DNA of 64,000 nt, from positions 257,486,001 through 257,550,000 of the forward strand of contig OZ024743.1 of the NCBI GenBank assembly GCA_964016885.1, read 5' to 3'. This stretch comes from Eledone cirrhosa (Eukaryota). How positions within the stretch are numbered: the first letter of the stretch is position 1; the number at the start of each line of letters is the position of its first letter. The notes below the pieces were generated by a model that saw nothing but the letters and a program-made list of their open reading frames with translations, was not told the origin of the DNA and searched no databases. Made by a program: the position numbers and the translations under genes. Shown here in pieces: positions 1 to 64,000 of this stretch.

Positions 1-139
1 AATAATTAAACAATTACACAGCAATTGTTAGATAACACTCAATATGAGTTCAATACACGACATCTTTGATATGTCGTTCAGGAACTTATAGAATGAAAGG
101 GATATTGATGACATAATGGAAATATTTTAACATAATATA

Positions 140-712
140 ACAATTCGAAATGAGATGCTACAGAAAAATCATGGGAAAATTCTATTGTCAAGGCAAACAG
201 GCAACACATGAGCAGCTACAAAGACCCACTAACTAATATTGCAAACAGAATCATGGACATCTACGACATAGAACACACAACAACAAAAGCTTTCTAGCAA
301 TTGGGCCGACAAGAACAACTATGAAGACTTACTAACTACTACTACAAAGAAAATTATGGACACATACTACATGGAACATACAAATATGGTAGCATTCTAG
401 CAATCAGGCAATATGAAGTAACTACAAAAACTGGTTTATTACTGCAAAGAGAAGAAAACTGACATGTTAAAGTCACCTGGAAAAATCTGATGGATTGATC
501 CAAAACGTCATCCGAATGACAATTCAGAGGAAAAGAAGGGGAGAATATAAGAAGCAAAATAGATGGATAACATTCTGGAATGGAGCGATAAGAATTTTGT
601 GAGAACTGGAGTTCACTGGCTTGTAGTAGAGATAGTCGAAAGCAAGTGGTACTCTGTATCTTCCTGCAGTGACACCATTAACTTGGAAAGTAACAGGAAA
701 AGTGAAGTGAAA
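140..712 (+). mobile_element. Degraded 3' end of an RTE-like LINE
   Basis: Frame fragments FEMRCYRKIMG (~144-176) and MDNILEWS (~563-586) resemble RTE C-termini; ends in an aagtgaagtga-like tail; many stops. Confidence 0.4.
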
Positions 713-1536
713 TGAAGAATAACAACACTACAAGGATCCATAAATTGGTGCATCAAAATAGAAATAAAACATTCCTAATATAAGGTACTACCACATGTCT
801 TGCTAGCCATTATTAATCAAACAGTATTCACCTGAGTGACAACAGAAGAAATACTTGCTCAAATGAGGATGTTACTTCTTACCATAATGAAAGATGTAGA
901 TTATGGTTTTCAAATCATTGTGAAGGAATTTAAGAATTTTGAGCGATTTAGCTATCGTGGTTATCATTAAGCTGCTATGTGGAACATAGCATAAGGAAGT
1001 TTATTGCTTATAATTATAATTGTTTCTACTTTTGAATTGATAACAAACAGGTTAATCATAAGAAAGATTGATATTAAATCCATCCAAACTATTCATTATT
1101 TTCAAATTGGTGTGAAAATAACACACAATCTTTCATTCAAAATATGGTAAGGAAAGGGTTATGCATAACATATATATATATATAGTCTGTTGAAAGAAAT
1201 TGATTGAATATTTTGGTTGGATCTTACTGTATATATATTCGCAAATATGCAAACACACACACATACATACATATATATGTGTATGAGTGTATGTGTTTGC
1301 ATATTTGTGAATACATATACAGTTAGATCCATCCAAACTATTCAATCAATTTCTTTCAACAGAATAAAATTAGCTGATGATTAAATGCTGCGCCATTTGA
1401 AATCTTGCAATAATAAATTAGATAACATAGATAAGATATTTCATCTTCATCTTTATTGTTATTTCAGTCTTCCTCATTTTCTCTCATTTTATCTCTCCTC
1501 CTCTCTTCCTTTCTATCTCTGTTTCTCTCCCTCTCT

Positions 1537-1624
<88 letters not shown>

Positions 1625-1748
1625 GGGATAACAAATTATTGTTATAGGTAGTCCACTTAGATGTAGTCCAGTTAGGGTACTCTGAGTAGTGGATCTCTAA
1701 ACGTACCAGTTCAGAGAAACAATTGTCAGCAATGTCACTCTTCTTTCT

Positions 1749-1795
<47 letters not shown>

Positions 1796-1909
1796 TAAAT
1801 ATATGCAGATCTCGAGTTAAATCAAAGGAATCCACAGTGAGTAAAGTACTCATAACATTAGTAGAGTGTAAACATCAAAAATTCAAAAATGTAATATAGA
1901 AATTTCTTG

Positions 1910-1953
1910 TATAGGACTAGAACTCTTTCATTCATATGAAATCATCAGGAATG
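1910..1953 (-). ncRNA. Minimal hammerhead ribozyme motif (degenerate left arm of palindrome)
   Basis: Minus strand reads cattc CTGATGA tttc-atat-gaat GAAA gag..cta TA. Confidence 0.45.
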
Positions 1954-1955
1954 CA

Positions 1956-2004
1956 CATTCCTGATGAATTCATACGACTGAAACAGTTCTAGTCCTGTAG
2001 GAGC
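1956..2004 (+). ncRNA. Minimal type I hammerhead ribozyme motif
   Basis: cattc CTGATGA attc-atac-gact GAAA cag-ttctagtc-ctg TA gga; stem III ACAG/CTGT. Confidence 0.6.
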
Positions 2005-2008
2005 CATT

Positions 2009-2089
<81 letters not shown>

Positions 2090-2123
2090 ATGTATATATA
2101 TATACATATAAAATATATATATA

Positions 2124-2785
2124 CAGGGTGAATGTTCGCAATTTTCAACTGCTAATTTTATGCAAATGTTTTTTTACTTCCGTTGTCACTCTTGTCTTCA
2201 TAAAAACAGTGACTATATTTGCATTATTTATTTTCAGAATAATTGATTATGAATAATTTTGAACCTCCAAATTTGTGGAAGAGACACGGAGTTCTTCTTG
2301 GAATGCACGCCGGGAGGACAAATAAGGAAATTTCAGACTTTCTCAGCGTCAGCAGGAGAATGGTGTCTCATCCAAAGACATGTCCAGAGTCATGCAGACA
2401 AAGTTTCCAGCGACAACATTGGTCTTAGGTGGCGTTAGCAGTCAAGGTGATGTTATACCACCTCACATCTTCCCTGAGGGCCTCAAGCTGAACACCGATG
2501 GCTACATCCGCGTTCTGAGCGAGGTAGTAAAGCTCTGGATCGACCAGGTAGCTGCAGGTAGGTCGTACGTGTGGCAGCAAGACTCATACCAGCCGAAAGA
2601 CCCAAGCCTGGCTGTCAGAGAACTTCATCAACCACACTTCACCTGACATCTGGCCTCCCAGCTCGCCTGACTGCAAACCCCTCTACTTCTTTGTGTGGGG
2701 CGCAGTGGAACGAGACACCAACAGATCTAGCTGCAATACGAAAGACGATCTGAAGGCCAGGTTCACAAGTGCCTTTAAGGGCCTA
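2124..2785 (+). mobile_element. Tc1/mariner-superfamily (probably DD37D/maT-like) transposon remnant, internally deleted
   Basis: TA followed by TIR-like CAGGGTGAATGTTCGCAATTTTCAAC; frameshifted transposase fragments KFPATTLVLGGVS..YVWQQDS and WPPSSPDCKPL..VWG; no right TIR seen. Confidence 0.75.
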
Positions 2786-2902
2786 TATGCATAGTATATT
2801 TGACAATATACCATATGTTTAATTAAAACCATTTTGAAGACCATACGCTATCGGTTTTAAAGTAGTGACTATGTCACTTCTTTTCGGCGAAAGAAGGGAG
2901 AG

Positions 2903-2944
2903 AAGCTGACAGCCTGTTTCACGCTGTTGGCGATCATCAGAGCC
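2903..2944 (-). ncRNA. Minimal PLE-type hammerhead ribozyme
   Basis: Minus strand ggct CTGATGA tcgc-caaca-gcgt GAAA caggctg TC agct; flanked by inverted repeats ttttcggcgaaag/ctttcgccgaaaa; a degenerate homolog of the surrounding repeat lies inverted at ~60995-61222. Confidence 0.7.
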
Positions 2945-3096
2945 ACGCACTCCCCGCTTTCGCCGAAAATGATAGAAGCTGGATTCTTATAGAATTCCAG
3001 TAATAATCAGGAGCTGATTATACAGAGCGATTGCCAGTCAAGCAAAAAAATATATACATATGTATGTATGTGTATATATGTTTACTATATATATAA

Positions 3097-3143
<47 letters not shown>

Positions 3144-3146
3144 AAA

Positions 3147-3254
3147 AAGTATGACCCCGACGGCAGAACTCAAGCCGTTTCGACGGTTATTTCTGGACTA
3201 AATTATAATTTTTAGCCTGGTAAATAAATAGCCGAAATTTGTCAAGGGGTACTT
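3147..3254 (-). ncRNA. Hammerhead ribozyme in pLTR, U3-A8 core variant
   Basis: acccc TTGACAA ..cggctattt...aaataaccgtc GAAA cggc-ttgagttct-gccg TC ggggt. Confidence 0.65.
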
Positions 3255-4127
3255 CTTTATATGGGAAGATTGTAGTTGTCGAGAGGATTGGTCAAAATGT
3301 GTTGTAAACACAAATAAGTCTATCATGGCATTTGGTGGAAGGTAGGGGTAGCTGAACTTGCCTGTAGAACAATGAGGGAGTGAGTGGAGACCGTCAAGCG
3401 TTGAAAGTGAAATCTATACTGCAGATTCTAAGCATAGTGTATGAAAAGTCGAAAACATTTTCTGGAGAAAATGGAGGAGGGAGGTTATAGAATAGGTAAG
3501 TCAAATGAGAGTAGGAGACAATAAAAAATAATAGAAAGAAATATAAAAGAAAAATATATATAAAATTAGATAGTGATAAATGAAGAAAAAAAAAACAGTT
3601 GAGTCTAGAAACAGCTGCTCTAATTAGTAGGTGTTGCTTGTACGGCCAAGGTTATAGAAAAGGTTAATAAGTTGAGAATGGAAAATACTAAATAAGAAAT
3701 TGTAGAAATGGGTAGTGAAAAAATATAATGCAAACTTTTCAGGGATCTAACACAGCTGCTATAAATAGATAGTAAAGCGTATTCCGCCAATGCTATCTTA
3801 CAATTACAGGTTAATAAGTTGAGAATAGAAAATACTAATAAGAAATATTGTAATTGTAAAATTGGAGTAGTAACAAAAATGATACAAAATTACAGGGGTC
3901 TAACACATCTACTATAAATGGTACTGAGGCTACAGAGGCCCAATGGGCTGCATCGGGGTAGGCGAAAGAGGAAAAACAGACGAGGAAGAAGATCGGGGGT
4001 GGAAGGAAGTGATAGGATGAGACAGGGGGAAGAAGAAAACATAGAGGAAAAGAAAAGAGGTACACCTACCTATGTAAGCTGGGGTTTCCCCTAACTTATT
4101 CGGCAAGTGGAGGGTATCAGCCCTTGT

Positions 4128-5540
4128 CTACCCATCCGGGGCGTTATGTGGTTTGAGGGCGAGGTAAGTCCTACTCAATCTGTGTTTGCATGCGGTTACC
4201 AGTTCGTATTTCTTGTTTAGGAGTTCGTCCTTCGAAAACAGCATTTGTAATGTTTCCTCCGAGCATAAGTTACACGGACGGCGTCCTCCCGTGTAAGAGT
4301 TAGCTGTGGACAGTAAGCTCCAAGTGAGATTGTAGGTTATATTATTATCTTTAAGGTCCCAGATTTGGCCCGAAAATGTAGTGGCATGTCGCCGGACCGG
4401 GTTTCGGAAAGTATGTCGGTGTTGGTAGAGCCGGGTCTTAAAGTCACAAGCGGTTAATCCTATATAAGCTTTGTTGGAGGTGTCCGTCCTTACGTTGCAC
4501 TGGTAGATCACGTTTCGTTCTCGGCATCTGTTGTTGAGGGGGCACGTAGATCTATCAGGGCAGTTACACCTCCTGGTCGGCGCTCCACTGATGTCTAGGT
4601 TGTTTCTTCCATAGGGGTTGAGTTTTTTGTTGTGTGAGGAGTTAGGTGTGGTGCTGTAGGAGAGTTTGATGGTATTTTTGTTGATTATGTTGTGGTAGCG
4701 GTGTTGTAGTGGGAAGTGTTTTTCGAGGAGCCTAAATAAAATTTTCCCGATAGGTGTTGCCACCTCGGCATTGTGGGGAGGATTGAACACTGTTACGTTG
4801 CGTGAGCGGCGGCATCGTCTGCTGGTTCCACTAAGGGAAGCTGGATAAAAGGATATTTCCTCCCGGAAGCCACTCCGCTTGAGGACCTGGTTGTAATGAG
4901 GCGCATGTCCGTCGAATATCTGCTCATTAGCGGACAAACGAGATATGCGGAGAGAGATGTTTTTAACCAGGTTATTGGTGATGTTTCTAGGATGGTTAGA
5001 GCGGTGGTGGATGTAGTGCAGGTTGTCGTTTGGTTTCCTGTATGGGTAGTACAGATCATTTTCGAGATTAAGGGTAACGTCCAGGAAATTGACTCGGGTT
5101 AGGGACGTTTGTAGGGTGATTTTAAATCCCCAGTCCCGGAAGAAGTTGATTAGTTGTTTACGGACCCGGTCTGTACTGCTGGGGTTGTACCCTTTGAGGG
5201 TGAGGAGCCCATCATCTCGGTACAATCGATCGCCGAATGCAGGAAACATTTCGGTGAGTTTAAATAGTAGGAATAATCCTATAAGATCTGTGTCCTCGGC
5301 CGAATCCGTCACGCCCATACTGACGTCGAAGGGGGAGTCGGGAGCTTTCTGTATCCACTTGGAGTTGTCGAAAAGTAGGACTGTCTTCCTGGCGTGGAGA
5401 ATGATATTTCTTTCCTGGTTAGTGATGGGTGTCAGTGTTTCGGCAAAGTCCAAGGCGGCCATAAGGAGCGGTAAGGTAATAGATGCATAGAAACTCTCTA
5501 TGTCAAACTGGATGAATTTTGTGTCTCGTTTGTCCTCCAT
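4128..5540 (-). pseudogene. PLE reverse transcriptase + C-terminal GIY-YIG endonuclease (5'-truncated; in-frame TAG just upstream)
   Basis: FDIESFY, MG..DSAE, YRDD, FLDV, YRKPN RT motifs; CNCPDRSTC..VIY..YIGLT..FKTR..H endonuclease; C-terminal CNLC. Confidence 0.9.
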
Positions 5541-5768
5541 ATTCCTGAACCATGAGATTACTTCATGGGTGCTGACCTATAGGCTAAGTCTCGCGTTTTT
5601 CTTAACTTTTCGTATAACGCGGTCTAGGATCTGTTTACTGATTCTCCCTCATTGTTCTACAGGCAAGTTCAGCCACCCCTACCTCCCACCAAATGCCATG
5701 ATAGACTTATTGTATTTACAACAAATGTTGACCAATCCTCTCGAGAACCACAATCTTCCCATATAAGG

Positions 5769-5875
5769 AAGTACCCCTTGACAAGTTCGGCTATTTATTT
5801 ACCAGGCTAAAAATTCTAATTTAGTCCAGAAATAGCCGTCAAAACGGCTTGAACTCTGCCGTCGGGGTCATACTT
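5769..5875 (+). ncRNA. Second pLTR hammerhead copy (U3-A8 core, GAAA mutated to AAAA)
   Basis: acccc TTGACAA gttcggctattt...aaatagccgtc AAAA cggc..gccg TC ggggt. Confidence 0.55.
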
Positions 5876-6278
5876 TTTCCTATTACCCACTCTACTACCC
5901 TAAGTATTGAGTACTCTGGTGCGTTATGGTCCATCTGGTTCTTTACCACAATTCCTTCGTTATATATATGTGTGTGTATGTATATATGTATGCATGTATA
6001 CATACGTATATTATATATATATAATTTTTAATTAATTGCTTCATAGTGAATGTCCTCTGTCTCAACCCAACGATCATCTATTCTATTTGTTTATCTCACT
6101 AATAATCTAATTTCATAAACGTATATATCAACTATATATCATTACACACACACAGGTACACACAAGCATAGAACCATTCATATATACATATACACATGCA
6201 GGAACATTATCTCTCACACATAAACATATGTAAAAATACATGCAGTGTAACATATATATATATATGATATATGCACGC

Positions 6279-6330
<52 letters not shown>

Positions 6331-6381
6331 CGCTCAAAGTATGCATTTATACACATGTGCATACACACAACCATAAACACA

Positions 6382-7041
6382 TCTATATATATAAAGTTGT
6401 ATTCCTGTCTGTTTGTTTATTTGTTTGCTCACGACTACTCCTATGTTTTGGGAGATAGACCCCCATAACCATATATATTCTAAAACTACATTGCCCAGGG
6501 TACTTGGATAAGTATATTTCATCCTACTCAAAAGGGTTCCTCGGGGGCACAAGCTCCCGCTGAAATTTTCTCCCTTCGAATTATATGAAATTTAAACCAT
6601 AGGTAAATGACAAGATATGATGCCTATTCACAAAATTTCAGCAAATTTCAATAATATTAAGACACCCTAATGGGGGTTAAACGCCCTATTAGGGTTCCCC
6701 GGAGGCAGAAACCCCCGCTGAAAATGTTTTCCCTTCGATTTATATGACATTTAAACCATAGGTAAATGACAAGATATGATGCCTATTCACAAAAGTTTTG
6801 AATTGATATTTTGTAAACAATTATTTACAAGAAACAAAAGAATAAGTTTTAATAATGTAATTTTGATTTCATATATTACAAAAAATAATGTTTTTCAATT
6901 TTTCATGCATTACATTTTACATTGAGTAATATTGAAATGCAGAGTTTTTCTCCATAAATTATATCACTGATCTACAATCAATCATGATTTTCTTACAAAA
7001 ACAAAGTGTGGAATGCAGCAAGGTGCGGGTAATTCGGCTAG
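6382..7041 (+). mobile_element. Non-autonomous Helitron
   Basis: 5' TCTATATATATAAA..ctgtctgtttgttt; 3' GC-rich subterminal gcagcaaggtgcggg then CTAG; inserted between A and T; internal ~100-bp direct duplication (6530-6635/6690-6795). Confidence 0.75.
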
Positions 7042-7559
7042 TAAACATATATATCCAATAATTGAAGCCATAATCATGTTAAAGTTATCTTAAATCTTCT
7101 AATATATACTGCATTCTACATAGATATTTATCATTATCCTCATGATTTATCATTTGTATTCCCTGCTAGCTGGATAGGTCTTCACAGACTGAGTTAGTAC
7201 ACAAATGAAGCTACTCTTAGATAATCCAGGGTGTGGTGGGGTTTGCGATCTATTGAATGCATTTTATCATAGTACTAGATATATTCTGATGAGTCATGAT
7301 ACTCTTCGTTTGATAGGTTTGCTACTGCTTGTTGTCCTTCCTATTACCAACGACTTTACTCTCTATACTGGGTGTTTTTATTTTGTAGATCATGAATAGT
7401 ATGGAGTTATGATGACTTTGACACAACTTCATCTATTTACTATATCTATTTATCTATTTATCTATCTATCTACCTATCTATCTATATATACACACATATA
7501 TATATATATATAATAGGAGTAATAATATATAGTAAGATCAAAATCCAGAGAAGACTTTT

Positions 7560-8650
7560 ATTTAGGCAAAACAGCTGGACCTTTGGGTTTAGTTGCCAAG
7601 ATCCTGAAAGCATCTGGGATGGTGGGTCATGCCTTAACCAACTGTATTGTAAACCAAGTAATACAAAATGATGTCATACCTAATGACTGATGTAGCAGCA
7701 TCTTCAACTGCTACAAGGGCAAAGGAGATGTTCTAGACTGAGAAAACTATTGACGCATCAAGTTGATGGACCAGGTCATGATGGTCACTGAAAGAATTAT
7801 AGCACAGACAATAAGGAACTGAGTTAACCTAAATGTGATACAGTTTGGATTTGTGGTAGGTAAAAGTACCACTGTGGCCCCCTTCCTTGTGAAGCAACTG
7901 CAGGAGAAGTATCTAGCGAAAATTAAACTCTTCTATTTGGCATCTATTGACCTGGAGAAAGCTTTTGACAGAGCCCCCTCTACTATTATCTGTTGGATGC
8001 TTTGAAAACTAGGAGTAGATGAATGGCTTGTGAAGGCAGTACAAACCATGTATACAAGAGCAGCCAAGAAGGTTAGATGAACAATGACTATAGTGAAGAA
8101 TGTAGCATGTTGGTAGGAGTCTATCAGGACTCCATTCTTAGTCCTCCCCTGTTTGATTACAACATGAAAGTTTAAGAGTAGATGTTCATGCAAACTTCTG
8201 TATGCAGGTGATCCTAACCCTTGTAGTTGAATCTATGGCAGAATAAGAAAAGAAATTCAAAACCTGGAAGCACAGCCTAGAATCAAATGGTTTTACAGTC
8301 AATTTGAAAAAGACTAAAATCCTAGTATGCTGAAAGGAAAACAAGGCCCAGATTCCCTCAGGGAAATGGCTTTGATTGGTATGCAATAAAGTAGTAGGGA
8401 AAAAAATCCATCCTATGCCCCAAATGCAAACTATGAGTACACAAGAGTTATAGTCGGATCTTAGGCTGACTGGCATATAATGTAGCTTATGTATGTGATT
8501 GATGCACAGGAGCAAAAAGTAGCATGAGCTCACAGCATTCTAGCTTCTTTAAATACCCAGAGATCTCTGTAGATATGGTAGATAGTTTCTATGACCAAAT
8601 TAGCAGTGGAGGTGGGTGTTCTGAAAGTACAGTAGCCAGAGTGAGAAAGG
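7560..8650 (+). mobile_element. Degraded internal RTE LINE fragment
   Basis: Homologous to the RT region of the 36579-39749 ORF (QLQEKYLAK, DLEKAFDR, ISSGGGCSESTVARVR), with many stops. Confidence 0.85.
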
Positions 8651-8667
8651 GATGTGTTTATATGATG

Positions 8668-11600
8668 TATCATCATCATCATCACCGTTTTACGTCCATT
8701 CTTCCATTCTAGTATGGGTTAGATAGGTTGTTCTGTTGTGGGCAGTGTTCGGTCGGCTGACCATGCCTTGCTCATACGGGAACTGATTTTGGTTTGATTT
8801 CTACAGCTGGATGCCCTTCCTAACACCAACCTCATTTAAAGTGAGTGCTGGGTGCTTTTCTTCCGTGGCGCCTACACGTCCACTTTACAGTGTGGGCAGG
8901 GTGCTTTTTTACCATGGCTCCAACATGACCACTTTGCAGTGGGAGGGTGTGGGGGCATATTGTCTATATGCTTCAGCTTCGGCTTGTACCCGTGGGGGGG
9001 GGGGGGCAGGTCTTCTGTATTACTGCGTGACGACAGAGGTCACGGTCGTGTGTCATCGCCTTTGAGAGGTGTAATTGGGTAAGGTCGGCTTTTATCACCT
9101 CATCCCAGGTCTTCTTGGGTCTCGCCACTCCGCGGTTTCCATCAACTTCTAGTGCTCTGCACCTTTTTATGCAGCTGTCATCCTTCATACGCATCACATG
9201 TCCATACCAGCGCAACCGCCTCTCCTGCACACAGCATTTGATTCCTTTTATGCTCAGTCTCTCTCTCAAATCATTTATGCTTTGCCGTTCGCGCATGCCA
9301 TCGGAGCATGCAGGCTTCATTTCTTTCTAATCTACCCAAGTCTTCCACAGACAGCGCCAAGGTCTCACTACAATGTGACATTGCTGTTCGTATACATGCA
9401 TAATACAGTCTGCCTTTCATTTTGAGGGAAAAGCCTTTCGCAGCTAGCAGTGGCAGTAGCTCCCTGAAATTCTTCCATCCCGTTCTCATCCTAGTTATTG
9501 TACTTTCCAAACACCAACCTCCGCTGCTAATTCGGTCACCTAGGTAGCAGAAGCTGTCTAATGTTTCTACAGAGCCATCCCTGAGTTTGGTGGTACTTGT
9601 TTCCTGTGGCTGTTTGCTGCTTGCTGTCCCAGCACAGCTGCTACATGTGAAGCCTACATTCTTAGTTAAGCTTCCTGAGATCCCGCTACATCTATTGTGT
9701 GCCCATTGTTTGCATTTGGGGAAGAGAATGGAGTTCCTACCTACACCTATCCTACATACTGAGCAAGACCATTTCCCTGAGGGGATCTGGGTTCTGTTTT
9801 CTCATCTACTTACAAGTACCTTAGCCTTTTTCAGGTTGACTTTGAAACCCTTTCTTTCTAGTCCCTGCTTCAAAGTTTGGAATTTCTTCTCTAGTACTAC
9901 CATAGATTCAGCAATAAGTGCGAGGTCATCTGCATACAGGAGTTCCCATGGGCATCCGGTCTTAAACTCCTCCATTATTGCCTGCAGAACTATGATGAAC
10001 AGGAGAGGGCTAAGGACAGAGCCCTGGTGGACACCGATCTGTATGCTAAATTCCTCACTATAGTCATTGCTAATCCTAACTTTGTTGACTGCTCCCCTAT
10101 ACATGGCTTGTACAGCTTTCACAGGTCATTCATCTACTCCTAGTTTTCTAAGAGCCCACCAGATTATAGCATGGGGAACTCTGTCAAAGGCTTCTCGAGA
10201 TCAACGAATGCCTGGTAGAGCGGCTTACTTTTAGCTAGGTACTTTTCCTGTAACTGCCTGACAAGGAAGAGGGCATCACTGGTGCCTCTTCCTGGCACAA
10301 ACCCAAATTGCATCTCATCTAGTTTCACCCGGTCCCTAATCAACTGTGCTATAACTCTTTCTGTTACTTTCATAACCTGGTCCATCAGCTTCATACTTCT
10401 ATAGTTTCCTCTATCTAGTGCATCACCTTTACCCTTGTAGCAGTTGACAATGAGGCTACTGCACCAATCCTTTGGAATGACACCTTCTAGTATTACCTGG
10501 TTAACAATACGTGTGGTTATGATGTGACCTACCGACCCAGATGCCTTCAGCATCTTGGCAGTTATACCCGATGGACCGGTTGCCTTCCCCGTCTTCATAT
10601 CTTTGATTGCCTTACTTACTACACTGCTGCTGACTTGTACTGCTGGCCCCTCTACAGGGTCTACTTGGAGTAGGGTCTCTTCTTCCCATGCATTCTCCTC
10701 AATTAGTAATCTTTCATAATGGCTCTTCCACACATCTTTCTTCTCAGCACTTGTGAGGGCAAGCTCACTTTTATCATTCCGGATACACTTCTCTCCAATG
10801 ACATCACAATTCTCTCTGACACACTGCCTCGCAATCTTGAACACCTGTTTCTGTTCCTCACGTTGCAAAACATGCTTGAATTTTCTATTCTCTGCTTCCC
10901 TCCTAGCTAAGTATACTTGTCGCCTAGCTTTTCCTCCTGGTCTCTATGTAATGTACCCTGCTTCCCTCGTTCTTCCATTCTTTCCATGCCTGTCTCTTGG
11001 CCTTAACTGCCTCATCTACCTTATTGTTCCACCACCAAGTCAGTCTCCTCCTGTTTGTGGTCTTACTCCAGCCACAGACCTCATCTGTCGCCTCTAGTAA
11101 GTTATTTTTTAGGAACTCCCAGTGCTCTTCTACATTGAATGTCTCTATCTGTTCTTCTTTACTGTCATAGGCATCGAGTAAAATATCTTTAAATCTGTTA
11201 GTGGCTGAGGGGTCTTTCAGCTCCCAGATCTTTCTTCTCCAGGTTGGCCTCTGTTTCCAGGTTCGTCTAGTTCTGACCATGAGGTCGCTGACAACTTAGT
11301 TATGTTGGGAGGTACATTCCTCACTAGCCAAGGCTTTTGTATTTACAACCGTCCATCTGTCATGTCCTCTGATGAGGATAAAATCTATCTGACTAGAATG
11401 CTCCCCTGATCTAAAGGTGATCAGATGGTTGTAGGGTTTTTTTGAAGTTTGTGTTACATATCGACATTTCATTGGCGTCGCAGAATTCTAGAAGCCTGAA
11501 GCCTTCTACATTTCTTGTGCCAACCCCATAGTGTCCATGGACTCTATAAAAGCCGTCACGGTATTTACATACGTGTCCGTTAAAATCTCCTGCAATGATT

Positions 11601-12400
11601 AGGAAGTCATTGTCGTTTGTTAGAGCAGTAGTGTGCATTAGGGACTCGTAAAACCTATCTTTAAGTTCGTCTGGCAACCCCGATTGGGGTGCGTAAGCTG
11701 ATATTATTGTGGTAATTGTTTTATTCAGGACTAGTCTGAGTTTAATGATTCTTGCATTCACCCTGTTCACTGAGATTATCTTATCTACACATTTGTCAGC
11801 TAGTAGGATACCTACACCACCCATCCCATCGTCATTTCCCACCCAGAAAAATTTGTAGCACTGACTTTTGCCTACAAGGACTCTAGCAGACTCTCCTCTC
11901 CATCTAGTCTCTTTCACACAATATACATCAATTTCCTTCCGCTCTAACATCTCTACGATTTCTCCTGCTCTTCCTTTCATTGTGCTTACATTGATGGTTC
12001 CAACTCGGAGTTTTGGGCATTTGTCAACATTCATGGGAAAGGGTAAATTTTTGCAGGGGTGTGTGTATGCTTCTTGTCTCTGAATTGAAACTTCGCATGG
12101 GTGCTTTGTAGCTCGTGGATTCATATTCATTTTCATTTATTAATTCGGGGTTGCTCCATTTATTCTCAGCTCATCCATACATAATGGTAGGAGAATTCAG
12201 GGCTAGAAGAACAGTGGTGGTGGTAATGATGGCAGGGTTTGTTGGGGCTGGGACGGGTGAGGAGAGAGGTAGTAGTAGTAGTAGCAATGGCAGAGTTTGT
12301 TGGTGTTGGTAATGGGTGAGTGGGGGGGGGGGGTATGCTGAGGTTTGATTGGTCGAATAGGCTATGGTGGTGTGAGTGGGTGGTCGGGAAATTGTGAGAT
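8668..12400 (-). mobile_element. Near full-length RTE LINE, frameshifted
   Basis: APE fragments (RVGTINV, ETRW, SAYAPQ, AGDFNGH), RT (VHQGSVLSP, YADD), C-terminal ERRLRWYGHV; (GAT)n tail at 8668-8685. Confidence 0.92.
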
Positions 12401-13969
12401 AGGTAGCCATCATGGCCTATAGCATCTCAGGGGATTTTGGCGAAATAAACCAATACGAGTAACTATATGAGACAAAGCGAAATGTTAGGATTTCGAAGGG
12501 AATACATGACTTCGTAGAGACAGTTAGAGAGTTTCTGGATAGACATAGAAGCTACTTTAACTTGAAGGCCTCGAATTTGGGATTGATAGTAAGAATAGTA
12601 ATATATATTTTATTAAATTAGATGTAATTTGCTTGCAATTGTCATGCATATTGAAGTGTAAAGACCTTTTCCGAACGATATTTTTAAAAAGTCCTTTTTT
12701 TTTTCAATTGGAAACATTCTTGTACAGAATGAGACGTATGTATCAACACATATAGTCAACAATATAAAGAGCTTAAAGAAATACGGCAATGTATTTTATC
12801 TGATCCTTTAACAATTCTTCCACCATTCGAAAGCTTCAACTACTGAATTTCTAAAATAACAATGAAAAATTTAGCAGATCAATAAATTAATAAAATAAGT
12901 TCCAGACTTGAAAAAAAAAAATAGTGTGTTTAATTTTCATTGAATAAATGCCTTTCTTTGTGGTGCCCAGCATAGCCTCAGTTCAATGACTAAAACCAGT
13001 AAAAGAATAGAACGAAAAAATATTAAATTAATGAAAAGAAGGCAACAAGAGGTTTTAAAAATAGAATGACATAGATAGCTGTACTGAAGACAGAATGATA
13101 GAGTCAGATCTAAATGGAGGGGATGTGAGAGAGAAGAAGAAGCAGAGGAATAGGTGGAAGAGAGAGGCTAGGATGAAAGGAAGAGGATGTGGAAGAAAGA
13201 TAGAATTGAATGGAGGTTGTAGAGAGAGAAAATAGAAAGGAAGAGGTGGTAGAGAGAGAAAATAGAAACGTGGAAGAGAGATGGTTTGAAGAATGGAGGA
13301 GAAAGTAATGGAGAATGAGGTGTGATTGTATTATATGAAGAGAAAAAAAAAGAAAGGTGTGTGTTGATGAAAGAAAATAGAACAATGTTGATGAAAGAAA
13401 ATAGAAAAGTCAACACAATGAAGGAAGGGGAAAATAGCTTCTTCAATCAAAAGCAGAAAAAGAGAACTTGTGAAGAGAAGCAACAGAAATATAATAAATG
13501 GATTGGGAAGAAAAGAAGAATCAGCCATTTTGAAAACAGCAGAAGACATGTGGCCTAAAAGAACAGAAAAGAATGGTGCAAGCGAAAAAGATATTCAACA
13601 AGGAATTTCATTGAAAAAAGTAATGAAATAAATAAATAATGTGTGAATATGAATTTAATATAAATGAAATAGTCTTGATGTATTTTGTATTCAAATTTAT
13701 TTATAATAATCACTGAATTATTTTTCAGGTAGCTTTTTGATTTTTTTTAAATTTCATTTACTGCACCTTTTTAAAAAATGTTGTTTTTTTTCTGTCTTTA
13801 TATGTCTATGTATGTTTTTTGTGTGTCTGTAAATCGAAGGCTTCAAAAGAGCAGGATGTAAGCTTACATGGTGCGGATGTGAGCGGCTGAAACTGTGAAG
13901 GAAGAAGTAAATAGTCTTCCGCTTTTTGACAGTTGTTTACAAATAATATTGGTGGTACAGATCTCTGAC

Positions 13970-14121
<152 letters not shown>

Positions 14122-14271
14122 CCCACATGCAAATATATATGTATGAATGTATATCTATGTATTTCTATGCATATGTATATTTATGTATGTTTATGCATAT
14201 GTATATATATATATGTATGTATGTATATGTACCTATATACATGTGTGTGTGTGTATATATATATGTGTATA

Positions 14272-14316
<45 letters not shown>

Positions 14317-14366
14317 GAAAAGTATGGAAATTGTTGTAGCGAGAAGCTAACAGTATTCCATAACAT

Positions 14367-14700
14367 ATATATATAGAGAAATGGCAATTTCTGTCTGTCT
14401 GTGTATCTGTGTATGACCAGTTGGCGCCTACATCAATGATTCGATCCTGATGAAACTTTACATACATGTTAAGCTAATATTCAGAAACAGGACTTCAATA
14501 AAAATCAATAATGGAACCCTGAGGACATCTTTAATTTGGAGGAGGAAAGAAAAGACGTTTCAGTGCGAGTGGGAGAAGAAGAGATACTACTACTGTATGT
14601 TAAACCCTCCCTTCCACTACTCCCCTTTCTCCTCCCACAACTCAGTCCTCCAAAATGAGGCAACAACGTATTAGAAAAATACATAAAGAAATTTCAAACA
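14367..14700 (+). mobile_element. Probable Helitron 5' fragment
   Basis: tatatatagagaaatggc..ctgtctgtctgtgt..atcctgatgaaacttt resembles Helitron 5' ends; no 3' CTAG identified. Confidence 0.4.
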
Positions 14701-14759
14701 AAGCAGATGACAATCTGATTTTGATTTACGACTGAACAGATGTCTCTGTATATATATAT

Positions 14760-15672
14760 CTGTAGAAACAGTAGACAGCTTCTGCTACCTAGGTGACCGA
14801 ATTAGCAGCGGAGGTTGGTGTTCGGAAAGTACAATAACTAGGGTAAGAACGGGATGGAAGAAGTTCAGGGAGTTACTGCCACTGCTTGCTGCAAAAGGCT
14901 TTTCCCTCAAAATGAAAGGCAGACTGTATGATGAGTGTATACGAACAGCAATGTTACATGGTAGTGAGACCTGGGCGCTGTCTGTGGAAGATTTGCGTAG
15001 ATTAGAAAGAAACGAAGCTTGCATGCTCCGATGGATGTGTAATAGTAATATACGCAAACGGCAAAGCATAAATGAATTGAGAGAGAGACTGAGCATATGA
15101 GGAATCAAATGCTGTGTGCAGGAGAGGCGGTTGCGTTGGTATGGACATGTGATGCGTATGAAGGATGATAGCTGCATAAAATGGTGCAGAGCACTAGAAG
15201 TCGATGGAAACCGCGGAGTGGCGAGACCCAAGAAGACCTGGGATGAGGTTATAAAAGCCGACCTTACCCAATTACACCTCTCAAAGGCGATGGCACACGA
15301 CCGTGACCTCTGGCGTCACGCAGTAATACAGAAGACCTGACCCCCACGGGTACAAGACAAAGCTGAAGCATATAGACAATATTCCCCCACACCCTTCCAC
15401 TGCGAAGTGGTCGTGGAGGTGCTACGGCAATAAAGTACCCAGCCCACACTGTAAAGTGGATGTGTAGGCGCCACGGAAAAAAGCACCCAGCACTCACTGT
15501 AAATGAGGTTGGTGTTAGGAAGGTCATCCAGCTGTTGAAATCAAGCCAAAATCAGTTCCCATATGAACAAAGCATGGTCAGCCGACCGGACACTGCCGAC
15601 AACAGGACAACCCATCTAAGCCATGCTAGCGTGGAAGAACGGACGTAAAACAGTGATGATGATGATGGTGAT
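14760..15672 (+). mobile_element. 5'-truncated RTE LINE
   Basis: Near-identical to 8668-9570 in reverse; TGA stop at ~15098; (GAT)n tail; starts after (TA)n. Confidence 0.9.
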
Positions 15673-15789
15673 GATATATATATATCACATCCACTGATAT
15701 GGATTCTGAACACGTGTGCACGCTTAGATAACATTAAGGTCAATTGCGGGAATCAGTGATAAGTTTCAAAAAAGTGTGATGATCAATGT

Positions 15790-16310
15790 CCTGGAAGTTG
15801 GCTTTCCATGAGATTAGTCTGAAGAATAAAACCCAAATCGTATGTTGACAAATATTCGTACTCCCGGCATGTTTATTGTAACATGTCATCTTTGACAGTA
15901 GAGTTTATTTTGTCGATATTTCATTCTGTCGGATCGTGGGAAGATTAACACGAATTAAGAAGATGTAACTTCTCCCCCATTATTGACACTTTGCAACAGT
16001 GAACGTTACAAGGTCCTCTTTAGGGTCAACACTTCTGATTATTTATCCGACTTATTACGGTGTATTTTCTCGGGTTATGTCTGCTATAGGGGGAAGGGGA
16101 TGGTTTTATTGAATTGCTTCAGTCATTTGAAGGGATTTACAAACAGTGATATACAGGGTGCTTGAACAGTACCTTAATATGTTCACTCGATTTTAATTTC
16201 TTCAATAATTGCGATGACTTCATCAATTGTTCCCTGTTTGTTCTTTGGCGCTAAGGCAGTAAGTTTGCTATTCTTATACATAGGTTTGTTGAATAAGTTC
16301 GATACTCTTC
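15790..16310 (-). pseudogene. Possible very degraded Helitron Pif1-helicase remnant
   Basis: Minus-strand fragments LAPKN, RSVDPKEDL, VTIN and SHG occur in the expected motif order; weak. Confidence 0.25.
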
Positions 16311-16548
16311 AAGCTCAAAATGCTCCGGCTTATTTACTCTGAATGAAGAAAGCTGGATGGACAAAGGACTGATGACTTAAACAGCTATTGATAGTTCCAC
16401 ACAAAAAATTGATCTGCCATAAAAGCACCTAGCAAAGGTTGCTATTGAAAATCCAGTATGGGCACCCAGGGTCACTAGCATTTTCAGGCGCACTCTGGGA
16501 ACTGCGAATAACCCGACATTTCCTGGATTTTACCAGGTACTGCAGCTA

Positions 16549-16593
<45 letters not shown>

Positions 16594-16760
16594 TTTATAG
16601 TTATGTATACACTATATACAACTATAAACAGGAAAGGTCAGTAATTTATTACTACCTTATTATCAATAAGAAAAAAAAGCTCAATGTAAATACATGAGAT
16701 GGTTTACAGAGCCGGAATATAAATTACACAATAATCAAAGCTATGTTCAAATCATTTTAT

Positions 16761-16807
16761 TGCTGATAATCGTTTCTTCCAAACTATCGTTTGGAATCAT
16801 CGGAGCA
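16761..16807 (-). ncRNA. Hammerhead motif, CCGAUGA (U4C) core
   Basis: tgct CCGATGA ttccaaac-gata-gtttggaa GAAA cgatta TC agca. Confidence 0.6.
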
Positions 16808-17400
16808 GTAGCAATGTTTGTACATATAATTAACCTCCTATTCAATGAACAATCATATAGATACATAGATATTAATGTTGTCAACAGTTTCGTATTTACA
16901 AGGTGAAATGGATGCGACATAGATTACAAGAGAATTGTACAATAATTAAAATTACAAATTAAAAATTAAAAATTATAACGGTACAGAGTGGAATGCAAGC
17001 AGCAGAGATTATAAGGTAATAGTATAACAATTAAATAGGCATTAAGGTAGAAAGTTACTCGTAAAATGAGGACACTAGCAGTACATATGCAAGCGTTAAG
17101 AGAGTGAAAATGCATTAGTCATATATAGGAAGAAAACAAGCAATGGTATTACGCATATATAATTTTTTGCAATGCAAAGGTATCACATGAAACAAGCATA
17201 TCAGGCAAAGTTGTTTTTGTATTAAAACTATGGCTTTATGGTGGATGTAGTGTCACTGTTGTTTCTGTAATGTTCAAATGTATATGTGCTGAGAGTATCA
17301 GAGTACCCTTGTAAATACGAAACTGTTGACAACATTAATATCGATGTATCTATATGATTGTTCAGTTGAATAGGTTAATTATATGTAAAAACATTGCTAC

Positions 17401-17447
17401 TGCTCCGATGATTCCAAACGATAGTTTGGAAGAAACGATTGTCAGAA
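17401..17447 (+). ncRNA. Hammerhead motif, CCGAUGA (U4C) core
   Basis: tgct CCGATGA ttccaaac-gata-gtttggaa GAAA cgattg TC aga. Confidence 0.6.
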
Positions 17448-17483
17448 ATAAAATGATTTGAACACAGCTTTGATTATTGTGTA

Positions 17484-17520
<37 letters not shown>

Positions 17521-17521
17521 A

Positions 17522-17587
<66 letters not shown>

Positions 17588-17814
17588 ATTTATATATATA
17601 TATATATACAGAAATATATAGGTATACTTATACATATACTTATACATATATATGTATAAGTATATGAGTTTATTTATATGTGTGTGTATGTATATATGTA
17701 CATATATGTATATATGTGTATATATATATATGTGCGTGTGTATGTGTTTGGGTGTTTAGACATGGCCAATACTGTCCAAAACCTATCAAAGCTATCAAAG
17801 TTATGTGTGTGTCA

Positions 17815-18140
17815 TCATTTCATTATCATCATTTCATTTTACGTCCGCTTTTTCCCTGCTTGCAAGGATGGGACGGGAATTGATTCTGGCTTGATTTCTA
17901 CAGCTGGATCTCCTTCCTAACACCAACCTCATTTACAGTGAGTGCTGGGTGCTTTTTCGCCGTGGCACCTCCACGACCACTTTACAGTGGAATGATATGG
18001 ACTCCAGTCCCTATCTCTCATTTCTACAGCTGAGTAAACTGGATCAATGTGAAATAAAAGAAGCAACACATCACTCTGAGAATTGAACTCACAACCTTTC
18101 GATTGCAAGGCCAATGCTCTAACCACTAAGCCATGTGCCT

Positions 18141-18142
<2 letters not shown>
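17815..18142 (-). mobile_element. tRNA-derived SINE with RTE-like 3' tail
   Basis: Minus-strand A box TGGCTTAGTGG and B box GTTCAATTC; body shares gttggtgttaggaagg..atccagctgtagaa and the tail with the local RTE; partial copy at ~45500-45667. Confidence 0.75.
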
Positions 18143-18192
<50 letters not shown>

Positions 18193-18202
18193 ATATGTGT
18201 GT

Positions 18203-18248
<46 letters not shown>

Positions 18249-18359
18249 ATATATGTGTGTGTGTGTGTATATATATATATGGATACATATATATATATAT
18301 GTATATATGTGTGCATGTATATATATATATATATATATGTGTGTTTGTGTGTATATATA

Positions 18360-18398
<39 letters not shown>

Positions 18399-18775
18399 TA
18401 AAATAACAGATTTATCCTTATCGAGCCTTCTTTGGATTTTAGTCTTCAAATTTACTATTATTACTATATATATATTCTTACATGAATATATATTAGGCTT
18501 CTACATAAACTGGAAACATTCTCCCAAACTTGTAGAAACTTATAATGAAACAATTGTTTGGAAAGAGAGATATACTTTAACTTTAATTATATCTCATAAA
18601 ATAATGCAACTGGTTTTTCCACATTATACATATTGTTAGCACCCCAAACACTTAAATTAGGTCTATATTTTAATATAACCTAATGTTTATTGAGTGAGAT
18701 GGTAACCAGTCAGAGTTTAGCTTTAAACTATCTCTGTTATTGTATTAAATATATATATATATATATATATATATT

Positions 18776-19925
18776 TATTAAAATAACAGATTAAAGTTTA
18801 AGCAAAGAATCGCTGCTTTCACCCTTAACGGAATCTTATATATTTGATATATATTTATCCTTATCGAGCCCTCTTTGGATTTTAGTCTTCAAATTTATTA
18901 TTATTACTATATATATATATATATTTGAATTTGTTTTGCAAGCTTTCATATCTGAAAACATGTGTTGAAACAGATACTGTTATACTTTGGGAAGGTCATG
19001 CAGCCCCAAAAGAACACATGCACTTGTTGGTTTTCACTGCAATTTATTACAAAATATTTGTTGGTTGTTTGGTTGTTTCAATAAATGGATGGTTGTTTAT
19101 TTTTTGTGAAAGCTCTTTTATCTCACATTCTGTGACCTCCTCAGTGACTGATTTGTTATTTTGTGTCTCTCATTTGTTCTGTCCTATACCATCTTGTTTA
19201 TGTGTCTTACCTGCTTCATACTTGGTTTACGCATGCGTTATATTCGTGTGTGTGTGTTTGTTTTTATTTATTTATATGTTTATTTATTTGTCACTAATTG
19301 GTTGCTTTGTTTTATTAGTTTGGTTCTTGTGTGTCTCTGTATGTCTTTATCTTGTCCTTAATTAATAGCTGTGATGTTGTTGCTATTCCACTCATATTTT
19401 CTGTTTAATTTTGGTTGGAGTTCGTTTATGTTTGTTGCTTCTGTAATCTATCATAGCTTTGCATCTTTTCTGTGTGTGGATATGATTTTTACTTTATATT
19501 CTCTGGAGTGCTGCCATGTTCCATTTTGGCATGTTGGTGGAATACTGATGAGTTCTTCCTATCTTGGAGTTCTCACCAGTTTTCATTTACTCTTTCTCCT
19601 ATGCTATAGGCTGCCTCACCTATGTAAGTTGTGTTCTTATTCCTACACTGTACCTCAGTACATCTTATGCTATATACTACGTTCCTAGTTTTGCAGTTAG
19701 TTTGCAGGCTTAATTTGCAGTTGAAGCATTTCTTATCAGTGCAGGTTTTTTTTTTAAGGATTTGTTCTGCTAATTAAGGCTTTTATGGTCTTTCACCTAT
19801 CTGAATATTTAATTTTTGTTTGTTCAGAGCCCTTCTGAATCTGTAAGTTAGTTCGCATTTGTGGGTTGCATTGATAAACATTACACTCTGGTATCATACC
19901 ATGAGTTTATTTCATCTTCTTCTTA
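18776..19925 (-). mobile_element. Degraded 3' part of a second PLE family (GIY-YIG region + 3'UTR/pLTR)
   Basis: Homologous to 44175-45165; the 18776-18910 repeat recurs at 18397-18468 and inverted at 45688-45820. Confidence 0.75.
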
Positions 19926-20126
19926 ATTCTTTCTATGTTTTTTCCAAAATTTGGTCCTATATATGTGTGTATGTATATATATATATATATGTATGTGTGT
20001 GTATATATATATATATGTATGTGTGTGTATATATATATATATGAATGTATATATATATATATATATATGAATGTATATATATATATATATATATATGAAT
20101 GTATATATATATATATATATACATTC

Positions 20127-20161
<35 letters not shown>

Positions 20162-20190
20162 TATATATATATATATATATTTATATACAT

Positions 20191-20224
<34 letters not shown>

Positions 20225-20859
20225 CACAGACACATATTCAAAGAATGTACATGAAGAATTTTGCAAACCTGACTGTGGTCTCACCTTCCTTGCAACCGGA
20301 ATTAGGTAACCCAGTGCCTTCCATTATTATAACCAGTTGGAAGTACACAGTTTTCAAAAACCTTGTAAAATGCATCAATCTTGTAATATATATGTTCCAT
20401 TACCTGTGTAATTAAGGTGATAAAATCTATATAGGAAATACATCCCCCTACACACACTATTACATATTCAATCTATTTCAATTGAATGTTATTTATTCCC
20501 TCTCTTTTTAAAATGAATCATCATACTTTGAATCTTGCAATGCATTATCATGCAAATATGAAAAACAAATATATTTCATATATTAGAAAATACAATGATA
20601 ATACAAATTAAGAAAACTCATAAGATGTAAGAACGTATAAAATAGATAACATGTATAAAAGAAAACATCTATAATCTTTTTTATATATTCATACACACAC
20701 TACGATCATACACACACACAAACATACATATATATACATATATATATATTTATATACATACACACACAGTACAATGAAAACTGAGACTGAATACAATTTT
20801 TACAAAATGTAATATATATATATAATATAAGATCAAAAGATGGTTAAAAGAGTTCCAAG

Positions 20860-20930
20860 TATTTTATTATGCGCATTTCAAAAACAAATATCATCATGAG
20901 ATGATATTTGCGTTGTCATCAGATAAAATA
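20860..20930 (-). ncRNA. Hammerhead ribozyme, canonical core
   Basis: tattttat CTGATGA ..caaatatcat..atgatatttg.. GAAA tgcgca TA ataaaata; 8-bp stem I, palindromic stem III. Confidence 0.75.
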
Positions 20931-21014
20931 GGGAGACATGATATGAAGCTTAAAAACACCTGCGAGCAGTGAAGTGTTAAATCAACATATGCTTATATGC
21001 AACATATGTTAAAT

Positions 21015-21079
<65 letters not shown>

Positions 21080-21081
<2 letters not shown>

Positions 21082-24000
21082 GTAGGAATGATGTTCACCA
21101 TCTGTTCGATAATAACTTTATTCACTAATGGGTCGTTCTTTGTACGAATAAAGTTTCTAATATAGGCGTCGTTTCCAACTCTAAGCCAATCTGGTAGGGA
21201 AAATCCTAAGGAACCCTTTCGATCGAATCTAAATAGGCGGTTATGGGGTGTCTCATTAGTCGCTGTACAGAGAAGTGATCGTTGCGAGGCAAGAACTTCT
21301 GGTATGATATCTTCCCACTTAGTTTCTTTAAGTTTGCGCGAGTTAATTATGCATTGAATTCCTTTCCAGAGGACTCCGTTGTAGCGCTCGTTTTGGCCAT
21401 TTCCTTGTGGATGGTACGGCGAAGTGCGCGTGTGGGATATACCATTGGGCAAGCAGAAATGGTCGAATTCTTTGGAGAGAAACTGAGTTCCTCGATCGGA
21501 GTGTATGAATGAGGGAGCTCCGAATATTGAGAAGATTTGTTTGAGACAGTTAATGACAGTGTTTGAGGTGATGTCACGCATACCGAAAGCAAAAGGGAAT
21601 CTGCTGAATTCGTCTACTGCAGTCAATAAGTATATGTTTCCTGCTTTTGAAGATTTTGGTATTGGTCCCACGATATCGATTGACAGACGTTCGAACGGCC
21701 TTGTTGATTTAATGAGTTTAGCAGATGGAGGCTTGAAGAATTTTGGCTTGCACTCCAAACATGATACGCAGTTTTTGACGACGTCACGGATTTCGTCTAC
21801 GGAAAAGGGCAGGTTATGGCGTCGGATATAATCGTAAAATCTAGTTACTCCTGGGTGTGCTAGTTGGTCGTGGAGTACTTTTAAATCACAGGGTGGCGAT
21901 ATAGCTGCAGCGATTCTTGAAAGACAATCGGCTTGGGTAGTCGGGTTTGTAGTCAATGTCAAATTGATGCTCTGATAGTTCTAAACGCCAGCGAGATATT
22001 TTATCATTTTTGATTCGTGATTTATTACTCGAGAAAATGAAGGCGACTGATTTTTGGTCAGTCCGTATAATCGTATGAAAACACTTAACGTATTGCGACC
22101 ATCTCCATACAGCTTCAATAATAGCCATAGCTTCTCGCTCCACAGTTGAATGTCTTTTCTCGGACGGTGTAAGTGTTCTCGACAGGAAGGCCACGGGCCG
22201 TTCGTTTTGAGAAAGTATAGCTCCGATTGCATCGCCAGACGCTTCTGTTTCTATTACCAATGCGTGGCTAGTTTTAAGAGGAATGCTAAGAGCGGCATTA
22301 GAGATATCTGCTTTCATGGCTTGTATTACATCTGTAGCTACTTTATTCAGCGGGAACGAGTCAGCTTGTAATAGTGGTTGGATTTTCTTCGAGTAATCGG
22401 CAATCCACCTAGCATTATAGGCTAGGAATCCAAGGAATCGTTTCAGTTATTGTTTGTTTGTTGGGATTGGGTAGTCTAGTAGGGTTTTGATGCGTTCCTT
22501 ATCGGGTTTCTTTACTCCGTTCTGAATGTTATAACCTAGTATAGATATACTCGTTTGGCAGATTTTACTCTTATCCGAGTTAAGAGTTAGGTTTTCTGTC
22601 TTCACGGCGTTTAAGAATGCTTCCACATTTCTATCATGTTCAGCTTTGGTATTTCCCGTGACTATGACGTTGTCAATATAGGCATAGGTTTTGAGTAAGT
22701 TATATTTCTCTATAACTTGATCCATAATTCTCTGAAAAACAGGTACAGCGTTAGTCACGCCGAAAGGTAAGCGGCAGAATTGGTAGAGTTTGTGATTAGC
22801 CTGAAATGCCGTTAGAGGTTTGTCGATTTTTCTTAAAAGTACTTGGAGATACGCTGATTTGAGGTCGAATTCTGAAAAATATTTATCCTGTGTCACTTTG
22901 TTAACAACATCCTCAATGTCGGGGGATGGATAGGCATCCAATTGTGTATACTTATTAATTGTCTGGGAGTAGTCTACCACGAGTCGAGATTTCTTTCCGT
23001 GTACTATGAAGCACTGAGCTCGCCAAGGTGAAATTGATTCCTCAATGATACCGGCTTCTAGGAGGCGAGTTATTTCGGACTTAATAAAATTGTCGTCTCT
23101 CTTGTTAATGAAACGTCCCTTAGTGGCAATCGGCTTGATATTTGTCTCGGCTAAATCGTGGAAGACAAGGGGCGGATTAACTTCTATTGTCGGAAAAGTA
23201 CAGCATAGTTGATTTGAAAATTTCATGGGAGGCCGGGCACCGCCAAGGTGGAGAATAATAGAGTTATGCTGGGTGAGGACATCCATTCCGATAATGACGT
23301 CTGTGACAAGACTTTTTGCAGTGATTAGGTTCACAGATTATTCCTCGCTGTAGATACATATTGGTATGGATGTAGTACCAGACGTCATTAATATTTTATT
23401 GTCGGCTAGTGTGATTGCCCGTTTTTCTTGTTTTACGCTCAAGTTTAATTCAGTTGCTATGCTATGACGTATAAACGAATCTGTGGAACCAGGATCGATT
23501 AAGGCCTTTAGTGTGGTGTCTTTTATAGTTATCGGGCAGAGAATAGCTTTAGACAGTTTGCCGGTATTTAATGAACATATAAGTGAGGCTGCTTGCTTAC
23601 TGCTTTGGCAGTCAGATTTACAGACTGATTGCCAGTAGCCGATCTTCCCACAAGAATAGCATATGTCTTTTCTAGCTGGGCATTTATTTCTAGGATGCCT
23701 AGAAAGTCCACAAAAAAAAGCATTTAAATTCACTTTGGGAATTAGCATTTTTCAAGTATTTCAGAAGAGGTTGTTATGATTTTGTAGCTGCTACGGTAGG
23801 TTCTTGAGAGGATGTAGTTGACAGTGTTGATGAATTCAGAGAGACGTCTAGGTTGAATGATTTAGTAAAATCACTGGATAGTTCTATTGCATTTGCCATT
23901 GCTATGCAGTCTTTTAGGTTTGCTTGAGTATCGTCCAGCTCTAGGAGACGTGCTCGTATAGCGTCTGATTGGACTCCTGCTACTAGTGAACCCAGGATTA

Positions 24001-24379
24001 ACATATCTCTGTGGTCTTTAGCTGTGATGGCTTTACAGTTACATTTTTCCACTAAAAGGTTGAGTCTTTTAATAAACTCTCGGACGGTTTCTTCTTGCTT
24101 TTGGCGGCATGTTAGGAGTTAATGTCTGGCATAGAGTATACGACTGGGGGCTAAGAATTGAGTATCCAGGGTGATTAGTGCTTCGTTGAAGTTTTCTGCA
24201 GATTCGAGTAAACTAAATAGGTCGGCCCCAGCTTGTGAACGAAGGTAGGTCAATTTATGGTTGTCCTCTACTATGCCGTTTATGAGTAGGGAATCCACAA
24301 AACACTTCCGCCACCATCGCCATTGCTCGGATGTGGGGTCATTTGGGAATGTTGGGTGTGGAATTTTTAATTGAGCCAT
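21080..24379 (-). pseudogene. gag-pol polyprotein with several stops and frameshifts
   Basis: Consecutive ORFs 24119-24472, 23774-24052, 23338-23748, 22447-23334, 21886-22317, 21009-21962; likely start ATG at 24379 (MAQLKIP). Confidence 0.9.
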
Positions 24380-24491
24380 TGGTATTGAGAATGTAGCAAG
24401 CTTTGAAGGTAGAGTAAGGGTGGAAACGAATACCACAAAACGTCTAGTCTCGGAACGAAACAGTTGTAACAAATATCATATTGAATAAAAT

Positions 24492-24945
24492 TGTTGTGCG
24501 TTCTAATATTGCAAAACTAAAGCTCCAATTCCAAGCTTTTATTCAATATCTAGAATATAAAAACAGTAATTAGTCTTGAAGAAATATAACAATAATATTT
24601 GTAAGAAAAGAAAGATATGCAATAAAACAAAGTTATATTGAGGATAGATGAACTTCATAACAGTATCAGGTGGTACCTAGTGTAAAGTTCGGGTCTCCGA
24701 ATTCAGTGTGAGTCACAAAAATGTCCTGAGGTATAGAGTAGAGAATTCAGTCAATACAATACATGCTTAAGTATAATACGTAGAATTTTGTCGAAATCCG
24801 AATATTCCCGACAAGGAAGCAACATTGGATAGGGTGGGCGGTAGACAAAGCACATAGCAGCCAAAATCCGAATGGTAAGTAGATCAGTTAATCCCATACT
24901 GGCAATAGCTGTACACTGAAGTCAGTGACGCTGTTCAATATTACA
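24492..24945 (-). repeat. Putative 5' LTR of the gypsy element
   Basis: Minus strand TGTAATA...CACAACA termini; AATAAA ~50 nt before the 3' end; no second LTR to confirm the outer boundary. Confidence 0.55.
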
Positions 24946-25165
24946 TCTGGAAGTGCTCAACATTATTGAAGCATTATTTATTTAAGTTTGTTGGTTCACC
25001 ACTGGATAGAATTTGTCATTCCGTATGGTCAATCTTGATGTAATATTATGGAGTAGTGCAGTTCACCCGTCTTCGTTTGTGTAGTTGGTGGTGCTAATAC
25101 GGAGTTAATTATTACAAATAAAATAACAGGAGGCTGGACTGGTGTAAATCCTTGAAAAGTTTATT

Positions 25166-25223
25166 ATACTATGATCATTTCAATGACCGGGTCCCGTATG
25201 AATCCGGTGATATCATCAGGTAT
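25166..25223 (-). ncRNA. Hammerhead ribozyme, canonical core
   Basis: atac CTGATGA tatcaccgg..ccggtcatt GAAA tgatca TA gtat; palindromic stem III. Confidence 0.72.
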
Positions 25224-25590
25224 TCGAAATATAACAAAGGAATATATAAAAAATCCATGGGTCCGAAAATCAGAGACAGACAGGACGACTGACCACATTA
25301 TACTCATACCTTTAAACTCTAGGCTTAGGCATAACTGTTAGCTGTATTATGCCTTCCTCTGCTGGCACGTAAATAAACCCCTCCTGTGTGAATTAATATT
25401 ATTCGTTTGGTATAGACGATGGCCTGTAGAAGCTGGTTGACTTCCCGCTAGCACACCCGGAGCCTATCGCAGCTATGTTCCTAGAGTACTCGAAAAATTA
25501 ATTTCCATTTATTTCGCTAGACGATACCACTCGAAACTGGCTGACACGTGGTTAGGAGGTGCTGGCTGGGATTTACAATCAAGTAAATTG

Positions 25591-25637
25591 CAGTCAAGTT
25601 TGCAATTTTCAACTGTTGAAAATTGCAAACTTCACTG
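25591..25637. repeat. 47-bp palindrome resembling two fused mariner TIRs
   Basis: cagtcaagtttgcaattttcaac-t-gttgaaaattgcaaacttcactg; arms resemble the TIR at 2124. Confidence 0.7.
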
Positions 25638-25650
25638 TGACCACACATTA

Positions 25651-25689
25651 TGAACCTGAAGATTGCGAAAGGATGAAAGTACTTGTTCA
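25651..25689 (+). ncRNA. Minimal hammerhead motif
   Basis: tgaac CTGAAGA ttgc-gaaa-ggat GAAA gtac TT gttca; stem II partly decayed. Confidence 0.6.
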
Positions 25690-25801
25690 ATTAACACTTA
25701 ACATTTAATATTCTACCATACTATTTCATTCTAATACCATTATAAATTTTAAAGGATTGTAAATAAAACGAGTAAATCAGACAAAGTTGGAATTCATTTT
25801 A

Positions 25802-25953
<152 letters not shown>

Positions 25954-26589
25954 CATTTATATATATATGTATATATATATATATATGTGTGTATATATGT
26001 GTGTGTGTGGTATTACAGTGTATTTCAGTAATACAGATTGTAAAGTTTTGAATAAGAGAAATCAATAAAAGAAGGTGAAAGTAGATTTTATTTCTGTCTC
26101 AATTTCAAATGTCATTATTACTTCCCCTTTGAAAAACTGCTCCTCCTATGTAGATGGCATTACTGTCTTTACTACCATTTTGAATGCCAACCACACACAT
26201 ACAGAGAGAGAGAGTTCATATGAGTTAAGTACAGCAGAGTGTTTGTGATGTGAAAGACATTCAATGTTTATTGATTACAAAGTTCAGAAACATATAAGAT
26301 ACATGTTGTTGCTGTCAGTCGGCATATAAAAACCGTAGTCTAGGAAGGTTATTATTATTATTATTATGTCCAAATATATCATGTCTTACTTTGCAAAAAG
26401 CTGAGTGATTTAAATGGAACTTTCATTCGTTTGGTGGATTTGAGATTATTGTGATAGAGTTTTCTCTTTATAAATCATGTTTATATGAGTCAATGGGTGA
26501 ATGGGTGAATGTTTGCATGTAAATAGATGTAATTGAGTCTACTTGTATATACATCTATTTGTAGATTACATAGTACACATATGTGTGCG

Positions 26590-26634
<45 letters not shown>

Positions 26635-27673
26635 GTACATATGTGTGTATGTATATATATAAGCACATATATATATATGTGTGTGTGTGTTTATAAATAT
26701 GTATTTATATATATGTGTATGTGTGTGTTTATAAATATGTATTTATATATATGTGTGTGTGTTTATAAATATGCATTTATATATGTGTGTGTGTGTGTGT
26801 AGATATTGACTTGCATACACATTGTATAGCACCTATATTCGCACGTAAGCATGCAGGCAGGCAAACATGCAATAGCAAATATCGAAGTAGATTATATATT
26901 ATATATATGTGTGAATAAATGGGTGCTTCTGTATATTGTACACATGCACATATATATATTAAAATATGAACATGCTTGTGTGAGGCAACCAGATATACAA
27001 ATATATAAACCAAACACACACATGCACACACCTCATACATGTATATAAGATTAGGTGATTCGGAAGATTTGTGGTTTTCTGAGGAAGGTACCAACATTAG
27101 CACTCTATGTACCAATATTAGCACTCTAGTATATACATTAAAAAGAAGAAAAAGAGTTTTCATATTGAGGTTTTTATTGATTAGTCTCAGTTTCAATTGT
27201 TTCACAGATTGGTGGCTCAAGATCCATATTTGTATTATAGACCCAGTTTCAGCCCCACTCTGATCATCAGACTTTGATAATCAAGCAAAACCAGGATCTC
27301 ATCTCTATAACACACATATGGATCTTGAGCCGCCCATCTGTGAAACGTTTGTAAATCCTTGTTTTGTTTTTCTTAATATATACATATATGACTGGGTTGT
27401 ATATTGAATTATATACGAAATGTTCATGTAAATAAAAACATTTTATAGCCATGCTATGAATTTTAGAAGTGGTGCTTTCATAACTGGTCTTTAGCAACTA
27501 AGGCATAGCACTTGAACAGCCGTTTCTCATTTGTTAACCATCTTCAGAGGGGCTAACTCCATTGGGATGCTAAGACAAAGACATACTAAAAGTTTATTGT
27601 ATTTATGCTTATGAACATCGACTGGTGAAGCTCATTTGCATACAGAGCAATAACTGGCAGACTCTGATTAATT

Positions 27674-27856
27674 GTTTCTACTTTTGGCACAAGGGCAGTA
27701 ATTATCCAATAAATTACTGGTACTTTATTTTATCGACCCCGTAAGGATGAAAGGCAAAGTTAATCTCGGCGGGATTTGAACTCAGAATGGCAAGGGCCAT
27801 AACTCTATGCGTGAAAACATGGCATCCGACTCTCTACCGATACTGCCAATCCACCG
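27674..27856 (-). mobile_element. tRNA-derived SINE with gcctttcatcct..ggggtcgataaaataaagtaccag central domain
   Basis: A box TGGCAGTATCGG, B box GTTCAAATCC; further copies at ~28850-29200(-), 54150-54300(-), 57780-57990(+), 60670-60878(+), 62880-63086(-). Confidence 0.75.
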
Positions 27857-30175
27857 CAGGCTCTAATTAATAAGAGGTAATGATGCCCTGACCTCACATG
27901 AGTGGTGTTGTGTATTGAATTATATACGAAACATTAAAATGTAAAGAAAATTTCTTTTGTCTTTGAAAAGCAGTTTTAAATGAAACTGGTCAATTACAAA
28001 AGTACAAAAACTATTCTTTTTGATGTGAATTTTTTTTTCATTGTGTACTGTAAACTTTACATGTATATATAATAAATAAAAATACATTAAGTGCTTTTAC
28101 AAATATCTATCATTTTTCGTATATATGTGTGTGTGTGGGTATACATCCTTTTAAATAACCATATTGTAATAACAATGCACAACACACACATACTAAAACA
28201 TGGGCACACACATACTCACACATGCTCAAGCATATTTAATGTAATATACACCATATATGTATTACACATACACATACTCCTGCACAGACTCTTTTATCGA
28301 TATATTTACATATTTCTGTAGCGTCTTGAACTTGTGGTCAATTTAGTTGACAGGCACTACAATATTGACTGTCAATAGCTGAGGGATTTCTATAATTTCA
28401 AGACTCAGGTCAATGAAATATTGGTTTTATTTGTATTATATTATATGCTGCCTATTGAATGCTTCTTGACCTGGCAAGACAGAGAGTGTGTTGATAGTTC
28501 GTATTATCTGTCATTTATTGGCTTTCTGCAAACATTAAAAATTGAGAGGGATGAAAAGTGGATAATAATCTGTCCATGAAATGAAGAGCACAAATTCTAT
28601 GTTATATAATACGTTACAGGACATAGTTGTGTTTATACACACACAACATAACATGCATACATACATACATAATATATATATACATATATAGTAAAAATAT
28701 AAAGTCAGTGTTTCATACTCTTGCAAGAGCTCACTGGCTGGAACTAGTAAAATAGTTAAATTAATGCCCTTATTTCCATCATTATCATCATCATCCTAAT
28801 CACCCTTATTGTATATAATCATCATCCACATCATTATTATTATAATTTATTCAAACATTGGCACATGGACAGCAATTTGTATGAAGGGGAAATTTGATTA
28901 TATCGACCACAGAAGGATGAAAGAAATTTGAACTCAGTATGTAGAAAATCATAACTAAATATTGCAACGCATTTTGTCCAACACTCTACTTATACTACTA
29001 ATCCACTGTAATTGTTTGTACATTTAGCACAAGGCCAGAAATTTTAAGGGAAAGGGAAAGTCGAATAAATCAACACCACTGCATTATTTTATCGACATCA
29101 TAAGGATGAAAGGTAAATCTAACCTTAGCAGGATTTGAACTCAAAAATTAAAGGGCCATATGCCACAAAGCATGTAGATCGATGCTCTACTGACCCACTC
29201 CCTTATAAATGATAACTATAATAATAATAATGATAATAATATTAATTAATATTATTTGTGTTAACAGAGCATAATTTTTACAAGATCACCAACAGCATCA
29301 GCATCATAATTATCACTATAATAATAATTATGAAAATAATCATAGCATAGTCTATTCAGGGCTATAGTTTCCCTTACAACAGCATCATACTTGTATTGTG
29401 GAATCTTTCTGACTTACTCCTTTGAAACAATGTCCTCCCCATTTACATCTCGGACACTCACTTCCCCTCAATATGTACCTCAAGGACTCTTTTGTGTATC
29501 ATCTCACAGCTCCTCTCTTCATCATTTCTGTATCATCTCACCCAGGAGGACTCTCAATATTCATTGATACCAAATATTCACAAAGCAATGATTATTTCTA
29601 TTAATTTGCTTTATAAAATAGCCAACACCTAGATATACATACATTGATGAGTAGCCATGTTTACAACATATTTCTAATTAAAGATTAACAACATTGCTTA
29701 TGATTTTTAAATCAGCTTAAAAATAATCAAAACCTTTGGAGGGACAGGGGACTATGTCTTGCACATATGTTCGGTTTTTGGTTTCATTTCTATGGCTGGA
29801 AACACTTCCTAACACCAACCACCTTAGAGCATTGATATTTTGTTATATAAGCTCATATTCTGAGTTCAAACTCTGCTGGAGACAACTTTGTTATTCATCT
29901 CAGCAAAATTTTCAACAATGTTTAATTGTTGCCCAGATTTTGAGTTTATATCTTATTCATGCAACCATGGAAAATAGATATGAAATGGTGGTGATGCTGT
30001 TTAAAGGGTCTGTATTATTTAAATGTATAAGATCTGTTTACTTATTACTGAGGAATAGAGCACCTTTCTCAATTTCTTTCTCCACCCTTCCTAATAGTTC
30101 TTGTGATTAATGTATCTCTTCTGGTGGTATGACATCAGCATGCATGCACACACACACATATATCTATACATCCAT

Positions 30176-30220
<45 letters not shown>

Positions 30221-30370
30221 TGTATATACATCTATATATACACATATACATACATGAATATATACATCTGTATATACATGTACATATACATATATGTGTG
30301 TGTGTGTGTGTAAAAACGCACATACACACACATATATATATACACATATATACACATATATATATATCAT

Positions 30371-30402
<32 letters not shown>

Positions 30403-30821
30403 TGTACTATATATATATTCGAATGATGATGATGAAAGGGATATTGCATTTTAAGGTTTATCTATAAATATTAGGGACCAATTACTCTTTAGTCAACTGT
30501 CAATATTTTCTAGATGGGAAAATAATGAAATATAAATGAGAGAAAACATGACATTTGAAGAGAATTTCATCATCTTCTTGGAATATAATATCTTTAGAGA
30601 AATATTTATTGCTACTCTTAGAAACAACACAAATTGTGCAAATTATTTTCTCAAAAATGAATTCCTCTTAAAAGGATACACTTTGATAATTTTGTTGTCA
30701 TGTTGGAAGGAAAACTTGTGTGTGTGTGTGTGTGTTTAGGTGTGTGTGTGTATAGATATAGATATATCGGGAGAGGTACTGTATGTATCTCTCTGTCTCT
30801 CTATTTTCATATATATATATA

Positions 30822-30927
<106 letters not shown>

Positions 30928-31539
30928 AATATACACACACATATCTATCTACACACACACATATAATGTATATACGTATATAATGATGCCAAATTGGCAG
31001 ATTAGGATGCAATCTATTCAGTAGTTATCAATAGGAGAGACCTTATTTATTATTTTAACACAAAATATCCATTAAAGTAAGGAACTAATGTTTTTTTTTC
31101 TTCTTAAAATCATATTTTTTATACATTATTTCTTGATGTTGTTGCTTTGTTTGCTTCTTTTGTTGTTGGTGGTGTTATGGTAGTGATGTTGATGTTAGCC
31201 AACACTACCATCATGTTTGTTGTTGTAATGATAGATGACTGTCATGTCATTTTTGTTTTGTTTTTTTTATTTTTCATCAGCAACATAATTTGAATGTTAA
31301 TGTTGTTTTTGTATCTATCTATCACTTAATATTATAATGTTATTATCGGTTTTTTGTATCATCATCATCATCACCATCATCATTTTTACATCTGATTTTC
31401 CATGCTTGCATGGGTTGGGTGCCCTACCTGATACTAACACATATGTAAGTATATAGTGCATGTTGTTGACACTTGATGAACTGCTACAATAGCTTCTCAT
31501 CCACTTTGTCCTCCTCCTTTTTCTTTTTGAAAGGGTTGT

Positions 31540-31800
31540 TGGGGCAGAGTCTTAAGGCCTGCTTTCTAGAGGGCCCTATCAGAAGCATAGATGAGTTGAA
31601 AGAAAATCTGGAGATCATATGAATCAGATGTAATGCGCAAGAGAGAATATTGCACTGGGATGGATATGTAATGTGTAAGGATGAGAATTGTTGGGTGAGG
31701 AAGTGAGATATACCAAGTGGAAGGAAGCTGCAAAAGAGGAAGACCAAGGAAAACCTGGGCAGAGGTGGTAAAAGCTGATCCCAGAATGATGGTCTTTACA
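31540..31800 (+). mobile_element. Degraded RTE 3' fragment
   Basis: SIDELKENL..QERILHW..RPRKTWAEVVKAD. Confidence 0.65.
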
Positions 31801-33044
31801 AATATGAAGCTGTTGTTGTTACAACTCTTACATATGTAGGCTTAGCTGGCCTCTTATGAGGTTGTATCTCATGGAAAGTTTTTCAGGTGTATTAATGATA
31901 AAAACTTTTCAGTCCTATCATAAAAAGCAATGAAAATAAGCATCTTAGTCAAGAACACAACAGGCTATCTAGTCCAATAATCAAACCTTCAACCTTATAA
32001 TTGTATGTCCAATACCCTAACCACAAAACTATGTGTCTCCACATACAGAGAAAGTGACAAAGAAATGCAGCATGTAAAAGAAAGTTATGGTAGCATGGAA
32101 AAACAAACATGAAAATGAAGATGACGATGGTGATGATGACTGCCATTAGCGACAAGAAACTTGGAATTACTAGATACATGGCACTAATAGTGACAAGGAA
32201 CTTGGAATAACTAAATTCATCCCTACTTGCTTTAGTAATTATGCATCATTGGTTTTTCAATGTAGAATTGGATTTCTAAAGTCCAAGTCAATGGATGCCT
32301 TGAAAAGAGTGATGTAGTAAAAGTATGATGCATTAATTAGGTGCAAATGTAAGCAGTAGAGTTTTCATTTAATGTTTACAGCACCTAGATTTATTCCAGA
32401 AAATGATAGGGTTGAACATGGCTGCCGTTTCACAGTCTCTTTCACTTACTGTATTTATGTATATATATATGTACATGTATATAAGAATGGATGTGCATAT
32501 ATATATATATAATCATCATCATAATCATCATCATCTGAATGGTGTTTCAGGCTTGCATGGGTTGGATGTTTTTTTTTTTTCAGCACTGCATCCATTCATT
32601 TCGCTCCTTTGTGAGGTTCAGCATTTTGAGATCTGTTCTCACCACTTCTTCCCAATAAAGTGTATTTCATTAAAAATACAGTCATGAAAGGTTAAATATC
32701 AACAATTAAACATGTGCCATTATATAAATTTGTTGTTTTTACTCATATATATAACTCATATATATAACTATGATCCTCAATTACCTTAATAAAACCAATG
32801 CTTTCCACAAAACCAAACAAACACACTCTATAAACTTACATTCAACTTCACTCACTAGACACATACCACAGAAGATGTAAAATAAAAATCAATCACATCC
32901 TTCAAAACCATAATCCACTCCACCCAGAATAACAACCACCAACCTGCACCAATTACTGTTATGGGCAGGGTGGCAGACATCGTCAGGCTGCCGCATTTAT
33001 AATATGTGGTTGCTATAATACTCTATAGCAACTACTAGCCCATT

Positions 33045-33310
33045 CATCATCATCATCATCATTTTATGTCCACTTTTCCTTGCTTGCAAGGGTGGGACGG
33101 GTCCTTTTCAGCACAGCATCTCTCTATTCGTCACAGTCCTTCGTCATTTCCTCTGTGAGCTTCAGTGATCTGAGGTCAGCTTGCACCACCTTCGCCCATG
33201 ATTTTTGTGGTCTTCCTCTACTGCATCTTCCTTCCACTGGGATTTTTGGCACTTCTTTGCCCAGCGGTCATCTTCCATGCGCATAACATGTCCATACCAA
33301 TGCAGTCTTC
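33045..33310 (-). mobile_element. RTE 3' fragment with (GAT)n tail
   Basis: ERRLHWYGHVMRMEDDRWAKKC. Confidence 0.75.
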
Positions 33311-33519
33311 TCTCCCACACATTACCATTATAGTAGTCAAACTCTGGGAGGGCCATCTTTTTTCTCGTGCTCTGAGAGGAATGCCTTTGACTTACTGACC
33401 TAGATCAGATCTGAGAACAAGATAACAAGATCAGAGTACTATATTATTATAAGATATGTCAAAACCAATGATGATACAGTAAATGTAATATATATAACCT
33501 AATTATAACAATGATGATC

Positions 33520-34652
33520 ATATTATGATGATGATCATGATGTTAGTAGTGGTTGTGGTGGTGATGGTGATGGTAGTATTGGTGGTGTTGGTGATGGTGG
33601 CAATGGTGATGGGAGTAGTGGTAGTGATGGTGATGGTAGTAGTGGTGGTGTTGGTGATGGTAGTATTGGTGGCGATGGTGATGGTGGTATTGGTGGCAAT
33701 GGTGATGGTGGTGATGGTAGTAGTGGTGGTGTTGGTAGTAGTGGTGGTGTTGGTAGTATTAGTGGCGATGGTGATGGTGGTGATGGTAGTAGTGGTGGTG
33801 GTGGTGATGGTAGTAGTGGTGGTGATGGTGATGGTGGTGACGGTAGTAGTGGTGGTGGTGGTGATGGCAGTAGTGGTGGTGTTGGTAGTAGTGGTGGTGT
33901 TGGTGATGGTGGTGACGGTAGTAGTGGTGGTGGTGGTGATGGCAGTAGTGGTGGTGTTGGTAGTAGTGGTGGTGTTGGTGATGGTGATGGTGGTGACGGT
34001 AGTAGTGGTGGTGTTGGTAGTAGTGGTGGTGTTGGTGATGGTAGTAGTGGTGGTGTTGGTGATGGTGATGGTGGTGACGGTAGTAGTGGTGGTGTTGGTA
34101 GTAGTGGTGATGGTGGTGACGGTAGTAGTGGTGGTGTTGGTAGTAGTGGTGGTGTTGGTAGTAGTGGTGGTGTTGGGAGTAGTGGTGGTGGTGATAGTAG
34201 TAGTGGTGGTGATCGTAGTAGTAGTAGTGATGGTGATGGTAGTAGTGGTTGTGGTGGTGAGGGTAGTAGTGGTGGTGTTGGTAGTGGCGGTGGTGTTGGG
34301 AGTAGTGGTGGTGGTGATGGTAGTAGTGGTAGTGGTGATGGTAGTAGTGGTGGTGGTGATGGTTGTATTGGTGGTGGTGATGGTAGTAGTGGTGGTGATA
34401 GTGATGGTTGTAGTGGTTGTGATGATGTTGATGCTATTAGTTGTGGTAACAATGGAAGTAGTGGTTGCACTGGTGATGGTAGTAATGGTTGTGATTGTGG
34501 TGATGGTAGTAGTGGTTGAAATGGTAGTTGTGATTGTGGTGATGGTAGTTGTTGTGGTTGTGATGATGTTGATGGTAGTAGTGGTTGTGGTGGTGATGGT
34601 AGTAATGGTTGTGATGGTAGTTGTTGTGGGTGTGGTGATGGTAGTAGTGGTT
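33520..34652. repeat. Compound trinucleotide microsatellite (GGT/GTA/GAT)n
   Basis: Direct reading; produces the poly-T/poly-V/poly-P ORFs. Confidence 0.95.
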
Positions 34653-35470
34653 GCAGATTTTCCCAAATGGTGCTACATGAAATATATGTAAAATCTCAAA
34701 TATATCATAATCATCATATTACAAGAATAATCATAATGATGACAGTCATGGTGATGATGATGATGATAATGATGAAAAATCAGAAAAAATTGTCATGTAA
34801 TTCTTTAGCAATTTAGAAGTTCTATAGAACAAGTATGTAATCCAATAAGTATATATTACATTAATAATATATATATATATACACACGCACACGCACACAT
34901 AGATATATATTTATGCATATATGCATACATATATATATATACACACACATAGATATATATATACATATACATTCATACACTCACCATATATATGCATATA
35001 TGTGTGTATGAATGTATACGTATGTATGTATATCTATCTATCTATCTATATATATATCTATATATTTAGAGAGCGAGATACACCCATCCACACATATATA
35101 TGAATGGATAAAATTAAAGAAAACGGTGAGAATCAGAAATGGAATGAAACCATTATACAGCAGCATTAGTACTCAATAGTAAATTATATCAAACTACTTG
35201 AGCCCATTGGGAAAATTTCAATCTCATTTCGAAGCTGAATACATTTCTAGTCACACCATAGAACCATTCCATCTGCCATCCATTCTCTCACAGACTTCTT
35301 CTTCTGTAAAGAGGATATGCCATTTATTGAATTATTTACTGGTAAATACTTCAAATATTTGTAGTAGAATTGGTATTGTTTTATTTTTCTTATTTCATGC
35401 TTTCTTTTCATTTTTATAAGTTTATTTTCTTGGTTTTGCAAGATTTACACTCCCAAATGTACATACACAC

Positions 35471-36178
35471 ATCATCATCATCATCATCGTTTAACGTCCA
35501 TCTTCCACGCTTGCATGGGTTTGGACGGGAGTTTTCCCACTTGAGGCAAGATTGGTTGTCCTGCTCGTATAAGACTGTGTGGCAGGTTTTCTACGGCTGG
35601 ATGCCCTTCCTAACACCAACCATGTTTACAGTGTGGACTGGGAGGTTTTTACCGTGTTACCTACATGGCCACATTACAGCGTGGACTGTGTGTTTTTTTG
35701 TCGTGACACCTACACGTCTGGCGGGTTTTCTACGGCTGGGTGCCCTTCCCAACACCAACCACGTTTACAGTGTGGACTGGGAGGTTTTTACCGTGTTACC
35801 TACGCGGCCAAATTACAGCGTGGACTGTGTGTTTTTTTGTCGTGACACCTACACAACCTCATTTGTTTCGGACTGGATGTTGTGGTACAAACATAACTTC
35901 ACATTTAAGGGGGTGGTGTGGATGGGGTGGGGGTAGTGGGACGGGGGTGTATTTTGTTAGAGGTGCCTACAGACTGTAGGTTTCGCTTTGTACTTAGGCA
36001 AGGCGGGTCTTCTGTATAACTGTGTAACGCCAAAGATCTCGGTCCAGTGACATTGTCTTGGAGAGGTGTAAGTGTGTGAGGTCGGAATTTATCAAGTCGT
36101 CCCAGGTTTTTCTGGGTCTGCCTACTCCATGGCTACTGTCTATTTTTATCGGCCTGCACTCTTTTATACAGCTGTCGT
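35471..36178 (-). mobile_element. 5'-truncated RTE 3' end with a ~139-bp internal tandem duplication
   Basis: (CAT)n tail on + strand; homologous to 36184-36765; 35580-35718 repeated at 35719-35853. Confidence 0.85.
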
Positions 36179-36578
36179 ATATATCATCATCATCATCATC
36201 AACGTTTAACGTCCGTGTTCCACGCTTGCATGGGTTTGGACGGGGGTAGTCCCACTTGAGGCAAGAGTGATTGTCTTGCTCGCATAGGACTGTCTGGCAG
36301 GTTTTCTACAGTTGGATGCCCTTCCTAACACCAACCACATTTACAGTGTGGGTCTGGGAGGTTTTTACCGTGTTGCCTACACAGCCACATTACAGCGTGG
36401 ACTGTGTGTTTTTTTGTCGTGACACCTACACGATCTCATTTGTTTCGGCCTCGATGGCGCGGCACCAACATAACTTTACATAGAACGGGGTGGTGTGGAT
36501 GGGGTGGGGGTGGGGGTGGTGGGACGGGGTGTATTTTGTTAGAGATGCCTACTGGCTGGAGTAGGTTTTACTATATAT

Positions 36579-39500
36579 TTAGGTAAGGCGGGTCTTCTCT
36601 GTTACTGAGTACCGCCAAAGGTCTCGGTCCAGTGACATTGTCTTGGAGAGGTGTAAGTGTGTGATGTCGGAGTTTATCAGCTCGTCCCAGGTTTTTCTAG
36701 GTCTGCCTATTCCGTGACTACCGTCTATCTTTATTGCCCTGCACTTTGTTATACAGCTATCGACTTTCATGCGCATCACGTGTCCATACCAACGTAGCCT
36801 TCTCTCGAGTAAACAACATCTGATCCCTCTTATCTCTAATTTTTTCCTTAGTTCGTTTATGCTTTGCCGTTCACGTATATTACTGTTACACATCCAGCGG
36901 AGCATGCAAGCTTCGTTCCTCTCTAGTCTGCGTATATCCTCTGCACACAATGCCCAGGTCTCACTGCCATGCAGCATTGCTGTTCGTATGCAGGCATCGT
37001 ACAACCTGCCTTTCATTTTTAGTGAGAACCCTTTAGCAGCTAATAGTGGTATAAGCTCTCTGAACTTTTTCCAACCAGTTCTGACTCTAGCTACAGTACT
37101 TTCAGAGCACCCTCCCCCACTGCTTATTTTATCGCCCAGGTAACGGAAGCTGTCCACTATTTCTATAGAACCCTCTGCGCAATTGAAAGAGCTAGTAGTT
37201 TGTGGGCACTTGCTGCTACTTATTGCACCAGAGCACCGGCCACATGTAAAATCTATGTTCTTAGTTAGCTTACCTGTGATCCCACTACATCTTTTATGCA
37301 CCCATACTTTGCATTTAGGACATAAAATGGAGTTTCTACCTACGCCTTTCCTACACACCGAGCACGACCATTTCCCAGAAGGGACCGCCGCCTTGTTTTC
37401 TTTCCTACAAACTAGTACTTTGGTCTTAGCCAGGTTAATTTTAAGTCCTTTTGACTCTAGGCCGTGCTTCCATGTTTGGAATTTCTTCTCTAGCTCGGCC
37501 ATTGATTCCGCTATGAGTGTCAGGTCGTCTGCGTATAGGAGTTCCCATGGGCAGCCTGTCTTGAACTCCTCTGTTATAGCCTGAAGGGCAATAATAAATA
37601 GTAGTGGGCTGAGGACAGAGCCCTGATGGACGCCAACTTTTACGCTAAACTCTTCACTATATTCGTTGTTAATTCTAACCTTGCTGACTGTTTCTTTATA
37701 CATGGCTTGTATAGCCCTCACAAGCCATTCGTCAACGCCTAGTTTTCTAAGAGCCCACCAGATAATGGAGCGGGGGACTCTGTCGAAGGCTTTCTCCAAG
37801 TCGACAAAAGCTAAGTAGAGGGGTTTACCTTTAGCTAGGTACTTCTCCTGTAGTTGTCGTACTATGAAAAGAGCGTCTGTGGTACTTTTGCCTGACACAA
37901 ACCCGAACTGCATTTCATCTAGGTCAATTCTCTCTCTGATTAGTTGCGCTATTACTTTTTCCGTGACCTTCATGACCTGGTCGATTAATTTAATGCCTCT
38001 ATAGTTACTCCTATCTAGGGCGTCTCCTTTACCCTTATAACAGTTAACGATGATGCTGCTATGCCAGTCCTTTGGAACAACCCCATTCTGTACGACTTGG
38101 TTAACTATGCGGGTGACCATGGTGTGTCCCACCGTGCCAGATGCCTTCAGCATCTCAGCAACTATTTCCGAAGGCCCAGCCGCCTTACCCGTCTTCATAT
38201 CCTTGATTGCCTTACTTATTATACTCCCCTCGACTAACACTGCTGGTCCCTCTATTGGGTCGATATGGGGGAGACTGCCTTTCTCCCAATTATTCTCCTC
38301 ATTTAGTAGCCTTTCATAGTGACACTTCCAAGCTACCTTCTTATCAGCGTCGGTGATGGCAAGTGTGCCATCGTCGTTTAGTACACACTTCTCCCCAACA
38401 ATATCACGGTTTTCCTTGACGCATTGCCTAGCAATCCTGAACACCTCACGTTTTTGGTCATCGCGTTGTAGAACATGCTTGAACTTTCTTTCCTCAGCTT
38501 CCCTTCTTGCTAAGTACACTTGTCTCCTAGCTTCCCTCCTGGCCACTTGATAGTCCTCTCTACTTCCCCCATCCCGCCATACTTTCCAAGCCTGCTTTTT
38601 GGCCTTAATTGACCCCTCCACCTTACTGTTCCACCACCATGTTACTCTCCTCCTGCCTACAGGCCTGCTCCAGCCACAGACTTCGTCTGTCGCCAACAGC
38701 AGGTTTGCTTTCAGAAATTCCCACTCTCCCTCTATATTGTCCGACTCTAAATGTTCTTCCTTACTGTCGAAAGCATCAAGTAATATGCTTTGAAATTTAT
38801 TCCTGGCTGTGGGGTCCTTTAGCTTCCATATTTTCCTCCTGAGGATAGTCCTCTTCTGTTGTCGAGTACGTCTCGTCCTGACTATGAGGTCGCTAATTAT
38901 CAGTCTATGTTGGGAGGTGCATTCTTCATGGGGGAGGGATTTAGTGTTTACAACAGACACTCTGTCACGTCTTCTGGTAAGGATATAATCTACCTGGCTT
39001 GTGTGTTCCCCGGATCTATAGGTGATCAGGTGATTGTCACGTTTTTTGAAGTTAGTGTTACAGATAGTTAGGTTATTTGCATCACAGAATTCCAGGATTC
39101 TGGAGCCTTCCTCATTTCTAGTACCAAACCCATAGCCTCCATGGATTTCGTCGTAGCCGTCACAATGTTGTCCAACGTGGCCATTTAGGTCGCCTGCGAT
39201 AATTATATAGTCACTGTCGGATATTTGGGAGGTAGTTAGCATCAGTGTCTCATAGAATCTGTCTTTTATAGTGCCGGGCAGTCCGGATTGGGGTGCGTAC
39301 GCAGATATTACTGTCACCGTAGTTCTATTGAGGACAAGTCGTATTTTAATTATTCTGTCGTTCACTCTATTTACGTCTATTATCTTATCTGCCCACTTTT
39401 CTGCTACCATGATTCCTACTCCACCCAGCCCATCGTCGTTTCCCACCCAGAAAAGCTTATAACATCGTTTTTTACCCTCAATGAACCTAGCAGACCCACC

Positions 39501-39749
39501 CCTCCACCTGGTCTCTTGAATACAACAAACATCGACCTCCTTACGTTCAAGCATTTCTACAACCTCGTTAGCGCGACCCTTTAGGGTGCCTACATTTATG
39601 GTACCAACTCTGAAGTTTTGGATTGCGTTTGGGGGTTGGGGGCGGTGGGGGGCGGGGGGCGATGGGGTTATGTTAGCCGTCCGCGGTCGAAACAATGAGG
39701 AGTGCTCGCATTCTCGTCCAAGAGGTGAATTTGTCTTTATCTTTGGCAT
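36579..39749 (-). CDS. RTE LINE polyprotein: APE endonuclease + reverse transcriptase with PHD-like Zn finger
   Basis: Uninterrupted 1056-aa ORF; TINV, IQETRW, SAYAPQ, GDLNGH, VDY, SQH (APE); DLEKAFD, QGSVLSP, YADD, YLG (RT). Confidence 0.95.
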   Translation of the reverse strand: MPKIKTNSPLGRECEHSSLFRPRTANITPSPPAPHRPQPPNAIQNFRVGTINVGTLKGRANEVVEMLERKEVDVCCIQETRWRGGSARFIEGKKRCYKLFWVGNDDGLGGVGIMVAEKWADKIIDVNRVNDRIIKIRLVLNRTTVTVISAYAPQSGLPGTIKDRFYETLMLTTSQISDSDYIIIAGDLNGHVGQHCDGYDEIHGGYGFGTRNEEGSRILEFCDANNLTICNTNFKKRDNHLITYRSGEHTSQVDYILTRRRDRVSVVNTKSLPHEECTSQHRLIISDLIVRTRRTRQQKRTILRRKIWKLKDPTARNKFQSILLDAFDSKEEHLESDNIEGEWEFLKANLLLATDEVCGWSRPVGRRRVTWWWNSKVEGSIKAKKQAWKVWRDGGSREDYQVARREARRQVYLARREAEERKFKHVLQRDDQKREVFRIARQCVKENRDIVGEKCVLNDDGTLAITDADKKVAWKCHYERLLNEENNWEKGSLPHIDPIEGPAVLVEGSIISKAIKDMKTGKAAGPSEIVAEMLKASGTVGHTMVTRIVNQVVQNGVVPKDWHSSIIVNCYKGKGDALDRSNYRGIKLIDQVMKVTEKVIAQLIRERIDLDEMQFGFVSGKSTTDALFIVRQLQEKYLAKGKPLYLAFVDLEKAFDRVPRSIIWWALRKLGVDEWLVRAIQAMYKETVSKVRINNEYSEEFSVKVGVHQGSVLSPLLFIIALQAITEEFKTGCPWELLYADDLTLIAESMAELEKKFQTWKHGLESKGLKINLAKTKVLVCRKENKAAVPSGKWSCSVCRKGVGRNSILCPKCKVWVHKRCSGITGKLTKNIDFTCGRCSGAISSSKCPQTTSSFNCAEGSIEIVDSFRYLGDKISSGGGCSESTVARVRTGWKKFRELIPLLAAKGFSLKMKGRLYDACIRTAMLHGSETWALCAEDIRRLERNEACMLRWMCNSNIRERQSINELRKKLEIRGIRCCLLERRLRWYGHVMRMKVDSCITKCRAIKIDGSHGIGRPRKTWDELINSDITHLHLSKTMSLDRDLWRYSVTEKTRLT

Positions 39750-39857
39750 TGTCGCTGAGCGTCCAGATTTTTCTCTCTCTCACCTCCACTCTCCAGGATT
39801 CCGCAGTCCATCCATCCATCATATATCGAAAGGCAACCAGGCAAGCGATAGTATAGG

Positions 39858-39955
39858 CCTCTGGTTTCTGATTGGTCCGCGTAATAATACTGGTGATGCG
39901 TGGGGGCTCTGTTTTATGATTGGTCCACGTAATAGCAATGGTGGTGCGTGGGGGT
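39858..39955 (-). promoter_or_regulatory. Two ~48-bp tandem units, each with a CCAAT box, in the LINE 5'UTR (possible internal promoter)
   Basis: tgattggtcc(g/a)cgtaata repeated twice, ~120-190 nt upstream of the ATG. Confidence 0.4.
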
Positions 39956-40267
39956 GGGTGTTGGGTAGCTAGCAAGAAGGTAATGATTGAATGGGGTCCT
40001 TGCATTTAACAAGCGATTAACAAAAATACAAAATTTGTTCTGTTAAATACGCCCAAAAACTTTCGTATTTAACAATTAATAGAAACAGAAAATGTAGTTT
40101 GTTTTAGCGATAGATTGGCTATTTGGACTTGATACGAAATATGGATTGTTTTGAAAATACGGCTAGAATTAAGATTTGTGGAGGGAGAGAAATGAAATCC
40201 GTACATTACGTTTACATGAATATCGTGGGTAGACAGCAAGCAATGAAATTTGGCGAAGTGAATTCCT

Positions 40268-40359
<92 letters not shown>

Positions 40360-40771
40360 GAGAGAGAGAGGGGGGTGGCCACATGATGGCTGTGTGTGTT
40401 AGGCGTTTGACCGCCCCGTGCCTTCGAAGAAGGAAGAAGGAAAGGATTTTTTTTTTTTTTTTTTTTTTTGAAGATACGCTAGAATTAGGGATTGAGGTTT
40501 GAAAATACGTTAGGAATTAAGGTTTGAAAACAGCTAGCAAGAAGGTAATGATTGAATGGGGTCCTTGCATTTAACAAGCGATTAACAAAAATACAAAATT
40601 TGTTCTGTTAAATACGCCCAAAAACTTTCGTATTTAACAATTAATAGAAACAGAAAATGTAGTTTGTTTTAGCGATAGATTGGCTATTTGGACTTGATAC
40701 GAAATATGGATTGTTTTGAAAATACGCTAGAATTAAGATTTGTGGAGGGAGAGAAAATATATATATATATA

Positions 40772-40940
40772 TCATCATCATCATCATCGTTTAACATCTA
40801 TCTTCCACGCTAGCATGGGTTTAGACGGGAATTGTCCCACTTGAGGCAAGATTGGTCGTCTCGCTCGTATGGGACTGTCTGGCAGGTTTTCAACCACGTT
40901 TACAGTGTGGACTGGGAGGCTTTTATCTTGTTACCTACAT
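40772..40940 (-). mobile_element. Short RTE/SINE 3' tail fragment
   Basis: (CAT)n + cgtttaacatctatcttccacgctagcatggg. Confidence 0.8.
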
Positions 40941-41450
40941 GTTAGTGTTAACTAACTATAGTATTATAGTAATTTACAATATATTGGTATATATTATGTT
41001 AGTTAACTAACTATAGTATTATAGTAATTCACAATATATTGGTATATATTATGTTAGTGTTAACTAACTATAGTATTGATAATAATTTTATAGTAATTTA
41101 ATATATTGGTATATATTATGTTAGTTAACTAACTATAGTATTATAGTAATTTATAATATATGGGTATATATATATTATGTTAGAGTTAACCAACTATATT
41201 TTTATAGTAATTTATAATATATTGGTATATATTACGTTAGTTAACTAACTATAGTTTTGATATAAGTAATTTATGATATATTAGTATATATTATGTTAGT
41301 GTTAACTAACTATATTATTAATATCAGTAATTTACAATATATTGGTATATATTATGAGAGTGTTAACTAACTATAGTATTATAGTAATTTAATATATTGG
41401 TATGTATTATGTTAGTGTTAACTAACTATAGTTTCAATATCAGTAATTTT
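40939..41450. repeat. AT-rich minisatellite, ~55-60 bp unit, ~9 copies
   Basis: atgttagtgttaactaactatagtattatagtaatttacaatatattggtatatatt repeated. Confidence 0.9.
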
Positions 41451-42050
41451 AAAACTATATATATTTTAAAATTATATATATATACACATATATAATCTAA
41501 TTATGGCCCACTGCGTACATTGGTGCATGTTTGTATATATATATATAGAAAGAGAATTAATTGACCCGCGTGCATATTATTTTATTCTTTTATGTTTTGC
41601 GATGACCTCCCCTTTCCAATTGATGGCAGTGTGAGATTTCTCATTGAGACTGCTGGAATTTCAAATTTGGCGGTCATTCTGGCACGGAGGGGTACCATCG
41701 CTGAACATTAATATCGGTAAGGTTTTTTTTTATATCGATATTTGTCGGGCATCCACTGATGATTTATAAGTGCCCACCTACATATATTCCTACGGACTAT
41801 GTGTAGGCTTCTACATAACCTGGACATTATTTTCCCAATTTGTAGAAAACTTATAATGAAACGATCGTTTGGAAAGAGAGATGTATTTTAATTATGTCTC
41901 ATATAAAATAATACAACTGGCTATCCGCAAAATACGTAGAGTTAGCACCCCAAACGTATAATTGGGATTATACTAAGGTATATTCTAATGTTTGTTGAGT
42001 GAGACGGAAGCCGGTCGGAGTATTGCTTAAAGCTTTCTCTGTTAATGTAT

Positions 42051-42137
<87 letters not shown>

Positions 42138-43025
42138 AAACATAAATTGTCGAGATTCGCATTTCGGCCCACGAAACAACGAAAAACAACCTCCGAGATG
42201 TGCTCAATGATTCAGATGAACCAGAGCTATAACAAACGTTAAAGGCCAAACACACTGAGACGATGGTTAAACAATCATTCGCATAGCCAAAAAAAAAACT
42301 ATCAAGTAATTCAGGTATTGAAAATTTACCCGGACCCCTGGAAGGTTGTTAAAATCCAGTATATGGGTTTCTGCGGCTCCTAAATCAAGTACCGTCCGCT
42401 TACATAAATAATGTCAGGCTTCTGGTAAGATGATTGAACAAAGAAGCCACTTTCTCAACAGGTTTTAGTTCAATGTTAATACAAGGACTGACTATTGCTA
42501 ACCCATGTGGGGATCGGCAAGGGAGGCAACCCCTATATCAGGCGAATGAATTCAGTTGTGTATACTTTTGCAAGAATGCAAAAACATATATATATATATG
42601 CACCAATATGTACATGTACTTAAATATCACTACCAAATTAATCTAACCATTAACTTCATTTCTTCATCTCTTCTACTTTCCCTTCATTTCTCTTTTCTTC
42701 CTATATTCCTTGAGAACACAGGTGATACAAAGATGAGAGAGTGGCTGACTGATGGTGACTGATGGTGACAAAGTCACTCACCTAATTGCTGTTAATTCAA
42801 TATCTTTAACTAAATCAATTGTGTCTTAGTTCAATTTCAAATCCTATTATTACTCCTACCATTTCTTAGCAGCAGAACCAAATCAACGATGCTTTAATAG
42901 TAATATAGTAATATTGCATTGAATCAATCTCCCCTCCTCTCTCTCTCTCTCTCTATCTCTCTATATATATACATACATAATATATATGTATGTATATATA
43001 TATATATACATACATACTATATATG

Positions 43026-43106
<81 letters not shown>

Positions 43107-44129
43107 TTAAATATATGCATATATATATGTATCTATATATGTATGTATGTATATTCAGTATATATATGCACTAAATCAGGAATGATGGCCGACAAGGTTT
43201 TCACTTGTTCGTTGGCTAAGGATATTAGGTTAATGAGTTTGTGTTAGCCAAGGGGAGAATTTTACATTTAGATGCCAGCGAATGTAATTATTGTGAAGGA
43301 TTAAGACAAAACAAATGATACATTAATTTCTTAAGTAAAGAAAGTGAATTTGGGAGAATGGCATTGCTTCTCAGCTATTGATATTGATATATAAATACGT
43401 TGATACTGTGTTCATATATAGAGCTGTGTGTTGGATATATCTATATGTGTATACACCTATCCCTTTGTGTGTGTATATATATATATATATAGATATCCTT
43501 GTGTCTCACTCTCTCTCTCTCTCTCTCTCTTTCTTTCTTTCCCATCTTTCTTTCATCTTTCTTTCTCTCTCTCTCTCTATATATATATATATAAATATAA
43601 GAAGAATTGAGTGCTGCGTGGTTGCACATGGGTTACATATGAATAAAATTAGTCCTTCATCAGTGATTTTCCAACTTTCATTGGTATTTAATCGCTTTAA
43701 AAATCATATACTTCTAGTTGGTGCGAGCAATAGCTAAATAAAGCTATTGGGACAAGTAATATCGCGTAAAGCTAGCGAGACAAGTAAACAAACAAAATGG
43801 TATAGCAACGGAAAGATAGGAAGAAACAAGCACATGATAGCTATACAGCTTAAGCTGGGTGAATTTCATGGGCGAAAGAGAAATACAGACCATCTAACGT
43901 GGGTGAGGTGTGAGTGAGAAAGGACCCTACACAGGCCAAACGGGAGGAAGTGAGAGAGGGAGAAGCAGATAGTGAATGAGTGGAAGTGCGAGGAAGAGGC
44001 CAGTTGAGAGAAAGTGTGACTGACAGAGGGAGCGAAAGAAGGTGAGAGATACAGAGAGAGGGGGGAAGTAGTAAGAAAGAAACAGACAAACGCAGCTGAG
44101 GAAAAATATATATATAAAAATATGAGAAG

Positions 44130-44174
<45 letters not shown>

Positions 44175-44181
<7 letters not shown>

Positions 44182-45495
44182 ATGCTTTGGGAGGGTCATG
44201 TTGCCAATAAGAAACACATGCACCAATTGCTTTCACTCCAATTTATTATAAATTAAATTTATAAATTTAAGAATTTATAAATTTCCGGTTGGTTGGTTGG
44301 TTCCACAATCGGACGATTGTTCATATATTGTCAAAGTTCTTTCATCACACATTCTGTGACCTCTCCTGGGGATTCTTTTCTTTGTTTTGGTGCCTCTCCT
44401 TTGTTCTGTCCTATGGCACCTTGTTTGTGTGTGTGTTGTGTGCTTAGTTTGCGCATGTGTTACATCCGTGTGTCTGTGTGTGTTTATATTTGTTTATTTA
44501 TTTGTTTATTTACATGTTACTGGTTGGTTGTTTGTTCTATGTGTGTGTGTGTTTTCATTTTGTCCTTAATTGTAAGTTGTGATGTTACTATTCCATTCAT
44601 GTTTTCTATTTAATGTTGGTTGGAGTTCATTTATGTTTATTGCCTCTGTGATTTGTCTAAACATTGCGTCTTTTCTGTGTGTAAGTTCTATTTTTATTTC
44701 TATGTTCTCTAATTTACCCTTATGTTCTATTTTAGCATGTTGGTGGAGTTTCTATCTTGAAGCTCTTGCCAGTGTTCATTTATCCGTTCTCCTATATTAC
44801 GAGCTGTCTCACCTATGTACACTATATTCTCATCTCTACATTGTCCTTCAGTACATCTTATGCTATATACTACATTTCTAGTTTTACAGTTAATATGGGG
44901 GCTTAGTTTACAGATTATACATTTCTTATCTATCCAGAGAGGTCTTTGAAAAGGGTATGTATTGCTAATAAGTGTTTTTATGGAGGTACCTGGTCTTTCT
45001 ACTATCTTAATATTGAGTTCATGTTTATCTAGGGCTCTTCTGAATTTGTAAGTTAATTCACCTCTAGGGGTTGTATTGATGAACATTACACTCTGGTATT
45101 TATTGCTATCATAGCATGAGTTTATTCTATTAACCTTATTCCTAGTTCTTTCTATTCGATTCCATTTTGGTTCTGGGTTTGGCATAATCGATGACTTCCA
45201 TGGGTATGCCAAACCCATGACTTCCAAATATCTGATCCACCGAAACTCAGCTGTTTCGGACCACACCAAAATCAACATACTGATTGCGGATTTGGTACGG
45301 GTGATGAGAAACGTGTCCCGCATGTGCAACACCAAAGAAATAGAGAGACACATACAACACTTCATCCACCGTATGCAGTTCTCTGGTTACAATCAGAGAG
45401 ATAAAATCAAAGTATATAGAGGAGCCAGAACCAAATGGGTAAACATGGTAAATAATGATACAAATGGGACCTGCCCCTTGTATAGGAGCAAATAT
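44175..45495 (-). mobile_element. PLE (C-terminal GIY-YIG) 3' fragment with an inverted 5' segment
   Basis: Minus: KIVERPG..CIIC..CKTRNVVYSIRC..YIGETARN..H; plus 45170-45493: KPMTSKYLIHRNSA..RVMRNVS..SGY..PLYRSK (RT thumb). Confidence 0.85.
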
Positions 45496-45824
45496 AGGAG
45501 CACCTCCACGACCACTTTGCAGTGGAATGATATGGACCCCAGTCCCTATCATCTCATTTCTACAGCTGAGTAAACTAGAGCAATGTGAAATAAAGTGTCT
45601 TGCTCAAGGAAACAACACATCACCCGCTCTGAGAATTGAACTCACAACCACTGAGCCATTTGCCTCCTTACTATATATATATATATAGTAATAATAATAA
45701 ATTTGAAGACTAAAATCCAAAGAGGGCTCGATAAGGATAAAAATATGTCAAATAGAAGATCCTGTTAAGGGTGAAAGCAGCGATTCTTTGCTTAAACTTT
45801 AATCTGTTATTTTAATAAATATAC

Positions 45825-45926
<102 letters not shown>

Positions 45927-46739
45927 GTGTGCATGTATTTATAACTATCCATATGCCGTTGTGTGTGTGGGTATATAATAGCATTTCCATGAACATAGTT
46001 ATACTTTCTGTGTACATACATGCTTGCATATATATATATATACATAAATGTATACATACATATATTTGACTTCAGTCTGACATGAACTGTAGATGAAAGG
46101 TCAATGTTCAAATAGTTTATATACACACCATATAACTGTAGTGTTCTGTTACAGAATATCTACTGATTTTAATCATTTAATGATATAAAAGATTTCACTA
46201 ATCATTCTAGACTACTCATGCTGAAAAACAAATGGTAATATGTATTCAAAGATGTGTGTGTGTGTGTGGGGGGGGGGGGGGGCTGATCATCTTCCCCCAA
46301 TTTTTCCATGCTGGCATGAGTTGGGTGGGATATTTAGAGAGAATGTTTTACAACCAGATGCCCTTTCTCACAACAACTTTTTAGCCACCTTTAGCAACAT
46401 GCAGGGATTGTGTGTATATATAAGCATATATGGGCATGTCATTAGAAGCAACAAAAAGGGTTGACACCAAGAAGGGCATCTGGCTGTAAAAAATTGCATC
46501 AAGATGCCCCCTCTCCATGATGAGTTTAATTAGGCATAGCAGCCTCATTATGCAATGTGTTATAGAACAAAAGGATGATGATGGTCATCTGAAAAGAACA
46601 AGTGTAATCAAAATCAAATAAAGTACCAGTAATGCACTGGATAATTGCTGGCCTTGTGCCAAAAGTAGAAACAATTATTATTCAATATAAATCTCATGAA
46701 TACATTTATATAGATATTTATATATTTATATATTTATAT

Positions 46740-47998
46740 ATGGGAACTTCTACATGCAGATGATCTAACTCTCATAGCTGATTCCATGGCTGAACTAGAG
46801 AGGAAGTTCCAAACATGGAAGCATGGCCCTGAATTAAAAGGCCTTAGAGTCAACTTGTCAAAGACTAAGGTTCTAGTATATTGAAAGGAGAATAGGGCAC
46901 AGGTATCTTCTAGGAAATGGCTTTGCTCAGTGTGTAAGAAAGGCGTAGGCAGAAAGTCCATTCTATGTTCCAAATGCAAACTATGGGTACATAAAAGATA
47001 TAGTGGGATCAGAGTTAAGCATTCTAAGAATGTAGATTTTATATGTGGCCGATGCTCAGACGCAGTAAGTAGCAATGACCCACTGGATGATATCTCCTTC
47101 AACTTCCCAGATGGTTCTATAGAAATAGTAGACACTTTCTGTTACCTGGGTGACAAAATCAGCAGTGGAGGAGGATGCTCTGAAAGTGTAGTAGCCAGAG
47201 TTAGAGCGGGACTGCAAAAGTTCAGAGAGCTAATACCGTTGTTGGCCACAAGAGGTTTTTTTCTAAAAATGAAAGGCAGATTGTATGATGCATGTATACA
47301 AACGGCGATACTGCATGGTAGTGAGATTTGGGCATTGTGTGCTGAAGACCTGCGTAGGCTAGAAAGAAATGAAGCTTGCATGCTCCAATAGATGTGTAAT
47401 AGTAATGTGCGCAAAAGGCGAAGCATAAACAAATTAAAAGGGAGACTAGGCATAAGAGGTATCAAATGTTGTGTTGTGAAAAGAAGCCTGCATTGGTATG
47501 GACATGTGATGCATATGAAGGACGACAGCTGTATAAAAAAGTGCAGGGCAATGAAAATTAATGGAAGCTACGGAGTGGGTAGACCAAGAAAAACCTGGGA
47601 CGAGGTGATAAAAACTGACCTTGCTCACCTACACCTCTCTAAGACAATGACACTGGATCGAGACCTCTGGCGCCCTGCAGTTGTACAGAAGACCCGACTG
47701 CCATTGCATACAAACCTACAGTCAGTTAGGCATCTCTTAACCCAATGTACACCCCACCCCAAAACCTCTACCCCATCCTCCCTCTCTCGTTCCGCCCACT
47801 GTGTTGATGACACAACAGTTCACACTGTAAGTGTGGTTGGTGTTAGTAAAGGCATCCAGCTGTAAAAAACCTGCCAGAGACGCTTCCTTGTGAGCGAGGC
47901 ATGGTCCCCCGACCATTCCCGCATCGAATGGAACGAAACCGTCTAACCCATGCTAGCATGGAAGATGGACATTTAAACGATGATGATGATGATGATGA
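46740..47998 (+). mobile_element. 5'-truncated RTE LINE with stops
   Basis: WELLHADDL through RPRKTWDEVIK; (GAT)n tail. Confidence 0.88.
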
Positions 47999-48262
47999 TT
48001 GTACTCAAGTGCAGAAGTGCTATAAAGATAGCTTATAAAACAGGTGGAGACACTCAAAAGATGAAAAAAGAAGTTGCTAACAGCCACTATGAGGAATTGA
48101 ACACCATATCTTCCATATACCAAGGGTCTTCAGTCTATTTTATAAGCTATTTTTGTAAAACTTCGTGCTTGAGCACATTCTTTATATTTATCTATATATA
48201 TATATTCTTAGTGCTTAAAAGGTCAGAAATTTGGGTTTGTATTTTGTTTGTATATATATATA

Positions 48263-48925
48263 TTGTTATACTTTGGGAGGGTCATGTTGCCAATAAGAAA
48301 CACACGGACCAGTTGCTTTCACTCCAATTTATTATAAATTTAAAAAAATTTTTCTAAAAAATAAAAATCTTTCAAAACAAAAAAAAAATTTATAAATTTC
48401 CGATTGGTTGGTTGGTTGGTTGGTTGGTTGGTTCCACAACCGGACGGTTGTTCATATATTGTCAAAGTTATTTCGTCACACATTCTGTGACCTCTTCAGT
48501 TACTGGGGATTCTTTTCTTTGTTTTGTGCCTCTCCTTTGTTCTGTCCTACGCAATCTTGTTTTTTGTGTGTGCTGTCTGTGTAAAAAATAAAAAAAAATA
48601 AAAAATCTTTCAAAACAAAAAAAAAATTAATAAATTTCCGGTTGGTTGGTTCCACAACCGGACGGTTGTTCATATATTGTCAAAACAATATATGAACAAC
48701 CGTCCGGTTGTGGAACCAACCAATCAACCGGATATTTATAAATTTTTTTTTTGTTTTGAAAGATTTTTATTTTTTAGAAAAATTTTTTTAAATTTATAAT
48801 AAATTGGAGTGAAAGCAACTGGTCCGTGTGTTTCTTATTGGCAACATGACCCTCCCAAAGTATAACAATATCGGTTTCAACACACGTTTTCAGATAAAGA
48901 ATCTTGCTAAACAAATTCAGAAACG
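48263..48925. repeat. Fold-back of PLE 3'UTR fragments
   Basis: 48263-48460 mirrored at 48686-48870; internal duplication 48585-48685; homologous to 44175-44430. Confidence 0.85.
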
Positions 48926-48972
<47 letters not shown>

Positions 48973-49066
48973 TTATTAGCTAGAAATTTAATTTAGCTTT
49001 TATTTATTTCCTTTCTTCCTCTTCTCACTCTATATTTTTCTATTTCTTCTTTTATTTCTAATTCTA

Positions 49067-49102
49067 TCTTCTGATGAAGGACTAGTGTCGGAAACGTTAA
49101 GA
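49067..49102 (+). ncRNA. Minimal Penelope-type hammerhead motif
   Basis: tctt CTGATGA aggac-tagt-gtcg GAAA cg TT aaga. Confidence 0.62.
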
Positions 49103-49199
49103 ATCTATTCCTGTTATTTCAAACATTAAACTAATGTATATTTTTAATGTACTGTATCATTTTGCTATTTCTGTTTACTTTTTACATACATACATGCAT

Positions 49200-49230
<31 letters not shown>

Positions 49231-51101
49231 CATATATACATGGTGGCTGCCAACTCGTTTTCGAGTACGGCCACTACTTTATATCCATGTAGGAGAACCC
49301 CTACCGATGCGCTGAACAAGTGTGACTTTTTAGTCCAGCCAGCGACTTGAAAACTCTGGTACAAACACTACACTTGTGACAATTATTGACACATAGTGCT
49401 GGGCCCATGGTACCATGTGATTACAAGTGCAGAGAGATCTCCAGATATAAAGCAATGCCTGTGCCGTGAAGCTTTTATAGTGAGCAAAGGCACTGCACAA
49501 AGCCAGTCCCACTCTCTTAACCAAGATGATATTTACCAAAAAGAAGAACAAGTCAACATACATACATACATACATATATTATATATATGGGTGTGTGTGT
49601 GTGTGTGTGTGTATACTTATATTTATATATATGTGTGTGTGATTGTGTATGTGCATATATGTATATATAAATATATCTATATGTATATATATATATATAA
49701 ATATATCTATATGTGTACCTATGCACATACATACAGATAGATAGATAGAGAAAGTGACAAACAGTTCACGTGTCTGTCTCCTTATTCTAAATAAATCCCT
49801 TCCTCGAAGTTGAAAAGAAATTAAAGTGCAGAACAAAAGAAAGTTGTCAAATGTATAGAACAATGGTACAAAGCTGATCCCTATCTTGCTAAATTCTGCT
49901 GTAGATATGTCAAATTTCTCATATCATTTTGAAGGTGTCATTGTGTATAGGTGTCATCCCTTACTCAAGTTTGACATTTGACTCATCTTGCTAATACAAT
50001 TCCACTACATCAAAACCCTACTTCCTTATTAACAGATAAAGGGGAAATTTACAATTTGGTGACTGAAATAATCAAATTTGTTTTGCCTTGTGAAGAATAA
50101 CGTCTTACTAACTGAGTCACCTTATCTCTTCTCCCCCTCTCCACTCTATTCTTGAAAGCTAGTTGATAATAAATATAATTTCACCAAAGACATACAGAAA
50201 TACATACAGAAATACATATATACACATGCATATATGCTTATATACATACGCACACATGTATATGTACTTGCATACATACTAAACACATAATTACTTATGC
50301 ACATACATAAATTCATATATACATACAAATATACATGTACATACACACATGCATATTTACATAGATATATACAAACATACATACATACACACATACAAAG
50401 ATACATATCTATGTATACACACATACACACATATACGTCTCTAGTTACATACCTTCTCTCAAACATTTCAATTCTAATTAGATTTATGGAATTTTTTACA
50501 TAATTATTTATTCATTCATTCGTTTATTTATTTATATGTCATTGAAAAAGTGCACGTTACTTGAAATGTTGAAAATAACATTTGAAATTAGAATTTTAAA
50601 CTTTGCATCATATGTTTACTTCGTTTCTTGGGAAAACTTTGGGAAATTAAAACGAAAGGCTTTGGGTAAGTTAAATAGAATTTACTACATCAACGAATGA
50701 TTATTACCTTTATAAATATGTTCCAAAGAGATTTTCTAAATTGTTTATCATTAGGAATGTCATTGAGAATGCTGTATAATAATTTACCAATTCCTAATTA
50801 AGAAGCAATGTGAAATTACCCTTCAGATATACACTAAAGCTTTAACTCTGTTCCAGTGTCTCGCTGTTGCATTTCAAACTTCTTATCTTGTCAGACATCT
50901 AAACTGCAAAGATGTCTCCACTGCTATCAAAGAGGAAAGTTTAAAGAAAAAAAAGGAAATAGAATTAAATTAAGTTAAATAAAAATAAATAAAGATAAAG
51001 TTAAATGAATGAGAAACCCAGAAAATGAATTAAGTGAACTCAGAGAGAAAGAAAGAGCTATATATATATATGCACGTGTGTGTGTATATGTGTTCACACA
51101 C

Positions 51102-51160
<59 letters not shown>

Positions 51161-53662
51161 CATACATGTATATAAATGGAGAGAGAGAAAAAGAGAGAGG
51201 GGAAGAAAGCAGTAAGAGAGAGAGAGAGAGTTCTGTTGCCATGATGGATATATAAAAGTAAAAAAAAATGCTTGTATTCTGTGAATGATTCATGATAATT
51301 CAAGATCATCATCATCATCAGATCTCGCGACATAATTATAGTAAATGGAAGCTTTAACACTGGCATACTTAGCTTCGGGTCACTAACAGCAATTTTCAGT
51401 TTATTCCTTTATTTCACTTCTAGCTTTTCATCTTAATCAATGGCAAATCCTCTTGTTTTTATTGTTGTATTTTTCATTCTTTTGTTTTGGTTTTGAAAGT
51501 TTAAATTTGAAAAGCTTGTTTGTTTTTGATGTTTTTTAACTGCCCCACCCGCTATATTTATTTGTTTTTTATGTCGCCAAATCTCCACTTACTTTGGCGT
51601 CAAACCATCCTTTAATAAGGGAATCTATCCAATAATTCTGTCTTGCTTTTCACTTTCTAAACTTCAAACGACTCCCGGACCTTTGAATTTCATCATAGTC
51701 TTCTTAAAGATTATTAAGTCCTGGCATTCAGGTAAATTTCAAAGGATTTAAAAAAAAACATTTTTGTTATTTTTTTAAATTCTAAATCCAAATTTCATTT
51801 TTCTTTGCTTTGTTTCTTTTATAAAAAAAAATTGTTTTCATTTATAACATCTACCCGCTCCTCTCTCCTCCACATAGAATTGATTATTATTGGGAAATGT
51901 TAAGGTAACTATGGTTGTCTCTGATATATTTTTATTTTATGTAACCAATTGACATATGACGATGTTGGAAATCGAATCTTACTGATATAAAAATTTGAAA
52001 GTGAAAGTAGAAACAGAAGTAGTAAATTTGATAAACTTATTAATCTCAGTTTTATTTGTTTGTTATTTTATTGATGTTATTATTTTATGGTATTGCTGTG
52101 TTGTTGACATTATTTTGTTGTCATTTATTATCATTGTTGCTGTCAATGTTTTGTTGTAATTAGTGTTTCTTATTTTGTTTGAAGATGATATAGAAAGTTC
52201 AGAAAGCATGAAATTCTAAAGGTAATCTTCCCTAGTGACAAAAATGCTTTGTTATTATAAAAATATGAAACCTAATATAAAAAGAATATAAACCTGCTTT
52301 CCATAATAAAACAAAAATCTAATGTCTTTTAAATATACTAGCCAAAAAATTATTGAAAACATTAGTTGTGATAACAAAAGTAATAATAATAATGATTTTG
52401 AAGATAATAATAATTATGATGATGGTAAAAATAATCATTATAATGATGATTATAATAAGCATGACACTAATAATAATAATAAAGTAAAGAGAATTGTAAA
52501 AGCCATATGTTGAAGAGTATTAAACTGCACATGAACATATAAATAAAAGGCTGCTATAAACGAACAACCAAACAAAAATAAAACACAAATGAAATCTATG
52601 AACAAAATTGTTGAACCTTTCTTTGAGCGTTCTTTTGTTAGTTAGTAACTTGTTTTTTCTTTCTGGTGCAACTATAATAACAACAATACTATTATACTAT
52701 AATAACAACAATAATATTAACAAAGCAGAAATACTGGTTTATTGATGTTTCCAAGTGGAAAATATATTTAAATTTATAACTAAACAATAATAATTAACAC
52801 ACACACACACACACACATATCTATATATATATATATATATTGCTCAACTTGGAAAGATTTTAATTTTCTTATTTTTTCATGGAATGGAAAATATATAAAC
52901 AGATAAATTTTGTGTGAAGTGTTGTGCAATGTTTGTGAAATATGTGGAAGAACTATTTAACCTCTTTAATAGAAAACCTTGTGGAACTGCTTAAGATTTT
53001 ATTACCCAAAGCTGTTTATTTTAAAGTGTTTATATTTATCGAAAAACTTTACTTCATAGTTTTATTTAAGAACATTTAATTATGTTCCAAACATCAGATG
53101 AATAATTACTTATGTGGTATAGTATTTAGGTTGTGGGTTCGATTTCTGAAGTGGCAGTGTGTTGTCTTCTTCAGGAAAATGCTTGATTTCACATTGCTTT
53201 TCATGATAAGACTGGAGGCGCTTATCATTAAAACAACCAACAACCCTGTGTGATACAACCACATAGAAGGCTTTGTCAACCTGCATATGTGTGAGCTGTA
53301 AATCAGGATTAAGTTTCTTTTTTTAATTTTTAAAATGATTTGAAAATCAAAAGCAATGTCTTTCATTAGAGATAGGCTAATGAAAAATTTAAAGATACCT
53401 GATTAAAATGCCAATAAACTAAGACAGCCTTGCAAGCCTATAGCACAAGGTGCTTGAGATTCAGAGCCAGAGGAAAACCATGTTGGTAGAGAATTGAAGA
53501 AGTTACCAGCATACTTTGTACTCATGGTATGATACCACTACTGCAAGCCTTAATCCTTGCAAACACCATTCTCCCTATGACACCTTCCCTGTAGTAAGAC
53601 TTGCACCAAACAAGAGCCACTAAGGTAGTTATGGGTCAGTAGAATTTTACCTCCATATATTC

Positions 53663-54135
53663 AGCATCATCAGCATTGTTTAACATCTATTTTCCATGCT
53701 AGCATATGTTAGACAGGTTTGTCCCATTAGAGGCAAGTCAGATCAGGTGACCCTGTCTTGTTCATATTGGACTTTCTGGCTAGGTTTCTATGGCTGGATG
53801 CCGTTCCTAATGCCAACCACATTTACTGTGTGTGCTTGGTGTTTTTTGTCATGACACTTACACAACCACCTTACAGTGAGTATTGGGTGCTTTTTGTAGT
53901 GACACCTACACGACCACTTTACATTCTGAGCTGGATGTTTTTTTGTGATACCAACATAACTTTACAGTGTAAGGGTGGTGTGGACAGAAGTGGGAGGGTG
54001 GGTGTAGAGGCATGAGGATATATGGAAGGGAGTATAATGGTTAGGATGTGCTTACCAGATGTATGTTTGAGTCCATGTGCATGGGTCTTCTGTATTACTG
54101 CATAACGCCAAAGATCTCGATCCTGTGTCATGAAT
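53663..54135 (-). mobile_element. Old RTE 3' end
   Basis: MTQDRDLWRYAVIQKT plus 3'UTR motifs. Confidence 0.75.
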
Positions 54136-57109
54136 TTGATATTGGTTTCTAATTTAAGCATATGGTCAGCAATTTGTTGACAGGGGAAAGTCAATTATAC
54201 CAACCCCTGTAAACTGGTACTTTATTTTATTGACCTCGAAAAGATGAAAAGAAAATTTGACTTTGGTGGGATTTGGATAAGGAGCTAGAACAAATACCAC
54301 TAAGAATTTAATAATATAGAATAACGATTTCATTAGGCTGGTGTTTGGAATATAACTTAATGAAACATTATTACATAGAATTATGATGAAACATTTAGAA
54401 AACATAAGATGTTTTATGTCTTAGAGCTAGGGGCAGTTTCATGTGGTTTAGTATCAAAAAGGTTAAATTTACAATGCTACATGCTTACAGATTTTAATCT
54501 ACAGAACCAAGATGCGTCATTAGCACTGGTACTCAACTCTCAATAGATCAGGTGAAAAAAGAAAATAGAGTATAATTAGTTTTCCAACAATTCTAATTTA
54601 AAATTTTACCCATAGCTGGCCTCTTGTGACAAGTAATTGGCCTAAAAATGTGATGATGAACATTTTCAAAAAGACAATCAAAATATGTTCTTAAGGTATA
54701 AGAAAACACATAGGTACTATTTAGGGGGTTTAAGTGTAGAAGATCTCTCCCTATGTTCAAAGTGTTATGTGATTCATCATCACATTTTTAATTATACAAT
54801 AAACACTGAACCAATTAGAAATTATTTAGATCATTTTCTCTTTAAATTTTGAGGAATATAATTTTATAACCAACGGCACTTGAAAGTTTTCCTGTTTTTT
54901 GTATGTTATTATTATTGTATATCACTGTGTATTAAATTCTGACTTATACATGGCTAATGAGACATAGATGTTGACATAATCGAGACAGAAATAAGAGCTG
55001 CCCTTATTGAGGTTAAATTCAAAACAATATACATGTTTAACTTATATCATGAGTGTTCCAGCAAAGTCTTGTGACGAAAACTAGTAAAAGAACATACATC
55101 ACTGTAATAATCTTGTTTAATCAATCTGCCAGAAAGCATCCCTATTGCTTCAATAGAAATTGTTTTTATTTTTCTAAAACACCTTCCATCATAATTCTAT
55201 GTAAGAACCTTTGTTATGTTCCAAACACCAATTTATTAATGAGAAGGTTATTTATTCCTATTATTAATTTCCTCCAAATTTTTTAATATTTTCAACATTT
55301 TTGAAAATCATAAGCAGTGATTTTTATTAGAATTATAGTAATAAAAAGGTTAAAGTGTTTATATTTGTCTTAAAACATTCGATCATAATTTTATGCAAGA
55401 ACATTTGTTATGTTATATTCTCAACAAAGTTTCAATAATGAGAAAACTAGTTATATTTCTAAATGACTTCAAATCTTTGATTATTTGAAAACCATAGGCA
55501 GTGTCCTTCATTATGATAAGGAAATTGTGGAGATAGTAGAGGTGTAGTTTGAGAAAAATATAGCTGCCATTGCTAGCAAGTTAAGGAACTACATAGTGGT
55601 GTCTCAAGCATATGTATGTATTCTTCAGAAGTTTCAGAGAAATGTAGGTTTTTACAGTAAAAATTACAATACTATATGTGTTAAGATGTGCCACTAACAC
55701 TGGGGCTCACATCTCAATAGAACAGTTTATAGAAGGAGACAAAGTATAATTCACTAATATTCTCTTTAATTACCTTTCTAATTCAACATTTTATCTTAGG
55801 TATAATTTAGGGACAGAGTTTTCAAAGGTCTCTCTAAAGACCAACATGATATGTGACTCATGTCATTTTTAATTGTACAATAAACATTAAAATGATTAGG
55901 CGCTGTTTGAAATTTTAAACATTTTGTCTTTAAATTTTCAGGAATAAATAATTATATAAACAGGAAAATAGTCACTTGAGAATCTCTCTGTTTTCTCTCT
56001 AATTTCTCTGTCTTCTTATCACTGTATATCACTGCGTATTGAAGTCTTCTCATATATATGGCTAATTAGGCATCAATATTGACACGGTCGAGAGAGAAGT
56101 AAGAGGTGCCCTGAGTATTCAGATTAAGTTCACAACAAAAGCCTTGCCTAATCTATGTCGAGATATATATCACCAACACTACTGTGTAACATTAACACAA
56201 CACATTATCATCATAGCTTGTTTCACACGTTCACCTTAATTAATGCAATTACAGGCATCTATTAAAGTTCCATGCATAAACGTCAGGTGTGTGTTTCTCT
56301 GTAAATTCTAGGTTAAATAGTTAGAATTGAGATAAGAAAAGAAAGCTTATTTTTATAATCTAAAGTTTCTACAGAAGTTAAACTAACTGTCTTATACAGT
56401 TAGCTTTATCAAGTTATATATATATACATATATGTATAACTTGATAAAGCTATGTATATATGTGTGTGTGTGTGTAGCATCACTCAGTTTATGTGTTTTA
56501 ATGAATATACTTATAAAAACACACACAAACACAGGAATGAATGACAATGAACAAACATATATAGCCCTCGTCAGCCACCCCACTGAAATCCATCCATGCA
56601 AGTTCGTTCAATTATGGGAAGTATCACTGCTAACTTCAAAATTTACAGAGGTTAGGAAAAAAACAACCAATGAGAAAGATACACGTAAGACAGTATAACA
56701 AGAACATGAGTATTATATATATATATACATATATACATACCCAGTTGTGGTACTAATTACTACAGGTAGTACTTATTTCAGTTCTCAATGCATTTTCATG
56801 AATTGGATATTCACTATTAAAAGTAAGGATTAATACTAATATCTGTTTGTTATTGGCATAAGACACAGATAGTTTATATTAAGAATGAGAGTTTGAAGAC
56901 ACAGTTAAACATATTTTATTCATAACCACATGTAATATGTGATGGACTTATTCCAATTCTAATCTTCCTTGCATCTGACAGGCAAATTGATCTGAGAGTC
57001 AAGTGAATGTAAATGAGTAAATCTTGCATTATGCAAGATTATGAATAAAAAATTTTGAACTGAAATTTTGATCTTTGTTTCTTAATACAAACACACACTC
57101 ACACGCACG

Positions 57110-57263
<154 letters not shown>

Positions 57264-58039
57264 TTAGAATTTATCTTAAAATTACCATGACATTTAAAAT
57301 ATTAACTGACTGGGCACCTAATGTTTGTGGCTAGAGTATAGAATTTTATTTTCTAAGTAGAAAAGTGACAGGGACTTCGACTTTTGAGCTTCATCTCTTG
57401 GATTTTTATGGCCTTATTTGCAAAATTATTAACATAATTATTAAAGCATCTAGGAGAAACATGTACACGTTATTCTGTGTATATGTTTATGCACCTGAAC
57501 AATATGTTACATAGCATACTGCCACAATCACTATCTTCCTACTCTACAACAATAATTATTATCATTTTCATTTACACCCATAATGATAATGACCATCATT
57601 AACTTTACCATCACATATAATCTATTTACTTGATATAAATCTGTATGAATAAACTAATGCTCCTTCTGTTTCGATAATGAGTATTCAGTTGTATTATCAA
57701 TGGGAATACCTTCACATTGAATTAATTTGTAAATAGTTGGGTAGTCCACAAACACATGTACTGTTAATGTATATATCTAAGCCAATCTTTTCAAGTTCCT
57801 GTCAAATACTGGGGTTATTTTAATCAAATCTGCCATACCCTCAAATTAGCGGGTGCTGTGCCTAAATTCAAAATCAATATTCCCAAGCCAATCCTTCCAG
57901 GATCAATAGAATAAAGTACCAGCCAAGTACTGGGGTTCATTTAATAAAATCTTCTCTTCCCTCAAATTTGCTGGCCTTGTGCTTAAATTCAAAATCAATA
58001 CAATTCCCAAACTGTGATTAAATATATGACAAGAGAGGT

Positions 58040-58420
58040 ACAATCCATTCAATGACATCACAATCTTCTTGTTCCACAGTGGTAAGACCCTTATCTGGGA
58101 TGTAACACATAGCACCTGTTTCTCCACTGGCAAGCTGGTGTGTTCAGTGACAGGCCCAAGTGTTGCTCCCCAGCTGAAGACATCAAGCTGTTGAGGTATC
58201 AGTCATTTGCTGATAGATTTCTCACTGAATCTATAACAGTGGACACATCCAGTATTCTTAGTCCATCAACACTGATATCAAGGCAGAGTTTGCCACCCAC
58301 ACAATACCAGCAAGTTGGAATGGCTATTATATGCATCTCCCTTACTTTCTTCTGGGTAATATTTACTCCATTCTGTTTGTTAGGACAATGAGATGGCTTG
58401 TGCCAGTCTTACTACATGTC
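58040..58420 (+). pseudogene. Remnant of a restriction-like endonuclease domain of a CRE/R2-group non-LTR element
   Basis: GKTLIWDVT ... (frameshift) AEDIKLLRYQSF..ITVDT matches the G..L.WD.T / AE..K..KY / AVET pattern. Confidence 0.5.
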
Positions 58421-58980
58421 AGACAACATTCTCCCATACTATCCAGGTTAATAACTTTGAAGTAGTGATAGTGGAGTATTCTTTCTCATGTTTTCTAAAT
58501 TCGTTCTAATTCAATCACAACCCTTAAGAAACAAGAATCTACATCCATCGAATGGGCATCTGCACATTCTAAATCTACCCAATCTCAATCACAAGGCTTG
58601 GGTAAACCCAACGCTACAGTTCAGGCACTTGTTCAAAATGTTACCATACAGTGGGATCAAACCTGGGACCTCATAGTTACAAAGTGAACTTCCTAGCCAA
58701 CCAGCCATACCTGCATTGAAGACATAAAAAGAAGAGTGAAAAAGATTGTTAAATGCTGAAGGTGCATAAATGAGAGTTAATTTGACAACTTGGAAAGAAA
58801 CAAGACAAAGGTTAGCAGACAAAAAATTGACACCACATAAAAGAAAGGACAGAGCAAAGTCCAAAGACTGTCATTGGTTACATCTCATTGTTGATAATAG
58901 ATAGCCCTTTGCTAGTGGCTAATCATTATATATATATGTGTGTGTGCATGTATATGTATGTATATATATATATGTATGTG

Positions 58981-59909
58981 GGGGAGGGTGCTCTGAAAGT
59001 ACAGTAGCTAGAGTCAGAACTGGATGGAAAAAGTTCAGAGAGCTTATACCACTATTAGCCACTAAGGGGTTCTCCCTAAAAATGTAAGGCAGGTTGTATG
59101 ATGCCTGCATACGGACAGCAATGTTGCATGGCAGTGAGACCTGGGCATTGTGTGCAGAGGATATACGCAGACTAGAGAGGAACGAAGCTTGCATGCTCCG
59201 CTGGATGTGTAATAGTAATATACGTAAACTGCAAAGCATAAACGAACTAAGGAAAAAATTAAAAATAAGAGGGATCAGATGTTGTTTACTCGAGAGAAGG
59301 CTACGTTGGTATGGACACGTGATGCGCATGAAAGTCGATAGCTGTATAACAAAGTGCAGGGCAATAAAGATAGACGGTAGCCACGGAATAGGCAGACCTA
59401 GAAAAACCTGGGACGAGCTGATAAACTCCGACCTCACACACTTACACCTCTCCAAGACAATGTCACTGGACCGAGACCTTTGGCGGTACTCAGTAATAGA
59501 GAAGACCCGCCTTACCTAAATACATAGTAAAACCTACTACAGTCAGTAGGCATCCCTAACAAAATACAGCCCCGTCCCACCACCCCCACCCCACCCACAC
59601 CGCCCCCTTCTATGTAAAGTTATGTTGGTGCCACACAATCCAGGCCGAAACAAATGAGATCGTGTAGGTGTCACGACAAAAAAACACACAGTCCACGCTG
59701 TAATGTGGCCGCGTAGGCAACACGGTAAAAACCTCCCAGACCCACACTGTAAATGTGGTTGGTGTTAGGAAGGGCATCCAACTGTAGAAAACCTGCCAGA
59801 CAGTCCTATGCGAGCAAGACAATCACTCTTGCCTCAAGTGGGAAAACCCCCGTCCAAACCCATGCAACCGTGGAACACGGACGTTAAACGTTGATGATGA
59901 TGATGATGA

Positions 59910-59911
<2 letters not shown>
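58981..59911 (+). mobile_element. 5'-truncated young copy of the intact RTE family
   Basis: Protein almost identical to the C-terminus of 36579-39749, with one TAA at ~59085; (GAT)n tail in (TA)n. Confidence 0.92.
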
Positions 59912-59966
<55 letters not shown>

Positions 59967-60004
59967 TATATATGTATATGTATATATGCATATGTAAATA
60001 TGTG

Positions 60005-60051
<47 letters not shown>

Positions 60052-60225
60052 TTAGTGTGTGTGTGTGTGTGTATATATATCATCATCATCATCATCATCA
60101 TCACCGTTTTACGTCCGTTCTTCCATATCATTGAATAATATACTCCAGAAAATCTGTCGAGTGCTTCAAATCAGTTATAAACATTTATATTTGTTGAATT
60201 ACCAACAAATTAAATATCCGTTTTG

Positions 60226-60299
<74 letters not shown>

Positions 60300-63200
60300 T
60301 ATATATATATATATATATTATAATATCATTAAAATTATGTGAAACATTTTAGATATTATTAATAAATTGGGCTCGAACTGTGCAGAACAAGTAAGTTTAC
60401 AGATATTGATAAAGAGGAAACATTTTGGATGCCTGCAAGGGAGGGAAGACATTGAAAGATTTATTATTAAACGAAAGTTAGAGTAATTACTGTTTTCTTT
60501 GTCTGCAATTACCAAACAAACATTACACCCCCCCCCCCCCCCCACACACACACACACACATGCACACCACACGCATATACACACAGATGAATGCACTCAC
60601 ACACTCTTGCACACAGAAAATATACATTCAAGATTTTGTTTTATCTTTTTATTATTTCTTAGTGAAAGACAGCGAGATTGGCTGAATCATTAGAATGTCA
60701 GATGAAATGTATTATAGTATTTTATTTTGACCTGTTGTGGTTTCAAATCCTGCCGAGGTTAACTTTGCCTTTCATCCTTCCAGGGTTAATAAAATAAAGT
60801 ATCGTCTAAGTACTGAGGTTGATATAATCAACTTTCCCCTTCCCTCAAGTTGCTGGTCTTGTGCCAGTGTTAGAAAGAATTAAAATTTCTTTCTGTGAGT
60901 GAAGGTGCTTAGCTTAGGTGTTCAATGTTTAATAGCTGATTAAACAGAGTGGGTGCCAGTCCAGCAAAAATTAGGTATTAGTATTGGTGCTCTGAAATTA
61001 CTGGAATTGTATAAGAATCCAGCTTTTATAATTCTCGGTGGAAGCAAAGGGGTGAGTAGTTTTGATAACCGCTAACGAGCAAGAAACAGGACTGTCGATT
61101 ACTCCACTTTGTTTTTGCCGAGAATAAGTAAGTGACATAGTCACTACATTAAAGTTCATAGCGAATTGTCTTCAAAATGTTTTTAATTAAACATACAGTA
61201 TATTATCAAATATACTATACATACATTTATATATACATCGCTATTTCCGAGCACCAATACTAATACTTATAAAAATATTTATATAAAAGAGCCTATATGC
61301 ATTGATGTTTTAGAGGAGGTATAACATTAGGTCCACTGGTTTAGAAAACTCACGAAAAGAAGGATTGTGGAAGGGGTTAGAGTTTTCTCTCTTACATTAG
61401 AAGATGCAAATTTGTGTGGAACAGGTCGTTAAAGGTTTTTTTGATTTAAAAAAAAATGTAAGTGTTTACTAACAACATATATCCAAAACCTACACTGTAT
61501 GTGTGCACTTCGGTGTGTCTGTATATTATTTATTTGTGTGGGATACAAACCTGTCAGTTTGTACGTGTGTTTGTGTATCTATGTTTATAAGTGTACTTGA
61601 TTGATTGCATACATGTTTGTTTATATTGTTCATGTATGTATGTGTTTGTGTGTGGATATTGCGGATATGAATGCTTGATTACCACTGTCTATGTCTTTCT
61701 TGGTGTGTACATGTGTTTCTCAGTGTAGGTATGTGTTTGTGTGAATATGACTGATTTTATGGTTCTCTGTATTTAGATCTATTTCTATGTGTATGTATCT
61801 ATTTCTGTGTTTTACACACATTTCCTTGTATGTGTGTGACTGCTCTCCTGTGTGTACATGTGTTTCTGTGTATGTGTGTGTATATGTTATTGTATGTGTG
61901 AGTGTGTGTATGTATGTATGTGAGTATGCATAAAAACGTGCTGTAGTGTATGTATGTGTCTGTTGTTTATCTAGTTTTTCGCCAAAATAAATTAAACAGC
62001 TCACGTAGATTTAAAGAAATGTGTTCAAACCAAGGTGGCCTTGGTTCACGAGGTCAACAAGTTGATGGCATTAAATGATCCAATTTAACACTATTTTAAC
62101 CCCGTACCATTTTCAAGATTAAAATTACTATACAAATCTATATTTCCATCAGATATGTGCCAAAATTGTCTTCTTTATGTTTTCAAGTTTACTTGTACTA
62201 AAGAATGCTCATATATTTGTTATGACTTAAAAAAAATATAATATGAATAACAAATATAATATATTTCCACATAAATATTATTTAAGATGAAAGAAACATT
62301 GTTCAAAGTCACCTTAACTCATGTAGAGAATAAGAAGGTGGTTAACACATTCCATACCAAATCACACGAAATCACCCTGAGCTCTGTGATACATTGGTGT
62401 TTCATTTTTAAAGTACTTTATTCATTTCCCTAAAGGTCACCTATATACACAACAATACAATAAAGATATATAGTTAAATAGATATTTGCACATGGTATCC
62501 CTGTTATAGATACATAAAAAACATTATCAGATGTATAAACATTGTTTGGAAAGCATATATATTACTTTCGTTTTCATATCAATTTTTTCTTGAAACATTT
62601 GTTTGATGTAGATCATTTGAAAGTATTCCATTTGAAGCAGACATTGCTCACACAGATACATTCTTAAATATGTATTTACATAAAGCAAACATAGGTTGTT
62701 GTGTTTTACTCTTTGCAAATGACATGAGATTGTGTATATTCCTTTTGACTAAATTCAGCTATCAAAAGTTGTTTTGATGTGCCTTACACCGGCACACGTT
62801 TCTTATAAGGTTGCAATCTTAATTGGACGTTTCTGTTTTATATTTGGTTGACAATGTAGGATATTTTCCAATAATGATTTCTCATTTTAGCACAGAGACC
62901 AGCAATTTAGAGGTAAGGAAAAGTCAGTTATATCTACCCAAGTACTTAAACTGGTACTATATTTTATCGACCTTGTGAGGATGAAAGGTAAAATTGAACC
63001 TGATGTGATTGGAACTCAGAACATTTAGAGCCAGAAGAAATACTGCTAAGAATATGACCTATTTTCATCTGACTCTGCCAATCCACTAATAATAAATATA
63101 TGTAATCTTATTCTCCATAGTTTTATTTGTTGATTTTCTAGGTTTCTTTTGTGTTTTTTTTTTTTTACTGTTAGGTCAGTAAGCGAGGAGCAGAGCCCAT

Positions 63201-63463
63201 ATACAATTTTCCTTGCCTCTGAGACTGATGAGAGGGGGAAGGTTGAAGAAGGTAACACCAAACCTCAGCAAGTGAGGGGTTGGGCCTATATATCTGTTTT
63301 CCTTGCCTCCTAGACAGATGGAGGAGGAAAGGCTGGTGGAAGGTTTCTTCAAACCAGAAATCTTGTGTAAATACTTGCAATAAAGGGTGGCTCTCTGCTA
63401 AATACACAAAACGACCAAGTGGTGGAGCTAATATAGACACATTAAGGCTACTACCAAACACCA

Positions 63464-63955
63464 TCATCATCACCATTTAACATCTATTTTCCATCCTTAG
63501 ATGTACTGTCATGTGTTGATGACAGACAGGCCAGGTGACTATGTCTTGCTAGTTTTGACTTGGTTTCTAGATGGATGCTCTGCCTTTCTTAATGCCAATC
63601 ACTTTATAGCATGTACTAGGCACATTTTACTATGACTCTGGCACTACCACCTTACAGGGAGAGCTGGGTGCCTTTCATCATGGCACCAGCACTACCACCC
63701 TACAGGGCGGACAAGGTGCTTTTCGTTATGGCACCAGCCCTATCACCATAGAGAGAGGACTGGGTTTGTTTTGTCACAATACCAGCATCACCCCATAATT
63801 GGGTGGCCTGGGTGCTTTTTGTCATAGCACCAGCAGTACCCCCATACAGAGAGAAATGGTAGTGTTTGGTCATGTAACCAGCACTACCATTTTATAGGGA
63901 GAATGGGTGCTATTCATCATGGCATCAGCACTACCAGCTTACAGGGTGGACCATA
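63464..63955 (-). mobile_element. RTE/SINE 3' tail with an expanded ~48-bp tandem subrepeat (~7 copies)
   Basis: tggcaccagcactaccaccctacaggg..ggtgctttt repeated from ~63600. Confidence 0.75.
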
Positions 63956-64000
63956 TAAACTACAATATGACTTAAACTCAAAATACAGAGTCAGAACAAA

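Follow-up and report, generated by a model that had tools for sequence, protein, structure and literature searches.

A Gypsy retrotransposon of Eledone cirrhosa probably primed by its own RNA, with host exons spliced to the primer

How does a Gypsy retrotransposon start reverse transcription when its primer-binding site (PBS) matches its own long terminal repeat (LTR) instead of a tRNA? The question is raised by an element on the minus strand of a 64,000-nt stretch of the Eledone cirrhosa genome (OZ024743.1, 257,486,001-257,550,000), called the window below; all coordinates given here are positions in it.

The element and its primer-binding site

The window element is a broken copy of a low-copy Ty3/gypsy family of about 4 kb, named family 1 in what follows. 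Read on the minus strand, its coding region has the order gag-PR-RT-RH-IN, interrupted by several stop codons and frameshifts. The translated gag (23600..24379) displays two Cys/His knuckle-like motifs and, in this copy, two stop codons and a frameshift. An aspartyl protease (23341..23599; weak Pfam matches PF13650 and PF13975), then a stop codon, precede a reverse transcriptase (RT; 22450..23337; PF00078, E 8e-29) with the motifs SPWRAQ, DYSQTIN and YIDN, an RNase H (21889..22446; PF17917, E 4e-26) and an integrase (21094..21980; H2C2 and core, PF00665 and PF17921) cut off at a (TA)n run, the match to other copies stopping at 21094. Both the YIDN motif and the truncated integrase had been noticed in a first-pass annotation of this DNA. 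The domain order PR-RT-RH-IN is that of Ty3/gypsy LTR retrotransposons, and the other marks of this group are present as well, namely TG...CA LTRs, a target site duplication (TSD) and a purine-rich tract, GGCGAAGAA, that precedes the 3' LTR in full copies; the window copy, being truncated, lacks both the tract and the 3' LTR. Genome searches retrieved full copies of about 4.0 kb that carry one and the same LTR at either end (two-ended copies span 2.9-4.5 kb) and, among the matches listed, at least about 26 RT copies of 93-100% identity. In 14 two-ended copies the TSD is a perfect 5 bp (11 copies), 5 bp with one mismatch (2) or 4 bp (1). A search of viral contigs yielded no relative of the element.

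The neighbourhood is rich in repeats of other kinds. The element sits inside an unrelated high-copy repeat (24663-25580), parts of which are internally inverted and which gave 4033 first-look candidates, close to a perfect 17-bp hairpin at 25596-25632. Another dispersed repeat, probably a non-LTR element, contains an open frame of 1066 codons (36579-39779, minus strand), with related fragments at 9001-9949, 14759-15345, 46740-47699 and 58978-59910. A low-complexity array of 9/15-nt periodicity occupies 33430-34700, and a minisatellite of 55-67-nt units lies at 40939-41435.

The 5' LTR (24492..24662) is 171 bp long (TGTTATG...CACAACA). Full-length copies, flanked by 5-bp TSDs, have it at either end, and this fixes the ...CACAACA boundary where the first-pass annotation had put it. 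A single A (24491) separates this end from the PBS, TTTTATTCAATAT (24490-24478), a position that lacks the TGG of tRNA-primed Gypsy elements; a TGG at 24435 was considered as a PBS and rejected, since it lies away from the LTR end. Inside the LTR, at 24549-24537, stands the exact complement of the PBS, ATATTGAATAAAA, overlapping the AATAAA at 24543-24538. The 13-nt match and the missing TGG are as that annotation had described them. A perfect inverted repeat of at least 13 nt occurred in 4 of 3000 dinucleotide shuffles of 24401-24700. The 72 nt from 24549 to 24478 fold with -15.0 kcal/mol (z -3.4; one of 200 shuffles was equally good), and 10 of the 13 pairs between PBS and putative primer form in the lowest-energy fold, a shortfall that we count against the reading preferred below. 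What remains of R, together with U5 (24492..24536), would make up the loop of the stem and contains two small predicted hairpins.

Directly 5' of the 13-mer, the sense strand of the LTR has the layout of a 3' splice site. The U3-like part (24550..24662) is 65% pyrimidine, with a predicted branch-point-like CTAAT (24569..24573) and a pyrimidine run ending in ...TTCTAG (24550..24563). On the antisense strand there is no AG before the PBS. Within the U3-like part no good splice donor was found, the best GT agreeing with the donor consensus at 3 of 6 positions, and no internal intron is therefore evident. An acceptor in the sense LTR, no AG on the opposite strand and no internal donor together point to the splicing of host exons to base 24549, and in rearranged copies host donors are joined to precisely that base. 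On this sequence evidence, host exons were spliced to the LTR there, and the acceptor was used.

Conservation of the pairing across families

The complementarity first seen in the window copy is conserved in diverged homologous families, where PBS and LTR vary together. In the same genome, family 2 (about 50% RT identity to family 1, 194-bp LTR) pairs over 12 nt with the PBS and LTR arms placed as in family 1, and one position shows a compensatory change. A distant Gypsy family of that genome, used as a control, has an ordinary TGG PBS. Loci L166-L169 belong to an abundant Gypsy family with 33% RT identity, an LTR of about 430 bp and a TGG PBS, presumably CsRN1-like, judging by a motif.

A metagenome set gave 80 loci, 44 of them with enough upstream DNA. 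A perfect stem of at least 11 nt, with its 3' arm starting one base after the CA, was present in 19 of these 44 loci, compared with 1 of 132 control intervals. L128, counted among the 19, is an apparent chance case, and the other 26 loci comprise 12 without a match to the gag N-terminus, 11 having a stem with a damaged boundary or one to two mismatches, and 3 with none (L101, L103 and L104). Overall, 29 of 32 judgeable loci carry the stem, and a TGG PBS was not seen in any of the 32.

Seventeen family groups, at 36-71% RT identity, share the frame ...AAA/[AG]C...CA/A TTT (slashes marking boundaries) while their inner letters differ. At positions -5 to -11, 117 of 119 bases pair with the PBS of their own family, against 51% across families, and the best of 20,000 permutations reached 88; the groups were picked for the presence of a stem, so that these figures show covariation and not prevalence. 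Within one family, L091 and L094 differ by a paired change. The AAA/[AG]C context is kept in 16 of the 17 groups, and the A spacer after the LTR in all 17 representatives. A PBS that is complementary to the element's own LTR, and conserved with compensatory change, is what a self-primed element should have. In most metagenome families the pairing continues upstream beyond the AG, in family 1 it ends exactly at the acceptor; a spliced RNA could make no use of pairing past the AG, so that splicing-in may be special to the families of this genome. Just 5' of the primer, 11 of the 17 families (L077-L156) have a T-rich run that leads into an AG placed at -11/-10 relative to the primer's end; this AG may act as an initiator-like start, as a splice acceptor or as both.

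As to lineage, the first-pass annotation had seen no chromodomain in the truncated window copy, and copies with a complete 3' end bear this out: no Pfam match to a chromodomain was obtained in one complete integrase C-terminus or in four homologues, and PF00385 is absent from the precomputed domains of all 120 homologues listed. The RT scores 86 bits with Ty3 and 95 bits with its top PDB match, 8r0s, which we take to be a caulimovirus RT. In an RT tree whose outgroup is the TGG-PBS control family of the same genome, and which contains no reference elements, the stem-bearing families interleave with proteins from Pieris, Achroia, Armadillidium, Macrobrachium, Trichonephila and others. At the RT active site, YxDN replaces YxDD in 8 of the 13 representatives in which the motif is covered; this is a trait of the clade, not damage. 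The family should not be filed under Tf1/sushi, and the early suggestion of self-priming in a different gypsy lineage gains support from the conserved, covarying pairing and from the lack of a chromodomain. Cigr-1 is a short element with one open frame of about 1200 codons. The present families can be likened, by description, to Cigr-1/MolGy (Thomas-Bulle et al., 2018; PMC6238403), which are likewise low-copy metazoan Gypsy families. The accessible part of that paper's supplement places low-copy Cigr-1 families in a cephalopod, a circumstantial argument for naming the clade; the motif SPWRAQ was not found in the accessible supplements, and neither 'PBS' nor 'primer' occurs in the main text.

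Copies in which the primer-binding site runs into host exons

LTR elements regenerate the PBS by copying the primer, and as a result a plus strand that stalls carries, beyond the PBS, the 5' continuation of that primer. Apparent continuations of this kind have been preserved. Twenty-nine independent family-1 5' ends divide into 21 ordinary ones and 8 that continue from a complete PBS into foreign DNA (nine loci, the duplicated L025/L026 being counted once), the first foreign letter always being C. A partial PBS after the LTR end was found in none of 64 family-1 LTR-end matches. In four of these copies (L041, L042, L052 and L055) the two LTRs are still present and the TSD is perfect, and hence they arose by ordinary integration. 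Family 2 contributes six more junction events. Twelve of the 14 inserts from both families were searched in the genome, L157 and L162 being left out; in L162, which is degraded, the first letter is not C, unlike what is expected of an exon end.

Eight of the 12 searched inserts align to a donor across the junction. Each of the eight is in antisense orientation and begins precisely where a GT splice donor lies; GT has a background frequency of 0.06 per site. The donors read AG/GTAGGT (L041, L056), GG/GTAAGT (L052), AG/GTAAGT (L035, L055), AG/GTTCGT (L159), AG/GTATTT (L160) and CG/GTACGT (L072). The inserts of L041 and L159 cross further canonical exon-exon joints, again antisense, which means that the template was spliced RNA; two located exons of L041 lie 125 kb apart. 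The lower identity between donor and insert in L056 (92%) and L072 (89%) counts against this assignment. For the other four searched inserts no exon donor was assigned: L042 and L075 show no splice donor at the junction, L161 carries a repeat of which no close copy was found in the genome, and the best donors of L054 (repeats at 92-93%) have no splice donor at the aligned site.

These DNA fossils thus preserve plus strands that copied their primer and end at or beyond the PBS, as self-priming implies. The first-pass annotation had proposed priming of the Tf1 kind, with transcription starting near 24549. Its pairing and geometry stand; a primer formed by the capped 5' end of the RNA does not fit the eight resolved junction copies, in which the 13-mer is preceded by a host exon, but may apply to ordinary copies. 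Since spliced host exons stood before the 13-mer in many replication cycles, 24549 is a splice-acceptor boundary, and it may be a transcription start as well.

Two interpretations of the junctions were discarded. The letters C, CT, CTA or CTAG after the PBS had been taken for a continued complement of the LTR or for a cap-templated C, and this was dropped as they are the complement of exon ends; a statistic on these letters cannot tell the two readings, LTR complement or exon end, apart. Four pattern matches (C3:108896052, C3:8415150, C6:83701456 and C1:275518991) have no LTR and were removed from the junction count.

The surroundings of the donors and inserts show further peculiarities. Downstream of the L055 donor, at a distance of 4,538 nt, there is a same-strand solo LTR with a TSD. 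It is the exception among six donors followed downstream for 6-10 kb: beyond the other five, no LTR occurs for about 10 kb, which counts against an exon-tailed self-primer. Junction copies often have, after the foreign insert, long stretches of the element in inverted orientation (L052, L157, L035, L159 and L161), as expected from plus-strand switching onto element RNA. The donor exons of L052 and L160, which belong to different families, are multi-copy, with 99-100% identity at several to dozens of places; their copies fall on overlapping contigs (C18 and C370), those listed being on G000:C18 (about 5-11 Mb), C370, C1635, C19 and C20 (L193-L195, L210-L212), possibly an amplified array of germline-expressed genes. 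In family 2, L062, L063 and L072 have a 5' LTR end shorter by 2 nt, the terminal CA being lost while the PBS and a normal 3' LTR are kept, and L037 has lost most of its PBS through a short deletion.

A probable self-primer with a host tail, its rivals and its relatives

A missing tRNA site, a PBS that pairs with the element's own LTR and exon pieces joined exactly there make self-priming by the element's own RNA likely. What continues after the PBS is whatever was spliced onto the 13-mer of the LTR, and this singles out the 13-mer as the primer. From comparisons of DNA, we give a probability of about 0.87 to the reading that family 1 is self-primed, with a primer that often carries spliced-on host exons, copied after the PBS. 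As the DNA fossils show, a sense copy within a host transcription unit lends its LTR acceptor to the host, producing an RNA made of one or more host exons, the 13-mer, U5, the PBS and gag-pol. In the particle, the 13-mer would pair with the PBS, as covariation suggests, and the stem may also mask the AAUAAA poly(A) signal of the 5' LTR. By analogy with Tf1, the RNA would be cut at ...AAAA/GC, 3' of 24537, probably by RT/RNase H. This cut would leave a 3'-OH one base from the LTR end and shift the host exons from the template to the 5' tail of the primer. U3 and its acceptor would be rebuilt from the 3' LTR, so that nothing 5' of 24549 would be needed. Plus-strand synthesis copies the PBS and continues into the exon tail, as the fossils show; the tail would presumably be trimmed in ordinary copies and, in 8 of the 29 5' ends, was retained and rejoined to the element through template switching.

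As the cut moves host exons from template to primer, self-priming would make a gene-trapping way of life feasible. A bolder proposal, which we regard as rather unlikely, is that these families are promoter-poor gene-trap retrotransposons that replicate mainly from host transcripts spliced into the LTR acceptor. Were it true, the acceptor-like YAG that most related families have 5' of the primer would be the sign of a life cycle common to the whole clade, in which host promoters are borrowed and antisense exon copies are left in new insertions.

The most resilient alternative holds that the element has a transcription start of its own near 24549-24553, as in Tf1, and that exon-tailed RNAs are a side route over-represented among rearranged copies. 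It has the same priming step as the reading of an exon-tailed self-primer and differs only in how frequently host exons are spliced in. With the AG at -11/-10, as in 11 of 17 families, the primer would be 11 nt long, the length described for Tf1 in the accessible part of PMC7175516, 21 of 29 family-1 5' ends are ordinary, and the CTAG of L054 fits a short unspliced extension. However, the family-1 pairing stops exactly at the acceptor, none of the eight family-1 junctions extends more than 4 nt into the complement of U3, and five of them are resolved as exon ends, which brings this alternative somewhat short of an even chance.

It is improbable that the exon pieces came from a plus-strand template switch onto an intact, co-packaged exon-LTR RNA (from a solo LTR, for example), the true primer being a different one. 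Inserts do show several further switches, including onto antisense element RNA, the sole nearby source is now a solo LTR, and a switch onto a co-packaged chimeric RNA leaves an identical scar, which is the main loophole. Against this, a foreign primer would need to fit, family by family, a PBS that differs each time while the LTR changed in step, no junction has a fixed foreign sequence after the PBS, and the covariation is left unexplained.

A further proposal accepts the spliced exons and differs as to their route: trans-splicing to an outron-like U3, as opposed to splicing in cis out of an intronic copy. In its favour, U3 combines a branch point and an acceptor with the lack of a donor, five of the six donors read are followed by about 10 kb that contain no LTR, and apart from that of L055 no listed family-1 LTR end lies near the resolved family-1 donors. 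But the L055 donor does have a same-strand LTR 4.5 kb downstream, and gene-trapping insertions would tend toward loss or polymorphism; we hold trans-splicing to be quite improbable. Very improbable indeed is the idea that the stem does nothing but hide the poly(A) signal of the 5' LTR, priming taking another route: 11 of 17 representatives have a paired arm with AATAAA or ATTAAA at its end, but the other six do not, and in L084 AATAAA is in the loop. Masking does not need an arm that starts exactly one base after the CA, leaves the junctions at the PBS end unexplained, and is further weakened by the junction copies and by no other PBS having been seen. Finally, an AT-rich chance match (the 13-mer is 92% A+T) or a tRNA or half-tRNA PBS has a negligible probability in view of the shuffles (4/3000), the covariation, which also argues against an internal half-tRNA site, and the missing TGG, the controls (1/132) together with the covariation ruling out chance.

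If the reading of an exon-tailed self-primer is correct, its implications go beyond this family. A widespread animal clade with self-priming and no chromodomain suggests that this mechanism arose a further time or is much older. In the junction copies, a genome has kept evidence, rarely to be had, of the identity of a primer; they indicate that a primer can be something other than the 5' end of its RNA, and that an LTR element can obtain replication-competent RNA through host splicing. Exons could be captured in this way, and the element could be expressed from germline promoters of the host. For RNA data, the prediction is that exon-to-LTR splice reads will all fall at one base.

In the literature available to us, self-priming Gypsy elements are tied to the Tf1/sushi/Tcn1 chromoviruses, and that literature, Repbase Reports and subscription journals lying outside it so that prior notice is possible, holds no report of self-priming in the present clade or of exon-tailed primers. 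The accessible part of Neumann et al. (PMC6317226) lists self-priming for Tf1/sushi, Tcn1 and TAR copia, and the TAR lineage (Houba, Osr-1), where it is predicted from complementarity between LTR and PBS, is outside Tf1/sushi. These TAR elements differ from the window element in being plant retrotransposons of the copia superfamily, and an exon-tailed primer is not mentioned in that part of the source. Tf1 and Tf2 of Schizosaccharomyces pombe, Tj1 of S. japonicus and the Tf1/sushi/Tcn1 chromoviruses, like the window element, have a PBS complementary to their own R and no tRNA site. Tf1 is primed by the 11 nt with which its RNA starts, the cut falling between bases 11 and 12 (PMC7175516, as accessible), and about 50% of Tf1 cDNA has a single-stranded PBS copy at the plus-strand end (PMC11042837, as accessible). 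Plus-strand ends that carry a PBS copy are thus common to both, here known from DNA fossils. Unlike Tf1, the present element has a 1-nt spacer, a 171-bp LTR, an ORF of the single, roughly 1200-aa type and no chromodomain match, and its 13-mer follows a splice acceptor and carried host exons. Gene-trap insertions and retroviral exon capture are similar in that splicing is intercepted by an LTR element lying in a host intron, host sequence then passing into the progeny copies. Exons captured in this way are in sense orientation and inside the genome of the element, whereas here they are antisense and directly after the PBS, the very position expected of a copied primer tail.
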